A stretch of 32,000 nucleotides of DNA from contig CALHPJ010000016.1 of the NCBI GenBank assembly GCA_938036345.1, positions 1 to 32,000 of the forward strand, in the 5' to 3' direction. This DNA is from an uncultured Thermofilaceae archaeon (GTDB taxonomy: Archaea; Thermoproteota; Thermoprotei; Thermofilales; Thermofilaceae). The first letter of the stretch is position 1. The number at the start of each line of letters is the position of its first letter. Both the position numbers and the translations under genes were made by a program. The notes beneath the pieces were generated by a model that saw only the letters and a program-made list of their open reading frames with translations, ran no database searches and had not been told where the DNA came from. Positions 1-32,000 of the stretch are shown piece after piece.

Positions 1-1010
1 TCAACCTTTGTGACTATCTTCGCGCCGGTCGCTCTCGCAAGCTTCTCCATATCGCTCTTCTTCACCCTGCGGACCGCCAGAATCCCCGCCTTCGCCAAGT
101 AGTACTGAGCCAAGTCGTCAATACCCTTCTGGCAAAACACCGCATTAGCGCCAGAAGCCTTAATCCTCTCAACCATATCCCTCAGAAGAGTTGCCTCCTG
201 CTCCAGGAACATCCTCAGCTGCTCTGGGTTGGTCACATTTATTTTGGCTGTCCATTCCGGCTTCTCGACCTCGAGGGGGGCATCAATTAGCGCAATCTTC
301 GCTCTCTCAACCCGCTTCGGCATAGCTGGGTGGACGACTTCTTTGTCCAAAACAATGCCTTTAATCAACTGGGTATCGGTTAAAGCTTCTCCCTTCTTCT
401 TCTCAACCTTTATGTTATCTAGCGATAAGTCGAATTTTCCATCCTTTCTTTCGATGACCGTTAACGCGGCATCAACCACTACATTTGCTAAGAAGTCTCT
501 GTATTCGGCCACAACCTTACTCGACAGCGCCGTCAACGCTATGTTCCTTAAAACGTCTCTGTTCAATGGATCCACGGACTCTGCGATTTTATCGACTGTT
601 CCTATAAGGAACTCCATGGCCTTCTCGAAGCCCTCGGCAATAATGGACGGGTGTACCTCTTGGTCGAGGAGTTCTCCAGCCTGAACCAGCAGCTGACCTG
701 CTAGTACGACTACAGATGTCGTACCATCACCTACCTCATCGTCCTGGGCTTTAGCGACCTCTACTAGCATTTTAGCCGCTGGATGCTGAACCTCCATTTC
801 TTTCAAGATTGTAGCGCCATCGCCGGTTATTGTCGCATTACCGAAGGAATCTATCAGCAGCTTGTCCATGCCTCTAGGCCCGAGCGATGTGGCTAGGGCC
901 TCGGAAATAACTCTGGCAGCATAAATGTTAGACCTTCTCGCATCCCTACCTGTTGCTCTGGTAGAGCCCTCCTTTAGTATTAGTACAGGTATAGCTGATT
1001 GAGCTGACAT
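1..1010 (-). CDS. ths: Thermosome (group II chaperonin) subunit, N-terminal ~336 codons; the 3' end lies beyond the window edge
   Basis: Absent from the ORF track because it is open at the window edge. My translation from the ATG (reverse complement of cat at 1008-1010) reads [57 protein letters not shown]... followed by a GDGTTS stretch, which are typical group II chaperonin motifs. Confidence 0.93.
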
Positions 1011-1040
1011 AATGGCACCAGTAGGTGCTTTATTCGCTTC

Positions 1041-1049
1041 TATATAAAC
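1041..1049 (-). promoter_or_regulatory. TATA-box-like element upstream of the thermosome gene
   Basis: The minus strand reads TTTATATAG about 30 nt upstream of the ATG at 1010, an archaeal promoter spacing that implies a short or absent leader. Confidence 0.5.
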
Positions 1050-1099
1050 ATTTTTCTAGGATAACGCTTTTAGCTGCGCTTTTGCACTACAGGAAGTGA

Positions 1100-1543
1100 G
1101 TGATGAGAAAAGAGAAGCTAAAAGAGGAGTTAGGGTTAACAGCGGTTTTCGCAACCATAGTGGCTGTTTCCTTGTTTGTAGTAGCCCCCCTAGCTTTAGG
1201 CACTGATACACCACTGGCAGTCGTTTCTAGCTGGAGCATGGAACCTACACTACATGTAGGCGACATAATAGTGGTATACGGGAGGGATAGAATCAGGGAA
1301 GGCGATATAGTAGTATACGTAAGTGCAAGTGGCACATTGATAGTTCACAGAGTAATAGCAATCGAAGAAGGTGCATTTGGATTGGTTTATGTGACCAAGG
1401 GGGATGCCAACCCCACTCCCGATACCCCGGTACCTCCATCGAGAGTGAAGGGGAAAGTGATCCTGGTGATACCCTATCTGGGCAATATAAAACTGCTTTT
1501 CGAGCGGATGTTTGTAAGCCCTTACTCTTTGATCCGCGTATAA
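1100..1543 (+). CDS. Signal peptidase I, archaeal Sec11/S26B type
   Basis: N-terminal TM segment followed by SSWSMEPTLHVGDIIVV (catalytic Ser box), then VHRVI and TKGDANP boxes. 147 aa. Confidence 0.85.
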   Translation: MMRKEKLKEELGLTAVFATIVAVSLFVVAPLALGTDTPLAVVSSWSMEPTLHVGDIIVVYGRDRIREGDIVVYVSASGTLIVHRVIAIEEGAFGLVYVTKGDANPTPDTPVPPSRVKGKVILVIPYLGNIKLLFERMFVSPYSLIRV

Positions 1544-1603
1544 TACGCTAAGACCCTCTCTATGGGCAGGCTCTAGTGCGGCTGCTGAGAAAGCGTAAGA
1601 AGC

Positions 1604-1621
1604 TTTATAAGCGTTTTTAAA
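1604..1621 (+). promoter_or_regulatory. Two adjacent TATA-like elements upstream of tbp
   Basis: TTTATAAG at 1604-1611 and TTTTTAAA at 1614-1621. The second sits about 25 nt upstream of 1644. Confidence 0.4.
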
Positions 1622-1643
1622 GCCCTCCTGAACGGGGAGGGAT

Positions 1644-2198
1644 ATTCCTAAACCAACTTACAGGATTGAGAATGTTGTAGCATCAGTTACCCTAAATCAA
1701 AGGTTAAACCTGGAAAAAATAGCTGAGAGAGTGCCACATGCTGAGTATTCACCTGAACAGTTTCCAGGTCTTGTGCTAAGAATACCTAAACCCAAAACCG
1801 CTACCTTAATCTTCTCGAGCGGTAAAATGGTTTGCACTGGTGCTAAGTCTGAAAAAGAAGTGCGTAAAGCAGTTAACACAATAATTAATCTACTAAGGAA
1901 CCATAGCATAGAAGTTAAAGGCGAACCCATAATAGAGATACAAAACATAGTCGCAAGTGCTAATCTCAAAGCCTTAGTGGACTTGGAGCGGGCGGCTTAT
2001 CTGTTAGAAAACAGCATGTACGAGCCGGAGCAGTTTCCGGGTTTAATTTACAGGATGGATGGCCCGAAAGTGGTGCTTTTAATTTTCTCGAGCGGCAAAG
2101 TTGTATGCACGGGCGCACGAAAAGAGGAGGAAGTACAAGAGGCCATCAATAAACTCTATGATAAACTCGATCAGCTTCAAGCCTTAATACTCCAGTAG
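1644..2198 (+). CDS. tbp: TATA-box binding protein (TBP); the 5' end is uncertain
   Basis: Two TBP repeats: IENVVASVTLNQRLNLEKIAERVPHAEYSPEQFPGLVLRI...FSSGKMVCTGAKS and IQNIVASANLKALVDLERAAYLLENSMYEPEQFPGLIYRM...FSSGKVVCTGARK. The ORF track starts at GTG 1731, but the same frame is open from 1632 (stop TGA at 1629-1631) and encodes the start of repeat 1. There is no ATG, GTG or TTG in 1632-1730, so ATT 1644 is only a guess for the start. Confidence 0.9.
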   Translation: MPKPTYRIENVVASVTLNQRLNLEKIAERVPHAEYSPEQFPGLVLRIPKPKTATLIFSSGKMVCTGAKSEKEVRKAVNTIINLLRNHSIEVKGEPIIEIQNIVASANLKALVDLERAAYLLENSMYEPEQFPGLIYRMDGPKVVLLIFSSGKVVCTGARKEEEVQEAINKLYDKLDQLQALILQ

Positions 2199-2211
2199 CC
2201 CGGGATTCCAT

Positions 2212-2688
2212 ATGGCTGAGTACGTAGTCAGGATGTTTAGACCCGAGGACTTGGATGAAGTTATAAAAATTAATCGGGAAAATCTTCCCGAAAACTATCC
2301 TCCGTTTTTCTTTAAATTGCATTATGAAAACTTTCCGCAGGCTTTCCTTGTGGCCGAATCTGGTGGGAAAGTAATTGGCTACATAATGTGTAGAGTCGAA
2401 AACGGAAAGCTTTACACCAAGCACGGTGTGGGAAGGCAAGGGCACATAGTGTCAATAGCAGTTATCCCTGAAATGAGGGGTAGAGGTGTGGGAACGGAAC
2501 TGATGAAGAAGGCCATGAAAGCTCTTCATGATGTCTATGGCGTTGAAGAGTATTACTTGGAAGTTCGCGTATCGAATATACCAGCCATAAACCTCTACAC
2601 AAAATTGGGTTTTGAAAAAGTTAAAATCCTGAAGGGTTACTACTTAAACGGCGAAGATGCATATTTAATGGCTAAACAAGCTCTGTGA
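2212..2688 (+). CDS. N-alpha-acetyltransferase, GNAT family (archaeal Ard1/RimI-like)
   Basis: GNAT acetyl-CoA motif IAVIPEMRGRGVGTELM, plus YLEVRVSNIPAINLYTKLGF. It starts 13 nt downstream of the tbp stop and is probably co-transcribed. Confidence 0.85.
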   Translation: MAEYVVRMFRPEDLDEVIKINRENLPENYPPFFFKLHYENFPQAFLVAESGGKVIGYIMCRVENGKLYTKHGVGRQGHIVSIAVIPEMRGRGVGTELMKKAMKALHDVYGVEEYYLEVRVSNIPAINLYTKLGFEKVKILKGYYLNGEDAYLMAKQAL

Positions 2689-2695
2689 ATCGATG

Positions 2696-3628
2696 TCAAG
2701 TTTTTAATTGCACCATTAAGTTATTTAGCAAATCGTTTGCATCTTTTTCGCGGCTAAGTTTAGAGTAAACGGCCAGACCAATAAATCTATCTAGATTCCT
2801 ATCGTACCATAGGTTACCTATAAAAATCTTTTTCATGCTTTTTAGTATATGGAAAGTTGATCCTTTAATTTTAAAAGTATTATCTTCAACTTCTTCATAC
2901 TTTATCTTAGGAAGATCTACCTTTGTAACCTTTTTAAAATCTTTAATGACGTTCTTTTCGAACCATTCCACCGCTCCCTTTTTGAATCTACCCATCAGCA
3001 TACTGGCCAACCCGCTATAACTCACAATAGTGTACTCTTCCAACTTTTCTTTTGAAAAAATGCAGTACGAAGATAGGGTGGTGAATTTCGCTGATACTAG
3101 CTTGTACTCTTGGGGCATGTACAAGTTGAATAAAAGCAGAGACCATGTCGCGCGCTCGGATAGCGAGGTGTAATGGCACTTTACACTTTTAAGAATTTTT
3201 TTCAGCAATTCTTCCTCTTCTTCAACCCTGTATGGCGTAAACGTTAATGAAACGGCTCTTTCACTTTTTTCACAGTACCAAAGAACCGCCTTCATGGGCG
3301 CTCCTGCTACTCTGAAGGTCCAAAGAAGCCCGTTATGGCCAGCTATTTCGATTTCCTCCTTATGTACATGCTTTACTTCGACTTCCATGCGTTTTTTCCT
3401 GAGTTCCTTCAACCGTTCTTCCCATGCTTTTTGGTATACGCTTAACATCTCGTTTAGGCTCTTTGCTTTTTCGAAGGGAACTCTTTCTAAGGTTATCTCC
3501 AGCCTGACATTTGCGCTATCTGCTATTCTAAAAAACTCGGCATTGCCACTCGCTCCTTCAGCCACTATATCCCATTCATTCGGAACTGAAAGCTCAAAGT
3601 GCCTCCAACCTACTTGTTTCAGCGACAT
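2696..3628 (-). CDS. Hypothetical protein built from two tandem ~150-aa repeats of an unknown domain
   Basis: Long ORF of 310 aa. The two halves share W..(F/L).L..P.E near their starts and LWY......R...L....(acidic)..LL..L...K near their ends. I recognise no family. Confidence 0.6.
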   Translation of the reverse strand: MSLKQVGWRHFELSVPNEWDIVAEGASGNAEFFRIADSANVRLEITLERVPFEKAKSLNEMLSVYQKAWEERLKELRKKRMEVEVKHVHKEEIEIAGHNGLLWTFRVAGAPMKAVLWYCEKSERAVSLTFTPYRVEEEEELLKKILKSVKCHYTSLSERATWSLLLFNLYMPQEYKLVSAKFTTLSSYCIFSKEKLEEYTIVSYSGLASMLMGRFKKGAVEWFEKNVIKDFKKVTKVDLPKIKYEEVEDNTFKIKGSTFHILKSMKKIFIGNLWYDRNLDRFIGLAVYSKLSREKDANDLLNNLMVQLKT

Positions 3629-3659
3629 GGCTGCATTTTAGTTAGGCATACTGGCATTT

Positions 3660-3700
3660 AAAGTTCGCTCACACTATACTTAAAATAGTGAGCGAACTTT
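3660..3700. repeat. Perfect 13-bp inverted repeat with a 15-nt spacer in a divergent promoter region
   Basis: AAAGTTCGCTCAC (3660-3672) and GTGAGCGAACTTT (3688-3700). The spacer ACTATACTTAAAATA is TATA-like on the minus strand, 45-55 nt upstream of the ATG at 3628. Confidence 0.85.
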
Positions 3701-3797
3701 ATACTTGAGTTTTAACGCGCTGTGCAGCCCAGTTGCAGCGCCGGGTGAGAAACGCAAACGTTTTAAAAGATTAACCGTTGAGGAGCGGGGTTCGGAG

Positions 3798-3953
3798 ATG
3801 CCAATAAGAGATCCGGAGAAGCTGCAGCTGGCATTAGAAAGTAACTTCAAGGTTAAAATCTGCAGGAAGTGTGGTTCGCGTAACTCGTGGAATGCCGAGC
3901 GATGCAGAAGATGCAAAAGTCGCGACTTAAGGCCGAAGAGGTATAAGAAGTGA
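3798..3953 (+). CDS. rpl40e: Ribosomal protein L40e
   Basis: MPIRDPEKLQLALESNFKVKICRKCGSRNSWNAERCRRCKSRDLRPKRYKK, a 51-aa CxxC...CxxC zinc ribbon of typical L40e length. GGAG lies just upstream of the ATG at 3798. I consider the 82-aa version in the ORF track (TTG 3705) over-extended. Confidence 0.88.
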   Translation: MPIRDPEKLQLALESNFKVKICRKCGSRNSWNAERCRRCKSRDLRPKRYKK

Positions 3954-4009
3954 TCAATTTATTCCTGGCACCTTACAATAGTGACTGACCATGTTTTCTT
4001 TTATCGAAG

Positions 4010-4618
4010 CTACCTTATGTGTTCCCTAGCATACACGTAAATCCCGTCGAGAACGCCGGGTCCACCTTCTCGCCCATGCGGGCACAACCTGTATTTGCCG
4101 CGAAGCCTTACGGCGTCCCGAATGTTTGCGGCAGTTTGCGCTACAGCTTCCTTGTCAACGCCTTCAATGACCACTTCGTCTTTCTCAACTTTAACCTTAA
4201 TGCCAGGTACGATACGGGCCGTTATTTTACCGCGCCTGCCTAGAAAATTCTCTATTACAACTATGTTGTTTTTCTCGTCAACCTTAATATTCATCGGGAA
4301 ATGCGCATATACCACTTTCATTTTATATCTATATCCTTTTTGAACTCCCTTTATCATATTATTAATCAAAGAATATAATAAGTTAACTATAGAATAAGTT
4401 TTCTTTTCAACCATAAATGCCTCTAACACTATCTTACCGTTCTCTAGACGTACCTCGACATTCTTAATATGGGATACATCTTTCTCTATGCTGCCTAGGG
4501 GGCCATCTACCCTGATGCGTTGGCCGTCTATAGCTACTTTCACACCAGACGGTATCTCCAGCTCTCTCCTGACGTACTCTGCCTTCAAGGCCAAATCCCC
4601 TAAGCTCGCCCTCAGCAT
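4010..4618 (-). CDS. rpl6: Ribosomal protein L6 (uL6)
   Basis: KGYRYKMKVVYAHFPMNIKV, VAQTAANIRDA and LDGIYVY closely resemble the crenarchaeal L6 sequences I remember. I chose ATG 4618 (MLRASLGDLALKAEYVRRELEIPSGV) rather than TTG 4690. Confidence 0.82.
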   Translation of the reverse strand: MLRASLGDLALKAEYVRRELEIPSGVKVAIDGQRIRVDGPLGSIEKDVSHIKNVEVRLENGKIVLEAFMVEKKTYSIVNLLYSLINNMIKGVQKGYRYKMKVVYAHFPMNIKVDEKNNIVVIENFLGRRGKITARIVPGIKVKVEKDEVVIEGVDKEAVAQTAANIRDAVRLRGKYRLCPHGREGGPGVLDGIYVYAREHIR

Positions 4619-4785
4619 TCCTTTAAATGTTTTGGACACCAAGCAGCGTATAGCGCTATCGAAAGGTGTAAAAATGAAGGTGCGTCGCAAGCTTATTCCC
4701 CAACTTTAAACTGAGATCTGATTTCCCCGAATCTAGAAAAACTTATAAAACCTCCGCGGTAAAAGTTTCTCGTCAACGGGGGAGA

Positions 4786-5076
4786 ATGAGCGACATACTG
4801 GAAGAACTGTATAAAAGCGTACAACAGGAGCAAGAAATAGTGAAGATACGTTTAGAGAAAAGGCGTGGATCACGCTATGTAACTGTGATCGAGGGGGTGG
4901 ATGAAAAACTCTACGACCATAGGGAAATTGTGTCCTTCTTTAAGAACAAGTTAGCATGTGGAGGAACCGTTAAGAATGGCAAAATAGAACTGCAGGGTGA
5001 TCATAGGTACAAAGTTAGAGACATGCTAGTTAACCTAATTGGAATATCTCCAACGAACATAATAGTTGAAGAGTAA
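4786..5076 (+). CDS. sui1: Translation initiation factor aIF1 / SUI1
   Basis: RYVTVIEGVD...KLACGGTVKNGKIELQGDHRYKVRDML, a SUI1 domain of 96 aa. A GGGGGAG Shine-Dalgarno-like sequence precedes the ATG. Confidence 0.9.
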   Translation: MSDILEELYKSVQQEQEIVKIRLEKRRGSRYVTVIEGVDEKLYDHREIVSFFKNKLACGGTVKNGKIELQGDHRYKVRDMLVNLIGISPTNIIVEE

Positions 5077-5113
5077 TAATTATTTTTAATTAATTTTTAA
5101 TATTTTGTTGTTT

Positions 5114-5656
5114 TTATTTATCAATCCCCTTACTTTCTAGCTTCACGAGTTCAGTCAGGCGCTTTACACCGCCTATCTCCCGTATTATGCGCGCCACAGC
5201 CGGGGGTACGAACGTCTCCCATCCAGCGTCTTCGGCTATAATCCTCCTAATCTTTGTCCCCTCGTAGACCTCCCTTTCTAGAAAAGGGATACCTACAACT
5301 TCGTAACCCGCCTCTTCAAAGAGCAGGCGGGTTAAGGGTTCGTTGGTATACACTCTTCTGAAACGAGGGCATAGTGACACAACCGTTTGAACCCAAAGGG
5401 AATGTTTTCCGTCCGTGTCGGGCACTGCTGCTAGAATCACTCTCTCCCATAACCCCTCCTCCTTAAGTGCTGTAGCGATCATCTCCAATCTCTCGCCTAA
5501 AGTGAAAGGGTTTTTAAAGCTATGAGAGTATTGCGCACTGCCAACTGCGACAACAACTTCAGCCTCCCTACTTAATATCCACTTGAGAGCATGTAGGTGA
5601 CCTTTATGAAAGGGTTGAAAGCGGCCTATGAAGAGGGCGCGGTCAATACCGGACAA
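5114..5656 (-). CDS. nadM: Nicotinamide-nucleotide adenylyltransferase (archaeal NMNAT)
   Basis: N-terminal ALFIGRFQPFHKGHLHALKWIL, the (H/T)xGH nucleotidyltransferase motif as found in archaeal NMNAT. 180 aa. The start overlaps the rgy stop by 14 nt. Confidence 0.88.
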   Translation of the reverse strand: MSGIDRALFIGRFQPFHKGHLHALKWILSREAEVVVAVGSAQYSHSFKNPFTLGERLEMIATALKEEGLWERVILAAVPDTDGKHSLWVQTVVSLCPRFRRVYTNEPLTRLLFEEAGYEVVGIPFLEREVYEGTKIRRIIAEDAGWETFVPPAVARIIREIGGVKRLTELVKLESKGIDK

Positions 5657-8600
5657 CTGTCATCACCTCGTTGTAAAAGTCTTTTAACGCTCTCAAATAC
5701 TCCACCTCCCCTCTCTCAATCCTATCCATTATCTCCTCTACTTTCCTGGTTCTTTCCACGGATACTAACTGCCGGTACCTCTCCTCGGACGATAAGTAGT
5801 TGAATACGTCTATGCCCAACCTTGTGGGTATTAAACGATGCCTCTTGGTTTCTACAACATACTTTCTTTCGAGGAGTACGGCAATTATTTTCGCGTAAGT
5901 TGAAGGTCTTCCAATGCCCTCCTCCTTCATGCGAGCAACGAGGTCTGCCTGAGTGTAAAGTCTCTCAGCTGGCATCTTCCTCCGCCTAACTTCAGACACT
6001 GTATAGGATCCCGGCTCGATCCGCGCTAGCTTGAAGGGCATATAAACTGCCGTAAAACCATGTTCTACTATATCGGAATAAAAAGTCAGCTCCTTTGAAT
6101 AGTTTTTCACCTTCACGTTGTACTTTGCAATCTTAACCACGGCCTCGCTCATCTGGCTAGCCATAAAGCGGCGGAATATCAGGTCGTACAGGCGGATATG
6201 CGCATTGGTTAATGGTCTAGCTAACTGTAATATGCCCTGGTTCACCAGTGCCTTCAAAGTATCTGCATCGTGGGGTCTAGTGGGCCTTATACACTCATGG
6301 GTCCCCGGAGGTCCCCAGGAACGGCCCCTAAATACTGCCTCGCCGAATTTCTCAGCAATGTAGCTTTTAGCGATCCCCACCCCGACACTCGAAACATGGG
6401 GGCTGTCAGTCCTATGGTAGGTTATTAAACCCATTTCAAAAAGATCTTGTGCAAGTCTCATGGTTTCTTCTACTCCAAAACCTAGGCTCTGCATCGCTTC
6501 TCTCAGCAAGGTATCGGTGGTTAATGGAGGAGGAGGGGCCATTTTAACTGATTCTACCCCCTGAAGCTCAATCACCGCTACTGAGCCTTTAAGTTCTTTA
6601 GCTACCTCGCTTGCCGCCTTCTCTAAATTATCCAACTCTAAAGTTATTATAAGTCCGTTCTCTAATCTTAATTTGAATATAGTTCTAAAGCTTTTCTTAA
6701 CTTTTTCATACTGTTCTATTACCCAGCCCAGTACCGGCGTTTGAACCCTCCCTGCCGAAAGCCACTGCTTCCCAAACGCGTTCCACAGCTTTTGGCTTAG
6801 CGAGAAACCTATCCACCTGTCCTCTATCCTGCGCACCAACTGTGCCTCAACCCTTTTCACATCGATGATCCGGGGATTCGCTATAGCCTCCTCGAACGCG
6901 CGCCGTGTAACCTCGTGAAACTCTATTCGCTCGATCCTCTTTGCATAAGGTTTGAGCAGCACGTAAAGATCCCACGCTATCTTCTCTCCCTCTGTATCCG
7001 GATCCGTTGCAAGAAAAACAGTATCAATCTCGCTTGCAACTTCCCTTAGAGCGTCGATTACAGCCTGCTGGTCAATTAAGTTGGTAGAGTTGCAGTAGGG
7101 GCATACGTACCCATTGCCGGGTACCGTAAATTGCTCACCGCAGTTCAGGCACCTCTTTATAGTAGCATAAATCGGAACAAACTTCCCATCGCTTACTAGG
7201 ACACCCCAGAAACCCTCGTCTGTAACGAGGTCTATTACGTGGCCTCTGCTTGCTGCGATTAGGAGGATGTAACCGCCGGAGCTGACTTCGTATACGTTAA
7301 TTGCATTAAGTTTACGCATCGAGGGCCTCCCAAAGAAGGAAGCTATTGTGCGTGCTTTAGTTGGTGACTCCACGACAACTAGGGCTGTCCTAACGATATC
7401 GGCAGCCCCCTGCTTCACTTCCCCTTTAGCGAAGCTTATAATGAGCTCCCTATCCCTATCCACTTCACTTACTACTTTACTTAAATTCAATTCATCGAAC
7501 CTAACCCAACTACATTCGTCGGTGTACCAGCTTACCTGTTTTTGCAGCGCTGTTAACAATTTCTCGTCGTCAGCAATTACTACGGAGAGGCCCTTTGATA
7601 TACCCCCCGCGAACATCCGCGATGTCCTACCCGTAGCCTGCAAGTACGTGGGTGCATCAGGTATCAGTAGAAATGGCTTGCCGTTCATCAAACGTATCGA
7701 GGCGACGGCCCTCTCCTCCAAGGCTTTTAAGATCTCGCTCCTGGAAATTAGCTCCTTCAGGATAGCGCGCAGCTCGAGGACCTGGCCGTATATTTGACCC
7801 AGAAAGCCATCCGGTCTCTTGCTGGCGTTCAATGCTTCGGAGAGAACTCTAAAGGATTGAATCTCCAAATCCCTGAGACGCCGTCTTAGGCTAGTGGTTA
7901 ATCTGTCTAGTCTAGCCGCCTCACTGCCGGACAAAACGCTCCTGAGTGCCTGTGCAATCTGTAAAAGCCTGAGGGGGTTTGCTTCCTCGACCTCAGCGGA
8001 GAACTTGAAGTGGGGTGTACCGGCGAATATAGCATATCTGATTATATGCGGGAGATCTATACCTCTGACCAGTAGACCGTAGTATGTGGCATAACCTATG
8101 AGAACATCTAGCTCACCATTCTCAAATCTCGAGAAAGCCTTCTTGCTTTTTGAGGTGACAAGCTCAGCCTTGATCCCCTTCTCAGCGAGAAGCGTGAGAA
8201 GCTTCTCTACGCGTTCACTCGAAACGCCGGGCTGGATGAAGATAAGGCCTCCTCTACCGAGCCTTGAAGCCACCTCAGCTACGTGTTTTTCGAGGTCCCC
8301 TTCGCTGACCAGCAAGTATGAATCGACCACGTTTCTCAGCAACTCCGTGCGTGAACCAATCTCGAAACCTAGTAGTTCTCTGAAAAGCTTGACCTTCAGG
8401 CCTCTCGGCCGGCCGGTAGCTGTAGAAACGACTAGTACACCTATTTCCCTGTTGGATGTCAACTCCTTAAGCTTCTGTCTAGCTTCATTTAATTCGTGTA
8501 ACCTATCTTCCGAGAACCTACTTTTGCTCACAGTCAAACGCAATATTTTGTTTGCCATGTTTATGGCTTCTTGAGATAGACCTAATAATAAAAGGATTCT

Positions 8601-9299
8601 ATCGATATTTTTAGAAGATTTAATAATAGAGTCAACGTCATCGACGAAGATAAAATCGAACTTTGCATTTTTTATGAGTTCAAAGTTCCTACTTAAGAAG
8701 TGGGAGGTAGTCACTAAAATTCCATAGTCCCCTCCAGCAATTCTGTTTATTACCTCTGTTTTTTCCTTTCCGCCTTTAACGATGTAAGCTGCAACTTTAA
8801 CGTTGAGTCCTAGCTTTTCTGCATACGTTGCCAGCCTATCACTTGTCTGCTTTACTAAAAGACTTGTAGGCTGAATTAAGTAGCACTTCTTACCCTTAGT
8901 GGCTAAGTACAACGCCATTATAATGCCGAATAGACTTTTACCCACTCCTGTTGGAGCTAGTATCGTGAACGACTTTCCTTTAAAAACCCTTTTTGCCCAC
9001 GTAATCTGGGCGCTCCATGGGGGATTTCCTATGGCATTCCTAAAGAATTTACTGAACTCCTGGACTGACTCCTCTTCAAGTAAAAACTCTCCGAATTTAT
9101 TTTTGCTCTCTGAGCAAGGAATGTAGTTACAGAGTTCCTTTAAAAAGCTTAATCTATCTTTTTGAACTAGCTCGAGGAGCCTTATATCGATGTCTGGCAG
9201 GCATTTTTCGCAAGGGAGACCCCTGCTGAGACGCTCGTCGGAGATCGGTCTACCGCAGCTGGGGCATTGATCTCTCACTATTAGGCGCACACAGCACAC
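5643..9299 (-). CDS. rgy: Reverse gyrase (helicase-like domain fused to a type IA topoisomerase)
   Basis: 1218 aa. It has an N-terminal Zn finger CPSCG...CEKC, Walker A APTGVGKS, FVDDVD, a Toprim box VVESPTKA, a second Zn ribbon CLNCG...CPYC, and the topo IA active-site region GLITYHRTDS. GTG start; the exact start is uncertain. Confidence 0.97.
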   Translation of the reverse strand: MCCVRLIVRDQCPSCGRPISDERLSRGLPCEKCLPDIDIRLLELVQKDRLSFLKELCNYIPCSESKNKFGEFLLEEESVQEFSKFFRNAIGNPPWSAQITWAKRVFKGKSFTILAPTGVGKSLFGIIMALYLATKGKKCYLIQPTSLLVKQTSDRLATYAEKLGLNVKVAAYIVKGGKEKTEVINRIAGGDYGILVTTSHFLSRNFELIKNAKFDFIFVDDVDSIIKSSKNIDRILLLLGLSQEAINMANKILRLTVSKSRFSEDRLHELNEARQKLKELTSNREIGVLVVSTATGRPRGLKVKLFRELLGFEIGSRTELLRNVVDSYLLVSEGDLEKHVAEVASRLGRGGLIFIQPGVSSERVEKLLTLLAEKGIKAELVTSKSKKAFSRFENGELDVLIGYATYYGLLVRGIDLPHIIRYAIFAGTPHFKFSAEVEEANPLRLLQIAQALRSVLSGSEAARLDRLTTSLRRRLRDLEIQSFRVLSEALNASKRPDGFLGQIYGQVLELRAILKELISRSEILKALEERAVASIRLMNGKPFLLIPDAPTYLQATGRTSRMFAGGISKGLSVVIADDEKLLTALQKQVSWYTDECSWVRFDELNLSKVVSEVDRDRELIISFAKGEVKQGAADIVRTALVVVESPTKARTIASFFGRPSMRKLNAINVYEVSSGGYILLIAASRGHVIDLVTDEGFWGVLVSDGKFVPIYATIKRCLNCGEQFTVPGNGYVCPYCNSTNLIDQQAVIDALREVASEIDTVFLATDPDTEGEKIAWDLYVLLKPYAKRIERIEFHEVTRRAFEEAIANPRIIDVKRVEAQLVRRIEDRWIGFSLSQKLWNAFGKQWLSAGRVQTPVLGWVIEQYEKVKKSFRTIFKLRLENGLIITLELDNLEKAASEVAKELKGSVAVIELQGVESVKMAPPPPLTTDTLLREAMQSLGFGVEETMRLAQDLFEMGLITYHRTDSPHVSSVGVGIAKSYIAEKFGEAVFRGRSWGPPGTHECIRPTRPHDADTLKALVNQGILQLARPLTNAHIRLYDLIFRRFMASQMSEAVVKIAKYNVKVKNYSKELTFYSDIVEHGFTAVYMPFKLARIEPGSYTVSEVRRRKMPAERLYTQADLVARMKEEGIGRPSTYAKIIAVLLERKYVVETKRHRLIPTRLGIDVFNYLSSEERYRQLVSVERTRKVEEIMDRIERGEVEYLRALKDFYNEVMTVVRY

Positions 9300-9427
9300 C
9301 TGTTGCAGCTTTGCATTCCATAGTACCTAAAAGATTTGCGCTCCAAAAGCGATTTAGAAAACCGAAACCGGTCAGAAATTGTATCACGTGATTGAATTCT
9401 TATGAATCGAATTCTTTAATATTATTT

Positions 9428-9433
9428 AAAAAA
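9428..9433 (-). terminator. Oligo-T tract just downstream of the por operon
   Basis: The minus strand reads TTTTTT about 10 nt after the porB stop at 9444, within an AT-rich spacer. Archaeal terminators are typically oligo-T. Confidence 0.45.
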
Positions 9434-9443
9434 TTTGATTTAT

Positions 9444-10382
9444 TTAACTAGATTTCTGGCTCAACTCTACCAATTTAAGTAACCTGTTCCAGTTCTCCTC
9501 TATATCCTGTTTCAGCTGATCCAGTAACCATTTATTCTCCGGCGCTAGTAAATGACGGAAACGGCCTTGCATTTTCAGGTATTCCTCCACCGGTCTAGGT
9601 GTTTTTACGGGAACAGTGATTCTGTAAACACCGTTATCGTTTTCGTAGAGGGGCCATACCCTAGTGAGTACTGCCAACCTAGCAATCTCAATGGATTTAT
9701 CAACATCGCTGCGCCAACCTGTTGGGCACGGGCAAAAGTAATGGAGAAGTGTAGGCCCCTCTACAGAAGCCGCTTTCACGATTTTATTATACATGTCAAC
9801 AGGATACGCTGGGTTTAACGTTGCCGCATACTTTATGCCGTGTGCAACCGCGATTTCGATTAAGTTCTTTTTCCTCTCAAGCTTGCCTGGGATCACCTTG
9901 CCAGCAGGGCTTGTAGTGGTCGCAGCCCCTCTCGGTGTTGCCCCGCTTCGCTGGATTCCAGTGTTCATGTACGCCTCGTTATCGTAGCATATGTAGAGCA
10001 TGTCGTGCCCCCTCTCGAGCGCCCCGCTTAACGCTTGAATGCCTATATCGAAGGTTCCACCGTCACCGCCGAATGCGACGACTTTGGGCCGCTTAATCCC
10101 TCTTTTCTTCTCGAGAATCCTAAACGCTGCCTCTATGCCAGCCGCGGTCGCCGCCGCGTTCTCAAAGGCGTTATGAACCCAGGGGACCCTCCAGCTAGTG
10201 TAGGGAAAAATTGTTGTAGCTACTTCCAGACAACCGGTAGCGTTTACTATAACTGCGTTCGGAATAGCTTTTAGCACCATCCTAACCAGTACTGGCACAC
10301 CACATCCTGCGCAGAGCCTATGACCTGGTGCGAATAATTCCTCCCTAGGAAGCTCTTTCACAGTTTTTATTTGCGTAACCAT
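9444..10382 (-). CDS. porB: 2-oxoacid (pyruvate-type):ferredoxin oxidoreductase, beta subunit
   Basis: TPP-binding GGDGGTFDIG, N-terminal Cys motif CAGCG, and GCLE. 312 aa. Last gene of a gamma-delta-alpha-beta operon. Substrate (pyruvate versus ketoisovalerate) cannot be decided by eye. Confidence 0.88.
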   Translation of the reverse strand: MVTQIKTVKELPREELFAPGHRLCAGCGVPVLVRMVLKAIPNAVIVNATGCLEVATTIFPYTSWRVPWVHNAFENAAATAAGIEAAFRILEKKRGIKRPKVVAFGGDGGTFDIGIQALSGALERGHDMLYICYDNEAYMNTGIQRSGATPRGAATTTSPAGKVIPGKLERKKNLIEIAVAHGIKYAATLNPAYPVDMYNKIVKAASVEGPTLLHYFCPCPTGWRSDVDKSIEIARLAVLTRVWPLYENDNGVYRITVPVKTPRPVEEYLKMQGRFRHLLAPENKWLLDQLKQDIEENWNRLLKLVELSQKSS

Positions 10383-10383
10383 C

Positions 10384-11583
10384 TTATCTCACCCCTAACC
10401 AAACCTGCCTCTCTTTAACTTCACCTGACCTTGCCGTTTCCAAAGCGATGCGGAACGCCATTTCAGCCTGTTCAGCTGTAAAGTCCCTGCCACCTAACCC
10501 GTATACCGCATTGACCAGCAGCGGCCTCTCCTTCTCATCGTAAAGTGCTGACGCTACGTCCATAAATAGCTGCGCCCCTGGGCTTCCGAAGCTGTAGCTT
10601 CTATCCATTACGACGACCGACTTGACGCGCCTCAATACCCTGGCTAACTCATCCCTCGGGAAGGGTCTGTAGAGTGTCAAGCTTACAACGCCCACCTTCT
10701 TACCTTGTTCTCTAAGCCTCCTTGCAACGAACCTGGCAGTCCCAGCCGAAGATCCCAGTACGACCAAGGCGGCTTCCGCATCCTCCATCCCATACGTTTT
10801 AATAGGCGCGTAGTTCCTTCCGCTTAGTTTGCTGTACTCCTGAAGAATGCCGAGGATGGCTGGGTAGCTGTTATTAAAAGCTTCAGCCTGAGCTCTTTTA
10901 AATTCCATGTAGTAATCGTACAGCACTAGAGGACCGTATGTCATAGGCTTCTCCACGTCTATTGTGTTGATCGGCTTCCTGGGCGGTAGAAAAGCATTGA
11001 CGCTCTCGTCGTCCAAAACGTAAAGTGCTTCAACGCCGTGGCTTAGTATAAAGCCGTCCAGGTTGACTATAACGGGGAATAAAACGCGCTCATCCTCAGC
11101 GATCCTAAATGCCTGTATAGTGAGGTCGTAGGCCTCCTGAACGTCTTCAGCGAAAAACTGAATCCATCCTGCGTCACGTACGGCGTAAGCGTCGTCGTGG
11201 CTGCAGTGAATGTTTATCGGGGCTGAGAGAGCGCGATTAGCTAAAGCCATTACTATGGGTGTTCTCATAGCTGACGCTATCCACAGTATCTCCCACATTA
11301 GTGCCAGGCCTTGGCTAGACGTGGCCGTAAAGACCCTAGCGCCGGTCAACGACGCCCCTATGCACGCTGATAAAGCTGAGTGCTCGCTCTCGACGGCAAC
11401 GCACGCCGCATTTAGCTCGCCGTTATTAACATATTCGGCGATTCTTTCCACAATAATTGTCTGCGGCGTAATTGGATAAGCTGCCACCACATCTACGTTT
11501 GACTGCTTTACTGCGTATGCAACAGCCTCGTTACCGCTCATTCCAACTCTAGTTTGCCTCCCGACTTGCACGCCTACAGCCAT
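10384..11583 (-). CDS. porA: 2-oxoacid:ferredoxin oxidoreductase, alpha subunit
   Basis: MSGNEAVAYAVKQSNVDVVAAYPITPQT... is a typical POR alpha N-terminus. 399 aa, 1-nt gap to porB. Confidence 0.88.
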   Translation of the reverse strand: MAVGVQVGRQTRVGMSGNEAVAYAVKQSNVDVVAAYPITPQTIIVERIAEYVNNGELNAACVAVESEHSALSACIGASLTGARVFTATSSQGLALMWEILWIASAMRTPIVMALANRALSAPINIHCSHDDAYAVRDAGWIQFFAEDVQEAYDLTIQAFRIAEDERVLFPVIVNLDGFILSHGVEALYVLDDESVNAFLPPRKPINTIDVEKPMTYGPLVLYDYYMEFKRAQAEAFNNSYPAILGILQEYSKLSGRNYAPIKTYGMEDAEAALVVLGSSAGTARFVARRLREQGKKVGVVSLTLYRPFPRDELARVLRRVKSVVVMDRSYSFGSPGAQLFMDVASALYDEKERPLLVNAVYGLGGRDFTAEQAEMAFRIALETARSGEVKERQVWLGVR

Positions 11584-11588
11584 GCTGC

Positions 11589-11873
11589 CTACACCCCTTC
11601 AGAAACCATCTTGATAGCCTTTACCGGGCACTCGTTTGCGCATATGCCGCACCCCTTACAGTAATCGTAGTTGATCTCCACTCTGTCGTCGTTATGCCGC
11701 GTTATCGCTGGCTCTGGGCAGTAGACCCAGCATAGAAGGCACTTAATGCACTTGGTTTGATCGATAACAGGTCTATGCGCCCTCCAATCGCCGGTTTTAT
11801 ACTGTACCGAGTTTCCAGGCTCGGAGATTACACACCCTATACCTAGGTCCCTCCAGCTCAGCAAGCTAGACAA
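11589..11873 (-). CDS. porD: 2-oxoacid:ferredoxin oxidoreductase, delta subunit (2x[4Fe-4S] ferredoxin)
   Basis: Two cluster motifs, CIKCLLCWVYCP and CKGCGICANECP. 94 aa. Overlaps the porG end by 8 nt. Confidence 0.88.
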   Translation of the reverse strand: MSSLLSWRDLGIGCVISEPGNSVQYKTGDWRAHRPVIDQTKCIKCLLCWVYCPEPAITRHNDDRVEINYDYCKGCGICANECPVKAIKMVSEGV

Positions 11874-12429
11874 TCTTACTCACCTCCTCATATGCTTTCT
11901 TTATAGCTTCTGCGTTCCTCTCAAAGGCTACGGGGCTTCTAAACCTTTCCTTAACTGCGCTCAGAACGCTTTCAAGCTTAACTAACCCCGCAGCTCTGGT
12001 GAAGGCTCCCAGCATGGGCGTATTGTAAAGCGGATTCCCAAATATGTCCATCGCTATTGTATACGCATCGACGCTCCACAGGCTTAGCCTAAGCTCCTTC
12101 GCTCTCTCCAGTAGATCACTATCTACGGTTTTCGCGTTAACGACTAGGAGACCACCTGGCTTAATACCTGAAAGTATAAGGTCGTGCAACTTTAGGAGGC
12201 TAGGATCTATCACAACTACCGCGTCCGGATTGTAGATTCCGAAGTGTTGCTCAATAGGTTCATTAGAGATTCTGGTGTACGCTCTAACGGGGGCGCCGCG
12301 TCTCTCAGGCCCAAATTCAGGGGCATGGTATACGTACTTCCCCTCCAGTACAGCGGCCCTCGCCAGCAGGTCGCTCGCTGTTACGACACCCTGACCCCCT
12401 CTGCCATGCCACCGAACCTCGTAGACCAT
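11866..12429 (-). CDS. porG: 2-oxoacid:ferredoxin oxidoreductase, gamma subunit
   Basis: RWHGRGGQGVVTASDLLA... is the typical gamma N-terminus. 187 aa, first gene of the operon. TATA-like ATTAATATAT lies on the minus strand at about 12466-12478. Confidence 0.86.
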   Translation of the reverse strand: MVYEVRWHGRGGQGVVTASDLLARAAVLEGKYVYHAPEFGPERRGAPVRAYTRISNEPIEQHFGIYNPDAVVVIDPSLLKLHDLILSGIKPGGLLVVNAKTVDSDLLERAKELRLSLWSVDAYTIAMDIFGNPLYNTPMLGAFTRAAGLVKLESVLSAVKERFRSPVAFERNAEAIKKAYEEVSKIV

Positions 12430-12536
12430 CTTCTCCCCATTACCCTCGAGGTTGCTACATATATTAATCTTGATCTCAGTCCAGCGGTCCGCAACAACAC
12501 AAAGAATTTTAAACTACTGAACAACAGTTACAATCT

Positions 12537-12977
12537 GTGGAGGAAAAAATTTTGGAGGAGCTTATGGTAACCATAGCCCAGTTTCAAAGAGACATGGAAA
12601 GAACGTTTGAAAAAATTTGGACGAGGCTGGCCACTGAACGCCCTCTGAAGCTTGGAGTATGGGAGCCGCCCGCCGACGTCGTCGAGAAGGATAACGAGAT
12701 AATCGTCTACGTTGACGTGCCGGGCTTTTCAAAGGATGACGTGAAGGTAAGGGTCACCGACGATGCCGTTGAAGTTATGGCTGAAAGGAAAGCTGAGGCT
12801 GCGGTAGGCGGTAAATACATCTTGAAACAAAGAGTTCGAGAAGCGCTCTATAAACGGATAGACTTGCCAGTAAAAGTACGGCCCGAGCAGGCTAAGGCGA
12901 GGATGGAAAACGGAGTGCTCGAGATAAGGGTACCTAAGAGCGAGGTAGTCCGCGAGGTACAAATAGTTGTTGAATAA
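12537..12977 (+). CDS. hsp20: Small heat-shock protein, Hsp20/alpha-crystallin family
   Basis: Alpha-crystallin domain WEPPADVVEKDNEIIVYVDVPGFSKDDVKVRV...NGVLEIRVPK. Alternative start ATG 12564 is preceded by GGAGGAG. GTG 12537 lies about 25 nt from the TATA-like TTTTAAA at 12506-12512. Confidence 0.88.
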   Translation: MEEKILEELMVTIAQFQRDMERTFEKIWTRLATERPLKLGVWEPPADVVEKDNEIIVYVDVPGFSKDDVKVRVTDDAVEVMAERKAEAAVGGKYILKQRVREALYKRIDLPVKVRPEQAKARMENGVLEIRVPKSEVVREVQIVVE

Positions 12978-13439
12978 ATGGCTTCACTTGAATTTAAATA
13001 CAAGAAGCTGGCAGTGGGCGGTACTTTTTCCCTCCTGCATCCCGGACACCGATACCTTCTTAGGACTGCTCTCAACTTGGGTGAGGAGGTCTTAATTGGA
13101 ATCACCAGTGATGAATACGTTCGTGAAATGGGTAAAAAACACCCAGTGGAACCTTACGAGGTACGCGCTCTGAGAGTAGTTAGGTACTGCCTTAGAATAG
13201 CGAAACCCGGCCAGCGAATAACGGTTATACCTCTTGACGACTTCGCCGGTCCAGCAAAGTACGACCCCTCTATCGAGGCTTTAATAGCTACTGAAGAGAC
13301 TTTTACTAAAGCCCTGCGCATAGCGACAGCTAGAAAAGAGGCGCCACTCGAGATTACCGTTGTGGAGCCCGTACTAGACGTTGACGGGAAGCCCCTCTCT
13401 AGCACGAAAATCTGGAACAAGCTCCCCCCACATACTTAA
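12978..13439 (+). CDS. coaD: Phosphopantetheine adenylyltransferase, archaeal type (cytidylyltransferase-like fold)
   Basis: LAVGGTFSLLHPGHRYLL carries the nucleotidyltransferase (T/H)xGH motif. 153 aa. The ATG directly abuts the hsp20 stop (TAAATG). Confidence 0.72.
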   Translation: MASLEFKYKKLAVGGTFSLLHPGHRYLLRTALNLGEEVLIGITSDEYVREMGKKHPVEPYEVRALRVVRYCLRIAKPGQRITVIPLDDFAGPAKYDPSIEALIATEETFTKALRIATARKEAPLEITVVEPVLDVDGKPLSSTKIWNKLPPHT

Positions 13440-13672
13440 CCACGTGCTGAGGACGGCTGGCGCGCATAGCGCGATGCTAACCGCATAAAGCACGCATACC
13501 AAGCGATAACCCAAGCAGCATAGATAACTAGGCCTAGCAGCGAGCGCAGCCAGCTCACCGTTAAAATTTTGAAAACTACTACTTCAACCGTGTAAAATAT
13601 AGCTAATAGCGAAAGCCAAGTGATAACAATGAGTATTGATAGAATTTTAAGCGATCTAGCCATCGTACTCAC
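13436..13672 (-). CDS. Small membrane protein (2 predicted TM helices), hypothetical
   Basis: 78 aa and hydrophobic (ILSILIVITWLSLLAIFY; LLGLVIYAAWVIAWYACF). It starts immediately after the stop of the GT4 transferase gene. GTG 13672 or ATG 13663. Confidence 0.5.
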   Translation of the reverse strand: MSTMARSLKILSILIVITWLSLLAIFYTVEVVVFKILTVSWLRSLLGLVIYAAWVIAWYACFMRLASRYARQPSSARG

Positions 13673-14674
13673 CTATGGAATTAAAAAAGCGGTTACTGCG
13701 GCTAGAAAGCTGCTGAGCGCACCTAGCAGCACCAACCTTTTAATCACTTCTCGCTCAGGCATCGGTCCATCGAGGGCCAGTATCAGTCGAGTTAAAGACA
13801 TTGGCGCACTCTGGTTAGTTGAGGAGGCCAACCTGTAGTCCGGTAGAACCTCTATGGGTCTTCCCTTCATTTCCCTATGCTCCTTTAACCCCCCCACTGA
13901 GCCCATTACCAGCACACCATTCATTATGTGCGGTAGAAGCGCTACCAGCGCAATGAACTCAAGGTTGAGAACGACTGCTGCAGCGCCTATATATGCCCCT
14001 ACAAGCAAGCTACCGGAATCTCCATTCAATATTCGAGCCGGCCACCTGTTATAAGGTAAATAGCCTACTAACGCCCCTACTAAGGGAGCCAGTAGCAGGG
14101 CGGAATCCCAACCCCCTTTCAAATAGGCTCCAATGGTTAAAGCTACCGCCGCCGAAAGCGTTGTAGCTGGCATCACGCCGTTAAACACATCCAACATATT
14201 GATCACATTGGCAGGCCCCGCTACAGCGAGGGGTAAAAGGAGCCAATAGATCACAGTTATTCTGAGCCTACCAAGGAGGGGAACTAGGGGTCTACCAAAA
14301 ACTACCTGGTCCGGCCAAACAACATGCGCGGCAACTACCGGGACGAGTGTAAACACCGTCAGCAGCGTCTTAACCTTCGCTCCCAGGACTTTGAAATCAT
14401 CAACGATACCTATCGTGAACGCTGTTACGGATGCCGCAACTATAGCGAGGACCCTCGGCAGCAGCGTTGGCCCAAGCAGTAGGGCTACTAGCGAAGCCGG
14501 GAGGGTCGCGGTAAGTATGGCTACTCCCCCGGAGTAGGGAACAAGTGGGCGGCCTGGCTTATGCACATCTGGCCTCACATGGTTAATTGCGCGCATTTTT
14601 TTCGCTATTAACGGCGTTGCAAAGTAGCCAGTTAAACACGAGATGGCCGCCACCGCGGCCCACTTTGAGATCAT
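13673..14674 (-). CDS. aglH: Glycosyltransferase family 4, dolichyl/polyprenyl-phosphate GlcNAc-1-phosphate transferase-like
   Basis: Polytopic membrane protein with MraY/WecA-family motifs IGIVDDFKVLGAKVK, NVINMLDVFNGV and NGDSGSLLVGAYIG. 333 aa. Confidence 0.8.
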   Translation of the reverse strand: MISKWAAVAAISCLTGYFATPLIAKKMRAINHVRPDVHKPGRPLVPYSGGVAILTATLPASLVALLLGPTLLPRVLAIVAASVTAFTIGIVDDFKVLGAKVKTLLTVFTLVPVVAAHVVWPDQVVFGRPLVPLLGRLRITVIYWLLLPLAVAGPANVINMLDVFNGVMPATTLSAAVALTIGAYLKGGWDSALLLAPLVGALVGYLPYNRWPARILNGDSGSLLVGAYIGAAAVVLNLEFIALVALLPHIMNGVLVMGSVGGLKEHREMKGRPIEVLPDYRLASSTNQSAPMSLTRLILALDGPMPEREVIKRLVLLGALSSFLAAVTAFLIP

Positions 14675-15615
14675 ACTTCATCTCCTAGAGTGGCCGCCGC
14701 CACTATAGGGAAGATTAAAGTGGCATCACCGGGTACGGTTACATGCTTAGCCGCGGGCTTTAGCTTCCCCCAGCTTATGGCCTCCCTCGTCCTCGCACCA
14801 CTCAAGCTACCATCCAGCTCGGTAGCTGTGGTTAAGTAAACCGCGTAGTCCAACCCTCCTTTAAACTGCGCCCACCATATTACGTGGTGCTTGCTGATGC
14901 CTCCGCCTAAAACTATGGCGCCTAGCCTTTCGGAGTCGAAGACTAGGTCGGCGATCTTGGCCATATCTCCCACTACGTCAAGCTCTATAGAGAACCCCCT
15001 TGAGCGCCCCACCTCGTTAAATGTGTAAATAGCTGTTCCAAAAGCGGAGTCGATGACACCGGGAGAGAAAACAGGTACATTCTTACTGGCAGCCGCAGCT
15101 AGTATCGAGTTCGCATCGGAAATCCTTACACCAGCTTCTCTGGCAAGCTCGCTGGGTGTCCACTTCGACTTCCTTGCAACTAGCTCCTCAAGAAGTCTGT
15201 GGGTAAACTCCTCGATTATGGGACCATAGCTATCCCTAGGCACCAGCACATTACCTAGCCTATGTATGTTAAAACGGGAGAGCATCAGGTCGTCCATTTC
15301 GAAATCCCCCCTGTAGTAAGCACCCCCGAGAGCTCTGGCAATATCGTGATCGAACGCTCCACCGGTAGTAATTATCGCGTCTGCGAATCCGCTCCTCACC
15401 AGCGCGGCTATTGCCCCTCTAAGCCCTGTAGCCACCATGTTCGCGGTAAAAGCCAAGAAGACTGTGCAGTTCTCGTCCTTCACCATTTCCTTAATCACGC
15501 TTACAGCCTTTGACACGTACCTGGAGCTAAATCCTCCCATCTTCTCGTACAGCTTGACTAGCTTCGAGGAGCAATCGGCTAATTCCACTAAATCATGCAA
15601 GCTTATGTCCTCCAC
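14671..15615 (-). CDS. dys: Deoxyhypusine synthase
   Basis: FLAFTANMVATGLR, AIITTGGAFDHDI and IVLGGGISKHHVIW match DHS signature regions. 314 aa. The stop overlaps the next gene's start by 4 nt (ATGA). Confidence 0.88.
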   Translation of the reverse strand: MEDISLHDLVELADCSSKLVKLYEKMGGFSSRYVSKAVSVIKEMVKDENCTVFLAFTANMVATGLRGAIAALVRSGFADAIITTGGAFDHDIARALGGAYYRGDFEMDDLMLSRFNIHRLGNVLVPRDSYGPIIEEFTHRLLEELVARKSKWTPSELAREAGVRISDANSILAAAASKNVPVFSPGVIDSAFGTAIYTFNEVGRSRGFSIELDVVGDMAKIADLVFDSERLGAIVLGGGISKHHVIWWAQFKGGLDYAVYLTTATELDGSLSGARTREAISWGKLKPAAKHVTVPGDATLIFPIVAAATLGDEV

Positions 15616-15654
15616 GCGCTCCCTCAGTAACTCCTCTCTTTGCGGCAGATCTTC

Positions 15655-16125
15655 TCACCTTTCGTACAAGTAAATTCGATGGGACCTTCCTCCATCTCTG
15701 AAGTCTTCAACTATCTTCGGCTTCCAACCGATTATCTCGAAGTCGTGGGAAACTATCCTGGCCCCCATTTTAGCCTCTTTTTCCAGCTTCGGCCTCAACC
15801 TCTCGTTGACTGACGTGAGAAGGTACATGAAGATTACATCTGCCGGGGGGAGCTTTAGCTCGAAGAAATTCCCTTGGATCACTAGGACTCTGTCCTGAAC
15901 GCCCTCGTGGATCACGTTGCGCACAGCTCTACTCACCAGGTCGCTCCGGAGTTCAATCCCAATCGCCCGCGCGCCAAATTCCTTAGCTGCTGTTACTAGA
16001 ACTCTGCCATCTCCACAACCTAAATCGAGCAAGACCTCACCGGGCTTTAGCTCGGCAAGCTTCAACATCTTCCTAACCACTTCGATCGGTGTCGGTACAA
16101 ACGGAACTGAGACGTAATAGCTCAT
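15655..16125 (-). CDS. Class I SAM-dependent methyltransferase, substrate unknown
   Basis: Motif I VLLDLGCGDGRVLV and post-I acidic GIEL. 156 aa. Confidence 0.75.
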   Translation of the reverse strand: MSYYVSVPFVPTPIEVVRKMLKLAELKPGEVLLDLGCGDGRVLVTAAKEFGARAIGIELRSDLVSRAVRNVIHEGVQDRVLVIQGNFFELKLPPADVIFMYLLTSVNERLRPKLEKEAKMGARIVSHDFEIIGWKPKIVEDFRDGGRSHRIYLYER

Positions 16126-16191
16126 ACCCCTCAGAGGTTAATACAAGGCCCTGGATAAAATCTTCGTTATTATGCCAACTTTAAAAATGAG

Positions 16192-16297
16192 TGGCGCCGG
16201 GGCCGGGATTCGAACCCGGGCGGCCAGTAGGCCAACGGGTGTTTGCAAATTTACCTTAGCAACCCGTCCCCTTGGACCTTCTCTCGGGCACCCCGGC
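16192..16297 (-). tRNA. tRNA-Ser(GCU) with a 16-nt intron at or next to 37/38; CCA encoded
   Basis: Hand fold of the reverse complement: GCCGGGG-TG-CCCGAGAGAAGGTCCAAGGG-G-ACGGG-TTGCTA[AGGTAAATTTGCAAAC]A-CCCGT-TGGCCTACTGGCCGC (long variable arm)-CCGGGTTCGAATCCCGG-CCCCGGC-G-CCA. Confidence 0.85.
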
Positions 16298-16435
16298 TTT
16301 GCACGAGTTAGCCAATTGGGAGGAATATATTGTTTACTTTGCGCAATAGCTTGTCCAGCCGACCCTTTACGCAGAATTTCCCGTGGTCATGCCCGGCAGC
16401 ACTGAAAACATTAAAGTCGAGGAAACCAAATCCTA

Positions 16436-16447
16436 CTAATGCTTATA
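16436..16447 (+). promoter_or_regulatory. tRNA-Arg(GCG) promoter core containing a TATA box
   Basis: CTAATGCTTATA ends 26 nt before tRNA position +1. The identical 12-mer recurs at 19129-19140 upstream of the twin tRNA-Arg. Confidence 0.6.
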
Positions 16448-16472
16448 TACCTAAGTTGAGAGCAGAGGAGAG

Positions 16473-16564
16473 GGGCCCGTGGCCTAGCTTGGAAAGGCGT
16501 CGACCCGCGGTGGGGCGCAAGCCTGCGGAGCCGGAGAACCCGGGTTCAAGTCCCGGCGGGCCCG
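16473..16564 (+). tRNA. tRNA-Arg(GCG) with an 18-nt intron in the anticodon stem (between positions 29/30); no encoded CCA
   Basis: Hand fold: GGGCCCG-TG-GCCTAGCTTGGAAAGGC-G-TCG[ACCCGCGGTGGGGCGCAA]GC-CTGCGGA-GCCGG-AGAAC-CCGGGTTCAAGTCCCGG-CGGGCCC-G. The stem UCGGC/GCCGG forms only after the 18 nt are removed. Confidence 0.82.
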
Positions 16565-16610
16565 CTGCACTCGTAATAGCAAGCCCCTAAGCTTGGTTAC
16601 GGCTAAATCG

Positions 16611-16937
16611 TTACTTTACCTGCCCCTTTCCTTTCAGTGGGTATCTCCGAATGTAGCCGCACCGAAGACAGGTTACCACTATTTTGGTACCTCCGCACCC
16701 CTTCTTTACTCTAATACGGGCTGTATAGCCCGGGATGAGAGGTACCTTACACCTTCTACAGTACCGCCTCTTTACTTCCCTCGGAAGCTTAAGGCGGGCT
16801 TTAGCCGCTATTCTGAAAGCTAACTGTACGTAACGTTTAGCTAGCTCCTCATCCTTTCTAAGAACATCACTGGCTAGATTCAGGAGAATGCGAACTCTCT
16901 CTCCGGCTATACGCTTTACCTCATAGCGTGAAGCCAC
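16611..16937 (-). CDS. rnp4: RNase P protein component 4 (Rpp21/Rpr2 family)
   Basis: ERVRILLNLA...LAKRYVQLAFRIAAKARLKLPREVKRRYCRRCKVPLIPG...RIRV...VVTCLRCGYIRRYP: a helical N-terminus plus a CxxC...CxxC zinc ribbon. 108 aa, GTG start. Confidence 0.85.
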   Translation of the reverse strand: MASRYEVKRIAGERVRILLNLASDVLRKDEELAKRYVQLAFRIAAKARLKLPREVKRRYCRRCKVPLIPGYTARIRVKKGCGGTKIVVTCLRCGYIRRYPLKGKGQVK

Positions 16938-17010
16938 GCTGCTACACCTCGAACCCTGCCTGGAGGTTCAACGGTAATGGTTATAACCCCTCTCTCACAG
17001 ATAGGGTGAG

Positions 17011-17106
17011 GCCGGGGTGGCCGAGTGGTCGAAGGCGGCGGGCTGCAGTGGCGGTGTCGTGCGTGGAAACCCGCTACTCACCCGGGTTCGAATCCCGGCC
17101 CCGGCT
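17011..17106 (+). tRNA. tRNA-Cys(GCA) with a 20-nt intron at 37/38; no encoded CCA
   Basis: Hand fold: GCCGGGG-TG-GCCGAGTGGTCGAAGGC-G-GCGGG-CTGCAG[TGGCGGTGTCGTGCGTGGAA]A-CCCGC-TACTCA-CCGGGTTCGAATCCCGG-CCCCGGC-T. Discriminator U73 fits Cys identity. The 6-nt variable loop is slightly unusual. TATA-like TTATAA lies about 25-30 nt upstream. Confidence 0.78.
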
Positions 17107-17195
17107 CTACTCTAGATCGCGCGCTTAGCTTTCTTGCCATAACATTGGCATAAATTTTTAGCTAACCTTATTTCCAGAAGCTCGGGAAATTCTGT

Positions 17196-19115
17196 TTACA
17201 TTCTGTGCGGCGGATCTATCCCCAGCATCCTCATTCCATTCTCCAAGGTTATGGCTACCATTTTCACAAGCGCTAACCTCGCTTGAGCCTTCTCCCTCGG
17301 TTCCGCCTTCAGTATAGGCACCTTATCGTAGTAGCTGTTGAAAGCTAATGCCAGCTCGTTCAAGTACTGCGCTAGAGACTCTATCTTCAGCTCGTCAGCG
17401 GCCTTAGCTACCACTTCAGGCAGATAACTGACAAGCAAAAGCAGCTTCTTTTCCTCCTCGCCGAAAGCGCCCTCAGGTACGCCTGGCTTCAGGTCGCCGG
17501 CCTTCCGGAGAATGGACCTAGCTCTTACGTAGGCATACTGGATAAACGGGCCGCTGTTACGCTCGAAATCCAGAATTTTCTCCCATTTGAATGAAAGCGG
17601 GCGAAGCGGTGAGATGCTTAGCATTGCATACTTCACTGCCCCGATCCCTACTCTTTCAGCTACGTCCCTATTTTCTTCAGGCTCGAGGCCCCTTTTAACA
17701 AGCTCTTCGCAAGCTCTTTTAACCGCTTCATCGATAAGCTCATCAGCGGATACGTATCTGCCCCTCCTACCCGACATTTTTACTCCCGGCAGTGTCACAA
17801 GCTCGTAGGAAAAGTGAATCACGTTTTCGGCTTCCTTAACGTAGCCGAGCGCGTAAAGCGCCAATTTAACCTGAATTTGCTCAAGGGACTGTTGTGCAGC
17901 TATAACGTTCACAACCCTGCTCGCTCCCTGCTTGAATTTCCAAAGTGAATACGCGATATCCCTGGTCGCGTAAAGCGTAGTTCCATCAGAGCGCATAAGA
18001 GTCAAAGGAGTAACAGTGAAATTCTCCGGTATACCAAGCTTCCTCCTAATTTCAGCATCTTCAGCAAGTTTATCCGCTTCAAAAACGATAGCTCCCCGAT
18101 CTACGTGGGCATAGCCGGCCTCTTTTAGCTGCCTAATGACCTCATCCGATAAACCGTTCCAAACCGCGACATCGCTTTCCCAATCCCATTTGTCGAAGGA
18201 TATTCCCATTCTGCTTAGGGTTTGCTTAAAGCCTTCAATGCAGAGCCCAGCTACCTCTCTAACTAGCTTTACAGCCCACTCCTCGCCTGCTTCGTAAGCG
18301 CGGTTTATCTCTAAAATCCTAGCTAAGGGGTTTTCCCTCTTCGTAGCCTCAGATAATATAGAAAACAGCTCCTCATCCCTTTCCATAAGCTCTTTCGAAA
18401 CCCACAACCAATCCAAAAGTTCTCTATCGATCTCAGCGCGCCTCGCCGGATCCTCCTCCGTCCTTCTTTTCCCATCCAACTCCCGGACATTGACAATCGC
18501 GTTAACAATCGCGTAAACCAACCCTATGTAGTGATCCGGTTTCACATCCCTTTTAACGTGCTTCACCTTTTCGTAGCCGTAAGCTGCATAAGCCATCTGC
18601 AGGCCGACGTCATCCACGTAGAAGTGTACTTCAACAGTGTGCCCTCGAGCCCTAAGCACCTTAGCTAACGCATCACCCAATATCGCATTCCTTAGATGAC
18701 CGACGTGGAGTGGGTGAACGGGGTTCGCGCTAGTGTGCTCGATAATTATCCGTATCGGAGAGGGGTGGGGATTGAAGCCATACGTGCCGCCCATGCTAGT
18801 GACTACATCCCATACCAGCTTGCCATAGAGATTGGGTTCTATACGTATGTTAACGTAACCCCCTTCACTTCTCGCATCCATTATGTAACGTGAAGAATTT
18901 TTAATTTTTCCAGCTATTTCGTTAGCCATTTTTACAGCCATGTCCTCGTCTCTAAAAAGCCTGTATAAGTTTACGGCCAGGTCTCCCCGGTCAGGAGGGG
19001 CTTTTTCAACAGAAATACCGGGCCCTGCTAAATCTCCGGGTAGGGCTCGGTTAAAGGCATCCCTAACCTCCCTCTCTAACGCCTGGTACGCGCTGTAAAG
19101 CTTCATCGCAACCAC
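17196..19115 (-). CDS. argS: Arginyl-tRNA synthetase
   Basis: Class I HIGH-type box SANPVHPLHVGHLRNA, an MSGRRG (KMSK-like) box, and a C-terminal anticodon-binding helical domain. 639 aa from GTG 19115; ATG 19106 is an alternative start. Confidence 0.95.
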   Translation of the reverse strand: MVAMKLYSAYQALEREVRDAFNRALPGDLAGPGISVEKAPPDRGDLAVNLYRLFRDEDMAVKMANEIAGKIKNSSRYIMDARSEGGYVNIRIEPNLYGKLVWDVVTSMGGTYGFNPHPSPIRIIIEHTSANPVHPLHVGHLRNAILGDALAKVLRARGHTVEVHFYVDDVGLQMAYAAYGYEKVKHVKRDVKPDHYIGLVYAIVNAIVNVRELDGKRRTEEDPARRAEIDRELLDWLWVSKELMERDEELFSILSEATKRENPLARILEINRAYEAGEEWAVKLVREVAGLCIEGFKQTLSRMGISFDKWDWESDVAVWNGLSDEVIRQLKEAGYAHVDRGAIVFEADKLAEDAEIRRKLGIPENFTVTPLTLMRSDGTTLYATRDIAYSLWKFKQGASRVVNVIAAQQSLEQIQVKLALYALGYVKEAENVIHFSYELVTLPGVKMSGRRGRYVSADELIDEAVKRACEELVKRGLEPEENRDVAERVGIGAVKYAMLSISPLRPLSFKWEKILDFERNSGPFIQYAYVRARSILRKAGDLKPGVPEGAFGEEEKKLLLLVSYLPEVVAKAADELKIESLAQYLNELALAFNSYYDKVPILKAEPREKAQARLALVKMVAITLENGMRMLGIDPPHRM

Positions 19116-19128
19116 GCTGATACCAGTG

Positions 19129-19140
19129 CTAATGCTTATA
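19129..19140 (+). promoter_or_regulatory. tRNA-Arg(UCU) promoter core containing a TATA box
   Basis: CTAATGCTTATA, identical to 16436-16447. It ends 35 nt before tRNA +1 and lies in the ~60-bp divergent spacer shared with argS. Confidence 0.55.
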
Positions 19141-19174
19141 AGCTTGGCTTTACCAGAGGTTTCAGGGAAAGCAG

Positions 19175-19269
19175 GGGCCCGTGGCCTAGCTTGGAAAGGC
19201 GTCGACCCGCGGTGGGGCGCAAGCCTTCTAAGCCGGAGAACCCGGGTTCAAGTCCCGGCGGGCCCGCCA
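19175..19269 (+). tRNA. tRNA-Arg(UCU) with the same 18-nt intron at 29/30; CCA encoded
   Basis: Identical to 16473-16564 apart from the anticodon loop (CTTCTAA instead of CTGCGGA). Followed directly by CCA at 19267-19269. Confidence 0.82.
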
Positions 19270-19644
19270 CGCCTACAGTGACCGCAAGAAAAATTTTTGA
19301 ATATTTAAGTAAAAAGAAATAACCGAAGTAAATTACTCCTTTCTTTTACTTGGTAAGATTTCCTAACGTATTACGGAAATAATATGCAAATATTACGCAA
19401 ATTGTATTAATATTCTAAATATTATGTTTTTTAATTTATACATTTTATAATTTTATCTAATTTGATTCCTTCAACTAACGATATTTATAAACAAGAGAAA
19501 ACTTTATAGATTAAAGAGGGGCCACGCTGAAATTGCTTTGCAGTAGCAAATCTATTTCTTTTTTTCTTTTTCACAAAAAGTTTAAATTTAGTTCCATTCG
19601 TACACAATTATCAGAGAAGGCGTTATCCAAATGTGGTATCTTGA
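19270..19644. other. AT-rich non-coding spacer (~375 bp) between the 3' ends of two convergent tRNA genes, rich in short inverted and direct repeats
   Basis: By eye about a quarter G+C, versus about half in the flanks. There is no credible ORF. Repeats are detailed in the findings. Confidence 0.8.
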
Positions 19645-19735
19645 AGCCCCGGCCGGGGTTTGAACCCGGGTCCTCCGCCTCTCTGGAACAGCCAGCTTTA
19701 CCAGAGCGGCGCTCTGCCGGCTGAGCTACCGGGGC
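19645..19735 (-). tRNA. tRNA-Thr(GGU) with an 18-nt intron (37/38 by my preferred parse); no encoded CCA
   Basis: Hand fold of the reverse complement: GCCCCGG-TA-GCTCAGCCGGCAGAGC-G-CCGCT-CTGGTA[AAGCTGGCTGTTCCAGAG]A-GGCGG-AGGAC-CCGGGTTCAAACCCCGG-CCGGGGC-T. An alternative splice register inside the 3' stem strand is possible. Confidence 0.82.
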
Positions 19736-19787
19736 CTACTCCCTTTCTCAGGCATGAATTTAAGTTTTTATTGGCAACAATTTGCAG

Positions 19788-21065
19788 ATGCTGCCCAGCA
19801 ATAAACGGCTAGTTAGTGGACTCTACAGGGTTGAGGGAGCAGCTAAATTGAGGGTGCTTGAGGGGTGCTTCTATGCTTTAGGAAGGTATTTCAGAAAAGG
19901 GGATGAATTAGTAGTCCCTAGGGGCTCAATCGTATGCATAAATGTTGAATCGGAATGCGTTATTGAAGGCTCTATTGCCGGCTCGATAGAGGAAGCTAAA
20001 CCGGAGGAAGAAGTAATCAACACTTGGAAAACCCTATCTGACGATTTAACTTCGAAGAAAAGAAAAATCATAGTCATAGGTGAACCCGATAGTGGTAAAA
20101 CGACTTTTTCAACGTTCTTAGTTAATTCTGCTCTCTCTAAAAGTTTGAAAGTAGCCTTTATCGACGCGGATGTAGGCCAAAACGACGTCGGCTGGCCAGG
20201 TACGATAGCCTTAGCTCTCCCAACTCGACCTCTATCCTGGCTGGGGCAACTCGAGCCCGCGGCCATTTACTTCGTGGGCTCCAATACGCCTAATGGTTTT
20301 GAAGATGCTGTCTTAGTGGGCATAAGAAAAATCTTGGAAAAAACAGCTGGCTGCAATCTAACGGTGGTAAACACAGATGGATGGGTCGCGGGCAAGCGGG
20401 CTATCCTTTATAAAGCAAGGCTCATCGAAGCGGTCAACCCCGACGCTCTAGTCGTGATGAGGGGGGCTGGCCTAGCCGATTGCATAGCTAGGATGTTCGA
20501 GCACTCGAACACAGAGGTGGTTTACGCCCCAACCCCTCCCATGGTTAAATGCAAGGATAGAGAGTTAAGGAAAACGCGAAGAGATCTCGCATATTTGGAC
20601 TTTTTAATTAATTCATCGGTTAAATATTTGAACTTAGATAAGGTAAAGTTTTACGGAACGTACACTTTGAACTTGCAAACCGATCCTATGCTTAGAGAAC
20701 TCATAACTTCGCTGCTGGGCTTCGAGGTTCAAGTTGAGGCTGGCAGCAACGTAGTCGTGCTGGCCGTCAGTGGCGAGCAAGCCTACAAACGTGTCTTGGA
20801 AATGCGAGAACAGCTTTCCAAAACATTAGGCAAGGAAGTTTACGTTTCAAACATTGAGGGGCTCAAGGGATTGCTCGTGGGATTCCTTAACCAAGAGCTG
20901 GAGCACGTAGGCGTGGGTGTTATTGAAGAACTCAACCTACCTGGGAAGGTCGTTAAAGTGAGAACCCCCTTCCCAGTCGACGACGTGTGCCTCCTTATCC
21001 CCAGCGTGCTAAAGGTCACGGAAAAGGGTGTGGAAAGAGAGAGGGGTCTTTTCCCGCTAGCTTGA
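19788..21065 (+). CDS. Clp1-like polynucleotide 5'-hydroxyl kinase (P-loop NTPase, COG1341-type)
   Basis: P-loop VIGEPDSGKTTF followed by the Clp1/Grc3-type FIDADVGQNDVG box. About 425 aa. ATG 19788 is preferred over TTG 19782. TATA-like TTTTTATT lies at 19765-19772, suggesting a near-leaderless transcript. Confidence 0.75.
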   Translation: MLPSNKRLVSGLYRVEGAAKLRVLEGCFYALGRYFRKGDELVVPRGSIVCINVESECVIEGSIAGSIEEAKPEEEVINTWKTLSDDLTSKKRKIIVIGEPDSGKTTFSTFLVNSALSKSLKVAFIDADVGQNDVGWPGTIALALPTRPLSWLGQLEPAAIYFVGSNTPNGFEDAVLVGIRKILEKTAGCNLTVVNTDGWVAGKRAILYKARLIEAVNPDALVVMRGAGLADCIARMFEHSNTEVVYAPTPPMVKCKDRELRKTRRDLAYLDFLINSSVKYLNLDKVKFYGTYTLNLQTDPMLRELITSLLGFEVQVEAGSNVVVLAVSGEQAYKRVLEMREQLSKTLGKEVYVSNIEGLKGLLVGFLNQELEHVGVGVIEELNLPGKVVKVRTPFPVDDVCLLIPSVLKVTEKGVERERGLFPLA

Positions 21066-21131
21066 AAGCAACACGGGTGAACTCCGCTACATTTTTCACT
21101 CACACGACTTAGGGGGTTCCTGGGGGTTGGA

Positions 21132-21746
21132 GTGGAGTACGTCGACGCATTCACGAATACGATGCTGGAAATCGCAGAGCAAATACTCAAGGCTGCTAGA
21201 GCAATAGACAAGAAAGAAGTCCTAAAAATGCTGGAAATTCTCCTTGAGGCAAAGAGAAAAGGAAAGAAGATAATGGTGGTGGGTGTAGGACGCTCAGGGC
21301 TTGTCGGTAAAGCCTTTGCTATGCGTCTAATGCATCTGGGCTTCAACGTTTACGTTATGGGCGAGACCATAACGCCGGCAGTTAAGAAAGAGGACGTAGT
21401 TATAGCGATATCTGGCTCCGGCGCAACGCAAGTAGTTGTTAGCGTGGCTGAGGCCGCCAGGAAAATGGGAGCATTAGTGATTTCGGTGACCTCCTTCCCC
21501 GATTCGTCTCTCGCGAAACAGAGCCACCATGTAGTGCGCATACCCGGTAGGACGAAGATATCCTTGGAGAAAGACTACTTTGCCCGGCAAATACTGGGGA
21601 TCTACGAGCCGCTGGCCCCGCTGGGGACGCTCTTTGAGGATACCGCTCTCGTGTTCTTTGATAGCGTAATCGTAGCTCTTATGAAAGCACTGGAGCTGGA
21701 TGAGGCTGAGCTTATGGAGCGCCATGCTAACATCGAAGTTCCTTAG
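21132..21746 (+). CDS. SIS-domain sugar-phosphate isomerase, 6-phospho-3-hexuloisomerase-like
   Basis: KIMVVGVGRSGLVGKAFAMRLMHLGFNVYVMGE...VVIAISGSGAT is a PHI/SIS pattern. 204 aa, GTG start. Confidence 0.65.
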   Translation: MEYVDAFTNTMLEIAEQILKAARAIDKKEVLKMLEILLEAKRKGKKIMVVGVGRSGLVGKAFAMRLMHLGFNVYVMGETITPAVKKEDVVIAISGSGATQVVVSVAEAARKMGALVISVTSFPDSSLAKQSHHVVRIPGRTKISLEKDYFARQILGIYEPLAPLGTLFEDTALVFFDSVIVALMKALELDEAELMERHANIEVP

Positions 21747-21747
21747 G

Positions 21748-22023
21748 TTATCTGCTCGAGCTTAGCGCCTTTCTCAGTTCTTCTTCTGTAGCCTTTTTAA
21801 CTATGCTCCAGACAGCTCTACCTTTCTCTCTTTCGTGCTTTATGAAACCGGCGTTTTCGAGAACCATCAGTGTGTGATGCAAGAGGGAATAACTGTTAGC
21901 CACCTTTCTTTCTAAGACTATTTTAAGTAAGTCAGGGGTTTGAATTCTTCCTCCTTGTTCTTCAAGGATGTTGTAAACTTTTATTGCCCTCTCAATTACT
22001 TCAGGGCTTCTAGGCCTCGGCAC
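21748..22023 (-). CDS. Small winged-helix DNA-binding protein, hypothetical
   Basis: 91 aa. LLKIVLERKVANSYSLLHHTLMVLENAGFIKHEREKGRAVW resembles a wHTH recognition helix plus wing. Confidence 0.5.
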   Translation of the reverse strand: MPRPRSPEVIERAIKVYNILEEQGGRIQTPDLLKIVLERKVANSYSLLHHTLMVLENAGFIKHEREKGRAVWSIVKKATEEELRKALSSSR

Positions 22024-22155
22024 TTATCATCCCCATCTAATTAAATGAATTTTTCATTATTAAAGTTTTCTTCCAGCCATTGTGCACGAAAAAACCTAGC
22101 AATAATTTGTAGTAAATTACCAATTTTTGGCAATATAGATAAGGTTTAGATAAGA

Positions 22156-23976
22156 CTAGTTAACCATTTCTCCAAATAATGCCTTAGATTTTTCAATCAA
22201 CTCTTCAACACTCCCGACCGCTACTATCTCGTATCCCAAACTTGCCAGGAAATTTTTGACGTAATCGTTGAGCACCCTCTCGTCCAGCATAGCAGCGACC
22301 GCTGTATCATGCTTCGACCTTACGCTCCTACCTACGGCCTGCGCCACTTTAACAGCCGCCGGTGCTAGGTACACAGACCGCCATGCTGCTTCACTCCCAA
22401 CACTATATTTCAAATGCTCGAATAGGCTTTTATTCAAAATGCTCGGCTCCGGCACCGGTAAGCCTGCGACGGCAACCAACTTAATTAAACTCTTACCGTT
22501 GGCACGGAGCTCAACCCCCTCTGCTAACTTACCCCAAGCTGCGCATAGTAGCAGCAGTTTTTTGCTAGCTTTTACTGCCTTCATGACGTCACCGATGCTA
22601 GTATCTCCGCGCTCCATTAGGATGGGGCGCGATTTCATGTGAGTTCTTAGAGCCTTAACCATGTCGTATGATGGAGCTACTACTAAAGCCACGCCCTCTT
22701 TTAGAGTCTCGAATAAACCATCGATCGCTTTTGCCATCACCTCGTACGTGCCAAAACCGCGCTCTACGAAGCGGGAGGAAACCCCTCTCAGAGCTAGAGC
22801 CTTAACGCGTGTAGCCCACGGCGATGACATGCGCAATTCAGCTGTTTTTTCCTCCTCTAGGCCCACCATATGGATAAGGTGGTCACGGGGAGGAAGGGTG
22901 CCGCTCATCAGGCAGGAGCCCCTAATGCTGGAAAACACCTTCCTGGCCTCATGCGCCGGAGATACGCATAGATTTCTTAATACTACGTCGTTCTCTTCGA
23001 TTCTCGCAGTTAGTATGAAGCCAGGTTTGCGGCTACTGAGAGAGCTTAGGAAGGAGGCAACACTTCGCAGCACAGAGGGGCGCTCTAGCGCAATTTCGAC
23101 CGAGGTAGCAGCTTTGGCTAACTCCTCTGGGCTGGGGACTAGGTCCGCCAGGTCGCTAATAGAAAGCTCCACTTCGCCGCAGCTTTTTCTGGCTATCTTC
23201 TTGAGCTTAGACATATAGGCGTAAAGTGAATATAAATTCCTTTCCAGCTTTGCTCGGTTTAGACCTGTATAATAGCGTGAAATCTCTTGACGCGCTTTCC
23301 GGATTTTCTTCCTACTTAGGCTTTTGCTAAGGATGTCTATGAGTACATAAGGTAGGTTGTGCGCCTCGTCTACTACCAACACAATATCCTCGGTTTTCAC
23401 TCCAAGTTCGCTGAGGAAAATTTTCCTAATATCTGGGTCAAACATGTAATTATAGGCTGCAACTACCACATTCGCCTGGCTAAGTGCCGCTTTGGCTACT
23501 TCGTAAGGGCATGCTTCGACTTCCGAGGCTAATTGAACAATCTTCCTGGGGCTTAGGACGCCCTCAACCTCTATCTTGGGTAGGCGCTTAAAGTATGGGC
23601 ATAAGCCACTACGGGATAGTTCGCTGCAAAATTTAAGGAACTCATCGTACTGGAGAACGCTAGTTCCCTTTATCGGACACAAGTCTCTCTTATTTTGAAG
23701 GAAGACTGCACTGAAGGCCACTCGGCGGTTTAGCATCTTTAACTCTCGCAGGGGAGCCTGAAACTGCGACTTGGTTTTAACCAAGTATATTAGCTTCAGA
23801 CTATTGTCAAGGAGAGCGGCCAGGGAACCAGCTAGAACTGGCGCGGTTTTGCCGGCGCCCATCGGATAGCCGAGCAGCAGGTGTTTTCGCTCTAAGAAAC
23901 ATCTGTAGACAGCCTCCGCTATCTCTTGTTGACCCGGTCTCCATTCACTATACGGCCAGATTTCTCTAATGTCCAC
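22156..23976 (-). CDS. xpd: XPD/Rad3-family Fe-S DNA helicase
   Basis: Motif I GYPMGAGKT, DEAH box VVDEAHNL, and four Cys in the Fe-S domain spacing (CPIKG...FCSE...LCPYF...ACPYE). 606 aa. Confidence 0.85.
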   Translation of the reverse strand: MDIREIWPYSEWRPGQQEIAEAVYRCFLERKHLLLGYPMGAGKTAPVLAGSLAALLDNSLKLIYLVKTKSQFQAPLRELKMLNRRVAFSAVFLQNKRDLCPIKGTSVLQYDEFLKFCSELSRSGLCPYFKRLPKIEVEGVLSPRKIVQLASEVEACPYEVAKAALSQANVVVAAYNYMFDPDIRKIFLSELGVKTEDIVLVVDEAHNLPYVLIDILSKSLSRKKIRKARQEISRYYTGLNRAKLERNLYSLYAYMSKLKKIARKSCGEVELSISDLADLVPSPEELAKAATSVEIALERPSVLRSVASFLSSLSSRKPGFILTARIEENDVVLRNLCVSPAHEARKVFSSIRGSCLMSGTLPPRDHLIHMVGLEEEKTAELRMSSPWATRVKALALRGVSSRFVERGFGTYEVMAKAIDGLFETLKEGVALVVAPSYDMVKALRTHMKSRPILMERGDTSIGDVMKAVKASKKLLLLCAAWGKLAEGVELRANGKSLIKLVAVAGLPVPEPSILNKSLFEHLKYSVGSEAAWRSVYLAPAAVKVAQAVGRSVRSKHDTAVAAMLDERVLNDYVKNFLASLGYEIVAVGSVEELIEKSKALFGEMVN

Positions 23977-23977
23977 G

Positions 23978-24445
23978 CTAGTCTATCGCTACCCTGGTCT
24001 CCTCTTTAACCGCACGGAGTACAAACATGGTCCGAGTCGACTCGACACCTTCGATCCTGCCGATAGTGTCTAGAACCTTTGTAAGCTCTTCGCGGCTGCC
24101 GACCCTAACCTTAAGTATGGTGTAGTACTCTCCTGTGACGTCGTATATTTCGTACACCTCCTGCATAGCCTTAAGCTTCTCCAGTACTTCGTCGTACTTC
24201 CGTGGGTCGGCCGTCAAAGCTACTATGGCAACAACGTCTTTACCTACTTTTTCCGGGTCTACCACAGCCTGGAACCTCTTGATGACGCCGAGCTTTAGAA
24301 GTTTTTTTACCCGCAAATGCACAGTGGCTTCGCTTATCCCTATTTGCTTGGAAATCTTGGAATAGGGGGTTTTTGCATCGTCCTGTAGAATCCTCAGCAA
24401 CTCTTTATCGATTCCATCCAGTGGCGGGCGAGACTTTACCGTCAT
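23978..24445 (-). CDS. Lrp/AsnC-family transcriptional regulator
   Basis: N-terminal HTH YSKISKQIGISEATVHLRVKKL plus a C-terminal RAM/ACT-like domain. 155 aa, 1-nt gap to xpd. Confidence 0.88.
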   Translation of the reverse strand: MTVKSRPPLDGIDKELLRILQDDAKTPYSKISKQIGISEATVHLRVKKLLKLGVIKRFQAVVDPEKVGKDVVAIVALTADPRKYDEVLEKLKAMQEVYEIYDVTGEYYTILKVRVGSREELTKVLDTIGRIEGVESTRTMFVLRAVKEETRVAID

Positions 24446-24502
24446 GCTACACCAAATCTATTTGCCGCTTCTCATTAAAAAAAGTTTACTCTGATAGTTG
24501 AG

Positions 24503-25291
24503 CTAAATCGAAAACATGAAAAGGGAAAACAGGGCCGCCTGAAGCATTCCTGAAACTATGTAGCTGGCTAGTGCACCCAAAATCGCCTTGCCCAAAGATA
24601 CTGAAGCCCCTTCCTGCAGCGCGGCTGACATAACGACTAGCCCCCATATGGCGAAGAAGACGGCATGAGCTTGAAGAGCGGTAGAGAGTTGGGGAATTTG
24701 CCTATAGGCTAAAGAAAGCAGTGTTAAAACTGTACTTATCCTCTGGCTTCCCGGAAGCATTACAATCTCTACTTTATCGACATCAATGAGAAAAAGTGTG
24801 TAGATTATTACTTTCGTTATAGCTTCGTATATTTTCGCGCTTAAAGTGTAACCAGCAAGCACAGCAGAAAGTGCTCCTAAGCTTTTGCCTAGTAGCTTTA
24901 GCCCTAAAAATACCCCAAGTGTAGCGGCTATCCAGGCTATTAGTCCGTATCCAAGGGTCATCAAGAATACCCGTCCGTAATGCTCTTCATCTAACTCGCC
25001 AATTTTTCTAAAAGGGGAAGAAGCGTTTACCGCGATTACGCGGTAAGTTCTACCTATAACCTCCACTGAAGGCTGTACCTGATCCCCTTTCACATATACA
25101 AGGGACAGTTTAGATAAAGCAGTTAGATTTTCCAGAAATAACGCGTTTGCGACTAGCAGCATGCAAAGTATCGGTCCAGTGATATCTGGTCTCTGCACAA
25201 TCTCCGTGAAAATTTTAAATGGATTCAGCCCCGCCAGCAGTGCGCGCTTCAAGCCCTCTGCAACTCCAACTTCCTCGTAAGCCCACGCCAT
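24503..25291 (-). CDS. Polytopic membrane protein (possibly Yip1-like), hypothetical
   Basis: 262 aa with about 5 hydrophobic segments. No catalytic motif recognised. Confidence 0.55.
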   Translation of the reverse strand: MAWAYEEVGVAEGLKRALLAGLNPFKIFTEIVQRPDITGPILCMLLVANALFLENLTALSKLSLVYVKGDQVQPSVEVIGRTYRVIAVNASSPFRKIGELDEEHYGRVFLMTLGYGLIAWIAATLGVFLGLKLLGKSLGALSAVLAGYTLSAKIYEAITKVIIYTLFLIDVDKVEIVMLPGSQRISTVLTLLSLAYRQIPQLSTALQAHAVFFAIWGLVVMSAALQEGASVSLGKAILGALASYIVSGMLQAALFSLFMFSI

Positions 25292-25396
25292 GCACTTCTA
25301 TACCGTTATCCTTGCATTAATTGTTATCTCCTGCCTGCGCTAGCGTCTTCAGGGAAAAACGTATATGCCACCGCTTCCGCCTTTGCAGGTGATAAA

Positions 25397-25615
25397 ATGG
25401 AACAGAAAGCGTGGACCGGCACGTTAGTGCTCGCAGCGATAATCGTCATAACTTTCTCTTTAGCCCAGATAGCATGCTACGAGGCAAGGCTGTGTAATGG
25501 CGGTTTGACTTCATACGTTAATTACTCGTTGCTGGCGATCTTCGGGCTTTTCATTTTATCTCTAACGTACGTCATGGTCGATAAATTCTCGCAGAGGCAT
25601 GGCGCTAAACGGTGA
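25397..25615 (+). CDS. Small membrane protein (2 TM), hypothetical
   Basis: 72 aa with hydrophobic helices LVLAAIIVITFSLAQIA and LLAIFGLFILSLTYVMV. Its end overlaps the convergent 103-aa ORF by 11 nt. Confidence 0.4.
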   Translation: MEQKAWTGTLVLAAIIVITFSLAQIACYEARLCNGGLTSYVNYSLLAIFGLFILSLTYVMVDKFSQRHGAKR

Positions 25616-25916
25616 TTTCGAATTTCCCCGTCAGCTTAAGCTCATACACCTCTATTTCGGCTCTCACCGGTATGAAAACCCCATCTTTAATATAGTAGTA
25701 CAGAATTATCCTCCCACCTTTATCGGAAACCCCCATTTCATTTGATTTTTCAACCAGTAGCCTAGCAAGCTTAGCCCAGTTCTCCTTCGATATCTCCCTC
25801 GCTTCTCCCATAACCTTGGAGTAGTGCGTGGCGTAAAACCATCTTCTTAGTCTCGCCACCGCTCCCCGCATAGTTGGTGACAGCCTCGTTCTAAAAACTT
25901 TCAATCCTTCCATCAT
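25605..25916 (-). CDS. Hypothetical protein, 103 aa
   Basis: ORF with ordinary composition. No recognisable motif. Confidence 0.45.
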   Translation of the reverse strand: MMEGLKVFRTRLSPTMRGAVARLRRWFYATHYSKVMGEAREISKENWAKLARLLVEKSNEMGVSDKGGRIILYYYIKDGVFIPVRAEIEVYELKLTGKFEITV

Positions 25917-25977
25917 TTTCTTTTAAAAATTAAGGGTTTTTAAATCTGTATCGTTAAACGCTGATGACGTCGATCGT

Positions 25978-26481
25978 TTACCATGGTTCACTTTTCAAGC
26001 CCAATTTATAAGCGAAAAAGTTCGAGATAATATGTATAGGAGGAGTTATGATTACCAGAATAACTGCGATAACCAAGTTAATAGTGCCGATAAAAAACCA
26101 ATATAGGAGCATAGCGGTCAATAGGAAAGCTAATTGATCTAGAAGCGGGACGGGGGCACCCCTTTCAAGCCCTAATCTCCTTTTTACGAAAGAGCCTAGA
26201 GCATCTCCAAGCATTGTTCCCACCGATAGTACGGTAGCTCCCGGCAACGAACCTATGCCCCAAAGGCTCATAAACCAACCAGCCAAGCTTCCCAATAGTA
26301 TACCGGCAATGAAACCCTCTATGCTCTTACCGTCGCCGAGCACCCTGCGGCCATCAATAAACTTCCTGCCAAAATCTAAGGGGTGCCTGTGTTTTACGAG
26401 CTTCGCCATGACCACGGGGAAAGCGTTAGCAACGTAGCATGGTACCATTAAAGCCAGCAGCTGTATTAGCAAGCTCGTCAC
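25978..26481 (-). CDS. carS: CDP-archaeol synthase (DUF46 family)
   Basis: YVANAFPV, DGRRVLGDGKSIEGF and GDALGSFVKRRLG motifs in a 5-TM protein of 167 aa. Confidence 0.85.
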   Translation of the reverse strand: MTSLLIQLLALMVPCYVANAFPVVMAKLVKHRHPLDFGRKFIDGRRVLGDGKSIEGFIAGILLGSLAGWFMSLWGIGSLPGATVLSVGTMLGDALGSFVKRRLGLERGAPVPLLDQLAFLLTAMLLYWFFIGTINLVIAVILVIITPPIHIISNFFAYKLGLKSEPW

Positions 26482-26606
26482 ATCCCTCCTCCTCTCTTAG
26501 AGCTGATAAGGATCTTTAAGGGGTTTCCGTTATTCAGTATAAGGAAGCAGGGTGCTGCAACCACGCCAGCCCCAGGGGTTCTCTCCGCTCAGTCGTGCAT
26601 CTTTTA

Positions 26607-26643
26607 GCAGCAATGTTTATGAATAACGTAGCGTGATTGCTGT
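26607..26643. promoter_or_regulatory. Inverted repeat bracketing the TATA-like element of the MoxR/vWA operon
   Basis: GCAGCAAT (26607-26614) pairs with ATTGCTGT (26636-26643), 7 Watson-Crick pairs plus one G-T. The 21-nt spacer GTTTATGAATAACGTAGCGTG contains TTTATGAA about 30 nt upstream of ATG 26653. Confidence 0.5.
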
Positions 26644-26652
26644 GGGTAAGCA

Positions 26653-26970
26653 ATGGACCCGTTTATTGAGTTTCTGAAACGGGAGACCTCAAGGGTTAGA
26701 GTGCGGAGGGTTGGCACATCCACCTACCTAGTTGAGGAAGAAAACTCTAAACAAAGAATGCGGAATTTGCCGACAGATTTCATAGACATCCTTTTCCTCC
26801 GTAATGAGCCTGCTGAACAGGTAATCGTCGAAAAAAGTTTAATCAGAGAACTAAGATACAGGTTGGAAGAGCTGGAAAAAGAGACCGCTAAACTTAGGCA
26901 TAGAAATAGAATACTTGAAACTTTATTAGCCATATGTGTTGTTTCAATAATAATTAGTTTATTTTTATGA
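26653..26970 (+). CDS. Tail-anchored coiled-coil protein, hypothetical; first gene of the MoxR/vWA operon
   Basis: 105 aa. Heptad-like LIRELRYRLEELEKETAKLRHRNRILETLL followed by a C-terminal TM segment AICVVSIIISLFL. 16 nt upstream of the AAA+ gene. Confidence 0.55.
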   Translation: MDPFIEFLKRETSRVRVRRVGTSTYLVEEENSKQRMRNLPTDFIDILFLRNEPAEQVIVEKSLIRELRYRLEELEKETAKLRHRNRILETLLAICVVSIIISLFL

Positions 26971-26986
26971 TTGTGGGGTGTAAAAT

Positions 26987-28204
26987 TTGACCACTGGAGT
27001 TAAACAAGATGTGCGTAAATTGGAGGAAGAAATCAAGAAGCGTTTCGTTGGTAACGAGGAGGTCGTCCACGTACTGACGTTGAATCTTCTGCACGAGAGA
27101 TCCACCGCGCTGGTTAGGGCCCCCCGAGGCAGGGGTAAGTCCACCTTAATGCTACTTTTCTTGAAAGGCCTGTTTAACGACGATTACGTAGTTCTCTCAG
27201 GAGCTTCAGAGATAAAGAGGGGGGAAGTAGTTGCTAGGCTTCACATACCCTCACTTGAACGAGAGGGGGTCGAGCAAGTTATCTGGTCTGCCTTTGTTAA
27301 AGCAAGAGGTAAAGGCATAGATGAAGCCAATAGGTTGAATCCGTATACAGCTTCCAACATTTACCACTTACTCCAGTTTGGGGAGGTGTGGGCTTATGGG
27401 CAGCGCTTCGTAGTCGGAGATTTCGTACTCTTCGCTAATGAGAACCCAGCTGATCCAACTACGTTTATCCACCCTCCGCCTTTCTACGATAGGTTCGACG
27501 TAAGCGTTCAGCTCTCCTCTCTAAGCTTAAGCGATAAATTCAGACTTCAGAGTTTGGTGGAAAAGCATGGATCCCTTATAGAGTCGATGCCTCAAGTTAT
27601 GGATTTTGAAACTCTCAGAGAGGCGAGAAAGGAGGTAAGTGAGGTTGAAATCGATGTGGACCTCCGCGCAACGCTTAACGTCCTGGTAAGGGACCTGCAG
27701 GTATGTATAAGAAACAGGGACTTAAGCCGCGTCAAGCCACCAGCGCTCTGCGAGGGATGCCATTTCGTGCACAACGTATGCAGTTCTGTAAGGGAGGGGC
27801 CGAGCGAGAGAGCTATCTTGGTTATGTATAGTCTTCTGAAAGCTAAGGCATGGCTCGATGGTAGCGTGAATGAGGACGACATCTATCGTTTAAGTACCTA
27901 CGTGCTAGCTCATAGGATGGAGCTTGTAAGGCAGGACAGGGGGGTGGAGGAACTCCAGAGATTGCTGAGAAGACAAAGGGAATTTAACGACGAAAGAAGG
28001 TCTAGGAAACAGTGGGCAATACTTGAGAACCTGTATAGGGGCTTTAATAGGGAGCTATACAAGCTCGCCGGAGAGATCGCCGTCGAGGATCTAGTTTTTG
28101 CTGAGGAGCTCATCCGCCTGGAGGCAGATTGGGTTAAAAAAGGGTCGTTAAAGCCAGAGGAAACAATTAGCTCTAGGTTGACTTCAGATGCCGTTAAGTT
28201 ATAA
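26987..28204 (+). CDS. MoxR-like AAA+ ATPase (divergent) with a Cys-cluster insertion and a C-terminal extension
   Basis: Walker A VRAPRGRGKST, Walker B GIDEANRL, sensor-1 region LFANENPADP, FYDRFD, GPSERA and VLAHRM, in the order expected for MoxR/CbbQ-type AAA+. TTG start preceded by GGGGTG. 405 aa. Confidence 0.75.
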   Translation: MTTGVKQDVRKLEEEIKKRFVGNEEVVHVLTLNLLHERSTALVRAPRGRGKSTLMLLFLKGLFNDDYVVLSGASEIKRGEVVARLHIPSLEREGVEQVIWSAFVKARGKGIDEANRLNPYTASNIYHLLQFGEVWAYGQRFVVGDFVLFANENPADPTTFIHPPPFYDRFDVSVQLSSLSLSDKFRLQSLVEKHGSLIESMPQVMDFETLREARKEVSEVEIDVDLRATLNVLVRDLQVCIRNRDLSRVKPPALCEGCHFVHNVCSSVREGPSERAILVMYSLLKAKAWLDGSVNEDDIYRLSTYVLAHRMELVRQDRGVEELQRLLRRQREFNDERRSRKQWAILENLYRGFNRELYKLAGEIAVEDLVFAEELIRLEADWVKKGSLKPEETISSRLTSDAVKL

Positions 28205-29867
28205 AGAGGTAGCAGAACTATTTGAGAGAGCACGCAGCGAGATGTATATTCCACCCATGTCCTCGGACATAGCGATAACCAGGGGGCCAGTGGAGATCGA
28301 GGTGAGGGATAATATTGCCCACTTGAGGATCCCTGAGGAGATACTTTACGACCCGGAGGGGGGACCCATTCTTTTGTGGTACTTTAGGCATAACTTAGCC
28401 CACACCCATTACTGCCCATACAACTTAAGGACGATCCAGACACTCGCTAAAGCGGCTTTCCAGGAAGTAAAAAGCTGGAGCATAGCTCACAATGCCGTTA
28501 GGGTTTTCGCCGACCTGCAGATAGACATGCTATACCTCCCACTTAAGTACGGTCAGGCCCCTCTGCATATCTCTCATGAGTTTGAAGGCAAGCCAAAAGG
28601 TTTAGATGAGTTCCGCTATGCGGCTTACAAGCGCCTTTACAGTAAAATGCTGAGGGCGCATAGAATCGACCCTGATGTCTCCTTCTATGGTACTATAGCT
28701 TCCGAAGTTATCCTGAGCTCGAGATCTTGGATCTCAAAAGTTAAAATCGTAGCGGCTTTGCTAAGGAAGCTACAAACACTTAACAAGCTGAAGAAGCTTG
28801 AGAGTAGTGCTGGGAGAGGTGTTCCGCTGTACGAGGACCTTGAGGCCGACACGCTTGACGAGGCAAGCGTCGCTATGTCTGGAACAAGTAAAGACGAGGC
28901 GAGAGAGCTATATAGGCACTGGATAAAGCATAGAATAGATGTCAAAGAGATCGAGGAGAAGTTCAAAGGTATGGCCAAAGGGGGAGGGGGCGAGAAGGTT
29001 AGCGAGATAGAAGTGAAAGCGGAGAAAGGCACAGGAGAGGAGCCCGAACTACCTAGCACCCTCTCGGGACCACTCCCAAAGCTGAGCGGTGTAGAGGATG
29101 CCATCTGGAAAGCACTGTGGTACAAGGCCAGAGCTCAGGAGCTTGTTATCGAGTATGGGGGCTATCAGAGAGGTGGTACGTGGGCAGTGTATGCTTACCC
29201 AGACCTGTGGCTAGTTGAGGACGATCTAGAGGACCTGGATATAGAGGCAAGCTTGGAAGAGGGGCCGCTAATACCTGAGGAAACTACGTTAAGGGCGGTG
29301 AATCTCCCCTCTCCGGCGGGCGAGACAATCGTACAGGAACGAGTACCTGCCGTCCTCGTAGTACTGGATACGAGCAGGAGCATGCTTGGCGCGGTCGACG
29401 ATGCGGCAATAGCGGCTTTTGCAGCCTACTTAAGCGCTAAGAGGGCTGGAGGGAAGGTAGCGGTCGTAAACTTTTCGACGAAATATGTAGCAGTGGGGTG
29501 GAAAGAGCGGGATTTTTGGAAAGAGCTGGCGCTATCTGTTGCACAGGGCGAACTGACCATACTGCCCTTAGGAGCGATAAAAAGCCTGGTCGGCGAGCTT
29601 GAATACGGGGAATACGCGTTCATAGTGCTTGTCACTGACTGCGGCTGGCAGAACCTCCGAGAGGCCCTGGCTTTCCTTGAAAACTTAGCGTCAAGAGGGC
29701 ACAATATTGTAGTCTTCCACGTAGAGGGGTGGAAGTACCCGCGGAGTGTGGAAGCGGTGTCGAGAATACCCAACTTAACTTTTTACAGGGTAAGAGATCC
29801 CTCACTTCTTCGCTACCTGGTTCTTTCAGAATTAAAGCGCTCTCTTTCCACTTCGGTCACAGGGTAG
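28188..29867 (+). CDS. von Willebrand factor A (vWA) protein with an N-terminal degenerate metallopeptidase-like domain
   Basis: C-terminal vWA domain with MIDAS residues (VLVVLDTSRSM ... NFST ... LVTDCG). The N-terminal ~130 aa carry FRHNLAHTHY and VFADLQID boxes. A Gly/Glu-rich linker is present. The start overlaps the AAA+ gene by 17 nt. 559 aa. Confidence 0.75.
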   Translation: MPLSYKEVAELFERARSEMYIPPMSSDIAITRGPVEIEVRDNIAHLRIPEEILYDPEGGPILLWYFRHNLAHTHYCPYNLRTIQTLAKAAFQEVKSWSIAHNAVRVFADLQIDMLYLPLKYGQAPLHISHEFEGKPKGLDEFRYAAYKRLYSKMLRAHRIDPDVSFYGTIASEVILSSRSWISKVKIVAALLRKLQTLNKLKKLESSAGRGVPLYEDLEADTLDEASVAMSGTSKDEARELYRHWIKHRIDVKEIEEKFKGMAKGGGGEKVSEIEVKAEKGTGEEPELPSTLSGPLPKLSGVEDAIWKALWYKARAQELVIEYGGYQRGGTWAVYAYPDLWLVEDDLEDLDIEASLEEGPLIPEETTLRAVNLPSPAGETIVQERVPAVLVVLDTSRSMLGAVDDAAIAAFAAYLSAKRAGGKVAVVNFSTKYVAVGWKERDFWKELALSVAQGELTILPLGAIKSLVGELEYGEYAFIVLVTDCGWQNLREALAFLENLASRGHNIVVFHVEGWKYPRSVEAVSRIPNLTFYRVRDPSLLRYLVLSELKRSLSTSVTG

Positions 29868-29877
29868 CAGTGCAAGG

Positions 29878-30726
29878 CTAGTGGGTGGATTCCTCCAGTC
29901 CTAACTGGTGCTCTACTCCAAGTTTCCTGGCTATTTCCCTCCACTTCATTAGGGCTTTATCTTCGTCAAGAGCTTTATCCACTTCATACTCTTTCTTTAG
30001 AGCTTCCACCAACTCCTCTGCCAGGCTTTGCGGCGCTTTATCGAGTAGCTCTCTAGCCTTCTCCAGCTCATTATTTTGGACCAACTTCAGAAAGTACTGC
30101 TTGAGGTTAACTATCCTTACCTTACCCCCCTCTCTAATCATGGCTAAACCCGAATCGTAGTCAACTTCCACCTTAACTTCCTCTTTATGTTGCCTGAGCT
30201 GTTCAATGGCCTCTCTAGAAATGATTTTATCTAAACCGTATACTGAGGCGGCCTTCTCTACTTTTTCTAAAGCTTTCCTCCCCATGCTGAGTATCTCCAT
30301 TAGATCGTCAGGCCCTAAAGGGAGCTCGTAAGTTTTCCCCCCTACAACTAGGGTAGCCTTTAGACCTCTAACATTGCTTGTAGGCATTCTCACGTCTAGG
30401 AAACCGTCGTATGTATATATGGGAATCAACTCCCCTTCTCCATCCGGAAAAACCACTTTTGCTCCTTCGTCCCACAACCTTGCGCTCGTCTCGCCTAACA
30501 CTAAGTGTCTACCGCTTTCTAAAACTGCCGCGCTAAAAATCTTGGCTAGGTTGCTAGCGATACCCTCAACATCGCCGTAGACGTCGTAAATCCTTAAGCC
30601 AATCCATCCTTTCAATGTCTTTATTTCAACCTCTCCGACCACCCTTCTGACAACTAACCCCAGCGACGTCACAGTTTTTATGACCTCCTCCTCCGGAATT
30701 TCTCGAGCTACGCCAATCCACGCCAA
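29878..30726 (-). CDS. Hypothetical protein, 282 aa (beta-rich N-terminal half, helical Glu/Lys-rich C-terminal half)
   Basis: Long ORF with ordinary codon composition. Convergent with the vWA gene, with stops only 10 nt apart. No family recognised. Confidence 0.55.
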   Translation of the reverse strand: MAWIGVAREIPEEEVIKTVTSLGLVVRRVVGEVEIKTLKGWIGLRIYDVYGDVEGIASNLAKIFSAAVLESGRHLVLGETSARLWDEGAKVVFPDGEGELIPIYTYDGFLDVRMPTSNVRGLKATLVVGGKTYELPLGPDDLMEILSMGRKALEKVEKAASVYGLDKIISREAIEQLRQHKEEVKVEVDYDSGLAMIREGGKVRIVNLKQYFLKLVQNNELEKARELLDKAPQSLAEELVEALKKEYEVDKALDEDKALMKWREIARKLGVEHQLGLEESTH

Positions 30727-30817
30727 CGGAATCCCCGAAGCCTCAGTTTAAGGGCAGCTTAAAGGTATATACTTTACCTTGCCTTTTAACTTCACGCGTA
30801 GCATGCTTAAGCCTAAG

Positions 30818-31152
30818 TTGAGGCCGCTCGCTGCTTTGAGGGAATTACCCGACCAGTCTTGACGGTCTAAGAGTTAGTGCAAGAGGCCAAAAATAGCATC
30901 AAATACGTACCGTAACCTCAGAGAAAGCCCGGAGAAAAGCTGGAAAGGTAAAACACGGTAGGGTTCACATTAGAGTGCGATGGGGGAAAAGAAAAGTGCT
31001 GGAGATCACTAAGCGCCGTTTAAGGGAACTAGGCTGGTTTGCCGCGAACTTCTGGTCGAGCAATTGCTTCACAAGCTATCAGCATAAACTTAGCGAAAGG
31101 CCAGATCACGAGTTCCCATCCGGCGAAGTAGTGGCTAAGCAGTGGTGGGCAA
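30818..31152 (+). ncRNA. rnpB: Candidate RNase P RNA (ends approximate)
   Basis: CR-I-like CAGAGAAAGCCCGGAG at 30918-30934. CR-IV/CR-V-like GGCCAGATCACGAGTTCCC...GAAGTAGTGGCTAAGC at 31099-31140. A P2-like pairing joins GCTGCTT (30830-30836) and AAGCAGT (31137-31143). A P3-like closing pair joins TGAGG (30837-30841) and CCTCA (30916-30920), directly before the CR-I-like box. A long-range helix joins 31033-31044 and 31093-31104. TATA-like CTTTTAAC lies at 30783-30790. The only ORF here is one I consider spurious. Confidence 0.5.
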
Positions 31153-31172
31153 ATTCTAAAACAAATCGATGG

Positions 31173-31285
31173 TGGTGCCGGGGCCGGGACTTGAACCCGG
31201 GACCTCCCGGTATCTTCCTAGGTCTTTAGTCTTCAGCCGGGCGCTGTTGGGTCTTTCATGGCACTCCCAGCTGAGCTACCCCGGC
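31173..31285 (-). tRNA. tRNA-Phe(GAA) with two introns (18 nt in the D-stem at 22/23; 19 nt at 37/38); CCA encoded
   Basis: Hand fold of the reverse complement: GCCGGGG-TA-GCTC-AGCTGGGA-G[TGCCATGAAAGACCCAAC]AGC-G-CCCGG-CTGAAG[ACTAAAGACCTAGGAAGAT]A-CCGGG-AGGTC-CCGGGTTCAAGTCCCGG-CCCCGGC-A-CCA. 113 nt = 76 + 18 + 19. Confidence 0.82.
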
Positions 31286-31318
31286 TGTAGGTGATTTATA
31301 CAGGGGGTTATATATCGC

Positions 31319-32000
31319 TTACTTTGCTCTCACCGATTCGGCTAAGGAGTCCCAGTTTTTAAGAAGGCGGTTGATTTCCTCCACCAACCCGTCAACCGGT
31401 ACCCGCGCCTGAGCCCTAGTATCTCTAAAGCGTATAGTAACTGTATTATTCTCAAGCGTTTCCCCATCCACTGTGACAGCAAGAGGGACACCTATCTCAT
31501 CCACTTCTACATATCTCCTCCCTATAGTACCCTTCTCGCTGTAGATTGCTGTAAAATGCTTCTTTAACTCCACGTAAATGCTTCTAGCTTTTTTTATAAA
31601 CTCTGGTTTACTTACGAGGGGTAAAACGGCCACTTTAATGGGAGCTACCCTGGCGTGAAGGGAAAGCACAGGCCTTCCTTCAATGACCCGGTATGCATCG
31701 GATAGTAGTGCCAAAATGATTCGTTCAAGACCGAAGGAGGGTTCTATGACATGCGGGATAAACTTACTTCTATCATCTTCGATTTCCATGCTTTTGCCGC
31801 TAAACTCCTGGTGCCTCCTTAAGTCGTAATCTCCTCTGTTGGAAATACCTTCTATCTCTTTCCAGCCCATGAAGGGGAAGTAGTACTCTATATCGAACGT
31901 TTGCAGAGCATAATGCGCCAACTCGCTCTTAACATGCTCCCTTACTCGTAGCCGCCCTACGTTTAAGCCGATTCTTTTAAACCATGCTATGGATTCCCCT
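31319..32000 (-). CDS. glyS: Glycyl-tRNA synthetase (archaeal/eukaryal class II type), C-terminal part; the 5' end lies beyond the window
   Basis: ELAHYALQTFDIEY, IPHVIEPSFGLERI (motif 3 region) and a C-terminal anticodon-binding domain (VAPIKVAVLPL...GRRY...DEIGVP). The frame stays open upstream of M31921 to position 32000. Confidence 0.92.
   Translation of the reverse strand, partial: GESIAWFKRIGLNVGRLRVREHVKSELAHYALQTFDIEYYFPFMGWKEIEGISNRGDYDLRRHQEFSGKSMEIEDDRSKFIPHVIEPSFGLERIILALLSDAYRVIEGRPVLSLHARVAPIKVAVLPLVSKPEFIKKARSIYVELKKHFTAIYSEKGTIGRRYVEVDEIGVPLAVTVDGETLENNTVTIRFRDTRAQARVPVDGLVEEINRLLKNWDSLAESVRAK

Follow-up and report, generated by a model that had tools for sequence, protein, structure and literature searches.

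Why should two tRNA genes that read different codon boxes be identical everywhere except in the anticodon loop? The question is raised by a 32,000-nucleotide stretch of DNA from an uncultured, hot-spring-dwelling Thermofilaceae archaeon (the window), in which two tRNA-Arg genes of 92 nt each, at 16473-16564 and 19175-19266, agree at 89 of 92 positions. The three differences (CTGCGGA versus CTTCTAA) fall at tRNA positions 34, 36 and 37. A first-pass annotation had recorded this near-identity, along with an 18-nt insert splitting both genes, a 12-nt promoter core common to both, a genomic CCA after the UCU copy only, and the position of the genes on either side of argS with Rpp21 and tRNA-Cys in between. 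All of these descriptions are borne out, as follows.

16436..16447, + strand: BRE/TATA-like predicted promoter core CTAATGCTTATA for tRNA-Arg(GCG), ending 26 nt ahead of the gene
16473..16502, + strand: tRNA-Arg(GCG) exon 1, tRNA positions 1-29 (Rfam, and ARAGORN on the spliced product)
16503..16520, + strand: 18-nt BHB intron at 29/30 of the GCG gene, ACCCGCGGTGGGGCGCAA (BHB geometry check)
16521..16564, + strand: tRNA-Arg(GCG) exon 2, positions 30-73; anticodon GCG at 16525-16527, G37 at 16528; the next three bases are CTG, not CCA
16611..16937, - strand: RNase P subunit Rpp21/Rpr2 (PF04032, E = 6.6e-19)
17011..17106, + strand: tRNA-Cys(GCA), whose anticodon loop holds an insertion of some 20 nt (Rfam tRNA, 48.6 bits)
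17196..19106, - strand: argS, arginyl-tRNA synthetase (PF00750, PF05746, PF03485)
19129..19140, + strand: BRE/TATA-like predicted promoter core CTAATGCTTATA for tRNA-Arg(UCU), ending 35 nt ahead of the gene
19175..19204, + strand: tRNA-Arg(UCU) exon 1, positions 1-29 (Rfam, and ARAGORN on the spliced product)
19205..19222, + strand: 18-nt BHB intron at 29/30 of the UCU gene, identical to 16503-16520
19223..19269, + strand: tRNA-Arg(UCU) exon 2, positions 30-73, with genomic CCA at 19267-19269; anticodon TCT at 19227-19229, A37 at 19230

The Rfam tRNA model matches the whole of both genes (42.0 bits for GCG, 46.4 bits for UCU), and the spliced 74-nt products are called tRNA-Arg(gcg) and tRNA-Arg(tct) by ARAGORN, with all four stems paired. 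The best explanation of these sequences is a pair of functional isoacceptor genes, each with its own predicted promoter; the position and consensus of the two 12-nt cores suggest that they act as such. The GCG isoacceptor would decode CGY codons and the UCU isoacceptor AGA and possibly AGG. The ATG start of argS at 19106 agrees with the database protein P0001 (636 aa), which the window ArgRS matches at 100% (an alternative GTG start lies at 19115); identity to another Thermofilaceae MAG ArgRS is 84%.

Is the insert an intron? In both copies it sits between TCG and GC, which is position 29/30 when one extra D-loop nucleotide (17a) is counted, and its boundary is fixed, as any sliding would alter the mature sequence. 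The first-pass annotation was right to call the position non-canonical, though 29/30 and 45/46 are both already listed among non-canonical tRNA intron positions (PMC4090602). Two 3-nt bulges on opposite strands (CGA and AAG, each with the predicted splice site after its second nucleotide) and a 4-bp helix fit both window genes. The central helix has 4/4 pairs (GCGU with GCGC; G-C, C-G, G-C, U-G) and the inner helix, CCC(G)/(U)GGG, 3-4 bp. Across seven species, the 4/4 central helix and the 3-nt bulges are present in 13/13 gene/intron combinations, while the inner helix varies from 3 to 5 bp with compensatory changes (CCC(G)/(C)GGG, AGCU/AGCU, ACU/GGU, GCGCC/GGCGC). In the outer helix only one base pair forms before an A-C mismatch; extension, through D-loop/anticodon-loop pairing, is possible in the UCU copy only. 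The motif is thus better matched by the relaxed HBh' form than by the strict hBHBh'. Support for it is comparative rather than thermodynamic, because the predicted folds of lowest energy (-45.4 and -48.1 kcal/mol) lie below the BHB conformer (-37.0 and -41.6 kcal/mol) and the outer helix is only 1 bp in the GCG copy. Splicing at 29/30 in silico produces perfect cloverleaves and ARAGORN Arg calls in 27/27 family members examined.

The intron and exon nucleotides 24-28 would form a relaxed bulge-helix-bulge, from which a broad-specificity heterotetrameric splicing endonuclease would excise the intron before ligation of the halves into a standard 74-nt tRNA. Both pre-tRNAs are presumably spliced in vivo, by analogy with other Crenarchaeota, whose alpha2-beta2 EndA cuts relaxed motifs at non-standard positions (PMC3241643). 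In structure there is no difference from the non-canonical BHB tRNA introns of Crenarchaeota described by Marck & Grosjean 2003 and Sugahara et al. 2006-2009, as summarised in PMC4090602: these also include, especially in Thermoproteales, 17-21-nt introns at 29/30, partly exon-built, with the same 4-bp central helix, two 3-nt bulges and relaxed HBh' outer helix, and, as in the relatives, several introns per gene (29/30 and 45/46). The host is what differs, an uncultured Thermofilaceae outside those surveys.

The origin of the identity becomes clearer when the window is set against a sister species. The window intron ACCCGCGGTGGGGCGCAA is found in 2/2 genes (the two in the window), and the sister carries a 19-nt intron, ACCCGTTAACGGGGCGCAA, in 4/4 genes (GCG, UCU, CCG and UCG). 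The hairpin loop reads CGGT in one species and TTAAC in the other, one of them with an indel. The four isoacceptor genes of the sister have identical exons and introns, are spread over two contigs or more and have unrelated flanks, except for a 15-nt 3' trailer common to GCG and UCU, which indicates a putative tract copied at the DNA level. Two of the four are at loci away from argS; thus the "twins" of the first-pass annotation are not peculiar to the argS pair, and homogenisation is independent of argS position, because identical copies exist elsewhere in the sister genome. The GCG/UCU pair of the sister is unchanged in three further assemblies of that species. In a four-way alignment the flanks pair by locus (window GCG with sister GCG, window UCU with sister UCU), but the intron pairs by genome. 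Metagenome scans for a genome intermediate between the window and sister species gave 0 matches.

Which gene had the intron first? The 29/30 intron is present in UCU genes of L004, L005/DRTY2, L006/SKYB99, L026, L027 and RSNS8, and absent from the syntenic GCG gene of L005/DRTY2, L006/SKYB99 and L027; intronless GCG genes also occur in RSNS8 (on another contig, L010) and B17_G15 (L017). A syntenic GCG gene with the intron is seen only in the two-species lineage formed by the window and its sister. The T-loop gives a second marker. UCU genes normally have G57/A59, and those of the window and sister have the GCG-type A57/G59, so that they are chimeric, with a UCU-type intron and a GCG-type T-loop. 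This chimeric state and the sister's trailer suggest conversion tracts.

These observations make it probable that the identity of the pair comes from repeated gene conversion, a form of concerted evolution in which selection preserves the anticodon loop of each gene. This is the second of the two readings offered by the first-pass annotation. The proposal has two layers. In the first, all tRNA-Arg isoacceptors of the clade have nearly the same exon body, and a single ArgRS reads every one of them. In the second, non-reciprocal homologous recombination between paralogues, limited to the gene body of about 90 nt, would have carried the 29/30 intron from an intron-bearing paralogue, UCU being its usual carrier in the clade, to GCG, and to CCG and UCG too in the sister. 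Conversion would also have given UCU its GCG-type T-loop and kept the intron identical within each genome after the species split. Selection would purge products that overwrite positions 34, 36 or 37, so that difference persists in the anticodon loop alone; the positions kept apart are the anticodon and G37/A37, which may suit CGN versus AGR decoding. The intron lies 4 nt from position 34, so a tract ending there would be short, and tracts cannot be mapped inside exons because the exons are so conserved. Alternatively, whole genes may have been replaced, with the anticodon then restored by back-mutation; the path UCU to UCG to GCG never leaves arginine.

Could selection suffice without any exchange of DNA? 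Purifying or parallel selection might hold all tRNA-Arg genes to one optimal sequence through common ArgRS identity elements, modification enzymes or thermostability. Such constraint does exist and accounts for a large part of the exon identity: outside the anticodon loop, exons are nearly invariant in at least ten lineages (0-5 differences in 70 positions). Homogenisation is also seen in the exons. As a rule, genes of one genome agree at the sites that differ from species to species (D-loop 17, position 27, T-loop 57/59), and the mean exon distance is 1.63 across anticodons of the same genome versus 2.51 for the same anticodon between genomes, a value reached by 0/5000 permutations in a test that ignores the relatedness of genomes. 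Constraint on the mature tRNA cannot yield an identical intron loop that differs between sister species, and it leaves unexplained the sister's trailer as well as the patchy presence of the same intron among isoacceptors. As the sole explanation selection is contradicted by intron and trailer and is unlikely; it stays as a contributing factor.

A second alternative is that the intron moved as RNA, an excised copy re-inserting into a paralogous (pre-)tRNA with the same BHB-forming context before being copied back to DNA. Similar introns at the same position of different tRNA genes are known in Thermoproteales as "intron transposition", and the mechanism was called unknown in a 2014 review, the BHB requirement being thought to set the targets (PMC4090602, PMC4033280); the exon context is the same in all the tRNA-Arg genes compared here. 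Homogenisation of the T-loop and the common 3' trailer lie outside the intron and are better accommodated by recombination at the DNA level, which is also the process favoured by the cited review. These points make an RNA route improbable. We know of no reverse transcriptase or reverse-splicing activity associated with BHB introns, which also counts against it. The 2010 study of intron transposition in Thermoproteales reportedly grouped introns of evolutionarily distinct tRNA genes when they occupied the same position and exceeded about 70% similarity. The introns here are identical, but their hosts are isoacceptors with identical exons. As summarised in PMC4033280 and PMC4090602, that work also found, as is seen here, highly similar same-position introns in different tRNA genes of one genome, patchy across species, and reported them between phylogenetically distinct tRNA bodies; in the present case the comparison of flanks with introns points to homologous gene conversion at pre-existing loci.

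Recent duplication, the other reading of the first-pass annotation, would have copied one tRNA-Arg gene with its intron and promoter and then remoulded the anticodon at positions 34, 36 and 37. The identity of the pair and of the 12-nt core is what such an event would leave, and real cases exist in the family: GCG and CCG of RSNS8 have 40 nt of upstream sequence in common, UCU and CCG of L007 and of L028 have 28 nt, and CCG occupies the syntenic "GCG" slot in L004 and RSNS8. The window pair shows neither shared flanks nor a changed syntenic anticodon. Outside the genes, identity continues for only 2 nt upstream and 1 nt downstream; further out the paralogues cannot be aligned, while the flanks of each locus align with those of the sister, so both loci are older than the species split. 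The layout UCU, argS, (tRNA-Cys), (Rpp21), GCG/CCG recurs in L001-L006, L008, L020, L021, L022 and L027; UCU and GCG (or CCG) keep their argS-side slots in the window and at least seven other lineages, with the same anticodon per slot in the window, the sister, L005/DRTY2, L006/SKYB99 and L027. Paralogues also share the intron loop that distinguishes the species, so exchange took place after the loci already existed. The promoter, which the annotation had counted as part of the identity, lies outside the homogenised block, because the sister's two cores differ (CAATGCTTAAAT at the GCG locus, TAATACTTATAA at the UCU locus) and a 10/12 match, GTAATGGTTATA, sits 26 nt upstream of tRNA-Cys; the 12-mer looks like a general tRNA promoter consensus. 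Near-identity of isoacceptors in related genomes, also at non-syntenic loci, had been named beforehand as evidence against duplication, and it is what those genomes show. Flank orthology by locus together with introns by genome leads us to reject recent duplication for the window pair as very improbable.

That the pair is a collapsed or chimeric repeat can practically be dismissed: the source is a MAG contig, but the two copies have distinct unique flanks and distinct anticodons, and the same arrangement occurs in four independent sister-species assemblies (L001, L002, L003, L022) and several other species.

Patterns of this kind have parallels in other tRNA families. In PMC3923123, PMC4981973 and PMC3868979, concerted evolution with anticodon shifts makes paralogues alike per genome while anticodons vary on a common body, as here, and true isoacceptor shifts also occur in the Thermofilaceae tRNA-Arg family (CCG in the GCG slot; the GCG/CCG and UCU/CCG duplicates). 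Those studies concern eukaryotic multicopy families or experimental yeast, whereas the genes here are single-copy archaeal isoacceptors, the conversion marker is a BHB intron and the window anticodons are stable at their loci. The split and tri-split tRNAs described for Caldivirga and Nanoarchaeum (Fujishima 2009; Randau 2005; relayed in PMC4033280 and PMC4090602) follow the same logic of one body with several anticodons, and the tRNA-Ala of Caldivirga is split at 29/30 (PMC4090602). Such tRNAs reuse one half for several isoacceptors, unlike the window genes, which are complete, contiguous and cis-spliced, with no physical sharing.

None of the components is new: introns at 29/30, introns shared between Thermoproteales tRNAs, and concerted evolution of tRNA genes have all been described before. 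The locus adds a natural example of an archaeal tRNA intron that moved between genes at pre-existing loci, in which two sister species fix the timing and locus-specific flanks point to a DNA-level, homology-dependent mechanism. This bears on the origin of the many non-canonical introns of Thermoproteales. A tentative extension, which we hold somewhat short of an even chance, is that gene conversion between identical-exon isoacceptors may spread and maintain non-canonical BHB introns in Thermoproteales, appearing as "intron transposition". The Thermofilaceae tRNA-Arg family would then be one evolving body with interchangeable anticodon loops, converted by short or discontinuous tracts ending within a few nt of position 34, and isoacceptor identity would now and then move to another locus, the CCG found in the GCG slot being an example. 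A caution also follows: near-identical isoacceptors need not be recent duplicates.

The position next to argS, which the first-pass annotation had found notable, is conserved within the window's clade only; Thermofilum pendens and Infirmifilum lucidum lack the adjacency, which is thus lineage-specific. Before splicing, ARAGORN calls both window genes tRNA-Pro(cgg), and the Rfam model misplaces the insert in both, so a standard annotation of MAGs like this one may list tRNA-Arg isoacceptors as missing and include spurious tRNA-Pro genes.

The two tRNA-Arg genes that flank argS are identical in everything but the anticodon loop. Each is 92 nt long, and a pairwise comparison finds three differences only, CTGCGGA against CTTCTAA, which fall at tRNA positions 34, 36 and 37. 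The block of identity runs from 2 nt upstream to 1 nt downstream of the genes, and the flanks beyond it cannot be aligned.

16473-16564, plus strand: tRNA-Arg(GCG)
Between the two tRNA-Arg genes: Rpp21, an intron-containing tRNA-Cys and ArgRS
19175-19266, plus strand: tRNA-Arg(UCU)
19645-19735, minus strand: intron-containing tRNA-Thr(GGU)

Manual parsing gives the same parts for both tRNA-Arg genes.

Acceptor stem: GGGCCCG
D-arm: GCCU / AGCUUGGAA / AGGC, with one additional D-loop nucleotide, 17a
Position 26 and discriminator: G26 and G73
Anticodon stem: UCG and GC, split by the intron, paired with GCCGG
Variable loop: AGAAC
T-arm: CCGGG / UUCAAGU / CCCGG

An 18-nt insert, ACCCGCGGTGGGGCGCAA, lies between tRNA positions 29 and 30 in both genes, a boundary that is fixed because any slide alters the mature sequence. 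The Rfam tRNA model matches both (42.0 bits for GCG and 46.4 bits for UCU; gathering score 29), but its alignments flag non-canonical pairs and put the insert in the D-arm of the UCU copy or the anticodon loop of the GCG copy, an artefact of a model without non-canonical intron states. ARAGORN takes the intron for an anticodon arm and calls both unspliced genes tRNA-Pro(cgg), a call that was dropped since removing the insert at 29/30 leaves 74-mers called as tRNA-Arg(gcg) and tRNA-Arg(tct). An annotation of this MAG by standard tools would probably contain spurious tRNA-Pro genes and miss both tRNA-Arg(GCG) and tRNA-Arg(UCU). Alignment, parsing and spliced calls thus agree with the first-pass annotation, which had described a near-identical pair with a 29/30 insert, three anticodon-loop differences and argS in between. 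G37 fits readers of CGN codons, as m1G37, and A37 fits readers of ANN codons, as t6A37, so that all three differences would be functionally required. The 3' neighbour is CCA for the UCU gene and CTG (16565-16567) for the GCG gene, which makes the tRNA of the latter wholly dependent on the CCA-adding enzyme. Genomic CCA follows nearly every other tRNA-Arg gene in the relatives, one exception being UCG of the sister species, with CTA. We consider it quite likely that both window genes are functional isoacceptors carrying a relaxed bulge-helix-bulge (BHB) intron, members of a family in concerted evolution through gene conversion confined to the gene body, with selection keeping positions 34, 36 and 37.

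The BHB check expects a central 4-bp helix directly 5' of each 3-nt bulge and a cut behind the second nucleotide of the bulge. Exon G24-C25-G26-U27 (GCGU) forms 4/4 pairs with intron GCGC in both window genes; their bulges are CG|A and AA|G, and CCC(G)/(U)GGG makes up the inner helix. This geometry fits 13/13 distinct gene/intron combinations from seven species, across which the inner helix covaries by compensatory changes (CCCG/CGGG, AGCU/AGCU, ACU/GGU, GCGCC/GGCGC) and the central helix also admits U-G in place of C-G and G-U in place of G-C. The outer helix consists of one base pair and then an A-C mismatch, which makes the motif one of the relaxed HBh' class; only in the UCU copy can this helix be extended, through base pairs between UUGGAA of the D-loop and UUCUAA of the anticodon loop. 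Minimum-energy folding, uninformative here, recovered neither the BHB conformer nor the cloverleaf of the spliced tRNA, so the support for the BHB is comparative. The non-canonical placement proposed at the outset holds on parsing, the complete central helix and the compensatory changes, and the pre-tRNAs would be spliced in vivo at 29/30. Relaxed motifs of such type are cut by crenarchaeal alpha2-beta2 endonucleases (PMC3241643). Both the intron type and its position are already known for archaeal tRNAs, 29/30 and 45/46 being among the listed non-canonical sites (PMC4090602).

Relatives came from the argS neighbourhoods of nine of them and from a scan of GTDB representative genomes for the gene's conserved 5' 27-mer, which gave 16 loci in six MAGs; 27 distinct tRNA-Arg genes were parsed (window plus nine other lineages), with three more from loci L026-L028. 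The window ArgRS shares 84% identity with that of one Thermofilaceae MAG; the next group of homologues, from Thermofilaceae/Thermofilum MAGs, reaches 63-70%, and the enzymes of Infirmifilum lucidum, I. uzonense and Thermofilum pendens reach 47-49%. Metagenomes were scanned twice, with the window intron and with a loop-degenerate version of it, for 0 matches each time. The 27-mer scan detected no tRNA-Arg(CCU) with the shared 5' body in the six representative genomes; this tRNA may be missing there, be built on another body or carry an interruption inside its first 27 nt.

The 29/30 intron is present in UCU genes of eight of the lineages sampled, and in GCG genes of the window and the sister species only. 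The syntenic GCG gene is without it at the L005 (DRTY2), L006 (SKYB99) and L027 loci of related MAGs, and intronless GCG genes are also found in RSNS8, on another contig, and in B17_G15. Judged by this distribution, the 29/30 intron of GCG is a derived gain. The T-loop of UCU is usually G57/A59, and the GCG-type A57/G59 stands there in the window and sister species; an intron common in UCU, joined to a GCG-type T-loop, makes the present sequence chimeric between ancestral UCU and GCG types. The intron would have been transferred from an intron-bearing paralogue to GCG. Sister GCG and UCU also have a common 15-nt 3' trailer, CCACACATACAATAG, which points to a DNA-level tract. Similar introns common to different Thermoproteales tRNA genes have been termed 'intron transposition', the mechanism being stated as unknown (PMC4090602, PMC4033280). 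Transposition at the RNA level is a possible source of the initial gain, but it leaves the homogenisation of T-loop and trailer unexplained. In most relatives UCU (L004:5790-5901, L005:5833-5951, L006:5512-5622, L021:4828-4941, L026:3797-3908, L027:3810-3920) has its variable loop split by a second intron, which was lost or never present in the window and sister species. A strict BHB search put it at 45/46 in L004 and RSNS8 only, and found no 4/4 central helix for it in L005, L006 and DRTY2.

Could selective constraint, with no exchange of DNA, produce the same picture? For the exons it could: outside the anticodon loop the tRNA-Arg exon body varies by 0-5 differences per 70 positions across clade and isoacceptors, so the near-identity of GCG and UCU is long-standing, not recent. 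Constraint does not, however, account for the intron or the trailer. In the sister representative genome the intron, 19 nt long, is kept identical in as many as four genes (GCG, UCU, CCG and UCG), which also have identical exons and lie on at least two contigs with unrelated flanks. A 45/46-type intron is nearly identical in the SKYB99 GCG, CCG and UCU genes, and RSNS8 UCG and UCU have a related 29/30 intron in common. In KUA21 the 20-nt 29/30 introns of GCG and UCG are alike but for two differences, UCU having an anticodon-loop intron instead. The mean exon distance across anticodons inside one genome is 1.63, versus 2.51 between genomes for the same anticodon; the observed value was reached by 0/5000 label permutations over genomes that are phylogenetically related. 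Exon sites that vary between species are mostly common to the paralogues of one genome.

The window has the order UCU, argS, (tRNA-Cys), (Rpp21), GCG, and so do the sister species (assemblies L001-L003 and L022), L005/L008, L006/L020 and L027. The slot by Rpp21 holds CCG, not GCG, at L004:8542-8615 and at L021:2176-2249 in RSNS8, an isoacceptor switch at a conserved locus; the RSNS8 GCG gene is on a different contig. In a four-way alignment of window and sister genes the flanks pair by locus, upstream and downstream (GCG with GCG, UCU with UCU), whereas the introns group by genome, the two window genes having ACCCGCGGTGGGGCGCAA and the two sister genes ACCCGTTAACGGGGCGCAA. The loci are therefore older than the split of the two species, after which sequence has passed from paralogue to paralogue. 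This contradicts a recent duplication of one tRNA-Arg gene with anticodon remoulding, the first of two origins initially suggested; the second, gene conversion sparing the anticodon loop, is supported by the locus-paired flanks, the genome-paired intron and the common trailer. Assembly artefact is excluded by the four independent sister-species assemblies.

The exchange would proceed by recombination (gene conversion) limited to the gene body, with the anticodon loop escaping through selection. The gap between the intron and position 34 is just 4 nt, which calls for short or discontinuous tracts, or for a whole-gene heteroduplex with independent mismatch resolution. Short-patch conversion of such kind is described for Sulfolobus.

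The promoter core, first counted with the shared identity, is a different matter. The exact 12-mer CTAATGCTTATA is indeed present 26 nt upstream of the GCG gene and 35 nt upstream of the UCU gene, but a 10/12 match, GTAATGGTTATA, precedes tRNA-Cys by 26 nt, cores of a similar GCTTATA type stand before many of the relatives' tRNA-Arg genes, and the two orthologous cores of the sister species are unlike (CAATGCTTAAAT versus TAATACTTATAA). The 12-mer thus represents two cases of the BRE/TATA consensus, and promoter co-conversion is ruled out. The adjacency to argS, singled out early as notable, is syntenic in this clade but absent from two further species: argS of T. pendens has no detected tRNA within 5 kb, and that of Infirmifilum lucidum has tRNA-Phe and tRNA-Val as neighbours, with no tRNA-Arg. 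Beyond this lineage-specific synteny nothing was found to support a functional coupling to argS, and the idea was dropped. Nor does homogenisation need the adjacency, as 2/4 of the identical sister-species genes do not adjoin argS.

All Arg anticodons in the family are linked by single substitutions that remain within arginine. Some pairs elsewhere in it include the promoter: RSNS8 GCG (L010:3676-3749) and CCG (L021:2176-2249) are identical for 40 nt upstream, and UCU/CCG pairs at L007 (188-261 and 5867-5940) and L028 (746-831 and 4098-4171) for 28 nt. Unlike the window pair, these look like true duplications followed by anticodon change, so that duplication with anticodon shift and conversion both operate in the family. 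Concerted evolution of tRNA genes and anticodon shifts are known from eukaryotes (PMC3923123, PMC4981973, PMC3868979). The possible novelty is a clean, datable case, from an uncultured Thermofilaceae clade, in which homologous conversion moved a BHB intron from one pre-existing isoacceptor locus to another. That homologous conversion is a general route by which non-canonical BHB introns spread is a tentative extension, to which we give somewhat less than even weight.

A Clp1-family P-loop polynucleotide kinase gene (19782-21065, plus strand; PF16575, E = 2.5e-37) adjoins tRNA-Thr(GGU) and tRNA-Arg(UCU), an adjacency kept in L001, L004, L005, L006, L026 and L027. In the SKYB99 MAG (L014 2380-3360, minus strand) a direct repeat of ~59 nt, made up of the promoter region and first 24 nt of tRNA-Arg(CCG), encloses ~0.8 kb with a 230-aa ORF (2552-3244, minus strand). 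One of its copies stands at the head of the ORF and the second at that of the intact tRNA gene; the arrangement could be an insertion or duplication reusing the tRNA promoter. A 1218-aa ORF in the window (5643-9299, minus strand) is syntenic with a 1215-residue L001 gene with the reverse-gyrase domains zf_Rg, helicase, Toprim and Topoisom_bac; by this synteny it is a putative reverse gyrase, consistent with a hyperthermophilic host.

Follow-up and report, generated by a model that had tools for sequence, protein, structure and literature searches.

Three genes on the plus strand, called g1, g2 and g3 here, and a convergent fourth, g4, are represented in Table 1 together with their sequence features. 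They lie in the window, by which is meant the whole 32,000-nucleotide stretch of Thermofilaceae DNA that was analysed. A gap of 16 nt separates g1 from g2, g2 and g3 overlap by 17 nt, and the stops of g3 and g4 are 10 nt apart. The open reading frames, spacing and motifs that an initial annotation, made from the letters of the DNA, had given for the four genes were each rechecked in the sequence, and all are correct. The TATA-like box ahead of g1 is, as an inference from its sequence and position, a possible archaeal promoter for the operon; a sigma-70 scan is inapplicable to archaeal promoters.

Table 1. Genes and sequence features of the operon region, numbered by position in the window.
Feature	Position (nt)	Strand	Residues and remarks	Basis
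TATA-like box TTTATGAA	26616..26623	+	37 nt 5' of g1 start	read from sequence
g1	26653..26970	+	105 aa	ORF read from sequence
g1 C-terminal TM helix (predicted)	26911-26964	+	residues 87-104 of 105	hydropathy
g2	26987..28204	+	405 aa, TTG start	ORF read from sequence
g2 Walker A, APRGRGKS	27119-27142	+	residues 45-52; K51/S52	
g2 Walker B, GIDEANR	27314-27334	+	residues 110-116; D112/E113	
g2 sensor 1, ANENP	27434-27448	+	residues 150-154; N153	
g2 Arg-finger region, FYDRFD	27482-27499	+	residues 166-171; R169	
g2 Cys4(His) lid insertion	27704..27781	+	C240-x14-C255-x2-C258(H259)-x6-C265	alignment of homologues
g2 sensor 2, GPSERA	27797-27814	+	residues 271-276; R275	
g2 C-terminal tail	27929..28201	+	91 aa, helical, charge-rich, 13 Arg	composition
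g3	28188..29867	+	559 aa	ORF read from sequence
g3 N-terminal domain (head)	28188..28979	+	residues 1-264	AlphaFold models, pLDDT >90
g3 H68-N-L-A-H72-T-H74-Y-C76	28389-28415	+	within FRHNLAHTHY box	
g3 F-A-D109-L-Q-I-D113	28503-28526	+	in helical bundle; VFADLQID box	
g3 linker	28980..29348	+	residues 265-387	AlphaFold model
g3 acidic linker segment YPDLWLVEDDLEDLDIEASLEEGPLIPEETTLRA	29196-29297	+	residues 337-370; highly conserved	
g3 vWA domain	29349..29867	+	residues 388-555	AlphaFold model, pLDDT ~90
g3 MIDAS, DTSRS	29367-29381	+	D394-T-S396-R-S398; plus T457, D484	
g4	29878..30726	-	282 aa, convergent	ORF read from sequence

The conserved three-gene unit

In about 70 of 84 loci the same three genes follow one another on one strand, the tail-anchored coiled-coil protein first, then the MoxR-class AAA+ ATPase and the vWA protein, with about -64 to +25 nt between neighbours. 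The loci with this order come from MAGs of four archaeal lineages, Thermofilaceae, Bathyarchaeia, Brockarchaeota and Nitrososphaerota. A synteny comparison had been proposed in the initial annotation; when run, it finds the g1-g2-g3 order strongly conserved, and because the three plus-strand genes stay together in about 70 other genomes, the features of the locus are not due to chance. In 73 loci a g1 homologue directly precedes the AAA+ gene in the same orientation, and four additional loci have a divergent 95-aa tail-anchored counterpart. The vWA gene is immediately 3' of the AAA+ gene in 69 of the 84 loci and one gene removed in 3 more; in three loci g1 and the ATPase gene lack a vWA gene beside them.

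Genes flanking the triad vary by lineage, with synteny stable within each lineage, and are of housekeeping type (CarS, AsnC, XPD, EF-2, a ThiL-like protein, HMG-CoA reductase). Across the compared loci there are no conserved neighbours past g1-g2-g3, and no nor, cbb, gvp, cad or DUF58/Bat genes stand beside the operon. The conserved unit consists of three genes, and the four-gene set first proposed must be given up: g4 adjoins the operon in just 8 of 85 loci, all from Thermofilaceae, and EF-2, a rhomboid protein or others are found in its place elsewhere. Homologues of g4 form 40 clusters, all in Thermofilaceae or Thermoprotei, and searches of Pfam, NCBIfam, PADLOC and PDB returned no significant match to it. 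It looks like a synteny neighbour outside the conserved module.

The ATPase and the tail-anchored protein

Catalytic residues of g2, like the four Cys of its lid insertion, are invariant in sets of 25 and 121 homologues. The spacing from Walker A to Walker B is 58 residues, which would accommodate a helix-2 insert. The protein passes the Pfam model AAA_lid_2 (25 bits, cut-off 22.7) and falls just under the cut-off for AAA_5 (19.8 against 22), a model that 24 of 25 members of the family match. Its nearest solved relative, and the sole significant match in a PDB profile search, is MoxR 2r44 (E 3.7e-7). Judged from its motifs, g2 is predicted to be a catalytically competent MoxR-class AAA+ ATPase. 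The NCBIfam search of g2 gave just a 14-bit match, to the cobaltochelatase lid of TIGR02442. Curated models and gene neighbourhoods were checked, and no characterised MoxR subfamily (RavA; CGN, with NorQ, CbbQ and GvpN; MRP) or client fits. The ATPases of Thermofilaceae and Bathyarchaeia are 56-60% identical, which fits a constrained housekeeping role.

The Cys4(His) insertion in the lid, in which H259 is nearly invariant in the same two sets, is probably a metal site, for Zn or Fe-S. Long-form ATPases of a sister family, 27-32% identical to g2, likewise keep these four Cys and the His without exception. This family, itself uncharacterised and unnamed, has a long-form Cys4-lid MoxR ATPase of 500-630 aa and, as its partner, an HExxH-linker-vWA protein (L085, L088, L089 and L090-L168 are examples). 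The ATPase core is homologous to that of g2 (32% identity, E 3e-38), and the adaptor resembles g3 in its three-part architecture, its acidic linker motif and its homologous N-domain. The sister family differs in having the canonical HExxH throughout, no tail-anchored g1 gene and a longer, different ATPase C-terminus. The C-terminal tail of g2, with conserved positions R337, R340, W343, Y358, E367, D368, F371-E374 and W382, is specific to the triad-type ATPase, while sister-family ATPases differ at the C-terminus and occur without g1. The tail may dock g1.

At the C-terminus of g1 an 18-residue hydrophobic stretch, ILETLLAICVVSIIISLF, with a Kyte-Doolittle mean of 2.63, is followed by a single residue. 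A coiled coil of Leu heptads, at about residues 62-90, precedes it, and the N-terminal region has a conserved 'F..FLE'. The hydrophobic 18-mer occurs in 72 of 74 g1 homologues, with a median of 3 and at most 11 residues after it. Pfam, NCBIfam and PADLOC gave no significant match to g1. As the features that define a tail anchor are a single C-terminal TM helix and no N-terminal signal or further TM segment, and g1 has this pattern, it is a predicted tail-anchored coiled-coil protein. By a simple hydropathy screen, members of the AAA+ family have no hydrophobic segments, and just 3 of 73 members of the vWA family have one. The initial annotation had described the locus as an archaeal MoxR-like AAA+/vWA operon, so far uncharacterised, whose coiled-coil partner is tail-anchored, and this description is borne out.

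The vWA protein and its N-terminal domain

AlphaFold models place, in order, a helix, a three-stranded sheet, the helix with the H68 motif and then a helical bundle in the N-terminal head of g3. The FRHNLAHTHY and VFADLQID boxes lie within the best-conserved block of the family. R67, H68, H72 and H74 are invariant, and C76 is invariant in a 12-sequence set and nearly so in a 25-sequence set. Residue 69 is Glu, giving RHExxHxH, in 37 of 70 orthologues. The catalytic Glu is absent from all Thermofilaceae copies, including the one in this window (HNLAH), where the three His and the Cys are kept. Eleven different residues replace it across lineages, and the gene is retained.

When the head family was compared by hhalign with the HExxH sister family, the match had a probability of 99.4% and an E-value of 3.8e-21 over 196 columns, with H68, N69 and H72 aligned to H, E and H of a motif kept in all 18 proteins of the sister family. 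A relation of the head to HExxH domains had been suggested from its motifs, and this comparison shows that the g3 N-terminal domain is indeed homologous to that family. The wider claim of likeness to a putative metallopeptidase associated with MoxR proteins holds for the HExxH kinship and fails for Pfam DUF2201_N: even with E-values up to 10 admitted, PF13203 matched neither g3 nor 10 sister proteins nor 13 isolated heads, so that this assignment is ruled out. Proteins of the COG3864 type, with DUF2201_N and DUF2201, are similar in that an HExxH head is fused to a vWA-like domain beside a MoxR ATPase; set against those models (PF13203, PF09967), the sole DUF2201 match is a weak one (E 0.0067) to one sister protein. 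No Pfam model matched the g3 head, and none of the Pfam peptidase models scored above threshold against g3 or the heads. As to the structural similarity to zincins, on which the initial annotation had made its finding depend, the Foldseek matches are weak and lean towards zincins, the best (E 0.057) not being significant.

The head in the window was first read as an inactivated peptidase. The change of Glu to Asn is present as described, but it is not family-wide; 37 of 70 orthologues keep HExxH, and therefore the head in the window would be a lineage-specific degenerate copy rather than an example of a family trait. Loss of the Glu is no proof of lost activity, as its role might in principle be taken over by the invariant H74. 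The head here is best described as a zincin-like, Glu-less, putative metal-binding domain, and in this lineage it is probably non-proteolytic.

The linker is mostly predicted to be disordered (residues 265-283 and 325-384, with pLDDT of 33-38 in the latter). A helix at residues 302-325 is confidently modelled and conserved, with W307, W311 and A316 invariant. In the acidic segment 12 of 34 residues are acidic, and Y337, W341, D345, L350, D351, E358, G359 and E364 are invariant; the sister family has a counterpart, 'W.R.GDP.EELD...IP..TT.KW'. The MIDAS of the vWA domain is intact, with D394, S396 and S398 invariant and T457 and D484 conserved in at least 90%. The best solved match to this domain, by Foldseek against PDB, is NorD of the NorQD complex (9qhe_G, E 7e-5), and further matches include the MDN1 MIDAS domain, BatA and ArnB, among 31 PDB vWA matches at E <=1e-3. 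A PDB profile search matched g3 to ArnB 8s05 (E 6.5e-4); Pfam VWA_CoxE did not match g3. This protein is the vWA partner of the g2 ATPase.

Proposed function and alternatives

The locus is likely to encode a three-part, membrane-tethered MoxR-vWA system of NorQD type, acting as an ATP-driven remodeller or maturation factor. The mechanistic template used for the triad is NorQ/NorD (PMC9976466, PMC13036017), a CGN-subfamily MoxR ATPase and vWA partner that serve FeB insertion into cNOR (PDB 9qhd, 9qhe, 9qhg). In both, the MoxR-class gene adjoins the gene for the vWA protein, and NorD and g3 share a layout of N-domain, long flexible or unresolved linker and C-terminal MIDAS vWA domain; a membrane-bound client, as NorQD has, would be a further likeness. 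In NorD the linker is essential and stretched, the N-domain binds the ATPase lid, and the vWA domain and its finger are in the pore. Unlike NorQ/NorD, the triad has no nor genes nearby and no match to NCBIfam NorQ or NorD, and it has the Cys4 lid insertion, the 91-aa ATPase tail, a zincin-related adaptor head and a separate tail-anchored subunit. The AlphaFold vWA domain of g3 also differs from that of NorD in having no obvious long finger insertion.

The contacts of g2, g3 and g1, the hexamer and the membrane localisation are what we infer by analogy. By this model g2 would assemble as a hexamer and receive one g3, which would dock with its vWA domain and with the conserved acidic part of its linker. 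A surface carboxylate on the client would be caught by the MIDAS of g3, and the N-domain would take hold a second time, of the client itself or of an ATPase lid. Hydrolysis of ATP would then twist and stretch the g3 linker, by which the client would be opened or matured. At the cytoplasmic face of the membrane the complex would be kept by g1, possibly via the triad-specific tail of the ATPase, and such tethering suggests a membrane-associated client. Heads with HExxH, about half of those in orthologues, may cleave the client, while the HNLAH head of the window and of other Thermofilaceae, which keeps the His/His/His/Cys and Asp positions despite the lost Glu, is most likely a non-proteolytic metal- or substrate-binding module.

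We consider it unlikely that the triad functions in the manner of FtsH, as an ATP-dependent metalloprotease that is split into separate proteins and tethered to the membrane. Here clients caught by the vWA MIDAS would be unfolded or pulled out by the AAA+ ring and cut by the HExxH(xH) head, the Thermofilaceae copy being a degenerate pseudo-protease, or else active with H74 or another residue as base. The same three ingredients, membrane anchor, AAA+ ATPase and HExxH-type domain, make up FtsH, where the membrane-anchored AAA+ protein is fused to an HExxH zinc protease, and are co-encoded here over three polypeptides. HExxH is present in all 18 sister-family proteins and in 37 of 70 orthologues, an invariant Asp ('FAD') about 36 residues downstream is a candidate third ligand, and weak Foldseek and Pfam matches recur on zincins (M48/HtpX, minigluzincins, SprT, MATCAP, M1/M61). 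FtsH, to our knowledge, is generally absent from archaea. However, the zincin matches are all non-significant, the Pfam peptidase models are all under threshold, and Pfam and NCBIfam give the triad proteins no match to FtsH or M41. Unlike FtsH, the triad has an ATPase of MoxR class, outside the classic AAA clade, together with a vWA/MIDAS adaptor, and the catalytic Glu is Asn in this window. Because 11 different residues replace the Glu across lineages in genes that are kept, proteolysis cannot be the indispensable function. The characterised MoxR ATPases known to us remodel their clients without threading, which also counts against a protease.

A system for metal-cofactor insertion, chelatase-like in the manner of CobS/CobT, BchI/BchD, CoxD/CoxE or NorQ/NorD, is quite improbable as a separate explanation, which overlaps the remodelling reading and differs from it only in the named outcome. 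In such a system a metal ion would pass from the His3Cys head and the Cys4 lid, its binding sites, to a specific metalloenzyme. Residues of metal-ligand type are conserved in g2 and g3, even in heads without the catalytic Glu, the nearest solved vWA domain is that of NorD, and weak matches of the isolated N-domain fall on the N-terminal regions of viral CobT-like and VWFA proteins; the TIGR02442 lid match points the same way. CoxD/CoxE is a MoxR and MIDAS-vWA pair in metal-centre maturation (PMC3893208), its APE2220-subfamily MoxR and vWA protein maturing the CuSMoO2 cluster of CO dehydrogenase, and vWA domains of the sister family pass the Pfam VWA_CoxE cut-off. Against this, g3 itself has no VWA_CoxE match, the chelatase-related matches are all far under family thresholds, and the operon has no cox, nor, cobalamin, tetrapyrrole or other metalloenzyme genes conserved near it.

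The proposal of a four-gene, NTP-dependent MoxR-vWA conflict or defence system with g4 as effector, for which one might cite the MoxR-vWA cores of ternary conflict systems (Kaur et al. 2020; PMC7159879), a weak Pfam bpMoxR match (15 bits, E 0.01) and the unannotated g4 abutting the operon, is extremely improbable and largely refuted, with no significant PADLOC match (only Cas4, E 0.019, for g2), no match to phage records, g4 limited to one family, lineage-stable housekeeping flanks, a very highly conserved ATPase and no variable effector position.

As a likely membrane-tethered remodeller or maturation factor, the product of the g1-g2-g3 operon would be a variant of the known MoxR-vWA chaperone type, encoded by a conserved yet unstudied operon.

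The three-gene unit and its surroundings

ORF calling on the window placed four genes exactly where the initial annotation had them, with the same spacing, and all of the motifs quoted there were recovered when the translations were re-read. Three genes on one strand encode, in order, a tail-anchored coiled-coil protein (g1), a MoxR-class AAA+ ATPase (g2) and a vWA protein (g3), here called the triad; the fourth gene (g4) is convergent. From the coordinates, a 16-nt gap separates g1 from g2, g2 and g3 overlap by 17 nt, and 10 nt lie between the stops of g3 and g4.

Features of the operon region, domains of the vWA protein, and tRNA genes in the window
Feature	Position	Strand	Description
g1	26653-26970	+	105 aa; tail-anchored coiled-coil protein
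g2	26987-28204	+	405 aa; TTG start, GGGGTG Shine-Dalgarno-like run upstream of start
g3	28188-29867	+	559 aa; vWA protein
g3 head	residues 1-264		pLDDT > 90; helix, three-stranded sheet, H68/H72 helix, helical bundle (AlphaFold)
g3 linker	residues 265-387		mostly very low confidence; confident conserved helix at 302-325 (AlphaFold)
g3 vWA domain	residues 388-555		AlphaFold model
g4	29878-30726	-	282 aa; convergent gene
tRNA	16473-16565		ARAGORN, Rfam
tRNA	17011-17107		ARAGORN, Rfam
tRNA	19175-19269		ARAGORN, Rfam
tRNA	19643-19736		ARAGORN, Rfam
Fifth tRNA	31176-31285	-	110 nt; Rfam, local scan
Spurious ORF	30975-31229		84 aa; explained by the fifth tRNA

Thermofilaceae have homologs of g3, and so do MAGs of Nitrososphaerota and Bathyarchaeia, where identity to g3 is 33-40%. 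The ATPase is far better conserved, with 56-60% identity to sequences from Bathyarchaeia, Brockarchaeota and Nitrososphaerota. The evolutionary rates of the two partners thus differ strongly when Thermofilaceae are compared with Bathyarchaeia or Nitrososphaerota (56-60% for the ATPase, only 33-40% for the vWA adaptor). Contigs with distant g3 homologs show an identical order of small gene, AAA+ gene and vWA gene, with an EF-2 or rhomboid gene in the position of g4.

Scanning GTDB with one genome for each species gave 80 loci, every one in a MAG of these lineages, and all ORFs from 85 loci were clustered for neighborhood analysis. In 73 of the 85, a g1-family gene immediately precedes the ATPase gene on its strand; a g3-family gene immediately follows in 69, with three more in which it is one gene away. 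Contig ends interrupt most of the remaining loci, and in four others a divergent tail-anchored protein of 95 aa stands in for g1. Intergenic gaps in triad loci are small or negative throughout; operon coupling is strict. Three loci from Thermoproteales/Thermoprotei MAGs (L011, L026, L028) have g1 and the ATPase with no vWA gene after them; their vWA partner may lie elsewhere in the genome or have disappeared.

Beyond the triad, no gene family among the 85 loci is conserved across lineages. Neighbors vary by lineage and include genes for CarS, AsnC, XPD helicase, a ThiL-like protein, HMG-CoA reductase, EF-2 and nitrilase. A functional link to CarS, SpoIIM, the ThiL-like protein, HMG-CoA reductase or EF-2 was rejected because these neighbors are not conserved across lineages. 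The syntenic four-gene set proposed in the initial annotation therefore stands for g1, g2 and g3 but not for g4, which adjoins the operon in only 8 loci. The g4 family (273-305 aa, 40 clusters) is restricted to Thermofilaceae and Thermoprotei, and g4 itself matched nothing significantly in Pfam, NCBIfam, PADLOC or PDB. We rejected a four-gene system, since g4 in this position is confined to Thermofilaceae and unrelated genes replace it elsewhere; g4 is a synteny neighbor, comparable to the upstream CarS-AsnC-XPD block. The accompanying idea of a conflict or defense system was likewise dropped, given no significant PADLOC match, no match in phage records, and housekeeping genes on the flanks.

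Elsewhere in the window, four tRNA genes are, from their length of 92-97 nt, intron-bearing archaeal tRNAs. ARAGORN reads two of them as Pro(CGG) and one with a 4-base anticodon, calls that are probably intron artefacts. A fifth tRNA gene, also intron-bearing by its length, was missed by ARAGORN and by the whole-window gathering scan, and earned 46.1 bits against the Rfam tRNA model in a local E-value scan.

The ATPase and its vWA partner

Library searches with single proteins return little. Against Pfam, g2 scores marginally over the cut-off for AAA_lid_2 and marginally under it for AAA_5, g3 matches VWA_2 at a sub-threshold score, and g1 shows no significant match; NCBIfam and PADLOC gave none for any of the four proteins. 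PDB sequence searches with g2 alone, with g4, or with a profile of the HExxH heads described below found no useful match. At the family level, AAA_5 is matched by 24 of 25 g2 homologs, and a g2-family profile has the MoxR protein 2r44 as its only significant relative among solved structures (E 3.7e-7). AlphaFold models g3 (mean pLDDT 81) with a C-terminal vWA domain, for which the top matches among solved structures are NorD (NorQD complex), the MIDAS domain of MDN1/Rea1, BatA/BatB and ArnB (8s05), the last also matched by sequence search with g3. Because of these family-level profile and fold matches, g2 and g3 are a genuine MoxR-vWA pair, as first annotated. The triad resembles NorQD, CbbQO and CoxDE in manner of working. 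By NCBIfam and gene contexts it is assigned to no characterized MoxR subfamily among those compared (RavA, CGN and MRP), and no description of this archaeal module was found in the searchable literature, itself incomplete.

The translation of g2 contains the motifs APRGRGKS, GIDEANR, ANENP, FYDRFD and GPSERA. All catalytic residues (K51/S52, D112/E113, N153, R169, R275) are invariant in the homolog alignment, and g2 should therefore hydrolyze ATP. The Cys/His cluster noted previously in the lid is confirmed as C240 followed by C255-E-G-C258-H-F-V-H-N-V-C265, with spacing C-x14-C-x2-C-x6-C, in a lid insertion immediately ahead of sensor 2. Its four cysteines (Cys4) are invariant, and H259 nearly so, in sets of 25 and of 121 homologs. 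Both the cysteines and the histidine are also invariant in the ATPases, 27-32% identical to g2, of a sister family that pairs a long-form Cys4-lid MoxR ATPase with an HExxH-linker-vWA protein, which makes the cluster an old, selected feature. It is most simply read as a metal site, compatible in sequence with either Zn or an Fe-S cluster. The C-terminal 91-residue tail of g2, holding 13 Arg, is conserved within triad-type ATPases; in sister-family ATPases, an unrelated extension replaces it and there is no g1 gene. This co-variation is the one hint that the tail may dock g1, a protein that ends in ILETLLAICVVSIIISLF and one further residue, after a stretch of Leu heptads.

The vWA part of g3 carries DTSRS, T457 and D484. 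Within the linker, residues 337-370 (YPDLWLVEDDLEDLDIEASLEEGPLIPEETTL) include eight invariant positions, and the sister family carries an equivalent segment, W.R.GDP.EELD...IP..TT.KW; the linker is therefore not junk.

The head of the vWA protein and a sister family

The head of g3 contains HNLAHTHYC and VFADLQID. R67, H68, L70, H72 and H74 are invariant in a 25-sequence alignment, and C76 is invariant in a 12-sequence set and nearly so in the 25. Foldseek with the head found no significant match in PDB (best E 0.057). The weak list consists mostly of zincins, namely MATCAP, M1/M61, minigluzincins, HtpX and ZMPSTE24, with the minigluzincins abylysin and jannalysin at probability 0.82-0.84 and rmsd 3-4 A over about 70 columns. 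Among viral models (BFVD), weak matches to the head alone (E 3e-3 to 1) are M48, SprT and lethal-factor-like peptidases and VWFA/CobT-like N-termini. Assignment of the head to Pfam DUF2201_N was rejected by Pfam searches.

A head-only profile, searched against 1.84 billion representatives, recovered its own family; a further set of about 28 proteins, 470-690 aa long and scoring E 5e-9 to 1e-3, shares the head-linker-vWA layout of g3. These carry a canonical HExxH (e.g. RHELGHYVVCPYD) followed by N.FAD..VD, and HExxH is present in 18 of 18 sister-family proteins examined. In hhalign, g3 heads and sister heads align over 196 columns (99.4% probability, E 3.8e-21), with H68, N69 and H72 opposite H, E and H, and D109 opposite an invariant Asp; D109 is a plausible third ligand.

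Of the 70 triad-type g3 orthologs that the genome scan supplied, 37 have Glu at residue 69 and the others T, N, D, I, Q, Y, S, H, L, V or A; every Thermofilaceae copy has N, D or H. H68, H72 and H74 are present in all of the orthologs, C76 in nearly all. From the HExxH of the sister family and the Glu of these 37 orthologs, the ancestral head motif is RHE[LIV]xHxH[YH]CPYD, and the alignments indicate several losses of the catalytic Glu. The HNxxH pseudo-peptidase of the initial annotation is thus right for the window genome and wrong as a family trait. A first alignment, with Glu in only 2 of 25, had suggested that the family as a whole lacks it, a view rejected on the wider genome sample; the word-indexed homolog search behind that count is biased towards close relatives.

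Where context is readable, the gene immediately upstream of the HExxH relatives encodes a Cys4-lid MoxR ATPase of greater length (500-630 aa). A metagenome scan with sister ATPases gave 80 more loci, more than 50 with an intact ATPase-vWA pair; the sister-family loci scanned contain no tail-anchored small gene. Flanking genes (GatC, HAD, peroxiredoxin, PAS kinase) again follow lineage synteny. Given these pairs, the window operon belongs, as one branch, to a wider and unnamed archaeal group ("Cys4-lid MoxR / zincin-vWA"); the triad stands out in it by the added membrane anchor, the short ATPase tail and a head that has degenerated in some lineages.

Several side observations concern related proteins. 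SMC and ScpB genes adjoin the sister pair in 9 of about 80 loci, on the same strand in L085 and L090 and convergent in L088, L131, L135, L143, L159, L161 and L164; the adjacency may reflect lineage synteny or else a functional connection with chromosome organization. Locus L086, a 102-kb contig (JGI 3300041086) that is virus-like in its many small unannotated ORFs, encodes an HExxH-vWA homolog (P0245, 6001-7668) with no adjacent AAA+ gene. The head model (28188-29177) weakly matches N-terminal regions of "VWFA domain containing" and CobT-like proteins of phages and haloarchaeal viruses in BFVD (E 3e-3 to 8e-2, probability up to 1.0), a hint that CobT-type adaptors may share a g3-type head.

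Proposed mechanism and significance

As predicted from sequence, the triad comprises an active-looking ATPase, a MIDAS adaptor whose head is rich in metal ligands and whose linker is flexible and conserved, and a tail-anchored subunit. For NorQD, structures and mutants support a scheme with the vWA domain docked on the ring and the adaptor N-domain bound to an ATPase lid, in which ATP-driven rotation stretches an essential, unresolved linker as MIDAS and N-domain hold the membrane-bound client (PMC9976466, PMC13036017). By analogy, the vWA domain of g3 would dock on the g2 ring and its head would bind a g2 lid; rotation would stretch the g3 linker while MIDAS and head grip a membrane-bound client. 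The 337-370 segment would be the best candidate for a ring-engaging or MIDAS-occupying element, and g1 would fix the machine to the membrane. No conserved neighbor among the 85 loci points to the client.

Since the Glu can be dispensed with in many lineages and the metal ligands cannot, what makes the head essential is more probably metal or substrate binding than cleavage. In the lineages that keep the Glu, it is possible that the head cleaves the client in the manner of FtsH. We regard as rather improbable the fuller proposal that the triad and its HExxH orthologs serve archaea as a functional counterpart of FtsH, in the form of an AAA+ metalloprotease split over several polypeptides and tethered to the membrane. 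Its motor would be the MoxR ATPase; substrates would be captured by the vWA/MIDAS adaptor, whose HExxHxH zincin head would be of a new type, and the tail-anchored subunit would complete the assembly. The Cys4 (possibly Fe-S) lid would regulate it as a redox- or metal-sensing switch, and the Thermofilaceae form would have become a non-catalytic pseudo-protease.

To our knowledge, MoxR-vWA pairs are widespread, with clients or mechanisms established for only a few (NorQD, CbbQO, RavA-ViaA, CoxDE). We know of no description in MoxR systems of an invariant, predicted Cys4 metal site in the lid, a dedicated tail-anchored subunit, or an adaptor head from an HExxH family outside Pfam. The triad is conserved across several classes of Thermoproteota, and the unusual constraint on its ATPase, 56-60% identical between classes, suggests an important, unstudied housekeeping role. 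Repeated loss of the Glu, with the metal ligands kept (C76 almost always), is a natural experiment that indicates the essential function of such heads. If the active forms are proteases, archaea without FtsH would own a modular equivalent.
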